Part shown: positions 1 through 64,000 of the stretch, piece by piece
How the letters are laid out: the number at the start of each line of letters is the position of its first letter
Numbering within the stretch: the stretch's first letter is position 1
Assembly (NCBI RefSeq): GCF_032062105.1
Contig: NW_026926647.1
Location: 186,001 to 250,000 of the forward strand
Direction of reading: 5' to 3'
From: Saccostrea cucullata
Taxonomy: Eukaryota
Length of the DNA stretch: 64,000 nucleotides
The notes under the pieces: generated by a model
Seen by the model: only the letters and a program-made list of their open reading frames with translations
Told to the model about the DNA's origin: nothing
Database searches by the model: none
Translations under genes and position numbers: made by a program

Positions 1-210
1 CAAGATCAGGCTTATTGATAAATGTAACAACAAATCGATAAATTCCAGTAGCAGGTGCCCGAAATATTCCATGTCGTGGGTCATATGCCCCGCCCTCGTT
101 TAAGATGATTTGATCGAATTCCATTCCTTGCTGAGGTCCAAATATTCTTCGGCTTACTCCCAAACAGGCTGTAAAGGCGACAGGAAGTGTTCGATCGAAT
201 GAAGTATTGT
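1..210 (-). pseudogene. C1qDC globular-domain exon 2 (type B copy), truncated by the window edge; pairs with the disabled leader exon at 1272-1415
   Basis: Acceptor ...tacttacag at 211-212. The phase-1 frame is open: NTSFDRTLPVAFTACLGVSRRIFGPQQGMEFDQIILNEGGAYDPRHGIFRAPATGIYRFVVTFINKPDL, near-identical to the 13119-13531 exon. Confidence 0.8.
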
Positions 211-1271
211 CTGTAAGTATTTAGTAAAAGGAACAGTTTAAAGAGATAAAAGAAAATTAAATTCTAGGATATTAAATTTTTAAAATTTTTTATAGAATTG
301 GAAAAAGAACCAAACAGAAATGGTACGGTAAGTAAATGTTTAGCAAAAAAAATAAACATTTTGGACACACATAGGATCCATTAAGGTCTGCTACGAAATA
401 CGCAAAATTGGGGGTCGTAACATAAGGGATACTTAATCTTATACCATACTTATATAGGACTTAAGCGCAGTCTTAAACTCAAGACCGTAACGAAAAGCGA
501 GCCTAGATCTTAGCAAAATTTAGGCGTTCGGAAGAGGTGACTTAAAAGTATGTCTTAACATTTTCATACGCATATTTAAAAATTATACATTTACATCAGG
601 CGTTGCCACCTTGTCATATGTGACATGTGATTTTTTGGATTTTATTTTTCGATATTAAGGATAATTTTTAACAGAATTTTCATACAAAATATGACCTAAC
701 TAAAATTGAAAAAAAGACGTCAATTTATATATCATAAAAACATGTAACTGAATATATATTATCATGCAGGTATACCAACTGAAATACTAGCATGATTTAC
801 GAGAAAAATGTGAAGTAATTTTGACTTAGCTAAGAACTTGCTAGGTTCGTTTTATGTTACGGTGTGAAATATATTTAAGTATCATTTGAGTGAGATTCAG
901 GATCAAAGTTGTTAAGAAAAACAGTTTGATTTTTAGATTTTTTAATCTACTAGGTCTAAACGTTATTGGTTGGTTGAATGTTCAAAGGAAAAGGTTAGTT
1001 AGCAGTAAAGTCGGCATAATGTTCTCATCACAACTTAAAAAAAGAATAGAATATATAACAGATGTCATTTAATGTTAATTTAGGTAATAAGGAAATACTT
1101 GCAATACTTCTTGCACATAATATTGAGTGATATGCAACTTTTTATTTTACAAATCTGTATTCAGAGTGCTTTATAGACGATTGGAACAACTCTGGTTCAT
1201 CAGAATACAAATCACAGTATTGATGTTATCTTTTCTCATGAAACTTAACCATGTAGCCCAAAACATCTTAC

Positions 1272-1415
1272 TGATCTGATCTTAACCTCCAGTGCTTGCA
1301 ATCTTTGCTGCAACATCCATAATTCCCGTCGGAGTTCCACTACCTCTGTTGATCCAACTATCGACACATTAAGTGAACAGCTACAGACAAGAAATGTGGT
1401 CAAAAAGAAAAACAT
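1272..1415 (-). pseudogene. C1qDC leader exon 1 (type A signal peptide + coiled coil), splice phase disrupted
   Basis: Reads MFFFLTTFLVCSCSLNVSIVGSTEVVELRRELWMLQQRLQALEVKIRS|GTAAG, homologous to 19393-19540. The ancestral ATG is now ATA (1422-1424). A GATCA duplication before the donor makes it phase 0, incompatible with the phase-1 exon at 210. Confidence 0.75.
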
Positions 1416-2099
1416 TCTATATATTGTTATGGAAGTTTCTTTTGTTATAGTGCATTTACATCAAAGGCGATGATCGAGTCAATCTTTAGACTGAATATGC
1501 CCTAGAACAGTTATATCTTATCAAACAAATGTATAACAAAGCCTGCACAGGTTTATCTTAATATAGGTTATTTATACATTTTTACTGGTAGGCAGTTTGA
1601 TCACGATGCGATTTAAATTTTCAATGGAGAGGTATTTGCAACCGAAAAATTAATATGAGTTATGTGTTAGCATATATATGTAAATCATGGAATGCATTGG
1701 CGTCAAAACAATTCTTTCTACATCTCATAGGACTGTTTACAATTGTGAAAATGTATCGTTTCTGGAGGCAAAACTTTACATTAAGAGTAAAAAGATTACA
1801 ATTTAAGATTCATTGATTTAACCGGTGTCATGCAAGAAATGATTGTGTCATAAGTATTTCATTTAAGAAAGACTTTTTACAAGTTAAAGTTACAATGAGT
1901 TTACTATTTCAACTTTCTTATTTTCCATAATTTTTTTTTTAAAAAATATTCTTTCAATGTCCTCTCTGATGGATACTTATTTGGAAATTCTAACTGAATT
2001 TTTTGTAACAAATAATCCTTCATTCACCAAATCTTAATCTGAAGGTATGATACATATAATGGACAGTCCTCAAACTGATAAGTCCATTAAAACAATACT

Positions 2100-2337
2100 C
2101 AGGCGCGGATCCAGGAATTGAAGTTAAAGGGGGCGCCAAATTTAGGTAAAGGGTCTGGGGGCCGCCTTGAGGTCCCCAGTGGGTCCAGAAGCTCCTGGAT
2201 TCTAGAGATTCTGTAGGGTAAAAAAGAGGTCTACCAAGTATACATATTTATATTTTCTAGACGAAACTGTGATTTACGTAAATTTTGAGAATTTAGGGGG
2301 GTGTGTGTGTGCCCCCCCCCCCTTAAATCCGCCACTG
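2100..2337. mobile_element. Short non-autonomous DNA element (MITE) with CAG..GCGGAT-type termini
   Basis: Imperfect TIRs CAGGCGCGGATCC / AAATCCGCCACTG. Absent from the paralogous flank at ~7531-7560. Confidence 0.7.
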
Positions 2338-3370
2338 AATTACTAATTGCGCGTAGAGCATTAATTGACCTCCAAATATATCAATGGTGTTATCGTGTGT
2401 CCTAATGAGGTAAATGTCCCCTGCTGACCTTTTACATTGACCTTGTACGTTTTGTTATGCTCGGGTAAATGGAAAAAAGAAATCTGTAGACATTTGATAG
2501 TGAAAAAAAATGTGCCTTCAGCTAGTCTAAAATGTCAGAATGCATTCCATTTGATGCCAAAAAAAAATAAGCAAAATTTGTCTGAAATGTTCATTTTCTT
2601 CATTTTATTCTATTAACTCATTTTTGCTGCAGTTGTATCTATATAATTAAAGTTGAGAAGTTGAACAATCAAAATATATAGTTCTACAGATCCAAACATT
2701 GTAAGAACATTCTATTTATACCATCTTTCTTTTTTTTCATGCTTCGGGTATTTTTCTTATAGTACATGTGTATATGCATACCGTCTATGAATGGTACATG
2801 CATCCATAAATTAGCAATAGATTTTAATCCTTAAGGTTTTATTTAATTAACTGAAAACGATTTGAAACAATCCTATGTGCTTTGGAAAGTTTTGGAAAAT
2901 TGCATTACGACATCCGTGTTTAGGTCATGGTGAATGCACATACATCCAAACGAAAATACACATAGTACCTAAAAACTAAACTTTTTTTGGACAAATATCT
3001 TCTATATATATCGTCTTTTTAACGATACTTCTGCATGTCAATAGGGCCACTTTTGTCCAAACCTGCTTCAAAGAACCCCTGTGTAATGAGGATTTTAAAT
3101 TTTCTAAAATGAAGAGGAAATGACCGTACGTACAACTGATCTAAAGTGTCACATTGGGTGTTGGAAGACATATGAAAATATGAAGTAAAATCATCAAAAA
3201 TTTTATTTGCAAAAAAACATCACAGAAATGATATATCATAGTTCCCTTTCTAAGGAAGAAATTCTTCAAAATCATTCGCCAGTTTTGAATATTTTTTAAG
3301 ATCCAAATAATCCAAAATGAAATGAACTACCATGTCTATATTAGATTACGAAACTTCATGCCAATCCTTA

Positions 3371-4093
3371 CAAACGCCATCTTTTACGATTTCAATCCAG
3401 GCTGTTTGGTGCTGCACAGTGACGAAGGCAACAATAAACTGGTATACACCGCTAACAGGTGCCCGAAATACCCCATGTCTTGCGTCATATGATCCTCCTT
3501 ATAATCCTTAAGGATTACACGGTCGAATATGATTGTCTGATTGGCCCGAACACTCTCGGTAAGGAATATCCAAGACACGAACGCAATTAGCTGTCTGTTT
3601 ATTGCCCTTGTTTGCACTTAATGAAAAATAAATCATATTGCGTATAAACAATAAATAATTGTAATTTTTTTACGTGAATAAAGAAAATGATAGATTTGTA
3701 CTTAAACACTATTTAAACACTTAAACACACAAAAGTGTGATTTACAAATTAAATATACAAATTTAAGTAGACTAGTTGAAATAAAAATTGAAAAAAATAT
3801 TACTTTACAATTTTATGAAAAGGATTTTGTCTCATCATACAGAGAGTACACGATTACATCATAGATAGTTTTATATATATACATATTTAGGTTAAATTTT
3901 CATAACAAAGGATACTTACATTTCATTATTTTCGACTGCATGGATCTCAATGTAGAATTCAGTACTGCTACAGTCGACTTCAGGTCATTTAAGTCCTTTG
4001 ATAATTTCACAATATCGGTATTCAGGTCTGCTGATGTGTAAACAGGTTCACAATTACAAAAGATATTGATAGGATAAGTTGTTATAAAATCAT
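3371..4093 (-). pseudogene. C1qDC type C pseudogene (exon 1 3920-4093; exon 2 remnant ~3371-3616)
   Basis: Paralog of 9261-11368. Exon 1 reads ATG ATT TTA TAA (stop at codon 4). Exon 2 has frameshifting indels and lacks its 3' half; homology stops near 3371. Confidence 0.85.
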
Positions 4094-4366
4094 GATTGAA
4101 TCTTCCGGTATCTCAGTTAAGAAGAAAGTAATATGTTGATAGGCAACTTCTATTGATAAAAAAAAAATCTTCGACGTTGACTCAGATTTCCAAAGAAATG
4201 TTTTAGTTCTAGGTTGATTTTGTTATGTTATCTTATTTGATCTATTTTGAGAAAACGTTATCTTTATGTATCCTTGTTCAATAACAGTTCACATTCATAA
4301 ATCTATTAGAAAGGATTAGCAACGCTAAAATGAACCATGCTTTAGAATACTTTGTTTTCAAAGTGA

Positions 4367-4433
4367 AAAAGGCACCGCCGAAATATGGCTGAAATATCAC
4401 CGACTCGGCGTTAAACAATATACAAATAATCAA
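4367..4433 (+). mobile_element. 5'-truncated SINE 3' tail with 9-bp target-site duplication
   Basis: ...GCTGAAATATCACCGACTCGGCGTTAAACAATATACAAATAATCAA flanked by TCAAAGTGA at 4358-4366 and 4434-4442. Empty site in the paralog at ~11991. Confidence 0.7.
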
Positions 4434-5415
4434 TCAAAGTGATAGACATGTCATTATTAAAACAATTTTCTTTAATTATTTCTGGATTTACTTCTTAAAC
4501 AATAAATACATACATTTGATGATTATATCTCGAATTAATTATTTATTTTTGCGTTTAACAAACATCCTGAAAATTGATTAAATTCCTGTTTGAAAAATGT
4601 TTTCGAAGTTTGCATCACAAAAGTAGTTTTTTTCTCTTTTACATTTGTATTCAATATTGTTCTGATGTTATTGGCACTGGTTAGACACAAACAAATGTAT
4701 TCGAAGTAAATAGCGACTAGTATGATCCTTAAAAATATAGTATACCGGTATATAGAAGATAAAATTTATAAAAGGAATAATTATATTAACGTATTTATGT
4801 AAGAAAAAATCCCCTATTTTTGCTCTGTTTATTTTTTCATAACGTCGAAGCCATAATAATCCCTTTCAGCGCTTGAAATCGAAATGATAAAACAACATAT
4901 ACTGGAAATAAACATTATTTTTTATATACTCATATGCCATTATGAAGTACATATGTTAAAAACTTACCGTATATACTACTCCGATCAGCCTGTCCTCTAA
5001 TAAATACATTTGTTAATTAATGAGCCCACTGCTGACCTCAGTTAAACTATATAATATATTGAAAAAAACCACTTAATTTTTAATATTAAAACCTTAACTA
5101 TTTAGTTTTACATATGAAAAAAATATATATACAAATATATTCTATGACTCGAGGAACGATAATTAACATTGATGTTATAAATTTGTCAAAAGGAGACAAA
5201 CAGTTTCATGCACAAAGCATTTTCTAGTTTAAGTAGATCTCTATTTGTCATAAAAATAATAAACTTTGCCTTCGATATACATCATCTTCTTATACCCAGG
5301 CCGTATTCTCCTACAATTTTAATCTTCATAACTAACATTTCTTTTACCCGTATAATAATTCTTTAACATTTATAATGCAGGTACATGTTTAATTCTAAGA
5401 CTATTCATCGTATCA

Positions 5416-7062
5416 TTAGATTTGAAACCCAGAGAAACACGAATATTTTCCATCAGGATGTAATGTGATAGAGGTTGTGGAAAATGCATTTCTACACCAA
5501 ACATCATCACCAGACTGCAACTTAACGTTTACTTGCGCTGTCCCTTCACTGTGTTGACGGTAATCACTATAAGCGTGAGTAAGAAGAACTCCATCCTTAA
5601 CAATCTCTACAAAGGCTTCATGATCAGGCTTATTAAGGAATGTAGCAACAAATCTATAGATTCCAGTAACAGGTGCCCGAAATATTCCATGTCGGGGGTC
5701 ATATGCCCCGCCTTCATTTAAGATCACTTGATTGAATTCAATTCGTTGATGAGGTCCAAGTGTTCTAAGGCTGGATCCCATGCAGACTGTAAAGACAATG
5801 GGAAGTGATGACGTATTGTCTGTAAATATTTAGGAAAAAGAACAATTTAAGTCAATTTAAGAAAATTAAATACATATGTATTTGGAAATAAAATTTTAGG
5901 AATTCATATAATAGAAATAGAAAAAAAAACCCACAAACGAACCAACTGAAATGATGTAGTAATTTCATGTTTAGCAAAATATGAACATTTTTGGAACGGA
6001 TGCATGGAAAAATGCTATATGTTTTACCTGTTTTAACTTAAAATAAATTTTCAATTACTTATAATTAAAAGCTTAAAACTGTCGATTTATTCACCGAAAG
6101 GCTGGTACATGTAACCCACGTAATGAACCCTCAAAATCAAACTATAGCATGATTTATGAGAAAAATTGTGAATTAAGTTTGACTTAGCTAAGACATCACT
6201 ATGTTAAAAACTTTATTTTATCTTACGGTTTTAAACATATTTAAGTAGTACTTTGACAGGCTCTAGGATTGTGCCTAAAACAAACGTATGACCCTATGTA
6301 AGTCAAAATCTTAGCAAGCTTTATGTTACGAGCCCCTGGACAATTAAGATGACATTAAAATTGAGTTATGAGTTTGTATCGTGAAATAGTTGAAATTTAA
6401 CTAGCATATATTTTTTTTCAGTCAATAGTATGATTTACCCATCTTCGAAGTACAACTCTCTGGCTCGGTGATTATGGTAAAATCCATACCGGGGGTACAT
6501 TTTTATACTTTATGTCTGTCATTTTGATAAATAACACAAAATCAAAGGTATAACCTAAAAAAATGTTTAATAAAGTTATGTAAATTTAAGTGAAATTCAG
6601 GATAAAAGTTGTTAAGTAGAATAATTTTATCGAAATTGAGGAAATTTGTAGAGAAATAAACGTTAAATTGTGCGTTTTTCTATACTCATATATTGGTGAA
6701 AGTTTAAAAAGTATATAACCGAATTCATTCTTATACAAAAAAAAAAAAAAAAAAAAAAAACTTTCCATCATTTAATTTGCAAAGTTACAAATATTGATTC
6801 AGACCGTTTTAAAGACGATTGGAACAACTATGATTCATTCTAATATATATAGGCCTGGGTTTTGTCGCCATATTTTTTCTCTTAAACCTAAACATACGTA
6901 TAAAGAAAATCTTACTGTTCTTAGCCTCCAGTGCTTGCAATCTTTGCTCCAACATACGTAATTCCCGTCGAAGTTCCACTACTTCTGTTTGTCCACTATC
7001 GACACGTTAAGTGAATAGATACAGGCAAAAAATGACGACAAAAAGAAAACTATTCCATACAT
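5416..7062 (-). pseudogene. Chimeric C1qDC locus: frameshifted type A leader exon (6916-7062) plus intact type B C1q exon (5416-5819)
   Basis: Exon 1 MYGIVFFLSSFFACIYSLNVSIV has a 1-bp deletion relative to the 1272 and 19393 paralogs, giving ...VDKQK*. The phase-1 donor AAC A|GTAAG is kept. Exon 2 (acceptor 5820-5821) is open through ...YSCFSGFQI*. Confidence 0.8.
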
Positions 7063-8157
7063 TGTTGTGGGTGTTTCTTTTGTCATAGTGCATGCACTTC
7101 AACGGCGATAATCTAGTCAATCTTTAGACTGAGTATGCTCTAGACAGTTTTATCTTATCCAACAAATGTAAAAGAAAACTTAAGTTTTATCTGGACAGGT
7201 TTATTATAATATAGGTCGATTATAAATTTTTTATTGAAGGGTTATTTGCAATGGAAAAATTGATATAAGCAATGTCTTAGCATATGTACAATGTATGTAA
7301 AGTAGCATAATATAGAATATGCTTAGCGTCAAAACAATCTTCTAGGACGGTTTGTAATAGCGAATATGTATCGTTTCTGGGGTTGGGGGGTTACATTGAG
7401 AGGAAAAAAATACGAATTAAGTTCCCTTGATTTAACCCGTGTCATCCAAGAAATGATTGTGCTATAAGTATGTCATTTTATAAAAACAATTGACCATTGC
7501 TCTGTAGTCATATAATGCTCGGAAATCCACTGAAACAATACAAATTCAAAGTAGAGCATAAATGACCTCCAGAAAGATCAATGGTGCTATCTGTCCTGAG
7601 GAGGTAACCTGTATTCCCTGCCAAAGGTTTACACTTACCTTGTACATTTTGTTATGATCGGGTAAATGAAAAAAGACAAATCTGTAGACTTTTTATAGTG
7701 AAAAAATGAACCATCATCTAGTCTAAAAAATGTCAGTATGCATTCCAATTAATGCAAAGTTGTATCTGCTTGCAAAATTAGCGTATAAAAACAGACAAAA
7801 TAAGCACAATTTGTCCGAATAGTTCATAACCTTGTTTCCTTCTATAAACTGTATTTTTGCAGCAATATGATAGCTATCTTGTTTAAGTTGAGAAGTCGGG
7901 CAGACATTCGATAACTATTTTTTTTTAATATCTATCACACACTGTCTTATCTCACTGAATCAATGCATTATCTTTTATGACTTAAAAAGGTTACGAAGTC
8001 AATCAGCAAGTACTCTGATTAAGCATTGGTATATACTATTAAATTGTATGATATCAATAATATAAAAAAAATCAGTAATATATATCGATAAAACAGTTTT
8101 GAAAACAGTCATAGGTCTATAAATGCACTATTTCTGTATATAAATATTCTCAGTTCT

Positions 8158-8430
8158 CGAATGGCGCAGTGGTTACGGATTGAGTGTCTGCTCTAGAATT
8201 GCAAAGGAAGGATTACGTTGATCGTTAAGTCACACACAGTAGGACATGAAGACCGGTCCTTCGGATGAGACTGTATAAAACGAGGTCCCGTGTCGTAGTA
8301 GGTACTGCTCAATGGCCGTATATACCGATTAAAAAACAAAGTTATGCAGCTCTCCACGTATAGGCAAGTGGTACGTGGTGTCTCCGTATGAATGAAGAAT
8401 TTCCGAGAGGGACGTTAAATTGCATACAAT
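8158..8430 (+). mobile_element. tRNA-derived SINE with Meta-type core
   Basis: A-box-like TGGCGCAGTGG, core GGTCCTTCGGATGAGAC..AAAACGAGGTCCCGTGTC, tail GAGAGGGACGTTAAA. The same family is inverted at 30128-30297, with a tail fragment at ~17640-17690. Confidence 0.7.
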
Positions 8431-10147
8431 AAAAATTCTCAGAAAATCATGTTGAGAAATGCGTATTGCATAATATTATTTTGAGAAATCATTGAATCTG
8501 AAATATCTCAGCTATGTTAAGAAAGGTCAGAGTTCACATTCCTTGTAAACAGTGTTGGACGTTTAATTGTGACGTCATTAAAATTTAACAAGAAACAAAA
8601 ATTTTAGAATTAACGACATGATCATGCGTAAATAACAACTTGAATTTGTTTATTTTATCGATTATTTATAAAATCTTGTAGAATTGCAGTACTTGATAGC
8701 AATACAGTCGAGTAATAGAAGAAAGTCTTTCGTCAAATATGACATCATCAGTCTTGCCATGACGCAGCACAGGTGATCCAGAGAACTAGATTCATTGGTT
8801 AAATTATTACAAGAATGCTTAAATAAATAGGATACCATTGCTGATTTTTAAACCTAATCATCAAAACTAAAAGAAAATAATTCATTGAATACAATGTGTA
8901 TAAAATATGAATTTATCTAGTAGCAATGGATCTGCACAGGGACAAGGAATGTAGAGAATATCGCTATAACGGTGAGCGTATTCGTGATTAACATCAAGAG
9001 TGCAAGGGCATAGACTATTTTGTTTGAGTTGAAATTTGGAATATTTATTGCTTATATAGTGTATATTTTGAAAAGTGCTGGGAGCTGATCCTGGTCTGCA
9101 TAGCATTATTTCTATTTATAACAGAATTTAAGCGAAGTGGAAATTTTTAGCTATTATAAGCATTTTTGGCAAAATTTTCAGTACTTCGCAAAGAGCACTG
9201 ACTAGCTCCCAGCACTTTTTGGGTAGAGGAAATAAACATCTTTTTTATGTATATCAACTTTTATGAAAGAATATGTCCAGAAAAACATGAATACTGCCCC
9301 TCATTATGTAAGTGAGTTGCATCAGTTGTGTACGCATTTCGACACCAGACATCCTGTCCTGCTTCTACCCGTACGTTCACTTGCGCAGTTGCTGTATTGT
9401 AATCGGTCAAACCTGCCCACGAGTAAACCAGCTGAACACCATCTTTTATTATTTCAATCCAAGCTGTTTGGTGCTGCACCATGATGAAGGTAACAATAAA
9501 CTGATACACACCGCTAACGGGTGCCCGAAATACCCCATGTCTTGCGTCATATGATCCTCCTTCGTTAAGGATTACACGGTCGAATATGATTGTCTGGTGA
9601 GGCCCGAACACTCTCGGCGAGGAATATCCAAGACAGGATGTGAACGCAATTACTTGTCTGTTTGTTGCCCCTGTTTGCACTGATTGCAAAAAAGTAATAT
9701 TGCATCATAATCTATGAATATTGGCATGTTTTACTTATTGTGTGATAAATGAAAAATACATGATCCAGATTTGTAAAAAGTCCATCACACATCTCTATAG
9801 TCAAATAAAAATGTTGCTTAAAACTTAAACTAATATGTTTTTTTTTTCGGGAAAACTTATTCACGAATCAAGCGTGCGAATTGAAGCATAGATGAAAAAA
9901 AATATTATTTCACAGTTTTATGAAAAGAATAAATTATTATTCAGGCATGACTATTGTCTCATTTCAAAAAGCGAGTGAACCATAATATTAACCGAGATAA
10001 TGTATAAATGTGTATTGTTAAAAATTGTAATAACAGAGGATACTTACATTTTATGATTTCTGACAGCATGGTTCTCAATGTAGAATTCAGTAAATCCACA
10101 GTCGTCTTCATGTCATTTAAGTCCTTTGATAATTTTACAATATCGGT

Positions 10148-11284
10148 TGTTACAACGCACTTTGAAAAAATTTTTCAAAGTGCGTTAAAATTTGGGACCA
10201 AGCTAACGCACTTTGAAAAAAAAATTTTTTTTTTCAACGTGCGTTAATATCGACCATATTAACCCACTTTGAAAAAAAAATTTAAAGATTGATCAATATC
10301 CCTTCAAATGATCGGTTTGATAAATAACAGATCCTGGTTTGATAACTTTTTTATGATAAAGTCACTGTAAGACCTGAGATATTGAGGTTTTAAATATTTA
10401 AGGTTTTGATAAAATAAAAGGGAAAATTTAAGGGTCTTGAAAAAAAGAGTGACGATTGTTTAAATTCATTAATTCGTTTCTTCTTTTTTTAAATTCTAGT
10501 CTTTAATAAGTAGATGTAAAGGTGTATAGGGGCACTAACAGAGGACAGCTTCAAGCAACTTAGCATTTATCATAATAAAAAGGGGCCAATTTGATTGTTC
10601 AAAACTATGAAAATTCTTTCTCTCTCATAGGTTTACTGTACTTAAAAATTTCTAGTTTTCATCTGTTTTAATTAACTCATTTATTATTGAAAGTTTTCAA
10701 CGTCATACCAGTTAGGTAAATACATAATTCTATGAATGCTTTGTATATGAATGCTTTGAGTATAGCATAGACATCGAGACTGGGCGAAGGGCCAGGGGAG
10801 GGGAGGGGCTAAGCCCCCCACTTATTTTGGAATTATATATACATCGTATAAGCATTGAAAATGCAGCGTACCCTTTTTAGGTTTATTGCTCCCCTCCCCC
10901 GTTTGCTACCGACACCTATGGATTGGAAAGATAAAGATTTGGACTGAGGGATCTTATACCCGTCTTCTCCTCTTTTCGACGGGAGTAAATTCATTTTTGA
11001 GGTTAGGGTTAGGCTTTGTTTTTTGAAAGATAAATAACAAATAATATCTTTCCATGACTAAAATATGATATTTTTTTTCAAAGTGCGTTAAATGTCTCCA
11101 TGGTAAAATATATTGATGTAGACTCTTAACGCACTTTGAAATTTTTTTCAAAGTGCGTTGAGTTGGTCCCAAATTTAACGCACTTTGAAAAAAAATTTTC
11201 AAAGTGCGTTGATTTTATCCCAATTTTAACGCACTTTGAAACATTTTTTCAAAGTGCGTAATTTTTTCAAAGTGCGTTGCCACA
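10148..11284. mobile_element. 1137-bp non-autonomous DNA transposon, TGT..ACA termini, 6-bp TSD
   Basis: TIRs TGTTACAACGCACTTTGAAAAAA / TTTTTTCAAAGTGCGTTGCCACA. TSD ATCGGT at 10142-10147 and 11285-11290. Single ATCGGT at the empty paralogous site (~4014-4019). Confidence 0.93.
10766..10920. mobile_element. Small nested MITE inside the 10148-11284 element
   Basis: Degenerate TIRs CATAGACATCG / CGACACCTATG with G-rich and C-rich subterminal tracts. Confidence 0.45.
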
Positions 11285-11478
11285 ATCGGTACTCAGGTCT
11301 GCTGATGTGAAAATTAGCAAGTTTCCTATGTCAACAAGTGTTGACAAAATAAGTTGTAAAAAAATCATAATAGAATTTTCCGGTATCTCCGTTAAAAAGA
11401 AAAATGTAATGATGAGAGCCTATTCCTATGAATAAAAAAATCGTCGACCTAGATTATCAACTTTCCAAAGAAATGTTT

Positions 11479-11838
11479 TTATCATACCCCCCGCTTGAAA
11501 AGCGGGAGGGTATATAGTGATCGTTAATTCCGTCCGTCTGTACGTCTGTCCGTCCGTCCGTCTGTCTGTCCGTCCGTCTGTCCGTCCGTCCGTCTGTTAC
11601 GCTTTGGGGTACCCATCTCTTATCCGCAACTCCTCTCATACCACTGAATGAAATTTGATGCAACTTTCACAGAATCTTTATTACATATTGCCATTGTGCA
11701 CCTCCTATTTTACTTTTTGATCCGACGCATATTTTGGGTTTCCCGGCCACAGGAAAACATGGACTTTTTCACCAGTTATAACCATATGGAAGGCGGGGGG
11801 TATCATTTAGTGAGCTCATCGCTCACAGTACCTCTAGT
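11479..11838 (+). mobile_element. Non-autonomous Helentron (HINE/DINE-like)
   Basis: Inserted in a T-run. subTIRs ATACCCCCCGC / GCGGGGGGTAT, 5' IR CCGCTT..AAGCGG, (GTCC/GTCT)n microsatellite, 3' hairpin GTGAGC-TCATC-GCTCAC. Absent from the paralog at ~4200. Confidence 0.85.
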
Positions 11839-13118
11839 TTTAAGTTGATTTTATTTTGTTATCTTCAGTTTGATCTATTTTAGGTAAACAATCTCTTTAT
11901 GTATCCTTGTTCAATAGCAATTCACATTCATACATCTAACAGAAAAGATTAGCAACAACAAAATGCACCACTTTTAAGAATACTTTGTTTTCAAAGTCAA
12001 CGACATGTCATCATTGAAATATTTTTTTTTTTACCTTTTCAGGATTTAATTCTTAAAAATCAATAAATACATTTCATTATTAAATCTAAAATTAACTAGT
12101 TAATTTTTGCGTAGAAAATCCTAAGAATTTATTAAATTTCTGTTTGAAAAATGCTTAAAGATTTTTTTACCTTTGTACTACAAAAATAGTTTTTTCCCTT
12201 TTACTTTTGTATGCAGTATTGTTTTGATGTTATTGACACTGATTAAACACAAACAAATGTATTCAAAGTAAGTAGCGACTAAGAAGAATGGGACCCTTTA
12301 AGTACAGAATAAAAGATACATAAACTTGATAAAAGTAATGGTGATGTATTTATGTGAAAAAAATTCCAATATTTTTGCTGTTTTATTTTTTATAACATCG
12401 AAGCCATTAAACTTCCTTTCAGCACTTGAATTCGGTATTACAAAACATCATTTACGGGATTAAACTTCATTTTTATATGCTCGTGTGTCAACATAAAGTA
12501 CTTATGACAAAACCTTTAACTAACGTCTTTTCTCTGTTTGAAAAATAAAAAAAAATCTTTTGACCTTGATATAACATGAGATATAGAGTTAACGTACAGT
12601 ATTCAAGTTCAAAATCCATTTAAACAATACAAATCAAGAGCAGAGCAAATACGGACCTCTAAATCAGGGATGGGATTAGGTGCCATTGAGAATTTGGCAT
12701 CCTTTGCCGATAGTTCACCTGTTCTCCTTGTCAAGAACAAAAAAGAAGGGAAAACCCTTAGATTATTTAGTATGTAAATAACATTTTATATCTACTTCGA
12801 TCGGTCCGTCCTGAAATGAATCTATTTTTCAAAGAATGCGCCACTGCTGACCTCATTTACATTATATATAGTGTAAAAAAAAAAAACATTTGAATTTCTT
12901 TGAATATTTAAAACTTATTTATTTAGTTTTATGTTTAAAAATATATAAGAATATATCTTATGTCTGCTGTGCCTTAAATTGGATATATTCTCTTTTTATT
13001 CCAAGTTGTTTTCTTCTACAATTTCAATCTTTAAAATTATTTCTTTTCATCCGTATGATAATTCTTATACATTTATAATGCATACATAGTTTTTAGTTTA
13101 AGATTATAAATCGTATCC

Positions 13119-14905
13119 TTAAATTTGAAATCCAGAAAAACAAGAGTACATTCCATCAGGATGCAAGGTCATCGATCTTGTGGATAACGCATTCCGACAC
13201 CATACATCTTCACCAGACTGTAATTTAACGTTGACTTGCACTGTTCCTTCGCTGTGTTGATCGTCATCACTATATGCCAGACCAAGCCGATTTCCATCTT
13301 TCACAATTTCTGCAAAGATTTCATGACCAGGCTGATTAAGAAATGTGACAACAAATCGATATATTCCAGTAGCAGGTGCCCGAAATATTCCATGTCGTGG
13401 GTCATATGCCCCGCCCTCGTTTAAGATCACGTGATCGAATTCCATTGGTTGATGAGGTCCTAGTGTTCTGAGGCTTGCTCCCAAACAGGCTGTAAAGGCG
13501 ACGGGGAGTGTTCGATCGGATGATGTATTGTCTGTAAGTATTAAGGAAAAAGAACAATTTAAATTGATATAAAAAAATTAAATTTAGGGAACTTAAGTTT
13601 TAGGAGTTTATTATAAGATTGGAAAAAGAATAAAACGAAATTGATACAGTTAGTTTAATGTTTAACAAAAAATATAAACATTTTTAGAGCGACGGCATTG
13701 GGGAATATTGATTTTTGCCCTGCCCGTCTGTTTATATACGGGATAATCTTTTCGTTTGTAAAAAAGTACCTCTTCAGTAAAAACAGACATTGACAAACTT
13801 TTACCTTGCCAATAACTTTTTTTTTGTCGGAACTATTGCTTTCATTTGTAACATATGTGTATTTCATATGACAATACCTTCAATAGGTGGCGTCACCATA
13901 TGAGTGAAAAATTCAGGAGAGAGAAGTTTGACAACAAGCAAGCAAACAAACAACAGACCAACAAATAAACAGGTATCAACGCATTTGGCCTACTGGCTTT
14001 TATCTTGGGGTCAGAGTGTCTTGGTGTTTGATCTACTTTTTCAACATTTTACCATATTTTGGCATTACCGAAAATATTTGAACTGTTGTCAATATTAGCT
14101 TCATACTTCACGTGTAAATTCCATATAAAGAGACCTATCTTAATATATATGTTATGTACATTCAGTCAGATAATAAGCAAAATGTTATTAGTTACACAGT
14201 CAGTTAGTGACCTAATGCGGATTCATACAGGGTGTGAAATGGAAATCCGTATTGGGCGAGGCGAAGCCGAGTCCCAATACGGATTTCCATTTCACATATA
14301 TATAGGTTGACTGTGTAACGAATTTATCCCGCTGAAGACCCTTTTCAATAAAAAAAAATTATGCATATTATGAAAATATTAGTTTTAATCCAATAACAAT
14401 CAACATAAAATGTCGTTAAGGTAACAAGAAATTTAACTAAACTACCTACGTTAACCGTTTGTTAGCCGCCATTTTTATTTACAATAACAACGCTTCGAAC
14501 GGAATCGCGTGCCCGATTTTCATATTACGCCTCGACGGAGACGTAATATGGAAATGGAGACGTAATACGGAAAATTTCATGTGATTAGCTTTTATCCAAT
14601 CAGTAATCGACAAATTTGTCTGAAGCGGGATAAAAATCATTACATAGACTTCTTGTTTTGTTCAGAAACTGTTCACAATTCATTCGATTTCGCGACTTAG
14701 GTCTAATGTTAATAAAATACTTACATTTCTCCAGTTTAGCTTGAACATCACCTAGCGTAGAATTCATTTTTGCAATAAGTGATTTCAAGTCTTTAATTTC
14801 TTGTTTCATTGCAGGAATATCGGCTTCATGATCCACTTCTGGTAGATTCAGAGAGTGCACATTTCCAATCAAAACCAAAATAAAGATTGAATGAAAAGAA
14901 ATCAT
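13119..14905 (-). CDS. Secreted C1q-domain-containing protein, type B, 197 aa (exon 1 14725-14905; exon 2 13119-13531)
   Basis: Signal peptide MISFHSIFILVLIGNVHS, heptad-like coiled coil, GT-AG phase-1 intron, and C1q motifs AFTA, FDHVILNEGGAYD, GIFRAPATGIYRF, LQSGEDVW, FSGFQI. Frame intact. Confidence 0.92.
14191..14635. mobile_element. Palindromic non-autonomous element, Crypton-like, in the intron of the type B gene
   Basis: Perfect 24-bp inverted arms (14233-14256 / 14273-14296) around CGAGGCGAAGCCGAGT. Outer IR GTTACACAGTCA/TGACTGTGTAAC. TTTATCCCGCT/AGCGGGATAAA pair, with CCAATCA near the end. The family call rests on motif resemblance only. Confidence 0.55.
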
Positions 14906-16134
14906 TTCAGTGCCCGTGAAGATTTACAAAATTAAACTTTTCCCCTGTGTTTCGAAACTTAGCAAGGTCCTTAAACAAGTTATAAAGGTTAATGATTGTA
15001 AAATAAATATTTAACTGATAAAATGCGTGTTGCTAAAGGTATTCGTTAAAGAGTAAAAACACACGACTTTATTTGATAAGAGACAAATTTAGACCTGATA
15101 ATTCAGCATTATGATTATGATTCATGTTTGTTAATTCATTTTATTTTGAAGAGTGTATGTAAATTTTTTTAAAACATATTTGTATATAATCGTTATGCCA
15201 TTCCATTTTTTTAATGTTTAGATTATATGCGTCCTGGCATTTGACAAGATGTAAGAAAAAACGAACAGAATTTAAAAAAAAAACTGGAAATGGTTTTTTT
15301 GGTAAAAATTTCGGGAATATGTCAGGTTCTTTAAATATTTCTCTAATTAATAGTAGATCTGTGTTATATTGTGCCTATTTCAAGCATGTATGTTTTTATA
15401 TCTTATTTTTTTATCAAACAAAAGATATTTCTACGAGAAAAATCGAGTCATGAAATCAAATTATTTGAATGGTTCTCAAAATTACTTTATTTGCAAATAC
15501 AGTCTATCGTTGCGTTATACCATGACAATTAATTGGTCATTGATTTTATATATAATATAAGTCCAATGACTTACTATCAAGGTATTTCCATCCTCGCATG
15601 ATTTCATAGGTCTTTGCAAAAACTGTTATTAATTTAAATTAATAGCCAATAGAGCAATATCTTTTGGAAGAATGCTTTTCAATACGTGTGATGATAAATC
15701 TTATTAAGTAAAAGAAATTAAAAGATGTATATTTTCTTTATTTAATCAATTATTCACTCTTTATAAAAATGTTGAAAAGGACGATAACTCCATCCAAGGT
15801 ATCTTCATTCTTTATTGTACTTCTAATGTAAAATAATTCACCTGATATTAAAATGATTTTTTAAAATGCTATTTACAATAGATATACTGTTTTTATGATG
15901 ACATATACTTCTGTTTATATGACTCCCATCTTTAAGTAATATGGCAGCCCATATCTTTTTTGCAATAATTTGTAAATTTAAACTATATTAAACTAAAATA
16001 ATTGCAGTTTTTGTACTTTAAACCATTGAAAATGTGAGGATTGAAAGACATTAATCAGTAAAGAGGTGATGGTTTCACTCATGGTGTTTCCAGAGATTTC
16101 ACGTTTTTCCCCTTTTCACATGTAATGCTGACTG

Positions 16135-16380
16135 ACGTTTTTCATACCAATTGTTAGTCCATTATTTATACACTGAATTGACCACGGATTTTTTTCCGTT
16201 ATTTCCTGATTGTGACGGCGGGCACACGGCGGGTGTGACCGGTCGACAGGGGATGCTCACTCCTCCATGGCACCTGATCCCACCTCTGATGTTTCGGAGG
16301 TCCGTGTTTGCTCTGCTCTTGTTTTGTATATTTGTTTAATGGACGTTGAGATTGAATACTGTTCGTTATTTCCATATCCT
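16135..16380 (+). repeat. Abundant dispersed repeat, probable Penelope-like retroelement terminal fragment
   Basis: CACGGCGGGTGTGACCGGTCGACAGGGGATGCTCACTCCTCCATGGCACCTGATCCCACCTCTG...; more than 10 related copies in both orientations in the window. Confidence 0.7.
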
Positions 16381-16699
16381 TCCTTCATGTACAAGTCAAA
16401 TTTTTTTCTAAACGTTTGGAGCTGAAATTCTAAACATCAAGTTAAAATAATTCTCTGACATTATATTCAAGAGAATATTATTAAGTTAAACACAAACTTT
16501 TACTTTAAAATAAGAACAATTTCAATCGAATAAATATTTTCTCTGCAGGTTGATACAACTAATTCCATTCATTTCTAAAGTACAGTTTAAAGTAAAGTTT
16601 TTTCATGGGATCATATGATTACACATAATGGAACAAGTTTCGAAAACATACACTGATCGATCTAAAGGGAATCCTTAAGCAATGCAATTCTGTAAAGAT

Positions 16700-16995
16700 G
16701 TGCACTGACCCAAGGCTTTCAAGAGGTGGAATCAGGTGCCTATGAAGTGTAAACCTCCTCTTCGATCTGTCTCAGCCGCCCTTAAATCTATGCATTGGAG
16801 ACGGATTTTTCCGTTATTTCCCAATCATGACACGGAGCACACGGCGGGTGTGACCGGTCAGCAGGGGGATGCTCACTCCTCCATGGCACCTGATCCCACC
16901 TCTGATGTTTTAGAGGAGGCCCGTGTTTGCTCTGCTCCTATTTTGTATTGGTTTATAGACTGTGATATTGAATACTGTTCGTTATCTCCATATCA
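16700..16995. repeat. Two copies of the same dispersed repeat in inverted arrangement
   Basis: Minus fragment AGAGGTGGAATCAGGTGCC (~16700-16780) adjoins a plus copy at 16800-16995. Confidence 0.65.
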
Positions 16996-17799
16996 TTCAT
17001 GTAATGCGCAGGTGGTCGAATCATTCTAAGTAAAATACAGTATGATTACAAAGGCCTAGCAATCGGTCTGAACCAACTCAACCTAAATACGACCAAATGA
17101 TAGCTTCTTTTTTATGACAATGTCATTATAAATTTCATTATAATAATGATTATCTATCTGACTTTATCTTTTAGCTTCAGTTAGATATATCTGCTTTTTC
17201 ATGTCTTCATTGCATCTTAAGTATGCTGCAACAAATTATTGACCGTGTACATAACAAAAATTCATCACAACTTTTAGCTGCCTCCTTACTAGAAACAGAA
17301 ATTGACAAAAATTCTCATGTAGGGTATCAAACTTTTTTTTCTTTATCAAATATCAAGTTATAGAAATTACAGGCTTTTTAAAAATTAAAGAAATCTATTT
17401 CTAAAAGGCTGAAAGTGTCGAGTACAAGCGTAAATTAGTTATTGTCCACCAGCATGGGGTGGCGCAAAGGTGCATTAAACAAAAAAAATATTTATCAGCT
17501 TATGTCGTGTTTGTTTTATACAGCTTATAACGATTTCATATTAAATTCATATTAACTAACCGTATATGATGACATATCATGAAATTTTCTTTAAATCGAC
17601 AAAGTTGCAAATTACACTTTCTTTTGAGAATTTTTCTTTGAGTGAAAAATTCTCGAGAGGGACGTTAAACAGCATGCAATCGATCAATCAATATGAACAA
17701 AAAGAGAGAGACAAAAAAATCGTTCAATGATTGCTAGCAAATGACGTCCCTAGTTTCCAAAGAACTGGATATCTCTTAGTATTTACACACTGAATAGTC

Positions 17800-17980
17800 A
17801 ACGGATCCCGATCAAAAGAAGAAGCACATAACGGTTGTGACCGATTCGGTAGGGAATGATCACTCTTCTTAGGCACCGATCCAATTTTTGATGATTTGGA
17901 AGGTCCATGTTTGTGCTGCTCTCGATTTGTACCATCTAAATTGACTTTGATCTTGAATACTGTTCGTTGTCTCCATATTT
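17800..17980 (+). repeat. Diverged copy of the same dispersed repeat
   Basis: CGGTTGTGACCG...GGCACCGATCC...GAATACTGTTCGTTGTCTCCATAT. Confidence 0.6.
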
Positions 17981-18156
17981 TACTTTCTTAAAATTTTTGA
18001 CAACATTTTATATTAATAACTATTGGCACAGACTCAAATTACGAAATTTGACAGAATGATCAATTGGTCATATGTTTTAAAACTTAAGTAAAATACATGT
18101 ATAATTTAAATACAATCAATTCTACATAAATTATATCTGTTAATAAATTAGTATGT

Positions 18157-18362
18157 TACTGTAAAAGTATTACATTTGGTTGCGTATTTTATTTCGCGCC
18201 TTTGCGGAAAGCATCATCCGCTAAATAAAGCGCAATACTCCGGTAAATGTTTCATCATATAATATCATTCATATAGTACACATTTAGAAAGCACTTTTTC
18301 AAATCTATGCTTACTTATTAAAAATGAAATATTGAACACGCCAAATAAACTACATTAACAGA
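18157..18362. mobile_element. Degenerate TA-inserted Tc1/mariner-type MITE
   Basis: TACTGTAAAAGTA..TATTTCGCG / CGCCAAATAAACTACATTAACAG; same architecture as the 29866 and 41497 elements. Confidence 0.45.
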
Positions 18363-18410
18363 ACTCTTTACAGCTAAAACGCAGTGCGATAACATCTGTA
18401 CTGTGTTTTC

Positions 18411-19540
18411 CTAACTAGATATCAAATGCCCAGAAAAGCAACTGTAACCATTAGCGTTAACCAATTGATTTGCTGTTTGTGAATTACGACACCACACGGT
18501 TTGACCAGCACTAAGTCTCACATTGACATCAGTGGTGGAGGAGAGATAGTCGCTTCCGCCTTCGTATGTATGGATAAGTTCTGTTCCGTCTTTGACCATC
18601 TGAATGCGTAGCGAATGTGACTTCACCGAGTATATGGTCATGGAAAAGTGATAGAGTCCGGAAACAGGTGCCCGAAATGTGCCATGCCGTGGATCAAAAC
18701 CATTGGCTTCGTTTGTGATCACGTGATCGAATTTGATTGGTTGTAGGTGGCCAATGGTAACTGCAGTTGATGATGATAAACACGCAGTAAATCCAACTGA
18801 TTGTTGTGTAAGCTTTGCTGAAGAATCTATGTGGAAGAAAAAATGCCTGCACAGTGCAGTCAAGCATGTATTACAGTATTGTCTTAAAAGCATATAAATC
18901 TAATTTCAGAACATTAACCTGCACACGAACAAGAGGAAATTGAATTGAACATATCATTTAGTCAAAAGGATATGACGATATGATGAATAGTTCTAGACAG
19001 TTTTCTCCTAATACAAAAACTGAAAAAATACAGGATCTATTATTTGATCTGACATGAGAATAAGTAGTGTCAAAACTGAAAAATCTTGATACTTCCTCTA
19101 GTATAGTGATAGTGTATCTAAACACCTCGAAAATTTTGTCCAGAATGTTCATGCACATTGTAAATACAATCATGTATATTATTAACACATTTAAAAATAA
19201 GGAAAATTAAACGGCAGGAATTTTTAGACTCACTTTACTAAGATGAAAAAGTGAATCATCAAACAATAACAACAATGACAACAAAAATTCCTCTGAGAGA
19301 AGAGAAGATATTAATATAACTTACAAGAAATGTGAGTTCTTTAATTTACAATTTATTATTCCGGAAAAGAAACAGTATTAACTATTGCTTACTATTCATT
19401 GCTTCAAGTGCCTGTAATCTTTGTTCTAGCATCCTTAAATTCTGTTGCAGTTCCAAAACATCTGTTTGTCTCGATGCTGTCACGTTCAAAGAGTGAGTAA
19501 AAGCAAGACATGTGGACAAAAAAAGAAGTGTTCCATACAT
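18411..19540 (-). CDS. Secreted C1q-domain-containing protein, type A, 187 aa (exon 1 19393-19540; exon 2 18411-18826)
   Basis: MYGTLLFLSTCLAFTHS signal plus LQQNLRMLEQRLQALE coiled coil. Donor A|GTAAGC, acceptor ttccacatag. C1q motifs GFTAC, IKFDHVITNEANGFD, GTFRAPVSGLYHF, LSAGQTVW, FSGHLI. Frame intact. Confidence 0.93.
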
Positions 19541-20562
19541 TTTTGTAAGAGTTTTCCTACTAACGGTGCATGTACTTCTCCGAAGACAAACTAGACCAGA
19601 CGGATGCCTGATCAATTCTGCTCCACAATGACGGAATGAGGTGGTATTTCACCTGTAATTGTTTGATCATTCTTCCATCGTGCAGTTTTGCTATATTGTA
19701 TTTATATTTTTTATCAAGGTTAAATTTTCTTTAGCAGTCGTTGTATGAATGACACATTAATATCATTTTGCAGATATTTCAAGACAAAAATTATTATTTG
19801 GAAAAAAGTGTACAGTAAAATTACACATTTTCTCGTAGTTTAAGGAAAAAAATGTTGCATTGATTTGGATTTGATTTTGTGGCTGAAGATGGGAGTTGAG
19901 TAGTTATATAAAATGTACACATGCTATTTTACATTTCGTGGTGGTCATGATTTCCTGGGCATCCTCATACCTCGAAAGTTAACCCCACAAAATTAAAGAT
20001 TTCATTGTAGTCGCAAATTATTAATTTATCAATGAATATAAACATAAATTTGTTTGGTCTTATTCATCCGCATTGTGACATTACAATTTAAACCGCTCAT
20101 GGGAAAAGTTCTCTAAAATTCTTTACAATTCATTCAATTTACAACGGTACACCAGGATAAGGCGTATATTTTATAACAGCGTATTTTTTTAAAGATTCAG
20201 GCCGGTTTATGGTGGCATATTTCTGTCCCGTACATGGAAGATAATTAATATTACAGTAGAAAACTTTAAGCTGATGACTGCGTTTTGCTTGCATTGGTGC
20301 TTTTGATTAGTGACATTCATAAATTTACCTGTATGGCGGTATATTTCTGCGCCTAAGTATTCAAACATTTTACCAGTATATTTGGCACAATATTCTAACA
20401 TCTGCTTTGTTCAATTTTTTTTCTAACTTCATATCTCATATTCTAAAGCCAGAATAATTATAGAATAGCAGCAAACCTAAAAAAAATTGTGAACAAGTCA
20501 TCAAAGGTGGACCATCTGGATATTCGAGGGGCCAAAATTGAGCGATCGATACTAGTTGTATT

Positions 20563-20631
20563 TCATGCTCTAAATTTTGAATTTACCGGGTATATTAATA
20601 CCACCTGGTAAATTCAAAATTTAGAACATGA
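20563..20631. repeat. Inverted repeat, 29-bp arms (2 mismatches), 11-bp spacer
   Basis: TCATGCTCTAAATTTTGAATTTACCGGGT / ACCTGGTAAATTCAAAATTTAGAACATGA. Confidence 0.85.
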
Positions 20632-21374
20632 CGTTTAGTTGACGTATTTGTAAGCAAAGAGAAATAACTCAGACATGTACTCTTTAGCATTCATCTGCTG
20701 ACATATGAAATGAAGGTAATTTTGCTAATGACGAATTTCTACACGTGTCTTCTTACGCAAATTACGTGTACATTGCCAATTACACGTAAGTAAAAACTTG
20801 TAGCGTATAATTCTTTAACTGATGTTTATGTTTCAAAAAGTGTGCGTTTTTCTGAAACCTGATTATTTAATGCAAATACTGATATAAGAACTGAACGTCA
20901 GTAATTGAAATATATTAATTTATAGGGAGTTAAAATTACAACATCTAGATTTTCAAAAAAGACTTTGACCGATTAAAAACATAAGAACTCTGTTCAATCT
21001 TTTTCTCATAAGTACATGTATATATTTATGTAGAACGGTGATAAACGTATTAAAATTATTGCTTTTGCGGATGATTTTTAAATGTAAACCACTTTTACAT
21101 TTAAAAACTTACAAGTACAAGTACAGGTTATACTTAGCTAAACAAGAAAAAAATGTTAACATGTACGTGTAATTCTAACTTGTAGTTTACACGTACATGT
21201 ACACGTACAAGTGAGCTTGCTAAACCTCTCTATTGACTCTTTATTAGCGAGACAAAATTTTCACTAATTGTGGTCATTGCTCTATATAATCTTAAGTAAA
21301 TCTATAATACGCGAGAAGGAAATTTTCCCGAGCATTACGCGAAAATAAAGTTCTCGCGGCGAATAAAAAGTGAT

Positions 21375-21838
21375 CTTGATAGAATTATCAAGATTCAGCA
21401 CTGATCAAGACGTGATAAAATTATCACTAATTGTAAAGCATAGCGATAGAATTATCGCATTTGTAACTTGATAGAATTATCAAGATTCAGCACTATTGAA
21501 GACGTGATAAAATTATCACTAATTGCGATAGAGTTATCGCATTTATAACTTGATAGAATTATCAAGATTCAGCACTGATCAAGACGTGATAAAATTATCA
21601 CTAATTGTAAAGCATAGCGATAGAATTATCGCATTTGTAACTTGATAGAATTATCAAGATTCAGCACTATTGAAGACGTGATAAAATTATCACTAATTGC
21701 AATAGAATTATCGCATTTATAACTTGATAGAATTATCAAGATTCAGCACTGATCAAGACGTGATAAAATTATCACTTATCTTAAAGCATAGCGATAGAAT
21801 TATCGCATTTGTAACTTGATAAAATTATCAAGATTCAG
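21375..21838. repeat. Tandem array of alternating 92/82-bp units (174-bp higher-order repeat)
   Basis: Units start at 21375, 21467, 21549, 21641, 21723 and 21815 (partial). Each carries three GATA-(G/A)AAT-TATC palindromes. Confidence 0.95.
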
Positions 21839-22264
21839 TAATACATTAAAATACCACTAATTGTTCAGTAATGTGGCAAAATTACCACTCAAACTTGAAC
21901 ATGTGGCAAATTATCACAGGCTCTTCTGCAACTCATGCAGTAGAAAAAGTTTCCAGACTTACTGTTCTAAGTAAAAATAAATGCTTGATCACAAGGGTCC
22001 CTTTCTGTATTTCCCACTCTTGGACTGGCTCTCTACAATGCATCTAATATGTGATTAAACAGAAAACTGCTGAAAGTATAACATTGTGTCATATATGCAT
22101 AATAAGCTTTTTTTTTTTTAAATCATTAATACCCGTTTTGTAAGATGTTCTAAGTCACTAGGGTACTAAGGCTAAGGTACATATAGATGTATTGCCTGTT
22201 TCATAAACTTTGATGCAAATTAACCATAATTGTTATATGGCTAAATGACATACAAACTATTTAT

Positions 22265-22822
22265 CTAGCTATCACTTGTACTATGTATCACAGCACCCCT
22301 GATTGCCCTAATCACAAAAGTTATTCACTACAGAGTTCTTCAAGCCCTTTAACTTCCAGTACACAACCTGCCTTCTGTTTTTAACTTCTTCTTTTAAAAG
22401 TTGATTTGCCAAGACTATTTACTTATTATATAACGTTAAAACAACTCGGCAGTGTCTGGTGGAATATCTTGGTAACGACTGACACACATATATCTTATTT
22501 AAATGATACCGGTTTAAAAACAAGTCACATATTGCCATTATTTTTGACACAATCTCCATAACCGAATCCTCATCAGCCTGCGGCTGATCGATATCGTTTC
22601 CCGCAATATGTAAAGTTAGCTTCTGTGGTCGGTTCCTTTGAATCTCCTCTTCTAGCACTCTAATGTCCATACTTCGACCTATTCTGTCCCCACTAATCCC
22701 AATGACCGAGATCGCTACATTTTGTACATTAAATATAATTGTTTCAAAGTTGTCTCTGATTCCTCGCATAATGATATAACTAAGCGTCGAATGTGTGAGT
22801 CACCAAATATTAATACAGACAT
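22265..22822 (-). pseudogene. Intronless SGNH/GDSL hydrolase pseudo-ORF of mobile-element type
   Basis: Block I MSVLIFGDSHIRRL; after a frameshift, block II GISG and block III LHIAGNDID, then QSLPR. In-frame stop at 22419-22421, then ANQLLKEE..VYWKLKGL..FCD. Block V (DGxH) is mostly deleted; ends IRAIRGAVIHSTSDS*. Confidence 0.8.
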
Positions 22823-24314
22823 CTTGATGAAGGAAGAACACAGTACAAAACAATGATCGTTGGGACAACACAGGTTACGAATGATGAAAAATCGGAACGC
22901 ACGTAGGCCTTCCACGTGTGCCAGGACCGAATTTCAAGTCTCGTCTTTTAACACTTACAAATGTGCTGAATTCCTTGGAAATCCAAAAGATCACACCACG
23001 AGAAGTCCATCAAATGTATTAACTGTGCACTGGACACGCTGTAAGCCAACTTGCTTGTTCAAAAATAAAATTGTATTTCCATACAAATATGGCGCTGCCA
23101 CTGATTGTACTCAATCATATACTGAGGCTGTTCCAAAAACAAGACCGAACAAAAGTATTAGAGTTATCTCGCTTGTCCCACTTTCAATACACAAGAAATG
23201 GGCATAAAATTATTTATGAACATAAATAGCATTTATTAGCGAGACAAAATTTTCACTAATTGTGGTCATTGCTCTATATAATCTTAAGTAAATCTATAAT
23301 ACGCGAGAAGGAAATTTTCCCGAGCATTACGCGAAAATAAAGTTCTCGCGGCGAATAAAAAGTGATTTACAGTATGTTAAACGTTCTTTCAAAGTTTTTA
23401 ATTGGGGTGTGTGCAGAAAAGTGGAATTTTAAACAGCGTAGAATGTTTATAATTTCATAATTTTTAAGCAATAAAGTCTAATCATTCAAAACCAAAATAG
23501 GTTTACAAAATATATATTTATTTGTTTAGGCATCGATTTCTTTGTCTGTATCATCTGTTCTTCAATAATTTCAATGTTACAAATACGTTTTCTTCTTCAA
23601 CGGACTACAAGATTTTCATTCAAGTAGGTTTCACTTTTTTGAAGTGAAATTTTAGTGCGTTGATTTGAATTTTGTATTGCTCTTATTAAGAAAAAAATCG
23701 ATGACACTGTAACAAAACAAAATCTTGTTTAAGTAAGTAAAAATGTTTGCTAGGTGGTATAGTTTGACAGTATAGTATTTCAAAAAAAGTACATAAAATG
23801 TAAAATAGCTTGAGAATATTCTTTACAATATTATAAAAATGAATTATGCGAAGAAAATTTATTATTTTTTTTGTTGCAACTCTTAGCAATGGTTTTATTA
23901 CAATTTAAAATATAGAGTCACACAACGTAGTTCTTCTGGTAGTTTCTCTAGAATGTGATATATTGATGTCCTAATTATAAAGGTGAAAATTTCGAACAGT
24001 GATGTATCAAAATTAATTTTTAAACAATAAAAATGATAAATGATCTGAGCATGAAAACAGATTAAAAAAATTCCAAAGGTAGGATCAGGTACCCAAGAAA
24101 AGTAAACAACCTCTTTTGACTGCACATATACCACCTATGTATTGATGAGGAAGACAGAATATTCTGTACTTAAAATTATGTGTTTCGTTACCTGCGATAG
24201 AGCATAAACGTCAAATTTCTATAAGAAATTCTGATAATGCATATATCTTTGTCATCAGGCAATCAATCAAGGAAAATATAACAACTTAAAGAGAACATGT
24301 CACCTGTAAAGACA

Positions 24315-24904
24315 TACATTTTTATTAATGGCCCCATTACATTTATTTCAACACCTGATGCAAGGAAAAAAAGTAATTTGCAGCTGACAATATATCCATT
24401 TAAAATTACTTAAGGTCAGATAGACATTTTTTAAAAGATTTTATCGAGCAATTAAATAAATCGGCATCATCTTGTACGTGATACGAGCATTAATTTAAGA
24501 TTAAAAATATATCTTTTAGAATAACTGATAGCAAGATATTAACATCATAATGCTTGTTAAACAGAGTTGATAATATTTGAGGCTATAGTTGGATGCATGG
24601 TCAGAAATACCTTTCCGTACGAATCTATACATTCTTTTTTATTAATGGTCCCATACATTTATTTCAACAGCTCGAAGGATGAAAAAAAGTAATGCAGCTG
24701 ATAATATATACATTAAAAATTACTAGTGAATTAAATATATCGGCATCATCTTGTACGTGATACGGACATTAATTAAAGATTTAAAATAGATCTTTTTAAA
24801 TAATTGAAACCAAGACATAAAAATCTTTATGCTTGTTTAACAGAATAGATAATGTTTGAGGCTAAAGTTGGATGCATGGTCATAAATACCTTTCCGTACG
24901 AATT
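24315..24904. repeat. Diverged tandem duplication (~313 and ~277 bp)
   Basis: TTTTATTAATGG..TCGGCATCATCTTGTACGTGATACG..GTTGGATGCATGGTCA..TACCTTTCCGTACGAAT occurs twice (starts at ~24315 and ~24628). Confidence 0.9.
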
Positions 24905-25861
24905 TATGATAATTGTGTGGTTTACATTAAATATACCATAATTCATATCAAATACTTTGAGATGGTATTTTTAGGTTTTTTATAAGCTTATTAACACATG
25001 TAATCAATCTAAATTCTTGAATGAGTCTATCATGGACTTGAAAATATACAAAAACCTATAAATGTTTGTAATATTTTTCATCAGAAAACATCTCTCAACA
25101 AATTATTATAAGCGATCTATATCTTAAAGTCTTTAAAACAATGTATATGTCACATGATAGGATAACAAAATGTGAATAAAAGTATTCATGACAAGCAATG
25201 GATGTCAAGGTTTACTACCTTTTACATTTTTAATGTGATTAATTCATATGGAAAGATATGGAAAGATATATTTTTGAAATTGAATGATATTAAGAGTATT
25301 TGTTACATTCAGGGGAATGAGCGATTAGAATGATTTAAATGTCGAGTTTATTCTAACAGACACATCCATCTGTGTCTGCATTGATTTTCACCATGATAGT
25401 TACAAGCAGTTAAAATCCTATTGCTTTCTTGAACAGTATTAATCAAGTAAGAAGTATTCTTTTCTTCTTTAGTTCTTCCTATAATGGATAGTATATACAC
25501 ACAATAAAAATAAGCCATAAATGAATGCATGAGTGTCATATCTTTAGAATAAATTTCCTGATACTTAGTATATGCAATTCTACAAGCTTCTTAAAGTTAT
25601 TTAGCAAGATGTTGACAGGTAAAGAATCTTTTTTTTTTCATCCGGAATTATGATTGGCTAGAACTGATATTGCAAACATAGAAAACAAAACAATAAAAAC
25701 ATACGATTTTTTTATTGTGTTTGTTTAAGGACATCAGTAATCATTGCTAAGTAGTAATATTTTAATCTGAGGAGGACTTAATACGAAAAGGTGACATTTT
25801 TTCGTACGAAGTGCACAAAATGGTTGTGATGGGTTATCATTATCTATCCCCTCTAATCACC

Positions 25862-25881
25862 TTTTTAGCTCACCTGAGCCA

Positions 25882-25923
<42 letters not shown>

Positions 25924-25993
25924 TGTTGTCGTCGTCGTCGTTGTCGTTGGCGTTGTCGTTGTCGTCGTTAACTTTAAACATTTTATCTTCTTC

Positions 25994-26046
<53 letters not shown>

Positions 26047-27058
26047 AAAGGGGATTCAAGTTTCTTCAAAAGAAGGGCCACGCCTTTTTCCAAGGGGAGA
26101 TAATCATGATTTAGAGAAAATTTATTGGCATTTTTAAAATATCTTATCCTCAAGAACCACTGGGCCAGGAAAGATAAATACTCTTTTGGAATCATCCTCA
26201 TTAAAGTAGATTTAAGTTTGTTCAAGTCATACCCCCGGGGGTAGGGGCCAAAATGGCGATCAAAGTTTTACATAGGAATATATAGGAAAAATCTTTAAAA
26301 ATCTTCTTCTCAAGAACCACTGGGCCAGGAAAAATTAAACTCATGTGGAATCATCCTCAGGTAGAGTAGATTCAAGTTTGTGCAAGTCATGACCCCCGGG
26401 GGTAGGGCGGGGCCAAAATGGCCGATCAAAGTTTTACATAGGAATATATAGGGAAAATCTTTAAAAATCTTCTTCTCAAGAAACTGGGCCAGGAAAGATG
26501 AAATCAAGTATCATCCTCAGGTAGTCTTTTCAAGTTTTTCAAGTCATGAGTAGGGCGGGGCCAAAATGGCCGATCAAAGTTTTACATAGGAATATAAAGG
26601 AAAAATCTTTTAAAAATCTTCTTCTCAAGAACCATTGAAACAGGAAAGATGAAACTCGTGTGAAATTAGGTAATGTAGATTCAAGTTTGTTAAATTTCAT
26701 GATATATACGGGGGTAACGGGGCCAAAATGGCCGATCAAAGTTTAACATAGGAATATATAGGAAAAATCTTTAAAGTTATTTAGCAAGATGTTGACAGGA
26801 AAGAGAATCTTTTTTTTTTCATCCTCAGGAATTATGATTCAAGTTTGAAGTCATGATAATGCAAAATAGAAAACAAAACAATAAAATATATACGACCTTT
26901 TTTTATTGTGTTTGTTTCAAAGGACATCAGTAATCATTGCTAAGTAGTAATATTTTAATCTGATCCCCTTGGAGGACTTAATACTTAAAAAAGGTGACAT
27001 GTGTTTTTTTCCTAGCTGATGTGCTCAGGTGAGCGCTGTGGCCCCTGGGTCTCTTTTT
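25862..27058 (+). mobile_element. Non-autonomous Helentron carrying a Cg170-like ~166-bp satellite array
   Basis: 5' TTTTTAGCTCACCTGAGCCAAAGGCTCAAGTGAGC, (GTC/GTT)n tract, ~4-5 units containing TCTTCTTCTCAAGAACCACTGGGCCA, and 3' CAGGTGAGCG..GGCCCCTGGGTC. Confidence 0.85.
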
Positions 27059-29865
27059 CTATTCCTCTGGTATTTCCAATGGTCCATATCTTCTTGATTT
27101 GACTCATATGACAGTATTTTATACACTGATTTTTTTAGATTTCCACTTTTTTTCATTTAGCTTAGAAGAGAAATGTCACTATGAGCCACAATAAGTATTT
27201 TTTTTTATTATACTTTATATTTTAGTCTGTTTGATTTTTCATATTCATATTAAAGACGAAGAAGCTAGGATGTAATTGTTATTTTGCCATTGTCAGATCG
27301 GCTAAGACCGTATACTGAATGTACTTACAAAGCATTTAAAATTATTGCGTTTATTTCCCTTTCCTAAGGATTTAAAGTTTTCTATTCTGAGAGCAATATC
27401 TTCATCTAAATGGAAAGTACATCTCCAGTGAAACATTAATACTTAGAGTACTCCCTAAAAACATGTAAAACAGAACTTTCTCAAAATCACATTTTCTTTT
27501 TTATACGAGTAAAGAAAATAGAAGATAAAATGGTTTATACATGTAAAATTGGAACCTTAAATATAATTTCACATTTACTGTTTCACGCTTCACAACAATT
27601 ATATTTGTAGATAACAAACAGTATCTGCACTAAAAGTTCATTTATGCACCTCTAAACACTAGAGGTGGGATCCCGTGTCATGGGGGACTTATCACCCCCA
27701 GTCGACCGAATAAACTAAGTAAAGTTCTTAACTAGTAGTCAATTCAGAATCATATTTTTTTTCATCATCTCTAGTTATAGTTAATGTTGCAACTAAATAT
27801 ATCACACATTTAGACAAGTGTCGGCATTAAAATTTTTGAAAGACACATATATCTCTTTATTTTTCAACTCATCCTCATTTAAATCTATAAAATATATTTT
27901 AATTATCGTAGGAACGACATGGACGATAAAATTTTGAATTATTTTGCTTTTTATTTACATCCATTAAAATCTCCGACGCTGTTGAAAGCAAACATGTTTT
28001 TATTTGAGGTTTAGAATTTCATCAAATTTTAATTAATTTCCATACAAAATATTTAATACTTCTTTGGTTTGTAAAGCACATCAAAAAACATTATTACAGG
28101 ATATTAATAGATTCATAAATGGTATAAAGCCATTTTTGTGAATTAAATCTTTTTCTTTATGACTCTTATAAAATACAATTAAATTCATTGCCATTTTTAA
28201 AAAGCAATAGGGAGGAATATAAATGTTGGACAAATGTTTTAACCAGATGGAAAGAAAAAAACTTAATTTTTTTTCATTTCTTTGTTTTTTAACGAAATGA
28301 ATGGATAGCTGAAGTATAAAAACGCGCAATCACTCTTAAAAAAAACCCTCAAGCTTCTTAAGTAATATATCACCGTAGAAATTTGCTTTAACCAACAGTA
28401 ATTAAGTTTAAAAGAACATTTGAAAACACAATATTAGCAAAGCTTACGCGAATCTTTACAAACGTGAGATATTGGTTTGTGTGCCATTAAGGAGGTGCAT
28501 CCCTTGTCCTCCATGCATTGAAATTGACGACATTAATATATGTTATTAATTTAAAGTTTACTATAGATAAAATGTTCATCAGTAAATTTATAGAATTAAT
28601 TTGACCACAGTTTATTATAATATGTTTACTGTGAGCATATTTACAGGCATTTCAAAATATTTTATTAGTTAAATGGTATAGTTCTTCATGAAATAAAATA
28701 ATACACTTAAAAATCATCTTTTCAAAAATATATAAAAATAAACCAAATACATTTTAATTTCAACATCCATTTGCAAGAACATGTTTCATGTATTTGTGAA
28801 TTCAACATAGTAACATTTTTAATTATAAGAAATAATAACATATAATCTATTTTGCTATTCACAAAACTAAAAAAATCCAAAAAGGAAATAGTAACGACCA
28901 TCAATGAACGAAAAATTTAAGTATGCAGGTGGAGGTTATATGATTGTTAATGACGTTTTTCTCTTCGTCAGGTTATTATTTTATTTCTTTCACTCATAAA
29001 TGTTCCCTTTATGATATTGACAAAAGAATTTAATCAACGTAAACATAGTCTATCCGGACTGAGTCAGGACTCAACTGTTTTTTATTCACATTCTTAATGA
29101 ACTCCGTAATCTATGTCTGTGTGTGTAGCAATAAAAGCATCATATTTACAGTAAATTAGGTCAAGTTTAAGATAACGTTTGCTAGTAAATAAAAATGAAT
29201 TGGTGGTAAGGTTTTTAAAAACACATATATATGTATCATTAATTTTCAATATTCATTAAACATAGAATTGCTTTCGTAAATAACATAAATCTTCAGATCT
29301 TATTTATATTTTTTTGAAATGTATAACATTGGGTGTGGTCTATTTTACGAATTATTTACATGTAAATTAAAATACTTGCCGCCGATTTAGTCATATATTC
29401 ACCATCTTTATTAGCTGAAACATAACATGCCATTTGGAAGACAGGGAAGAAAACGTGATTTTACGCCTACATAAAGCGTTCTCAACTCTTCAACTAAAAA
29501 AAATCCAGTTAGATTTATTTCTGGTATTTTTTTTTACCTACACATGAATCATGAAATCCATATAAATACACACAAATGAAATAGTTAATTTCGATGGTTG
29601 TTGCTGTATAATTAATGATGAATGAATCATTAGGGATATATATTTATCCATTCAATGATGATTTTTCTTTCAGCGTCAATACACATGTAACTCCAAGAAC
29701 ATGTGGAGATACAGAGATTTTTTTAAGTCTGTTCAAACAATTCAGATAATGGACAGAACAAACTGGGATCTTTGAAAATAAAAGTGGTGTCAGGTGCCAT
29801 AAAGCCCTAAAAAATCCCCTAAAGAAGTAAGACAAAGAAAGTCTACAAGATTGCTGATGATATAA

Positions 29866-30016
29866 TACCGTATAGCGGGTTATTTTAGCGGGGTGCTTAT
29901 TTTGGCGTTTTGATGGTACCTAAATAAATAAGTTAAATTACTTAAAATGAATGGCATACCTTTGAGCAGTCCAAACGCCAAATTTCACATCCGCCAAAAA
30001 AACTCGCTACACGGTA
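29866..30016. mobile_element. TA-flanked Tc1/mariner-type MITE
   Basis: TA|CCGTATAGCGGGTTATTT ... AAAAAACTCGCTACACGG|TA. Confidence 0.75.
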
Positions 30017-30127
30017 TGTTCTTTTTATCAAAGTATGATATATCTTTTAATTATAATCTTAAACAGCTTCTTTGGTTATAAATATATAAAACACCTAATG
30101 TTTTGATGATTAATATATGTTTTTAAG

Positions 30128-30297
30128 ATCCCATTCGAGAGAATTTATCACTCGTATAGAGACATCACGTTTTTCAAGGGAAAGGCTTCAACGTTTGACC
30201 TTTATTCGGTACATGCAACCATTGAGCAGTGAGGGATCTTTATCGTATCAATGTCTACCGTGATACGGGTCTCGGTTTTTAAGGTCTCATCCGATGG
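30128..30297 (-). mobile_element. Meta-core SINE fragment
   Basis: Reverse complement of the 8158-8430 family (CTCGGTTTTTAAGGTCTCATCCGA; CCATTGAGCAGT). Confidence 0.65.
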
Positions 30298-31654
30298 AAA
30301 CGCAACTTTAATTACCGTAACGTCACATGCTGCTAAATTTCAGAGAGAAAAACAACAAATATACATGTACGTTTGACATATATCGAGATAACGAACAGTA
30401 TTCAAGCTCAAAAGTCCATAAAACAAAACATAATAGGTTCAGACCAAACACGGACGTCCGAAACATCAGAGGGATCGGATCATTTAATATTTTATGTTCC
30501 TTAGTTCTCCTGCCAAACGACTGAGCTTGTTTTTTGATAAACAGGCAAAAACAAATAACATCATGCTGAAGTGAAATATGAAAAATTCAGCAGTTCAATA
30601 AACCATGCTTTCTCGTTTGGTAAACGGATCAATAATGATCACGTGGAAAAGGGTAAAATTAGTTCAAAAAAGGAACCGAAGCTACTTAGTATAAAACTAA
30701 GTCCAATACAGACACTGTTTTATAATAACATAATAAACAAGAACATGTCACATAAATGAAATTATTTGCAATAATTACTATTGCTCTAAACATAGAGTCT
30801 CGTTCGACCGGATAAGTAGGCTCGACTGTCTCTGTATATTTCGATGTCATGTGAATCATATTCTGGACGGTTTCCAGTGCGGTATGAAGTTTGAGGAGGC
30901 GGATCAACATTAAAAGTGTGAGCTGTGTATAGGTTTTTTGATAGTACAACTGCGCTCACTCTAACAATCAAAACGTAAAAACATATTCTTATCTTTTTCT
31001 CATCTCATTAAGTATTAACCATGACATAAAGTAAAGGCCAAATGAAATTTATTAAACGGAAATGTATATTGTGTATTCAAGATATTCTAATTAAGCGATA
31101 CACTTTAACTTGAATGATAGGTAGATATATGTACAATAAAAATTGATCTGAAATTGTGAAGATAATAAAAATACCACTAAAGGTCAGGATGAGAAGAGAA
31201 ATATGCTTCAATTGAACCATATTCTTGTAATGAGAAGTGACAGGGTTTTTTTTTTGTTGGTCAACAGAAATATCTAATTAGATATTAAGGCATTTATAAA
31301 AATGAGTGAATATAAATATTGACCAAAAAATAATATTGCTTTCTAATTACACATTGATTAGAGGGGCAAACAACTTTGACCCCTGGAAAGATTATAGGCA
31401 GAACAGTCTAAGCATCCCCTGTTGAACAGTCAAACCCACCGGGAACATTTATGAAATAAAAGAATTAATGTCGTCACAAATTATATAAAACTTGTCAGAG
31501 AAAATATGGCCCAACGCAAAGTACAGCTGTATATACAGGGTATCCCAAAACATATGTTACACTTTAAACTGTAATAAAAATTCTTAACATTTAGTATTTA
31601 TCCTGACAACAATATTTAAGCAAGTTTAGTTTAAATAGGTCTTTAAGTTCACTG

Positions 31655-32209
31655 GGAATTAATCTGATCCAAAAACTTTAAACTGGTCACTCATTTGGAA
31701 AATGTAGGTCAGATCCAGCATCCGGAGCAAGTCTGGTAGTGTCCATCCCTAGATGCATCATCCATGCAAATTTGGTCCGGGTAGGGCTTATAGTTACTTG
31801 GAAATGGACCTGCTCCAAAAACTTAAACCTGGTCACTCATCTGGAAAATGTAGGTCAGATCAAGCATCAGAAGCAAGTCTGGTAATGTCCATCCCTAAAT
31901 GCATCATCCATGCAAGTTTGGTCCGGGTAGGGTCTATAGTTACATATGTACTTGGGAATGGACCTGCTCCAAAAACTTTAACTTGGTCACTCATCTAGAA
32001 AATGTAGGTCAGATCCAGCATCCGAAGCAAGTCTGTTAGTGTCCATCCCTAAATGCATCATCCATGCAAGTTTGGTCTGGGTAGGGCTTATAGTTACTTG
32101 GCAATGGACGTGCTCCTAAAACTTTAACCGGGACGTCGACGCCGAAACCGACGCCGATGCGGGGGGTATAGCATAAGCTCATCTCGACTTCGTCGAGGTG
32201 AGCTAAAAA
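31655..32209 (-). mobile_element. Non-autonomous Helentron with three ~146-154-bp internal tandem units
   Basis: The minus-strand 5' end reads TTTTTAGCTCACCTCGACGAAGTCGAGATGAGCT, followed by a (GGCGTC)-type tract. Units start at ~31669, 31815 and 31969. Confidence 0.8.
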
Positions 32210-32394
32210 TTGAATTGACCGTATCCAGAGCATTTTTCCCCAAACATTGTAAAATTAGTAGTAAATAAACATTTTTAACTCTCTTTTAAAACACAAAATG
32301 AGAAATTTCATATTTCATATTTTTCATCTGGTAGGTTTGGAAGGGAACATTTCAACAAATCAAAACCTTTTACATGTACATCAGATAAAATGAT

Positions 32395-35300
32395 AGTTGT
32401 CAGTTTTTGTCACATTGCGTAAAAACATATTACTGAGTCTATTTTTGACACACATCTTACTCATGAGGTGAAGAGGGAAAATAATTCACAATAATGATCT
32501 TACATAATCAAAATCCTTTTATAATTTTTCACCGAAAAAGGTTTATTGAAATAGAATATGACATCAAAACTCCTTAAATCCAATAATTAATAAATATTTC
32601 GTTCTCACCATTTGAAAACTAATTTAGTTTAAAGATAAATGTGTCAATAGAAATGATGAATATTTAGTTTTCAACACTTGAAAACTATTTAAAAAGATAA
32701 ATGTGTCAATGGAAATGAGGCTGTCACAATAGATATATTTTTTTTCTTTTTTATACATGTATGTCGACCCATGTCACGGACAGCACTAACGTGTTATCAG
32801 TACATGGTATTTCAAAATAAATTTAAGGAATTAAATGATACGTAATAATTAAACGTGATATTAAAGCTTATACCGGTAGTCCATTTCATCTGTCACAATT
32901 GACGGTTACATTACCGTAGATCAATCAAACGTGCTTCAGTTTTCGACTTTTTTGAAGACTTGCAGAGCTTATATTGTGACGAAGAAGTCTTTACCGATTT
33001 AGACTTCTCTTGGTCTAGAAAAATGACACTTTGATTAATTTTAGTACTATTTATTCACTTCAGAAATACTTGTACCTTGAATAAATGCAGTGACATATAT
33101 TATTAAGCCCTCACATATATTTTTCCTCATTTCATTGATTTAAACCAGACCATAGAAACAAAGTTAAAATTGTTTAATAAATGCAGTTAATAATAACAGG
33201 TAATAACGAAATATATTTAAATCTCTATTCTACAAAACCACAATTTTTAAATTCAGGTACACACATAGCCATACACAATTTCTATGAATAGCATATGCTG
33301 AATAAAACACGTCACAATGTGAAAAAAAAGGTCACTTGTGAAAAATACATTTTCAACAAACAACTGTACAATTTATTGTATATCTTAGAAATCCCTCTAC
33401 AGTATCATATCATAATTTGTACACAGTTTATTGAGATAAATGAGTTCCTATAAATTCAATTAATGATTGGATTGATCGTTTTAGTGAAGGAAGGCTGATG
33501 GTTAAAAATGATACTTGTCATCTTGCCCAGTGAAAGCAAGTTTGAAAACATATGTATTTTTAATTAAGCAATTTGCTATCAAAGACCTCTAATTCACACT
33601 TTAAAAAATAGTTGAATATTTGAACAATAATATAAATTAAATTGGTTTACTTTAGATTTTAAACATATTAGATATGATAAAAAGGAGCACCCATCCACCT
33701 TGAATAAAGGTCTCTCCTGAGACAGAAGATTTGTGTTTTAATGGTCGTCATGCTTATTTTTGGAAAGGATATTCTTATCCACCCATTCTGTTGCTGAGAT
33801 ATGACCATTGCCGACAAATGAACTATTCTTGTAATAAAAATTAACTCACATGGAAAGAATATAAAAGTCAGTAAAATCTTTCAACTTTTGTGACAGAACG
33901 CTACGGAGGGGGTCACGTGACCGCCAATATCACGTGATTCACGCATGCGCAGAACGGTGGTTGATGTGCATTAAAATCAGGGAAGATTGATTTTTTTTAA
34001 AACCAAATATTGTTTCTTTTATGGAAGTTATTCAATTAGTTCGCGAACTTTTTGATCACCTCTCGTATATTCAAAATTATTCTCTTTTTAAACTCAGGAA
34101 AGTGGGAGACACTGGGTATGCGCAATTAAACAGAAATAAAAAAAGGACTTTGAAATATACATTTTTAATAGAACCTATTCAATTTTAGTCAGTTTTAATA
34201 TTTTTACGGTGTTATTTTAACTTTTCAGACTTCTAGATAGCATCGTGGTTGCACTGTAATGACACTTGTAAAGAAGAAATAATCTTTTCTCTACTAACTT
34301 TCAATAATACTTATTTGGTTTTATAATTGATACCACGACCTTGTACATTGAATCATCGTCGGATATGTCCGTTATTTCACGATCACGACAAGGAACACAC
34401 CCCGGGTGTGACTTGTTGGCATGGGATGCTCTCTTTGAATAACATCGTTGTCATGCTTCAAAAGTATTGTTTATTGGACGTTTTAGCTTGAAAAATGTTC
34501 GATATCCCCATAAATGTCATTCAGAGCATTCCTCAACAAAAACTAACTTTAGTCAATTAAATTTAAGTGAAAACTTTAATACTTTGATTTACTATGAAAC
34601 TTTACTTAGGGACTTTTTTCCAGATTTCAATGCATGGAATCTCTTAAATTTGATAACAGTGATGTAAAATTTATAAATTTTGTATGAATATAAATTGATA
34701 ACTTCCATTTAGTATAAAAATGTGCATTTATGAATTTAAGAACATGACATTTAACGATCTGAAATCCATAGTAAAGTACTTTGATTTACTTTAGTAAAAG
34801 ATTTGACCTACTACAGAAATAAATGTTGATACTATAGGTGACTACTGTGAATTATAGTCAACTATGGTGTTTTTCCGTTAGGAAATTTTCCAGTCATGCT
34901 TTTCTCCAGGCATTTATGACTAATAGATTTGTAAACCCGTACTTCTGTGGTGTCTGGTAGTGGCTAGTCTAAAGATCAAAATGGCTTTTCAAATCGGTAA
35001 ATCAGATACACTTTTATTTTCAAGTAGTCCAAAGTAACATATATATATTAATAGCTAATGATGCGCTATATATTATTTCTTTTCAGTGTTCTTTTAAAAT
35101 AATGTACAATTTCATATTCTTTAGTGCCATTGTCTTCCTTCAAGGAAACTTTCAAACACATTTAAAGCAATTCCACATTAAATAAAAAGATTCTTGTCAG
35201 TTTTTGTTTTATTGAGTAAAATTTATTGCTTAATCTATTTTTGACAAACATTTTACACGTGAGGTGACGAGAAAAAGAGAGAGAAAAATTACTCATAATA

Positions 35301-38300
35301 ATGTTGTTCCATTAATAAAATTCATTTATAATTTTTCCTCAAAAAAAGGATTTAACGACATGAAACATTACGCCAGAAAACCCTTAAAGCTGATGATAAA
35401 TATTTCTTTCACAACGTTTGAAAGCTATTTAAGTTTAAAGATAAATGTGTCAATGGAAATGAGGCTGTCACAATAGATATAAAACTTTTCTTTTCATACA
35501 TGTATGTCGTCACAGGTCACTAACGTGTTATCAGTACATGCTATTTTAAAACGAATTTAAGCCATTAAAAGATACGTGTTAATCAAACGTGATATTTAGC
35601 CTTAAAGTTCATTTCATCTGTCACAATCGACGGTTACATTACCGTAGATCAAAAACGTGCTTCAAATTTCGACTTTTTTGAAGACTTTCAGAGTTGATAT
35701 TGTGATGATGAAGTCCAATCTTTACCGATTTAGACTTTTCATCGTTTTGAAGAGTGACACTTTAATTAATTTTAATACAATTTATTCATTTCTGAAATAC
35801 CTCAGAGAAATGCAGTAATATATATTATTAAGCTCTCTCATACATTTTTCCTCGTATCATTAATCTAAACCAGACCATAAAGAAAGTTAAAATTGTTAAA
35901 TAAGTGCAGTTACAAAGGTCAATGCATCAGAAAATAACAGGTATTAAAATAATATATTTAAAAATTCTTTTAGGCTTTTAATTAAAGAAAGTAGGAGAAA
36001 CTGAGTAGAAAATTAAAGGGAAAATGATTTTTTTAAACGGCTTTGAAATATACCTTTGTAATAATGATTGGTGTTTTACAATTTCAGCTAGTTTTTTTAT
36101 TAAATACGGTGTTATTTTACTTCACTTCACAGGGTCTTTTACTTTTAGATGGCAGCGTAGTTGGACCGTGATGACACATATTTATATAGAAGAAATAGTT
36201 CTTTTTTCTCTATTAACTTTCAATACGAAATACTCATTTTATCTGATCATTACGTAGGACAAACAACGGCTGTGTCCTTTTATTGGGGTATTTTCTACAC
36301 CTTCTGACACCGGATTCTATCTCAGCCTTTTCCGGGATCCCGGATTAATACCCCTTTAACAGATTTGAAATATCTGTAATTGCTTTATTGGTTTTTCTTT
36401 TTAATTTAGTCACCTTGTCTATAATCATTGAAATTGGGATTCAACATATTGTTCACGACTTTGTAATTCTCTTTACAGTTAGTAATTCTCATAACAGCTA
36501 GACAAACATTACGTCCCTAATGAAAACTATTTCAAAACATAATTTAAAATAATTTAAAGGTCTTATCCATTTACATAATCAAAGCGAAATATCTTTATAT
36601 ACATTACGACATGCCTTGAATAACATCGTTGACACTGATAGTACATGCATGTATATTGTTTCAGAGACCTGAATAAAGAAGTATCTAAAAATACATGAGA
36701 ACACGGAACTGAATAAGTACATATGTCAACATGCAAGGTTTTGACGTCATTATTAACTCTGTATCAGGAAAGGTTAAATCCTTTTACGACATAGCTTATA
36801 CGTTCCTTAGACAAAAGCTTATGTTTGTTTACAAAGGCTATGTCACAAGTGTCATCATTTCTCATTTAAAATATCCCCCTTATCTACTTTCTCTCATTTC
36901 ATATATTTCACTCATTAAAACAAAAATTACCAAATTTTAACCTTGGCTATAACGTTTGAACTCTTACTGGTAGCATGAAAGCTTTCAAGTTGCATAGGTG
37001 TTTTTACCAGAAACTTCAACCCTCATCATAGGATGTCATACGGTACATCGGTGTTTCACAAACACGTCTTGTTTCAAGCTATAAATCATAAATTCACAAT
37101 CAGGAAAAACAAAGTCTATCAATTGAACAATACTTTTGTAAATAGAAGTGTTAAAGTTTTCTCTAAAGGGGACATTTCAAGTGTAAATATCTAATTAGAT
37201 CATATATAAATAGAAGTAAGTGAATATAAATATTGAAATAATGAATTGAAAAAGATATTTAAATCCACAGTCTTGAAAAATTCTCTCTTATTTCACATTG
37301 TGCTTTTAATAAAAAAATAATTGATGTGAAAATGACAGTTAACAAAAATTATCTGATACATAAAAAGGAAAAATTAACTGGAAATATAAAAGGCAGTGAT
37401 ATATATATAGTATATAGTGGTATATATCAATAAAAAAAGGGGGGAAAAGAAAATTATGACGACCAACCACAGAATCTCGGAAAAGACAACTTACTTATTA
37501 CGGGTTTCTGATATTATTATTTGTTAATTCAAACTCTGGTAATGACTAGTCTAAAGATCAAAATGGCTTTTCAAATCGGTAAATCGGATACACTTTTATT
37601 TTCAAGTAGTCCAAAGTAATATATAAGCTAATGATGCGCTATATATTATTTCTTTTCAATACTCTTTTAAAATAGTGTACAATTTCATATTCTTTAATGC
37701 CATTGTCTACCTTCACGGAAACCTTCAAGCACATTTAAAGCAATTCTACATTAAATAAAAAGATTCTTGTCAGTTGTTTTGTCTTATTGAGTAAAGATTT
37801 ATTGCCTAATCTATTTTTGAAAAATATTTTACACATGAGGTGAAGAGGAAAAGAGAGAGAAAAATTATTCATCATAATGATGTTCCATTAATAAAATCCA
37901 TTTATAATTTTTCCCCCAAAAAGGGACTAAACGACATAAAACATTAAGCAAGAAAACCCTAAAAGTTGATAATTAATATTTTTTTCACAACGTTTGAAAA
38001 CTATTTAAGTTTTAAGATAAATGTTTCAATGGAAATGAGGCTGTCACAATAGATATGAAAATTTTCTTTTCATACATGAATGTCGTCACAGGTCACTAAC
38101 GTTTTATCAGTACATGCTATTTTAAAACGAATTTAAGCCACTAAATGATACGTGTTAATCAAACGTGATATTTAGCCTTATAGTCCATTTCATCTGTCAC
38201 AATTGACGGTTACATTACCGTACATCAAACAAACGTGCTTCATTTTTTGACTTTTTTGAAGACTTGCAGAGCTGATAATGTGATGATGAAGTCTTTACCG

Positions 38301-39454
38301 ATTTAGACTTCTCTTGGTCTAGAAAAGTGACACTTTAATTAATTTTAATACTATTTATTCACTTCTGAAATACCTTAAATAAATGAAGTTACATATATTA
38401 TCAAGCCCTCTCATATATTTTTTCCTCATATTATTAATTTAGACCAGACCATAAATAAAGTTAAAATTATTTAATAAATATAGTTACAAACGTCCGTTGT
38501 TTAGTAGATAACAGGTATTGTTAAAAAAATATATTTAAAATTCTCCTAGGCTTTTAAATTCAGAAAAGTGGGAGACACTGAGTATGCAGCAATTAAAATA
38601 GGAATTTAAAAATGACTTTGAAATATGTATATTTAATCGAACTATTACAATTTTCAGTCAGTTTTTAAAATTTTTTATGGTGTTATTTTTCTTCACTTTA
38701 CAGGGCGTTTTACTTTTAGATATCATCGTAACTGCACCGTAATGGCACATACTTGTAAAGAAATAATCTTTTTTTCTCTACTTACTTTCAATAATAAATA
38801 TTTGGTTTATCTGATCAATACCCAGGACACACAATGGATGTATTCTGTTTCGATAGGGTAGTTTTCTCCTTCCGACATCTGATCCCATCTCATCCTTTTA
38901 AGTGATCCCGGTTTTATACTCCTTTAACAGATTTAATATGTTTTATATGTAGTTTTTTTTAATTTTTCTTTATTGTTTTTTTCTTTTCACCTTAGTCACT
39001 GTGTCTATACTCAGTAAAATTGTGATTCGGGACATTCTTTAAGACTTCGTTTTTCTTTTTACAGCTAACAATTACATTATAGCCCTAATGAAAACTATTT
39101 TAAAACATAATTAAAAAAATATTAAAACTCTTATCAATTTCCATAACCAGAGCGAATGTTTTTAATACACATTACGACATGAGTTGAATAACACCACTGA
39201 TATTGATATTACATGCATGTTTATTATTTTGGAGACTTGAATAAAGAATCACCTACTTATACGTCAGAATCAAAGGAAGGAGAAAATGAAACTGAATAAT
39301 TACATATGTCAAGATGCGGCATTTTGACATTATCAAAATCTGTATCAGGAAACATACAATCCTTTTATTACAAAGCGTATGCGTCCCTTACACAAAAGAT
39401 TATGATTGTTTACAAAGGTTATGTCACTGTCATTGTTATTTCTCATTAAAAATA
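32395..39454. repeat. Triplicated non-coding segment: partial copy ~32395-34335; full copies 34953-36873 and 37535-39454
   Basis: Colinear shared blocks such as CTAGTCTAAAGATCAAAATGGCTTTTCAAATCGG (full copies only), CAATGGAAATGAGGCTGTCACAATAGATAT and GACGGTTACATTACCGTA. Period ~2.58 kb. Confidence 0.92.
33911..33951. promoter_or_regulatory. Compact cluster of transcription-factor-like motifs (two E-boxes, CCAAT, NRF1-like)
   Basis: GGTCACGTGACC, CCAAT, ATCACGTGAT and CGCATGCGCA within 41 bp in AT-rich surroundings. Confidence 0.4.
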
Positions 39455-39579
39455 AATTCTTTCCTTCTGGCAAAATGAGAAAAATTTAATAGTTTATCAA
39501 TTTGAAAATGGAATCTATTAATTGGCCTGTAACTAACATACAGTTTTTTTTAGTTTTGAATGCGAAAATTGGTATTTAC

Positions 39580-39583
<4 letters not shown>

Positions 39584-39662
<79 letters not shown>
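39584..39662 (+). repeat. (GA)n microsatellite
   Basis: Uninterrupted GA run of ~79 bp. Confidence 0.99.
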
Positions 39663-39666
<4 letters not shown>

Positions 39667-41254
39667 CATGCTCAGAAATACTATGATTTTACACCTTTAA
39701 CAATTTTACATGTATACATGTTAAAATTGCCACTCACACAAGCACAAAAAGAAATGTAATTTTGTAAAAAGGTATCAAAAAAAAGATGTTACGTTGATTT
39801 TTGTTTGTAAAAATATTTTCTACTTTTGAAAATTATTTTTGTACCGTACAACATGGATAAGATTAAACATAACCTTTTGCTTCTAAGATAAAATACAAAA
39901 TATTAAAAAATGCACGTAGAAAGAAAAATGACATTTTGTCGCCCGGTACCTTGTTAATTAAGAAACATGTCACAATGAGCAGCTAAAATGCATACATATT
40001 ACGTATAAAGGAAGCTTTGTGAGAGCAATTAACAATGACATGAAAGTAATAACGTGGAAGAAGAGTCAGCTTAATAAGGGATCATTATGTAATAATTAAA
40101 TGTTTAACTAGTCTTTAATTTGCTTTTACACTACTAAATTTTTAATCGATTCAAAGTATGAGATAACAATTACATTTTAGAGAATATTCTAAGGGAAATA
40201 GACATGGATATGCTAAAAAGGACAAAGGCTGTTCGGTGTTATGTCTGAAGTTTTTTTTTTAATTTTTCCAAAAAGAATTTTAGGGGAAATATCCATGGAA
40301 AACTGTCAATAAAAATTACCATATGTTTTTATAGTCATAAAGGATGTCCAAAATGAAAAATAGAAAAATTATCCTAGGCCTTTTTAACACAAAAGAATAA
40401 AAATGATATGATAAACCTAGTGAATAACGTAAAGGGAATAAAAGTAAAGTGCATAAATCAGTAGAATTATTACAGGTATTTACATAGTACAATGCACATG
40501 TAAGTCAAAACAATTTAAGAAGTGAATTTAAATATCATCAACTGTTTCATACCTACACATACAAAACGATTTTAATCATCTTTACTTCATGTAGAAAAAT
40601 TTGTGCAACAAAAAGCATTTATATATTTCATTTTCGTGTTAAAACTCATTAAATATTCGATATGTTGTAAAGAAAAAAAATCATTTTCTTCCAGTTTAAT
40701 GTTTGGTTGACAATGAACTTGATATAATTAGACAAAAAAGTATCATAGACTTAATTAACTTGAAAATAGAAATATCTGTCTAAAACTGTTAAATACATTT
40801 AAATGGAAATCAGATTAACAGGGGTTGTCAAACTTATCAAGAAGTTTTCTACACCTGCAAGATTTTTAAGCAACAAATTATAGGTTATCGGTATTTAATT
40901 CCTCATCTTTTATCAATTTCGTCATTTATAGCACATCTATAAATGTAAAACGGTATCATGATTAATCATCCAGGTGGCTGAAATGCAATTCATCATGATC
41001 GCGATATTTTTTGTATGACACAGGTGAACAAGGCCTTTCAAACTTATAACTAGGAAAAATATGAGATAATTGTAAGTTTCTTTTGTACAAATGCATTATG
41101 ACTATTGCTCAATCTGAGAGGAAGATAAGTTATTCTAGCCTCATGCCTCCAACTAAGGCGGATTTGGGATATAAATGCAATCATAATTAAGGCCAAAACA
41201 CATTATGCTTCTGTGTAAAAAAAATAATTGAGAAAAAATCTTTAATCTTCAAAT

Positions 41255-41440
41255 AATTTGCAGGCGCCTTAGCCCTTATTGTCCAGAGGGGTCATTAAAT
41301 CTCATTCGTATATCCGTCTGTCCGTCTGTCTGTCCGTCACAAAATCTTTAACCTTGGTCATATCTTTTGATCTTTTGACCTTGAACTATAAGTTTGACCA
41401 CTTTTCAAAATTGTTGATTTTTCCTTATAACTTTTGATCC
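41255..41440 (+). mobile_element. Helentron/HINE-like fragment
   Basis: (GTCC/GTCT)n tract followed by CTTTAACCTTGGTCATATCTTTTGA..TTGACCTTGAAC; similar decayed units at ~51160-51500. Confidence 0.45.
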
Positions 41441-41496
41441 AGATGAGTCTCTTCTCGGAAAAATAGACAGTTTTATGGTACTAATTTTGTATAGAG

Positions 41497-41709
41497 TACT
41501 GTACACAGGTTAATTTTCGCCCCGTTTTATTTTCGCCCTTTTCGCTCCTGCCACAAGTGGGCGAATTTAAAACGGGGCGAATTCAAATAACATAGTATAA
41601 TTTCTTAAATAGAACTGTGACTGGTCTAATTTAAAACGGAGAAAAATTGTAAGCAAGTGTGAAAGGGCGAAAAAAAAAACACGGGGCGAAAATAACCCTG
41701 TATACAGTA
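41497..41709. mobile_element. TA-flanked Tc1/mariner-type MITE
   Basis: TA|CTGTACACAGGTTAATTTTCGCCCCGT ... ACGGGGCGAAAATAACCCTGTATACAG|TA. Confidence 0.85.
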
Positions 41710-42522
41710 ATTACAGTAGAGATATAATAAAAATTAATATCAAATACATGACACTGAATCGAATATGGGAATAGTATTCTATTTTTATGTATATTGTTTC
41801 TCAAAATTAATTAATTGTTGATATAGGAATTGTCACAATTAAAATTATCTGGCCCCAAAATATCATTTAAGCACAAAAAATTGAGCTAATGACTATCTTT
41901 TGGAAAGCAGATGTTTTTAATTGTATAGTGCTTTTAAACAAAATAGTTAACTTTGATACATATGGATCAGACTAAATCAGACTTTTTTTCTGCAAATATT
42001 GTATGGAATATGGAGACAGAGAGCAATCTAATAATCTACAGTATAAATCGGGAGTAAATCAAATACGAAAATTTAAAAAGATCTTTAAAAGGGTGTATTC
42101 ACGATGACAAAAGAATTGACCTATAGGAGAGAACAATTTCCCGGAAAAAGTGGCATTTAAAAATTAATCTTTATTTGTTGTTTTCTATTGTATATATGTC
42201 TAAAGATTTCAAATTTGTAATTTATACCTAAAATTTATTATTTACAACTTTACATAAACATCCATAGATTGCCGAAACACCATTTTAAAATTTGCCCGTT
42301 AAAGCGTTGATTTTTGCATGAATTTTGGCCTAGAAATCCTTTAGGGCAGGCCTGCCCCTAGAAAAATGTGATACATTTATAGGTTGGGGTGTAATTAATA
42401 TTTTAAGATAGGATTTTTTTAGGGGCACCCATGCCCTGGGTTCGAAATTCATAAAAAACTACAAAAAATAAGGAAACCTGATTTTGATAATCTGCTTCAA
42501 ATTTATACCGTAAAATCTCAAA

Positions 42523-42611
42523 GTCAGACTAGCTCAGTTGATATATGGGCTGACTAGTACACCGTGGATACTTTCTTTTTAAAGTTGGGGGTTCGAATCC
42601 ACCTGGTACCA
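42523..42611 (+). other. tRNA-derived pseudo-sequence (SINE head or decayed tRNA)
   Basis: A-box TAGCTCAGTTG, B-box GGTTCGAATCC, 3' CCA; acceptor and anticodon arms are broken and there is an internal T-run. Confidence 0.6.
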
Positions 42612-43444
42612 TACTTTGAAAGTTAAGAATTTTCGCCTTTTGAAAGACTTTTAAATATTTTTTTTAATAGATTTGTGCATTTTCCCTCAATTATCTATCC
42701 TTTATGCATGCCCATTCTTAAGATAAGAAACACTAAAGAAAGATCAAATCGTAACTGTCCAATGTACAGTTTTCAGTCAGGCGGAACAAATCTCAATATA
42801 AGCACACTTTTTCCGAAGACAAGAATGTTTACTCGATACAGTAATTCTTTGAAGCTTTGAGCTGCGATGAATTTCAATTGTATATATTCCTCAGAATTTA
42901 ATCACATTGATTTTGGCTACATATATCAGTAACTGTACTCCCTTGGATTTTATTTAGGTTTATATAATTTGCAAACATTAATAGCATATTTTATTATATC
43001 CACGGATAAATAGCTTAGACATAAAGAATATAATTTCAAAGACAGTAGACATTGTCATTATGCACAATGAGAAGTAAAGAAAAATATCAATTATTACATT
43101 TGGAGATAACACACTCAGAAAATCAATGAAAGGGTTCTTTCTACGTCTACTCACTGAGATAAAGATTTAGGAAAAACAAATTGTTAAATGTATTCAGCCT
43201 AATGTGAGAACGGAAATCGACAAGCTTTTTGTAGAGAAAAAAACCAAGCCGGTCCTATAGGTCAGATCCCTATTTATAATGAAGTGATCTTTTGACACTT
43301 CATTGCGCATGGAATATATTTTGGGCCAAAAAAAAAAAAAACATGTTCATGAAAAAGTAGACGAGTTTGTAACAATGACCTTTTAAGCAAAAAAAAAAAA
43401 ACTTATCACAAGGTCGTATTTTTGCCCACATGTTTCGTGAACGA

Positions 43445-43790
43445 TATATGGATATAACGAACAGTATTCAATATCCAAGTCCATAAAACAATACAAGATA
43501 GGACCAGAGCAAACACGGACTTTCAAAACATCAGAGGTGGGATGAGGTGCCATGTTAGGCCTTAGTTTCTAATCTGAATTGGCTACGATAATTCAATCTA
43601 TCTTATCAATATATAGGGCTCACGGCGGGTGGGACCGGTCAACAGAGGATGCTAACTCCTCCTATATACCGGATTCTACGTCTGAATTTCGAGGTGTCCG
43701 TTTTGTATGCCCATGCTATGTCACGTATTGTATTGTTTACAAAAGATCACTTTGCGATATCTTCATCATTTACATTACAGTGTCCATATA
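43445..43790. repeat. Inverted pair of the Penelope-like dispersed repeat
   Basis: Minus copy 43445-43553 (CATCAGAGGTGGGATGAGGTGCCATG) followed by plus copy 43615-43790 (CACGGCGGGTGGGACCGGTCAACAG). Confidence 0.7.
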
Positions 43791-45139
43791 GAAAATCAAC
43801 AAAGGACATCCGTAAGCGGGATATAATACTTGGACTTATATATTTGAACTGTTTGAATATTCCTTTCAATGTACGTTGCAGAGATTGACATCAAGGTAAA
43901 TCATATAAATCTTACTTTAAGAAATTCAGGTGAAATTGATTTTTGCATAAAAGAACTATTTTAATCAAAATGTGAAAACAATTTGAATCTAAAGATATTC
44001 AGTGCCAGATAATGATAAAATATTCAAAATTTCATCAAAGGAAGAGTACATTTACATAACTTGTCTTTGGCTGTATTAAATTTAAATGTCTTCTTCTTAA
44101 CGTTCTCGAAATTCCAGCTGCCTCGAGATTTGATCAAAAATAGAAACTTTCTTGCATCTTAAAATTTACAACAAAGGTCAAGATATCATTCTTCAAAAAA
44201 GAAATATTTAATTGAATTTCATTTAATTAAAAAAATGAAGCAACATGAATATTCAATTATCTTTTTAAGGTATTATTTGAGTTCAAACAAAATAGCAGTT
44301 ATGAAACTGCTGCCAAAATGATTTTTTACTACTTATTTTGGTGATAAAGCAATCCGATACAGAATAATTACCAAATTAAAAGTTATAATTGTTCCATTTA
44401 AATTAAGAATCCCCCCTTTGTTTTTAGCTACATTGACATTTTAATTGTGCATTGCAAATAAAGTTTTAAGTATTTTATCATGCATTTGTATAAAGTATTT
44501 CTTTTTTTTTATTATTTATTTCTTCATGTGATGAAGAGATAATTATTGTTAAAATCAAATGAATTCAAACCCCCTTCTGATTTTTGGTTGTTTGATTGAG
44601 TATGATTTGTTCGAAGAATTTAATGTTTTACTCATGACGATAGAATAAAAATTATTACCTCAAGAAACTGTTTGTTCTATCTTTTTCATTGCATATATAT
44701 GACAATCTGGAAAACAAAAAAATATTTCAAATTTTATATTTTATTTCTTTTTGATGTTGCAAATATTTATAACATGGACTTTAACATGTAATACCTTTTC
44801 TTTGAAGCAACAATTGATTTTCAAAATGCTTATTTAAAACTGATTTGATGTTTGAAGTCCATATTACATCAATAAAAATATAGGGAAAAAATCACAAAAA
44901 TTGGGTAATGCATTCCTTACAAAGCCTTTCCCGAGTGTCTGACTGTCTGAAAGCGGTCAGACTCAAAAAAAATTTCTCTTTAACCCTGAATTTATTCCTT
45001 TAAAAATCGTTTAACCCTTCTTTTAAACTTTCTAACTTCACGTTCTCAAGTATTTTTTTTTATACAAATTATGCCTACATGCTTGCTATTTCTTCTATCA
45101 TAAGATAGGGCGAAAAACCTTTTTAAGATATGCCTTATT

Positions 45140-45770
45140 TCTAATGTGGGTCATAATGCTTACCTGAATTACATGTACTTTAGCCCTGCTCTTCTTCACC
45201 ATAATTACCCCCATGTAATACCTATGGTGGGCCCAGCCTACCCCATGATTATTGTTATGATTTTAACAATTAAGAAGTTAAACTCTCAAGGATTTTTCCA
45301 CATAAAGTCTCAGCTTTTCTGGCCCAGTGATTCTTGAAATTTTAATTTTTTTTTATATTCCAATTTAAAAGTTCCGTTTTGTAGCCCCACCCTACCACCG
45401 GCGGTCATGATTTAAAAAAAAATAGAATCTGAACAACTCTAAGATGTTTCATATCAAGTTCAGTTTTTCTAGCCCAATGGCTCTTGAGAATATTTTTAAA
45501 AAAATTATTTCAATATATCTCAATGTAAAATTTAATTCCTTTTTGTGGTCCCCCTTTATCCCGGGGGATGGGGTGGGAGGTGTCATGATTCTAACACTTT
45601 TTAATCCGCACTACCCCCAAGGTATATGTTTCAGCCTTTTAAGGCCCAGTAGTTCTTGAGCCAGTTGAAAATTTGAAATCTTTACAGTCGGACGGACAGT
45701 CAGATGGATGGACTACGAACATCGTTTGATCAGAAAAGCTCAGTTGAGCGTTAAGCTCAGGTGAGCTAAA
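45140..45770 (-). mobile_element. Non-autonomous Helentron with decayed Cg170-like units
   Basis: Plus strand ends GATCAGAAAAGCTCAGTTGAGCGTTAAGCTCAGGTGAGCTAAAA after a GACG/GACA tract; internal GGCCCAGTGATTCTTGA units. Confidence 0.8.
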
Positions 45771-46144
45771 ACACCTGTTGTATTATTTTAAAAATTCTTT
45801 AAGTTAATTTGCATTGTCTAGACCAAATTTTGACCTAATTTTAAAGTCTGCATATTAATCTAATAAAGTGCGATATAGAAAATTGGAATGTGTTTTAAAT
45901 TCAAATACCGTGTTGATATTCCATAAGTGCTAAAATGGGCTATTGCGTCGATGACATAATATTACATCTGATGCAACAATAAATGTCATTTAACAAAAAC
46001 AATACAATACTATCTTAAATTTTTTCAGAAACTCATCATTATTTTTCTTTCGGAAAACTGATTTTATAGTAAGTTTTTTTAAGATGCAGTTTGTTGATAA
46101 ACATTTCATACCTTAAAAGTGATCAAGGATCGAGTATTTATCAA

Positions 46145-46145
46145 C

Positions 46146-46180
<35 letters not shown>

Positions 46181-46630
46181 GACTAAGGGTAGGAAAAAGT
46201 AGAAAATGGCTTTTCATTGTAAAGTTAAAATCCAAAAGTAGTCCCATGAACAATCATGAATTTGCCATTTTTTTGAAAATGATTTTTAAAGAATTTTCGT
46301 AACAGACTATCTGGAAAAAAACTTTGGTCGAATTTTGGCCCCGCCCTACCCCTGATTTGAAAGTACATGTTTGACTTGAACAAGCTACAGCAAGCCATTT
46401 CAGCGCGCCAATATAAATATGATGAATTATGGCTTTGTCATTCTTGAGAAGAAGATGTTTAAAGAATTTTCCGCAAATTTTCTATGTAAAAGACTTATCC
46501 GCAGTATGCAGAGGCGTTGTCGCGCGGTTATTCAAGCACGGGGTGGTCATACAGCATATTGAACACATCATATATATATGTGCAAACTGTTATGTCTGAG
46601 AAGAAATTTTAAAGAATTTTCCTTTACCAA
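46145..46630 (-). mobile_element. Helentron 3' end and satellite remnant, interleaved with Tc1 sequence
   Basis: AACAAGAGGCCCATGGGCCACATCGCTCACCTGAG is the reverse of the 27026-27058 terminus; TTCTTGAGAAGAAGAT units follow. Confidence 0.65.
46491..46562 (+). mobile_element. Tc1-family transposase C-terminal fragment
   Basis: Translates RLIRSMQRRCRAVIQARGGHTAY*, the typical Tc1 C-terminus (SMxRRcxAVIxAxGGxTxY). Confidence 0.85.
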
Positions 46631-47497
46631 TAAAACTTTTCTTTCTGTTTAAGGGGTTGTGTGACAATTAATCGCAAAGCACGTTAACGCTTCATTGATT
46701 TTTGATAAACACAATAAAAATTGTTTGTTAACTCGTTAAAGATTTAATATTATATAGTTATAATGGAATATAATAAATCATGATCCTTCACTCATTTGGT
46801 CTAGTATATATAAATAACCATCTTATATTTTTCTTCAAAAACTCTTGAACATTTTTTTTCTTTCTGAAAACTGATGCCAAAGTAAGTTTTATGAAATGCG
46901 CTTTTTGTTCATAAAATTCCATCACTGCAGAATTTATCAACAAAAAGCGAGAGCCTTTAAACTGAAACCGTTAATTACCCATATGAGATTTTCACTGCAT
47001 GTTGTCATTCAGGGGAAGAACCTTTATACTATAGGAAATGTTAATTGAAAGCCTGGTTGCCCCCCCCCCCCAGTTTTAGTGATGTACAGAAAATGTAGTA
47101 TTAGAATTGGTAGTAAAAGTAGTTGACACTGAGAAAAAGTTCACCCCCCCCCCCCCATATAAATAGGATTATGGACTTTGGGCTAGTTTTCCTTTTTTTT
47201 TTTTTTGCTTGTCAACTTTTATCAGGTAAGTAAAAAAAAAATTTTCTTTGGCTGCCCCCCCCCCCCCACTTTCAAAAACGATGCTACGCCACTGAGATTT
47301 GTTTATCATCAACCTTTGATTATTCTTTTTCTTCATTCTAAAACTTTATTTTTTGGTTTTATTTTGTATTTCACATTTACATGCATTACATGTAATAAAG
47401 GGGCATCCTGGGAGGGTTTTGTAATGCATAGCTGGAAACTGATTTTGAATCAAGATACCAATTTAAAAAAAGAAATATAAATTGTGAGAGAATAAAA

Positions 47498-48337
47498 GAC
47501 CTCAGAACATTAACTGGCAAAATTGGAAATATACAGCTTACGTCATTTCTATCTGTTACTATCAAAACATTCAGTGATAGACAATGAAATGGGCGGGGAA
47601 CAATTCGAAAATGCGGACGTTTGGAAAACATCGGATTGAAATTGCAGATCGAAATTCATTTTCAATCCACCTCAGCTACGCTAGAAGGCACATTATTAAG
47701 TACTGACTGACCCAGAAGACAAATAATTTCAATTTTGGTACAGTTAATTTTTTGTCCAGTGTTTGAAATGAATAAATATTTAAGGGACAAATATTTCATT
47801 TCTGTTTGGTAAATGTATATCTTTGTGTTGGGGGGGCTGGGGGGGGGGGGGGTTGAACGATTTTTAAATAAAGTTGTACAACAGTTTTCAGCGAGAATAA
47901 GTATAATACGCATGCACTTTTATAATCCTAGAATTAAAATATATTGTCATGTTAAGCCATGACCTGACTCCACAAATTTTTACCCCCCCCCCTCCTAGAA
48001 TCAAATATCTCCTGAAAATTAATATTTGTCTTGTATGATAAAAAAACGTTCTTAAAATTATAAGCTAAATCTTGTATTATTGTGAACTTCAAACAATATG
48101 TATTTGGGAATTGAAATATAGTTGATTTTTGGATCATACATTCACTCTTTGCTTTGAAAACAGCTCAGGTGGATTGAAAATTAATTTCGATCTGCAATTT
48201 CAATCCGATGTTTTCCACACGTCTGCGTCGAAATGTACCCGCCCATTTCGTTGTCTATCACTGAGTGTTTTGATTGTAACAGATAGAAATGACGTAAGCT
48301 GTATATTTCCAATTTTGCCAGTTAATGTTCCGCGGTC
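47498..48337. mobile_element. Non-autonomous DNA transposon with ~180-bp TIRs, Kolobok-like
   Basis: 47498-47677 is the near-perfect inverse of 48162-48337. Termini GA..TC; TTAA on the right (48338-48341), degenerate on the left. Confidence 0.8.
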
Positions 48338-48589
48338 TTAAGAAAAGAATATCTTATGAGATAAGTTAATAGACGTACAATTTATATAAATCTATCTGTG
48401 TATAACGGTTTTAAATAGAAAATTTAATCCCGAAAAAAATAAACCAATTTAACAACGATTTCAAAATAAACATGGTTTAGTGGTACATTTTACAACTGAA
48501 ATAGGTATAACCTTAAATAAAGGGTAAACCGCATATCATTCCTAACTGCCAACGTATCCTTTGATTTATAAGATACACATTTACCATCT

Positions 48590-48986
48590 TATGGTTGCAT
48601 ATTTATGCCATCCACATAATTTTTTGTCAACATAGCAAATCATGTCAAGTCAAGATAACTATCTCGTCAAGTGATGATAACTTTCTGGATTGTCTACAAA
48701 GACCGACTTTATATCTTGTCAAGTCAAGATAAGCTATCACGTTTTGTTGCAATAGCTATCTTGACATAACGAGATAACATTTAATCGAGATACAAAATGA
48801 ATTATCTCGTTTTGGCGAGATAGCTATCGCAAAAATACGATAGCTTATCTTGACCGGACAAGATAAAAGTTGGTGTTTGACGACAAACCAGAAAGTTTTC
48901 ATGACCTGACGCGATAGTTATATTGACTTGATGTGATATCTTATGTTGACAAAAAGTTATGTGGATGGCATAAATATGCCACCATA
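48590..48986. mobile_element. Foldback MITE of IS3EU type (TATGG..CCATA termini, 6-bp TSD)
   Basis: TSD CCATCT at 48584-48589 and 48987-48992. Nearly the whole element is one imperfect inverted repeat with ~190-bp arms. Confidence 0.88.
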
Positions 48987-49234
48987 CCATCTCTCTGCCT
49001 ATTAAATATGTGCAGATGATGATAATTTTATCAATTTTTTAGTTGAGTTTTATGTTTTTATAAATAGAAAAAAGTTATGTTGATTTCTTTCAATAACACT
49101 TCCAAAATATTTAACCTTCTATTCAGACGGCACACAATAAAAAGATCGGAAGTGTTTTAAAATGGAGAACTTTATGCATTCTTTTGGGGGCCAAAGAAAA
49201 TTTCCATATATATTGTGAATGGCATTAAACATAT

Positions 49235-49347
49235 GGACACAAAGAACAGTATTCCAGATCGAAAGTCCATAAAACAATAGGAGCGGAGCAAACATGGACC
49301 TCCAAAACATCAGAGGTGGGATCAGGTGCCATGGAGGAGTGAGCATG
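49235..49347 (-). repeat. Penelope-like dispersed repeat fragment
   Basis: CCTCCAAAACATCAGAGGTGGGATCAGGTGCCATGGAGGAGTGAGCAT, the inverse of ~16255-16300. Confidence 0.75.
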
Positions 49348-50574
49348 AAAGGAGATTCAAAATCGATTTTTTTTCTGGCTCATTGATCCTTTACCATTAA
49401 AAGAGTTCACTTGTGGTGCCTAATGTTTAAGTACTACTCAACGCAAATAATTTAAACATCTGAGCGAATTACAACATGTTCCTGTATTTCTAGACTTTTT
49501 ACACACTGCTTCTCATTGCATTGCATATATTTCATATATATTTTTGTATCCAAACCAACGTTTGTATATTACGTTTTTTTTTCTAGGATGTTCATAAAAT
49601 TTTCTTTAATTTAAATTTAAGACTGTTTTTATTTTATTTTCCTTAAATCTATCTCTCACATTTTTTACTAACTGCTAATATAAACTTTCATCTTTTTTTT
49701 TGTTTTCTGACTACTTTGCTTCACTGATGTCCAATAAAAGAACTGTTAAAAAACTGACACTAAGAAATGCAGACGTTCTACGTAATATGTATAATGTTTG
49801 TTTATTAAGGGGCAAAGAGGAGACGAGGTTGCATTGAATATTCCTCGTTTGTGTAACAAGGTAACATAAAGTCCTTCTCATTTGTGTCATGTATTGCAGG
49901 ATAAAATGAAATTCTATACAGAAGTTACTTATATCACCTCTTACTTTCACCTCTTAGTTTAAAAGATGAATTTTAAGAAAGATAATAATTGACATATTAC
50001 ATTAACATTTGATTTGAATTGCCCCAGGTGATGAAAAGTGATTGTAATTGATTTTTCTATCTTCTTAATATAGATTATGGCCTGTAAAAAATAAGATTTA
50101 AACCTGAATCATAGTGGTTAAACATTGCTGAGTATACCAAAACTACATTGTTATTATAGCTAACTATAATATACCTTAGTTCAACCTTTGCTAACTATAG
50201 TTAACTAAGAAAAGATTTTCATATTTTTTATATAGAATGTACTTTGAAACTTTTCTCCGATACATTTTCGAGATTTCTTTTAAATCTTAAATCTTTGAAT
50301 TAAATTGCTGTGAAATGTGGTTATAGGATTTGAATGTTAAAGTCTAAATTCCATTTTAAATATTTAATGAACACGCGCATGGATTTGAAAACATTAAATT
50401 TATTTCAATCTAAAATCAATGGTAAAATTCCTTGATTTCCTAGTAAAAGTAAAAACATTGAGGTACTATCAACTGCCGATGTTGCTCTTGTCTCCAAACC
50501 TATTCGATACCACAGAGGATGCTCTCTATACGAAAACATTTTTAATCTTAGCATGTATCTGGACCACTGGTTCA

Positions 50575-50900
50575 CGAAGATATGGAAATAACGAACAGTG
50601 CTCAAGCTCAAAAGTCCATTAAATTATACAGAATAAGAGCTGAGAAATCATGGACCTTCAAAACATCAGAGGTGGGATTAGGTGCCAGGTAGGAGTGAGG
50701 ATCTCCTGCCGACCGGTCATGATCGAAAACTAACGGAAAAATCCGTTGACAATTCAGTGTGTGTATAATGGGCTACATGTAGCAATTGTTTATAAAAAAC
50801 GACAGTCAACATTTGACATAATGACTAATTGTATTTGCTGACAATGTAAGTGTATCAACCATGGAAATTAAGACTTTAAACGTGAATTTAAACGAGACTG
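50575..50900 (-). repeat. Longer copy of the Penelope-like dispersed repeat
   Basis: GATATGGAAATAACGAACAG...AGAGGTGGGATTAGGTGCC...AACGGAAAAATCCGTTGACAATTCAGTG, inverse of 16135-16380 and extending further. Confidence 0.7.
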
Positions 50901-53074
50901 CTTGTAACCATGAAAGCGATTTCAACAATATTGTTTGAAGATGGCATTTCACAAAGTCTATAGTCAATAGAATAAGCTTAATAGCAAATATATCCTATCT
51001 TTGGTTCTTCATTAGGCTGCCTTGCTTCATATCAATTGTTAAGCCTTTGTTTTGACTTTAGAATCGAAGAAGCTGGGGTCTTACGTGTATGTTTCACAAG
51101 TGTACATGTGCATACTGTGATAAGACTATTCCATGATATATATATAAATATGTTTATCGTTTTAACCTTGACTTTTGAGTTTGACCCAATTTTAACAAAT
51201 TTTAACCTTGGGTAGACCTTTTTAAACGAAAACTAGAGCCTGCATATTTCACAGGAGTATTCTATTTTACAAGGCCTTCCTTCGGATACCAAAAATGTTG
51301 ACATCTGGGCTTGAATTTGAGTTTCACTACTTTTAAATCAATTTAGCCATAGCTTTTGGCAAAGGTGATACAAGGGTTTTTCGTATTTAATATGTATGAT
51401 TCTTAAGACAAGGTCTTCCCTTTGATACACTTATTTTGGCCCCTTGACATGGATTTTAGGTATGTCCCACATTTAAAGAAATTAACATTTATCATAACTT
51501 TTTAATGGTTAGTGCATTTGAGAAACTTTCTTTAACCTCTGTTTACTTTTAATAAATGAGTAAAATTGATATCAAGAAAAACGTAGGTGTATACTTAGTG
51601 ATTGTTTTTAAGTTTTGTGTGAGTTATTGGTGTGTGAATCACACAAACTTGTCACGTAGGCATATTTCATGAAGCGCGCTAGGTACATATACTTTCATTT
51701 GATTCCAATATCGGACGAAAATTACGCTGAATATAGACGTTAAATTTACGCAAAATGTTGGCTCAATCACCATCTTGAATTTGATAGTAAAGGCAGTATT
51801 AAAGTATTTTTGTAAGCGTTCCTTATATATAGGTTCAGTGGGGTTGTTAATTTTTTTTTATATAGAATACGTATGGGTTATGTATTTCATAAGAATTAAA
51901 TGTATCGGTTATCAGGTATCATCAATACATTCTTTTGCTTCCCCTAACTTAATTTGAAGGACAAATAAATTTGAAATTTATTTCTTGGGCGAAAAAAATG
52001 TTTTGATATTTTCAATCAAGTTATGAAGAATATAGAGAAAAGTCGTACAGTTGTATATGATTTAATGTCAAACCAAAACCACATGCCACAATAAAAGAAA
52101 AAAAAACAATCACAAATATTTTAATTACCATCTTATAAAACAACATCAATATTAGAATCAAAACAGATATTCACCTGTCACATTCATTTCATATAAAATA
52201 TTTGCTAATTGTCAATTCAGTCTCTTGTTTGACACATGTTTTCGTGTTTCCTCGTTCTGAAGCTTACAGAGGAGCTTGGTTATCTTGCAGTCACAAGTAT
52301 AATTAATTGCCTTCACTAAACCTGTTGCAGATAATAATACCACAAGTTTCCGGCGAGAAAAAAAATGAGGCTCTAGGTGGGTCGCGCCATTTCAAAAATC
52401 TTTTCTATCTCCCCAAACGAAAGAGCTCTATTTTTTTTAAGATTTAGTTTTATGATACGATTTCATGTGATGCTAGAACAACAAAAATGTTCTCTGGTAG
52501 AAATAAGATATGTGATTGAGATGTTTTGATCATTACACATTCTCATTCCAGCCTCGGGGCTTCTTTTTATTCCAGACCCGATTTAAATTTCTATGCGTGA
52601 CACTTATGACACCGTAAATTTCTTTTTGCAGATACGGAACTCTGACGTATATCTTTATGCATATTAATTAACCGCTAATTGCCGCGCGAGGCTTCCCGAC
52701 TTCATTATTTCGTTTACCTTAAACAAGAGGTTGTTTCGAGGCTAGTTTCCGAAGTACACGCTCATTATTTTCAGTTTCGTGAAATTGTTGGGTGTAGTCG
52801 GCCAGGGCTCTATTGCTATTGAAGAAATTTGACAATTTTGACGGTTCTTTTTGTGTGTGAAACATGGAAGAACTTATTACTTAATTTCATCGAACAAATA
52901 CATTTTTTTCTTCTGTTTTAGAGAAGGAATTATGGTCACACCTTAAATCACTATAAAAATATATATATTCTCATATTAGTATTATAAGAGGAAAAATTTT
53001 GTTTTAAAGTTATTTACGCAACTGTTGGATATTTTACACAAGTGTTTTGGATAAAACCACAGTTTACATTTACA

Positions 53075-53227
53075 ATGTTTCGTTTTGTGGTATTCTTGAT
53101 ATGGACTTGTTTTGCTCTTCGGATACATTCGGCACGCCTCTTTGATCCGACACCCCGGAATGCCCTCTGGACTTACTCATCCCTCTTGGACAATGGCGGC
53201 TCAGTTCTTGATTGTGGAGGAATAGAT
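53075..53227 (+). CDS. AA15-like LPMO (chitin-binding type 4) domain protein, coding exon 1
   Basis: MFRFVVFLIWTCFALRIHSARLFDPTPRNALWTYSSLLDNGGSVLDCGGID|GTAAGT: signal peptide plus the RLxDPxxRxxxW and CGG motifs; phase 0. Confidence 0.88.
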
Positions 53228-56046
53228 GTAAGTTGTTAATTGTGCTTGTCAGAGAGAGGCTCACTTAAATCAGGTCTTTTGTAGCAGTGAATCTGAGTTA
53301 TCTGAGAGAAATATATGAGGTTGAATAGATTTTATATCTACCAGTATACTTTTTTCAGTCACTGTCAGAAATCGGAGAAAACAACTGACAAATTTTCAAA
53401 TAACTGGTACTTTCTGTGAATCTTAACAAAAGACTTTGTCTGATAGTAAAATTCCAAGCTCTGTCATATATATAGTGAAGAGATCTGAAAAAATTGGAAT
53501 TGTTATAAAAATTATTACGTATTGAGTACTTATCAGATTTTGAAATAGACAACACGAAAAAAATGTCTAATGGTATATGAAGAAACTGATGTGATTTATA
53601 GTTAAAAAATGTTTCCCCTAAATCCCATTGTACAGTAGTTAACTTCCTTTTTACGATGTTTGTTTAAAAGAACTGGTAATTACTGTACAAAATAGTATAA
53701 ATTTGACAGATTAAATGTTGAGGATAAATAGAAATATGTTTCTTTATAGACAAGTGACAAAGTTATGTTGAATAAATGTCATCAATTATAGTTTATTAAT
53801 TGAATTAACACGAATCAAAAGGGAATAAAATTAATTAATTAATTGCTACACTGTCAGGTCCTTTATCATCGTTATTTTAGGAAAATAATAAGGCTTTCAA
53901 ACTACAATAAACATTGAAATACTTCATTGTCGTTAATATGCTTATGTCGTATTAACCTGCTGAATAAATCCAATTAATGCAATTAAGAAAGTTAAAGACG
54001 TGATCTGAAGTGCTTTAATTATTTTATATTAATTTACTGACTCATAATTCTTAACATAATTTGGTTTTGACGTGCTGAATATAAATTGCCAACGAAAAAT
54101 ATACCTTCTACGTTTCGCATGTATACGTAGCCATCGCCCTTTCAGCATTTCAATCTATTTATTATTTATATAAGGAAACCCTTTGTCACAAATCATTATC
54201 TAAAGAGTATTTTATGAATAGTTTTCTTTTGTATTAACTGATCTTAATATAATTCACCTTAACCACATCACTCGCACTGTACGGTTACTTGTGGTTAAGG
54301 ATACAAGTATGATAAAATAATTAATCAAAAATCAAACCAGAGAGTGAATTTATTTCTAATAAAATAAATGTTATATTCATAAACTTTTTCAAAAAACGTT
54401 TAAAAGACAACCCAAATATTTTGGAAGACATGAGTTAATACAGAACAAGTGAAATAAATCAGGAAAAAAATAGTCTCTACATAATGCAACTCTTTTTACA
54501 TCTGTTTAAAAGAAACACCTGAAGCGATTGAAATACATATTTATAATTTATATCACAAGGAAATATATCGTTAATGGGCCTGGTACAAATGCTGCCATTA
54601 ATTATCACACTGACAAAAGAAGTGAAGAAGATAACTCTTATCCGCCCAACGGAAGAAAATCCCGCTTAACGTAGTTTTTAATTACAAAAATACAGCTTTT
54701 TTCTCCCATACAAAATGGACACGTTTTCAAAGCAATTGTAGAGAAAAAATGTTAAGAGAAATACTTTTCTTCTTAGTAATTCCCCACTCTCCCTCTCTCC
54801 CTCATAGGAGTATGTTACACTCTTTTAAAATTTCTTAGGTACAGTTAAGGTAATATGTCTAAAAACAAGGTGGATGGACATGTCGTGTGCATTTGGTTTG
54901 TCAAAAAAGTGAATATTTCAATTAGAATCATAGAATTGTTTTGTAAACAAAATTCCATTTAAGAAGTAATTCCATCATACACATTTGAAGTTGGGGTATA
55001 TCACACGCCATGTTCGCCCAAGTTCTTTATATATAAAATGTATGTCAGGCGAAAGTACTTTGACTTCAACAATCAATCTTGAACAATTTCGTTAAAGTCT
55101 GTATTATTAGACATGCACTGAATTCTAACGACACTCTGTGGTTTCAAAAACTTAATAAAATTTTCTCCACATGTCAGGTGCGTGCAGAAAAGGAATTGTA
55201 TTTTATTCATAATATGTAGAAATGTTATCATTCTGACACGTCGGTGATTGATTTCACCTTAATTATAGAAATTTACGAGTCCTTGTCATTTATAAATATT
55301 TAACAAATCACAATAATCAATTCTGAATTTACTGATTTATTGCTTTAAGAAGGTTATCTCGAGAATTTAGAAGGAAAAAAAAAACACTTCCTCTACCAAA
55401 CCCAAAATTTTTGCTAAAATTTGAGTACAACTTCTAATTCCAACGTCAGAAATGTGACTTAAGGTTCGTGAACCATCTGCTCATAAGTATAAAATGTTGC
55501 TTTAACATTGTTGATTTATATTAGATAAAAATAATATATGTAAAATGCAAAGAATTTTATCAAATCTTGCGTTGCAAAATAAAAAAGAAAAGAAAGAATT
55601 TTACTTGACAAATCTATGAAGGAATGTGAAACATTTATGTTATTCAAAGTTGTCCCTGTTATCAGAGTAACAATGTACCTTAAATAACTTTGCATGTGAC
55701 AAGGACAGAGCGAGTAAAAATTTAAGAGGTGAAGATTTAATGTACAATCTGTTTTCGCGAATAAAATATATATGTGAAAATATTCAAATATATACATATT
55801 AAACTAAGTATTACATTTGTACTGTGCCCATTCGCTTTTGTCTTTAGTAATTAAGTCTTAAAATTCCTTTGCGTACATGTACCTACAGGCACGTTAAACG
55901 AAATAACTTTATAACAATGTATTTTTCACACTTCTTGTGTCCTTGAAACTTCAAGCTCTCTTATTCATGCAAGATGAATTTAATGAAATAATCTCAAAAT
56001 AAAACAAAGAAATAATGATATTAATATATATGATTAATTTTCACAG

Positions 56047-56419
56047 AGACAATGGAATTTGAATGGCGGGAAATGTGGTGTTTGCGGGGATCCCTGGGAT
56101 GGATTACGTCTCCATGAAGATGGCGGCAAATACGGACAGGGAATTGTGGGAGGAATATACAGAACCGGAAGTACTGTTCTGTTTACTATTGAAAACCCAG
56201 AAAGAATTGGAGGAGAAATCGAATTCAAGCTATGTGACGTCACAGAAAAGGGACAAGATCTTCACCAGAGCTGTTTCGACGAACATGTTCTGCTGTTTGC
56301 GGACACCAAGAAGACGAGTCATCGTGTGAAATCTCATGAGGGTTTCCTTGATGCTCATGTTCAACTTCCGGCTGGGCTTGTCTGTCAGCATTGTGTTTTA
56401 CAGTTGACATTCATACAAG
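56047..56419 (+). CDS. AA15-like LPMO domain protein, coding exon 2
   Basis: Acceptor tttcacag. RQWNLNGGKCGVCGDPWDG..GGKYGQGIVGGIYRTG..EFKLC..QSCFDEHVL..VQLPAGLVCQHCVLQ. Donor G|GTAAAT, phase 1. Confidence 0.92.
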
Positions 56420-58582
56420 GTAAATAACACTTGAATGTATTTTGTACATAAAGATAGCTTTTTTATTATATAAATCGCCTTATGTTATGGTTAAATATTC
56501 CAACAACTCATTTGAACATCACGATTAAAAATGTAAGACATTTATATGTAAGGACCCCAGTTAGATACAATTGGATGCAACACTTTTCTTAAGATCTTAA
56601 AAAAGATATTAATACTCGTATGATATATTTCTTCATTTATAAAATTAGGGACATGCATTCTCCCAACATAAAATGGAGACCTATGTTATTGACGTTATGT
56701 GTAGAATATAAATCAACTTTCTTTTCATAATTACATGTACATGTCTGTGCCATAGGAGGCATGCACCTTTGAATTTTAATTAATCAAATTGAAATACCAT
56801 TTTATTTTCAACCTAGGTATTTTTTCACATTTTACCAATTAAATAATTTTCAGATAAATATATGCATAGTCTTCTGATAGACTGGTTTTCTCCACAAAAG
56901 TATTTCAACAATGAAATCTTGTATTCAGCTCTCGAGTTGCATGTAAATGTGACATATGAATTAAAAAAAATTTTATTATACAGAACTGCAATAAAAGGAC
57001 AAAAACAGAGCCACAATTTTTCAAGGCGTGTTTAAAACCAATTAAGTAAATTTAATTAGTTAAGGAAATCTTGTATTTTATATAACTTGACAGATATGCA
57101 TAATTTTATATCTTGTCGAGAGTTTTTAAGCGTTAAAATTTAAACATATATGACGGTAAAGACGATATAATTTTTAACGTGTGCAGAATGTTGATTAAGT
57201 TGAATTTAATTTAAGTTTTTGGTCTTATTTTTTTTGCAAAAATATTTAATGGTTGTATTAGTTTCTATGGGATATATTTATCCCCAAAATCCTAGCTAAC
57301 AAAAAAAAATTTCTTACTTTTCATTAAACCTACACCGAAAGAAAAACCTAGTGAATTTAACTATTGTGTTTCGTAAAGCGTTGGTCGTGATTAGTCAACT
57401 TTCAGTTTACTGGTTAAAATAGTGAGTTGTGGAGCGGGGGTTTTCATTGTCAAAGTTACCATCAACTAAATTTATGTTTTGCAATATCTGGTAAAACTAC
57501 TAATATTCCAGGTAATGATTGTATGGAATAAATATATAACTAGTTATTTTTTTAATCATGCTTTGCCGTCTAATATTCCATTAAGAAAAGCATTTTTTTT
57601 GGTTTGTTTTGTGTTGTTCTTTTGTTTGAGATCTTCAGATTAATTTATTCATGATATAACCTTTCAAAGAATTTGATTTTTGGTCTTTGGATAAAAAAGT
57701 AAAGTATGAAGAATTGAACATCAACCACTATCTATCAAATATTTTGTTAATTAGTGAAATACTGAATCTCTGGTCAATTATAATCAAATGGTAATAACAA
57801 GTACTCATTTAATTCATTAATTTCAATTCTAAAAAAATACATGTCTGAATTTTTTATGAAACTTTAACTGAATGATGGGTATTTTTGACATTTAAGATGA
57901 CACTTTAAATGCAGTTGTTCGGATTTCGTCTTGCATAATGTTTCAGAAATTAGAATCGTGCTCTTCTAAATTACAGAAGTTAGGCTCATCCCTATTTACG
58001 TTTTACAATAGCATTCATCAAAATGCGGCAAGAATACTAAGTTAAACTTTCCCTGAAATGCGCCAATGTAAGTTGAGCACCAGTGCCGACCTGTTGGATT
58101 TAGACAGCTTGCAATTAATTTACTTTTTACACGTTTTAAAATTCAAGAAAAGGTACTGAATGATAAAATCAAAGATGCGCGTCTTTCGAAATCAGTAGCT
58201 ACTTTTTAAAACGTAAATGCACATATCATTTAAATATGCAGTCAAACACTAAAAACTGGTACTTTTTATAATCTTCATGTATATGCAAATAGCATTAAAA
58301 GGTAGATAAACACTTAAAATGAACTTTTTGTGATGTATATGCATCAAAATACAGATTGACATATTTTTGAATTTTAAAAATTCAAATACATTCACATTTT
58401 TTTTGGCACTTTTCAGCTATTAAAAAGTATGAATGATTAAAAAAAATTTAAATTGTTGTAGTTTGAATTTATTGCTTTTATCTTATAAAAAGTTAGAAAA
58501 TTGTTATAAAACGATAAAGTTTGCAAAATAACATAAGTTCCTATGATATGTATTTCATTCAATATTTTCTCGTCTTTTGTAG

Positions 58583-61500
58583 ATAATAACGAATGTCCTG
58601 AATGTGTGGAAAAACGAACCATCCGCAATTGCGCAGATATACAAATAACCCCAGGAAAAAGCCGACAAAAGCGACAGGTACAAGGGTGGAAAAACCAACA
58701 ACCTGATCAAACTAACCTGGGTAAGAGAGTTGAATGGCTCGGAGTACAGGCCAAAAAAGCAGCAGCCGCACATGCCACAGCCAAAAAGCCAACGGTGATG
58801 AAGGATGCAGAGATATACAGAACAGAGCTGAAAAAGGTAGAGTCAATTGCCCCAAAACCCACCCCACCAAGACATCTGAACGGCAGACAACAACATTTCT
58901 ACCAACTTCAACATCAGAGAGCGCTCCATAGGAATCAAAATCGGCAATTTGGCCAGCAACAGAACTCTGGGCCTTCACTATATAGGCATAATTCTGAAGT
59001 ATTATCTAGCAGGGCAAGTAAAAGCAATTTCAAGCTCACACAGGAAGCAAGGCCCAAGAAACCAAAGAAGAATCAGGTAGAACCGTCTCCCGCGTTTATT
59101 AATGCTGATCCCAAACCAACACAGCCGTCACAGCAGAAACCAACACCAACGCAACATTCTCAACAGCAGTCAACTCCAAATAATCAGGTTAACCACCATC
59201 ATCATAAACAACACAAAGCAGCGAACATAATTCAAAACAATGCAAGACCGACAAACCAACCAGTACATATGTATCCCAACAAGCAACACCAGCAACACCA
59301 AAATCAACCTATGTACAACAATAATCAACAACGACATCAAAATCAGTTCAACCATCGCAATCAAAATTTCGCCCGCCAACAACGCTACCAGCAATCTCGT
59401 AATTTCAACAATCAATGGAACATGCATAGATGGAATCAAAATAATAATAAATTCCAACAAAGCCAACACCAAAGAAACTCACTTTCGCAATCACGCCAAC
59501 AGCCCACAAAGCCATCCCCTTCCATGGATGCTGTTGGGGGTGCATTCAGTTCACAGTTCGATAAACCATCTGGGGGACTCTCTAGCATGCCTTCAGAAAA
59601 TCCGAACAAACAACCGTTCAACGACATGGTAGCAAAGACGCATACTGGTGGTTTTCTATCCTCTCAAGATAGTTTGATACCAAGGTCCTCAAATCCGAAC
59701 TCTTTTCATAATGGAAGACGACCTATAAGTCCTCCTTCATCTGGACTATATCCCACTAATGACGTTGTACCCTCTGTGTCTGCAGGAAAACCACCTCTAA
59801 GCAACTTTAAGGGAGACACTCCAATTTCGATAGACCGTCCAGCTAAAGGAATGAATTCTGACACAAAATTTGTAAGAAATATCATTCAACCAGCTGGATT
59901 TAAAGAAATTCCCCATTTAGATTTTGTGCATGCTCCAGAGGTTCAAAGACAGCGCATAGGTCCAAAATCTAACCAGAAACATGTACCGTCTACAACAGTT
60001 TCTCCCAAGGACGCACAGTGGATGGCACAATCTAACTACATGCCTAAACCACAGCAGACATGGAACAATAATGTTCCAAATCAACAATCATGGCAAAAAC
60101 CAGCTTCTGAAGGAGGAGCCCAACCAGTAGAGACACAACAGTCTTTTGTTCTTAACAAAAGGCCAATGCAATCAAATTCAGCATCCAAAAGCATTAAACA
60201 ACCAATTAGAACACCTACAGAGGTTCCGATAAAAGTCCAACCTAATCCACAGTGGTTTAATCCACAACCCCGACAACCTCAACAAGCAAATATCCAACGC
60301 ATAAATAGCCAACAGGGTTGGCTCAACAATGCGCAAGTGTCTCCAACTCAATCATCAATCAGAAGACAAGATCAGCCACAAAACCAACAATGGAATAATA
60401 AACCACCACAAGCAGCCAATTCACAACCACAACGATCTCTGGAAAAAGCGCCAAATCAAAATATGAATTTGAACAACCAAATGCAGAATATACCGCCAAT
60501 GCCTACACAAACTTCAAACAATCAGGCTATGAACCAAAAAACTCGAAAAAATCAAATTAATCCACTACAACAGCAGCAACCTAGGAACAAGTTTCAGGAA
60601 AAGCAACCTTCAATTCAGCAAAATCCACCACAGCAATGGCAGCAACAACAGAACATGAACGGACCTCCGGCGCAGGGAATTCAAAAAACCCAAATGATAC
60701 ACACTAGAGTTCAACAACAACTACCTTCAGAAATGCCTCCACAGCAACAGCAGTGGATGAACCGGAATTGGCAAGCACAAGGAAATCAACAATCAAATCC
60801 CTACCCATCTTCAGCACCCATGACAAGTAATCAGGCAGGAAACCCACCATACAGGGTGAGGAAGAATAAAAAACCTTTTAGTTTGAACGCCGATCCACAA
60901 GCAATGAGATGGAGTCCAAAAGTGGCAAGACAATTTTTTGGTGGACTTACTGTATACGACCCAAATGGAAGTCCATCATCAAATAAACCGAAAGCTTCAC
61001 CACCAAGTCCTCCTCAAAGGCCAATCTCTACTCCTGCCCCAGCTATAGCTCCATCACAACCAGTTTCTTCTCAAATCGTTAAGAAATGGAACTCTGTACA
61101 AGCTCCCGCTGCACCAGTTGTTCCTAATCAGATCCAACAATCTGCCGTTCAGAGTGTTCCATCCCAGATAAACAGGAGTGTCAATCCCCCAAACTACGCT
61201 CAACAGCAACAACCTCAGCCAACCCAAAATATTGCACCACCAGGACTTGGACAGCAACCAAACCAACCTCAAAATGCTATACCTCCTTCATATATTCCTC
61301 AACAACAGCAACAGCTACAAATTCAGAATGCATCTCCGTCCCAACAATTACAACAGACACAACAAAATCAAAATACTGTTCCACAAATGCAGAATGCACC
61401 TTCTCCCCCACAAGTACAACAGACACCACAAATTCAAAACAATGTCCCACAAATACAGAGTGCGGCACAAGGTCAAACTCAAAATAAACCTACAAAAATC

Positions 61501-64000
61501 ATGACAAATAAACTTATTGCTGGTTCCAACATCAAAGGAATTAATTCACCCTTGTTTGTTCTTCAAACAAAAGCAGATTTAAACAAACATTTGGACAAAA
61601 TGGAAACACCTTCCAGCACAAAGAGCACTGATCAAATGTTGAACATTGGGGAATATGACACTGGGTTTAAAGGTAATAAAAATCCATTATATGTGGTTGG
61701 TGCACCTCTCAAAGTTCACGATCCCAGTCCAGAACCCTCTCCTCAGATAGAAATAATTCCAAATCAGTCGAGTCGTGTAATTCCGACGCAGAACAACGTA
61801 CCAAAGAATCAACAACCACAGCAACTAGCGATTCAAGGTCAACAAAACATGCAAACCCCTACAACTCAAAATCAATCACCACAACAAGGTGTTGTTCTTG
61901 GACAACAGCCACAACAAGTTATTTTAGGTCAACAAAATCCGATTTCAACTCCTTCTCCGACCGTTGTTCAGACCACTGAAGCCCCACGTCAATTTAATCC
62001 CTTTGCGGGTAGTCCACGTCCAGTTCCAAACAATAAAGAATTAATGGGTCAACGTCACCTCCCATTATCAGGACAACAAAACTCGTCACCTTTCCGTGGT
62101 TTTAATTCAGCTTTGGGAAGGGGTGGACCTAACGTACCAACCCCAACGACCCCAAATCCAGCGACAACTCCACAATATCGACAAGGTAGTTTGGGTGCGC
62201 TTGGAAGAGGAATGACACAAAGTAACTTACAAGGTGCTATTTTAGCTGCAGAAACAACAACAACAACAACACGATCCCCACCAGTCATAAGTGCTAGACA
62301 ACAATATTTCTCTGCACAAAGAAAGGGAATGTTCCGGCCAACATTCGCTCGTAAATTACCTCAACGATATCCACAATATCCTCAAAGAAACAATCAGCAG
62401 TCATTCCAATCAAGAATGGTACAAAATAATCAACAGCCTGTAATTTTGCAACCACAAGTAAGAGGACGTCCAGAGAACACAACAGAAAGTCCCCAAATGC
62501 AACCACAATTCGCACAGAATAACATGAATAGGATGACCAATTCAAGATTTTCTAGAAATATGCAAATACCGTATCCAAATAGACCGAGATCATCTACCAT
62601 TTCTCAGCAGAATCCTCGGCCAAAACAGTTTCCTCAACGTCCTTTATCAAACCCACAGACTTCTGGCTCTCAGTTAAGTAGCTGGAAAAATCCCTCTCCT
62701 ATGCAGAACCCACAGTTTGTTAGAAGACAACAATCTAGTCTTTCTCAAAGGTTTAATCAAAAAGGTAATCTTAATTTAATTGGAGTAACACCAGGTCCTA
62801 CATCAAATCAGGGTAATGTTAAGGAAGCCAGAGTTTTAGTAAATCAGAATGTTCCCTCACCAACACCTCCACAGATGAAACAACCTAATCCTGTTTCTAA
62901 TCCAAGGTCCAAAAATATGCTTGAATCTAACACTGCTAAAAGTGGTCCTAAACCCCAAAGAGGTCCACAACAACCACAGGCTAGAGAACCACAAAGTCCT
63001 CTACAAAGTGTTCCAAAACCAATCGTAAGGGAACCTCAACCAATCAAAGGGCAATATCAACCTCAGATGATTAAAAAACCTTCGCTTAGTCGGAAAGCTT
63101 TTGAAACGGGCAGCAGTAAATCTAATGCATTTAGTTCATTTTTAATGAATGGGGGTCATAAAACTGTTGTTGCAGCAGCAAATGCAATTGAAAAGCCGCA
63201 GCAAGGTTTGAAGAACTCTGTTAAACGAGCAGAATATGTTGCACCTGTCGATGCCATTAGTCCTGCAAAAGAGTCAAATACAGTTTATTCCAATCCCCTG
63301 CATTATCACAATCAAAGACGGGGTTTTGGAATTGTGTCAGGGGGTCTTTCGGCGTCAAGGTTAGATCCAAATTCGGTAAAAAGAGCCCAACAACGCCTTC
63401 GTCCATCCGAGAGTCCAAAACTTTCGCATCTTGGAAAAATACTTGGAAAAGAACAGCCTGCACAAAGACTTGGCAGCTACCAAAATGTTCTCCGCCAGGC
63501 AGGGGTAACTCCAGACATCAAAAATAGTGAAGTTCTATGGTCTGTTCGGACAACACCTGCGGAGTCTAAGATCATTTATCAAGACGCCATTCAGAATCAA
63601 GCTATTGCCGAAAAGGGCCCAGCAATACCAGGATACTACAGAAGAGACCTTGTTGTTGAAAAGCAACCACAGTCCGTAGTGCCGGAAGTTAAGTCCACAA
63701 ATATTAAAACGCAACAGTCCATGATGAGTGGTGGACCTCTGCCAATGGAAATGGAAAAATCACGGAACAGTGTTAGGAATAACGCTCATCCCCAAGTAAA
63801 GCCTAAAGCAGTCAATTATCCACAGATACCCGGCTCACAGAACGTACCCGCAGTGCCAGGAATTCCTCGTGAAGCGCCGGCTAAGATGGCGGTTGTTGAT
63901 CCTCCTGTCCAAAGAAAACAAATTAAGAAACAAAATCCTCAGCAACAAGAACATCATCAACAACAACAACAACAACAACAACAGATGCTGCTAGAAAAAC
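58583..64000 (+). CDS. AA15-like protein exon 3: end of LPMO domain plus a very long Q/P/N-rich low-complexity tail, open to the window end (>=1805 codons)
   Basis: Acceptor cttttgtag; the phase matches exon 2. DNNECPECVEKRTIRNCADIQI closes the domain, then RQKR and a CAA/CCA/AAT-rich frame. No stop seen, and the ORF track lists no terminated ORF in this frame. Confidence 0.9.

What the first reader, a model, noticed from the sequence alone, without database searches (positions are those of the whole stretch)
53075..64000. Apparent pseudo-enzyme: AA15-like LPMO without copper ligands, fused to a giant Gln/Pro/Asn-rich tail
Seen: three exons splice in frame into a secreted protein that keeps the AA15 Cys scaffold (CGG, CGVCGDPWD, EFKLC, CQHCVLQ, NCADI). 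Known: AA15 LPMOs need His1 directly after the signal peptide (HGRLxDP), a second His in the TANHxGxFEF segment, and an axial Tyr/Phe in QExFxxCAD. Here these read (IH)SARLFDP, NPERIGGEIEF and KRTIRNCAD. The His is displaced and probably removed with the signal peptide, the second His is gone, the axial aromatic is Ile and QE is KR. The WxYxxGNxWG loop is also replaced. Inference: a catalytically dead LPMO fold reused as a chitin-binding or scaffolding head on a >1,770-aa disordered extracellular polymer, possibly a shell, periostracum or cement matrix protein.
Basis: partly seen in the sequence, partly recalled or inferred. Interest (0 to 1): 0.8.

Follow-up and report, generated by a model that had tools for sequence, protein, structure and literature searches.

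The report
Copper-less LPMO head on giant oyster tail
This is a real, expressed, conserved oyster gene for a secreted 2,041-residue protein: a copper-enzyme (AA15 LPMO) fold that has lost every copper-site residue, joined to a huge basic Gln/Pro/Asn-rich disordered tail, and whose Pacific-oyster ortholog marks a shell-forming mantle cell type.

Summary
Three exons (53075-53227, 56047-56419, 58583 to a stop 180 nt past the window) splice in frame into a 2,041-aa protein. This matches the stored model P0001. RNA contigs carry the exon 2/3 joint and the end of exon 1.

The head is an AA15 LPMO fold: Pfam LPMO_10 is above its cut-off, PDB 5MSZ matches at E 1.5e-24, and the AlphaFold model (pLDDT 92) gives TM 0.88 to 5MSZ. 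All ten Cys are kept. The whole copper site is replaced: His1 to Ser19, Ala89 to Glu103, His91 to Ile105, second-sphere Glu to Arg187, and axial Tyr/Phe to Ile189. A surface Tyr is also lost.

Orthologs exist in Crassostrea/Magallana and a third oyster lineage. The Crassostrea orthologs (full head known) keep the same replacements; the third lineage, known from exons 2-3 only, keeps those at the His91 and axial positions. The head evolves slowly (pN 0.15 against pS 0.70).

The tail is 1,835 aa, Cys-free, with net charge about +135 and predicted disorder. It is 45-55% conserved, with islands of 80% identity. A multibasic R-x-K/R-R site sits right after the head in all three lineages.

The C. 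gigas ortholog is a top marker of a mantle cell type that also expresses chitin synthase.

About a third of this genome's AA15 paralogs also lack His2. The scan had already noted another copper-less AA15 head elsewhere in this genome (s1-703751).

Chitin binding and cleavage at the basic site are inferred, not shown.

The parts
53075..53227 (+). Exon 1 (codons 1-51): start codon, signal peptide and first strand of the AA15-like head
   Evidence: ATG at 53075 and GT donor at 53228. The stored model P0001 begins here. The loose ends of RNA contigs upstream of exon 2 match the last 30 nt of this exon, with three synonymous differences.
53075..53131 (+). Predicted signal peptide (residues 1-19). 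Cleavage is most likely after Ser19, so His18 would be removed.
   Evidence: Read from the sequence: n-region with Arg3, hydrophobic core at residues 4-13. The (-3,-1) rule fits Ile17/Ser19. Ile at -1 would be needed to expose His18. This is inference, because SignalP was not available.
53126..53131 (+). Codons His18-Ser19. Ser19 occupies the family's His1 position and His18 is one residue out of register.
   Evidence: Family register H-G-R-L against H-S-A-R-L. Arg21 aligns with the family Arg in 79 of 110 sequences.
53228..56046 (+). Intron 1 (GT..AG)
   Evidence: RNA contigs jump from exon 1 sequence straight into exon 2 (loose ends at 56043).
56047..56419 (+). Exon 2 (codons 52-175 plus one base): core of the AA15-like domain
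   Evidence: Pfam LPMO_10 and 5MSZ matches. 124 codons with pN 0.15 and pS 0.70 against the Crassostrea-type locus L015.
56200..56208 (+). Codons Glu103-Arg104-Ile105, replacing the family's Ala-Asn-His (Ala89 and His91 of TdAA15A)
   Evidence: Orthologs read E-K-V or E-K-I.
56420..58582 (+). Intron 2 (2,163 nt, GT..AG)
   Evidence: A contig joint 56417->58581 'skips 2163, GT..AG (cut +2)' in runs X8 (recorded RNA-Seq) and X7. There is no depth over the intron apart from a repeat-like piece at 57200-57800.
58583..64000 (+). Exon 3, the part inside the window. The exon continues to window-equivalent 64179, with stop TGA at 64180-64182 (L013:1180-1182).
   Evidence: Covered end to end by RNA contigs at 90-95% identity, in which the net length differences are multiples of three.
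58583..58656 (+). Last strand of the head (residues 176-200), including the shortened loop, Arg187, Ile189 (58621-58623) and the NCADI motif
   Evidence: In the family these positions are Glu (92 of 110) and Phe/Tyr (91 of 110).
58663..58674 (+). Multibasic R-Q-K-R site (residues 203-206), the only R-x-K/R-R in the protein, followed by the invariant Q-V-Q-G-W
   Evidence: It reads RRKR in Crassostrea and RRRR in a third oyster lineage, L035. Cleavage itself is inferred.
58675..64000 (+). Gln/Pro/Asn/Ser-rich basic tail (residues 207-2041; the last 60 residues lie beyond the window)
   Evidence: Composition Q 16%, P 12.5%, N 9%, S 9%, no Cys, net charge +135. No Pfam family matched. 32 of 35 charge-hydropathy windows fall on the disordered side. 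AlphaFold mean pLDDT 30.9 over the last 1,200 aa. 55% identity to the Crassostrea-type locus over aligned codons, with islands of 0.8.

Best explanation
A functional oyster gene encodes a secreted two-part protein.

Part 1 is an AA15 LPMO fold that has become a pseudo-enzyme. The disulphide scaffold and beta-sandwich are kept, but the flat copper face is rebuilt. His1, the apical Ala, His2, the second-sphere Glu, the axial aromatic and the flanking surface tyrosines have been replaced, mostly by residues conserved across oyster genera (Glu103, Arg/Lys104, Ile/Val105, Ile109, Arg187, Ile189). It therefore cannot hold copper in a histidine brace and cannot oxidise polysaccharide. It most likely serves as a non-catalytic docking module, for chitin or for another matrix partner.

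Part 2 is an 1,835-residue, Cys-free, strongly basic, Gln/Pro/Asn-rich intrinsically disordered tail with conserved short islands. It is plausibly the bulk matrix-forming or partner-binding part.

A conserved multibasic site directly after the head suggests that a furin-type convertase cuts head from tail in the secretory pathway.

The protein is made by a specific mantle cell type that also expresses chitin synthase and shell-matrix genes. Its likely role is therefore in the chitin-based organic framework secreted by the mantle.

Shown: gene structure, expression, fold, ligand loss, conservation, and mantle-cell specificity of the ortholog.
Inferred: loss of activity, docking function, disorder, cleavage, and a role in the shell framework.
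For: Gene model and splicing. The RNA joint lies exactly at intron 2 and exon 1 sequence is attached to exon 2. Full-length intron-less 7.3-kb contigs carry a single 2,026-aa ORF in 15 Crassostrea-type assemblies.

Family and fold: LPMO_10 scores 26.2 bits against a cut-off of 23. 5MSZ matches at E 1.5e-24. The AlphaFold model has pLDDT 92.1 and pTM 0.88. Foldseek gives 5MSZ TMq 0.88, E 1.4e-17. There are ten Cys after the signal peptide, the number reported as conserved in AA15 (PMC5823890).

Ligand loss: against the TdAA15A site His1/Ala89/His91/Tyr184 (PMC5823890; PMC9156745).

Conservation:
- The head is 69% identical to Crassostrea with the same replacements.
- A third lineage, L035, has Ile at His2, Ile at the axial position and RRRR.
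- Exon 2 has pN 0.15 and pS 0.70. The tail has pN 0.30 with saturated pS.
- Indels in the RNA contigs keep the reading frame.
- The orthogroup is a 100%-supported clade on a long stem of 1.13.

Tail.

Expression site: C. gigas gene G7827 (top hit K1QD83 = P0005, a member of the ortholog cluster) has log2FC 8.42. It is detected in 59.1% of Mantle Cell Type 2 nuclei against 0.6% of others. The text notes chitin synthase in the same cells.
Against: - No binding or activity data exist.
- The surface tyrosines proposed to bind substrate in TdAA15A are absent: Tyr24 is Asn40, and Tyr166 falls in the deleted loop. Chitin docking is therefore less secure than for a simple 'dead' LPMO.
- One oyster shell/mantle SMP-domain list names a different LPMO_10 protein (XP_011435856.2) and not this ortholog.
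- The signal-peptide cut was judged by rule, not by a predictor. If cleavage were after Ile17, His18 would be N-terminal.
- A single R-x-K/R-R in 2,041 residues is about what chance gives (expected about 0.7). Only its position and its conservation in three lineages argue for function.
- The tail model rests on a 4-sequence alignment, so low pLDDT is weak evidence of disorder.
- The RNA contigs are 90-95% identical to the window. They come from a close relative or a divergent haplotype, not demonstrably from this individual.
Confidence: 0.6

Rival explanations
1. The head is mainly a pro-domain or secretion/folding aid. It is cut off at the multibasic site, and the basic Gln/Pro-rich tail alone is the working product, for example a coacervating, transglutaminase-cross-linkable or polyanion-binding matrix. 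Chitin docking by the head plays no part.
For: The conserved R-x-K/R-R is followed by the invariant QVQGW in three lineages. The substrate-face tyrosines are lost. The tail composition of Q 16% and K 6% with net charge about +130 is conserved between genera.
Against: The head is the most conserved part of the protein (69% identity, pN 0.15). Its rebuilt face carries conserved charged residues. That level of constraint is more than a disposable pro-piece usually shows.
Confidence: 0.2
2. It is a secreted mantle protein with a role outside shell building, such as a mucus or surface-coat component, or a pattern-recognition protein. The dead LPMO fold would bind microbial or foreign polysaccharide.
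For: The mantle also makes mucus and immune factors. LPMO folds bind several polysaccharides (PMC8615602).
Against: The ortholog marks a cell cluster defined by shell-gland and shell-matrix markers and chitin synthase. The tail has only 8 N-glycosylation sequons and is not Ser/Thr-dominated like a mucin.
Confidence: 0.13
3. It is still a metallo-enzyme. An unusual signal-peptide cut exposes His18, and another conserved His (74, 131 or 148) or the new Glu103 completes a metal site.
For: His18 is invariant in the Saccostrea and Crassostrea proteins. His74, His131 and His148 are conserved between the two genera.
Against: Cleavage before His18 would need Ile or Val at -1. His74 and His131 are ordinary family residues that are also present in canonical members. 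The His2, axial and second-sphere positions are all hydrophobic or basic. His18 is out of register with the family His1.
Confidence: 0.05
4. It is a decaying pseudogene or an annotation artefact that fuses an LPMO remnant to an unrelated low-complexity ORF.
For: Automatic names of the orthologs are inconsistent ('TET-like', 'nuclear receptor coactivator 6', 'uncharacterized'). The tail has no Pfam family.
Against: A 1,881-codon open frame. The head's last beta-strand and the tail lie in the same exon. RNA contigs span the joints. Full-length mRNAs exist in a sister genus. Intron positions are conserved. Non-synonymous change is strongly in deficit.
Confidence: 0.02

Closest known systems
AA15 lytic polysaccharide monooxygenases (TdAA15A, PDB 5MSZ; insect LPMO15-1)
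   Same: Homologous domain with the same fold (TM 0.88) and the same ten-cysteine scaffold. It is secreted with an N-terminal signal peptide, and the scaffold motifs P-x-x-R, C-G-x-C-G-D, E-F-x-L-C, C-V-L-Q and N-C-A-D are shared.
   Different: Every copper-site and second-sphere position is replaced: His1, Ala89, His91, the Q-E glutamate and the axial Tyr/Phe. The surface Tyr24 and Tyr166 are lost and the loop after C-V-L-Q is shortened. The 2018 description reported absolute conservation of the active site across the family (PMC5823890).
LPMOs with disordered C-terminal regions (dCTRs; Tamburrini et al. 2021, PMC8615602)
   Same: A catalytic-type domain followed directly by a long region of unknown function that is predicted to be disordered. 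About 32% of AA15 sequences have such a region, and some exceed 1,000 residues.
   Different: The reported AA15 dCTRs are enriched in Ser, Thr and Cys, are redox-sensitive and are polyampholytic. This tail is Cys-free, Gln/Pro/Asn-rich, strongly cationic and 1,835 aa long. It hangs on a domain with no copper site and is separated from it by a multibasic site.
Non-enzymatic LPMO relatives (X325 LPMO-like copper proteins; CBP21-type 'chitin-binding proteins' as first described)
   Same: An LPMO fold used for something other than polysaccharide oxidation, as mentioned in PMC8615602.
   Different: From general knowledge, not re-checked here, X325 proteins still bind copper through a histidine brace. 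Here the brace itself is gone.
Other copper-less AA15-like genes of lophotrochozoans found here (Saccostrea LOC134240148/LOC133187056; scallop, Dreissena, Haliotis and Lingula proteins; scan note s1-703751)
   Same: AA15 fold with a non-His residue at the His2 position, often with long low-complexity tails.
   Different: They are separate lineages on the tree, at most 39% identical to this head, although the backbone is weakly supported. Their tails differ in composition and most keep the axial aromatic. None has the multibasic site placed right after the head.

Membership tests
AA15 LPMO (CAZy) / Pfam PF03067 LPMO_10 | Significant sequence match to the family profile and to a characterised member | tested here: met
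   PF03067 scores 26.2 bits against a cut-off of 23 on P0001:1-200. 5MSZ matches at E 1.5e-24 over residues 24-197. The big search gave 1,312 family hits.
AA15 LPMO (CAZy) / Pfam PF03067 LPMO_10 | LPMO beta-sandwich fold | tested here: met
   AlphaFold model with pLDDT 92.1. Foldseek gives 5MSZ at TMq 0.88, followed by AA10, AA13 and AA11 LPMOs.
AA15 LPMO (CAZy) / Pfam PF03067 LPMO_10 | Ten conserved cysteines | tested here: met
   Cys at positions 47, 61, 64, 114, 127, 164, 167, 180, 183 and 192. Ten conserved Cys are reported in PMC5823890.
AA15 LPMO (CAZy) / Pfam PF03067 LPMO_10 | His1 as the first residue of the mature protein | tested here: not met
   In the family register (H-G-R-L) the His1 position is Ser19. 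His18 lies one residue upstream, and the (-3,-1) rule favours a cut after Ser19. The cut itself was not predicted with SignalP or measured.
AA15 LPMO (CAZy) / Pfam PF03067 LPMO_10 | Second brace histidine (His91 of TdAA15A) | tested here: not met
   Ile105 here, Val in Crassostrea and Ile in L035. It is His in 93 of 110 nearest family members.
AA15 LPMO (CAZy) / Pfam PF03067 LPMO_10 | Axial Tyr/Phe, apical Ala and second-sphere Glu | tested here: not met
   Ile189, Glu103 and Arg187 here. The family has F/Y in 91, A/S/T in 102 and E in 92 of 110 sequences.
AA15 LPMO (CAZy) / Pfam PF03067 LPMO_10 | Copper binding and oxidative cleavage of chitin or cellulose | not testable with these tools
   Needs recombinant protein, with EPR, ITC and product analysis.
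LPMO with disordered C-terminal region (dCTR) | A C-terminal region of at least 30 aa with no known module and predicted long disorder | tested here: met
   No Pfam family on residues 200-2041. 32 of 35 charge-hydropathy windows fall on the disordered side. AlphaFold pLDDT 30.9 with a shallow alignment.
Proprotein-convertase substrate | R-x-K/R-R motif in a secreted protein, conserved, at a domain boundary | tested here: met
   RQKR at 203-206, RRKR in Crassostrea and RRRR in the third lineage, each followed by QVQGW.
Proprotein-convertase substrate | Actual cleavage | not testable with these tools
   Needs N-terminal sequencing or mass spectrometry of the native protein.
Molluscan shell matrix protein | Expression in shell-secreting mantle cells | tested here: met
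   By literature, for the C. gigas ortholog only: a marker of Mantle Cell Type 2 with log2FC 8.42.
Molluscan shell matrix protein | Protein identified in shell, periostracum or cement | tested here: inconclusive
   Accession searches found no paper. One shell/mantle SMP-domain list names a different LPMO_10 protein. Shell proteome tables could not be searched systematically.

The most novel reading that the evidence does not exclude
Copper-less AA15 folds may be a recurrent invention of shell-bearing lophotrochozoans (bivalves, gastropods, brachiopods) and may form an unrecognised class of chitin-framework organisers.

In this orthogroup, the dead LPMO head would dock on nascent chitin extruded by chitin synthase in one mantle cell type. 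A convertase would then release or hinge a 1,800-residue cationic Gln/Pro-rich polymer. That polymer would condense or be cross-linked into the organic sheet on which the shell is laid down.

Under this reading, an oxidative enzyme family was converted several times into structural matrix proteins.
Probability: 0.2. Interest if true: 0.75.

Novelty: new variant of a known kind. Interest (0 to 1): 0.55.

Why it matters
LPMOs are defined by their copper histidine brace, and the founding AA15 paper reported the active site as absolutely conserved across the family. This gene keeps the fold under strong constraint after every active-site position has been rewritten. It is also tied to a specific shell-forming cell type.

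The census here suggests that the loss is common. About a third of this oyster's AA15 genes lack the second His, as do genes in scallop, zebra mussel, abalone and Lingula.

That has three consequences:
- Automatic counts of 'LPMOs' in animal genomes overstate enzymatic capacity.
- A sizeable class of LPMO-derived pseudo-enzymes awaits a function.
- Work on biomineralisation gains a concrete, testable candidate linking chitin synthesis to a giant disordered matrix protein.

Tried and rejected
- **Joined sequence.** Exons were searched by reference. The whole protein was used only as P0001, the stored model that the word search returned for this contig.
- **Word search with exon 3.** It found only the window's own model and one ortholog cluster. 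With the head region and long-protein length limits, it found only two Saccostrea paralogs.
- **Big representative search.** It gave no full-length representative above 45% identity to the head. Full-length orthologs can hide in clusters whose representative lacks the head (P0002). The apparent restriction to oysters is therefore not proven.
- **Pfam on the tail.** Nothing matched.
- **Tandem repeat search.** The tail is not built of repeats. It has only a 66-nt unit in 2.2 copies and a CAA run.
- **dN/dS.** Synonymous sites are saturated between genera (pS 0.70-0.87). Only the head gives a finite ratio, about 0.08. I report pN and pS rather than ratios for the tail.
- **Differences in the RNA contigs.** These are only partly listed (286 are not shown), so no dN/dS was taken from them.
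- **Sequencing runs.** All were Logan contigs with coded metadata, so tissue and expression level could not be read.
- **Literature.** Accession numbers gave no hits in main texts. Searches for AA15 with bivalve, mollusc, pseudo or LPMO-like found no description of a copper-less animal AA15.
- **Signal peptide.** SignalP is not among the tools, so the cleavage site rests on the (-3,-1) rule.
- **Model coordinates.** These cannot be inspected here, so the geometry of the former copper site and the new charged patch was not examined.
- **Independent losses of His2.** The tree needs at least 8 changes, but the well-supported branches alone do not exclude a single origin.

Full report
**What is there**

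The window is G000:C8784:186001-250000 of a 1.17-Gb genome. It is very probably a Saccostrea genome. The paralog P0018 is named Saccostrea cucullata LOC134240148, and its contig length of 1,115,535 equals that of contig C16349 of G000. This is an inference.

On the + strand, an ATG at 53075 opens exon 1, which ends at 53227 before GTAAGT. Exon 2 runs from 56047 to 56419, from cag|AGA to CAAG|GTAAAT, in phase 1. Exon 3 starts at 58583 after tag.

The exon 3 frame stays open for 1,881 codons and stops at TGA 180 nt beyond the window, at L013:1180-1182. The other two + frames reach at most 133 codons.

The product is 2,041 aa. It is identical to P0001, the model held in the protein collection for this contig. 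Exons were searched by reference, and the complete protein was used only as P0001.

**Expression and splicing**

Contigs of public runs were laid on 56000-61999. They show a joint that skips exactly 2,163 nt with GT..AG ends (56419|58583) in X8, a recorded RNA-Seq run, and in X7. They leave the intron uncovered apart from a repeat-like piece at 57200-57800.

These contigs carry, upstream of exon 2, letters that match the 3' end of exon 1 with three third-position differences. They are 90-95% identical to the window, so they come from a close relative or a divergent haplotype. Their net length differences are multiples of three.

In Crassostrea-type assemblies, fifteen contigs of about 7.3 kb each carry one uninterrupted 2,026-aa ORF. 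These are full-length mRNAs.

No extra exon that could restore the ligands exists between the three exons.

**The head**

Residues 20-200 match Pfam LPMO_10 above the gathering score (26.2 against 23). They match the only solved AA15, TdAA15A (5MSZ), at E 1.5e-24.

A model built on 113 family sequences has pLDDT 92.1 and pTM 0.88. Its best structural match is 5MSZ, with TM 0.88 and E 1.4e-17, followed by AA10, AA13 and AA11 LPMOs.

Ten cysteines follow the signal peptide. This is the number reported as conserved in AA15 (PMC5823890).

The TdAA15A copper site is His1, His91, Ala89 and Tyr184 (PMC5823890; PMC9156745). In the alignment to 5MSZ and to the 110 nearest family members, the replacements are as follows.

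| Family position | Here | Note |
|---|---|---|
| His1 | Ser19 | His18 lies one residue upstream; the family register is H-G-R-L against H-S-A-R-L here |
| Ala89 | Glu103 | |
| Adjacent Asn | Arg104 | |
| His91 | Ile105 | |
| Following Phe | Ile109 | |
| Second-sphere Glu of the Q-E motif | Arg187 | |
| Axial Phe/Tyr | Ile189 | |
| Surface Tyr24 | Asn40 | |
| Tyr166 | deleted | lies in a loop about 8 residues shorter |

By the (-3,-1) rule, the signal peptide is most likely cut after Ser19. Exposing His18 would need Ile at position -1. This is inference, because no predictor was available.

Whatever the cut, a histidine brace cannot form without the second His.

**Conservation**

The Crassostrea/Magallana orthologs are XP_011449977, XP_052694927 and UniProt A0A8W8NLJ2, at 2,026-2,034 aa. 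They are 69% identical in the head and carry Val at His2, Ile at the axial position, Glu103, Ile109 and Arg187.

In Crassostrea, position 21 is His where the window has Arg. This does not restore the family register.

A third oyster lineage is known from a metagenome contig, L035. It has Ile at His2, Ile at the axial position and the same exon structure.

Comparison with the Crassostrea-type genomic contig L015 gives these values:
- Exon 2: pN 0.15, pS 0.70, omega about 0.08.
- Tail: pN 0.30 with saturated pS, and blocks of 0.65-0.80 identity.

On a family tree, the orthogroup is a 100%-supported clade on a long stem of 1.13 substitutions per site with short tips. This fits a burst of change followed by constraint.

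The gene is therefore not decaying.

**How unusual the loss is**

In this genome, 33 exon-level AA15 matches were found. Of those that cover the His2 position, about 18 keep His. About 9 carry I, Q, M, S, A, I, N, R or Y instead. Some entries are haplotype duplicates.

Among the 150 nearest cluster representatives from all public data, about 125 aligned rows have His and about 25 do not. The ones without His include proteins of a scallop, Dreissena, Haliotis and Lingula. The Lingula protein has a canonical first domain and a His-less second domain.

The tree needs at least eight changes of state. The well-supported branches alone do not exclude fewer.

The scan's own notes already hold another copper-less AA15 head on a mucin-like protein elsewhere in this genome (s1-703751). 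My census contains a paralog with Met at His2 that fits that note. I did not verify that it is the same locus.

The 2018 family description reported absolute conservation of the active site. My literature searches found no description of copper-less animal AA15s.

**The tail**

Residues 207-2041 have these properties:
- Composition Q 16%, P 12.5%, N 9%, S 9%.
- No Cys.
- 209 Lys+Arg against 74 Asp+Glu, giving net charge +135 and pI about 11.
- The same composition in Crassostrea.

The tail has no Pfam family and is not built of tandem repeats.

It is predicted to be disordered. 32 of 35 charge-hydropathy windows lie on the disordered side. AlphaFold gives mean pLDDT 30.9 over the last 1,200 residues, with a shallow alignment.

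Long disordered C-terminal regions are known in about a third of AA15 sequences. Those are described as Ser/Thr/Cys-enriched polyampholytes (PMC8615602). This tail is longer, cationic and Cys-free.

**The boundary between head and tail**

The only R-x-K/R-R motif in the protein is RQKR at residues 203-206. It reads RRKR in Crassostrea and RRRR in the third lineage.

In each case it is followed by the invariant QVQGW, while the residues just before it vary.

I infer processing by a furin-type convertase between head and tail. One such motif is about what chance would give, so only its position and conservation support the inference.

**Where it acts**

In a single-nucleus atlas of C. gigas, gene G7827 has K1QD83 as its top hit. 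K1QD83 is P0005, a fragment model of the ortholog with the same head.

G7827 is among the top 30 markers of 'Mantle Cell Type 2':
- log2FC 8.42.
- Detected in 59.1% of those nuclei against 0.6% of others.

The authors note chitin synthase, Pif-7 and a shell-gland marker in the same cells (bioRxiv 10.64898/2026.05.15.723513).

One oyster shell/mantle SMP-domain list names a different LPMO_10 protein, not this one.

**Verdict**

The gene encodes a conserved pseudo-LPMO head on a giant disordered cationic tail, and its ortholog is expressed in shell-forming mantle cells.

Loss of catalysis is a strong inference. Docking to chitin, cleavage at the basic site and a role in the shell's organic framework are plausible but untested.

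It is a new variant of a known kind, and one example of what looks like a wider, undescribed class.

Noticed in passing
G000 loci L004, L017, L018, L022, L023, L029, L031, L034 (other contigs of the same genome): Eight further AA15-like exons in this genome carry a non-His residue at the second brace position (M, Q, S, A, I, N, R, Y). About 18 keep His. L017 belongs to a 1,669-aa long-tailed protein (P0018).
   Followed up: partly
window 57200-57800 (intron 2): A piece of the intron is covered by contigs of three runs that run on into unrelated sequence on both sides. It looks like a dispersed repeat or transposon fragment expressed or present elsewhere, not part of this transcript.
   Followed up: no
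window 61317-61463 and 63943-63983: Exon 3 holds a 66-nt unit repeated 2.2 times (82% matches) and a run of about 14 CAA codons (poly-Gln). Several in-frame length differences in the relative's transcripts fall in such stretches (for example at 61311).
   Followed up: no
P0019 (Lingula anatina XP_023932961.1): This brachiopod protein has two AA15 domains in tandem. The first has the canonical His, His and Phe. The second has Leu at the His2 position and no N-terminal His, so a live and a dead LPMO fold sit in one chain.
   Followed up: no
L011/L012, L019/L020, L026/L028 (G000 contigs): Pairs of AA15 exons on different contigs are identical or nearly so around the match. This suggests uncollapsed haplotypes in the assembly, so paralog counts are upper bounds.
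   Followed up: no
bioRxiv 10.64898/2026.05.15.723513, Supp Sheet S3: A second 'chitin-binding type-4' gene (G9111, top hit K1QZK5) marks the same C. gigas mantle cell type. Whether it also lacks the brace was not checked.
   Followed up: no
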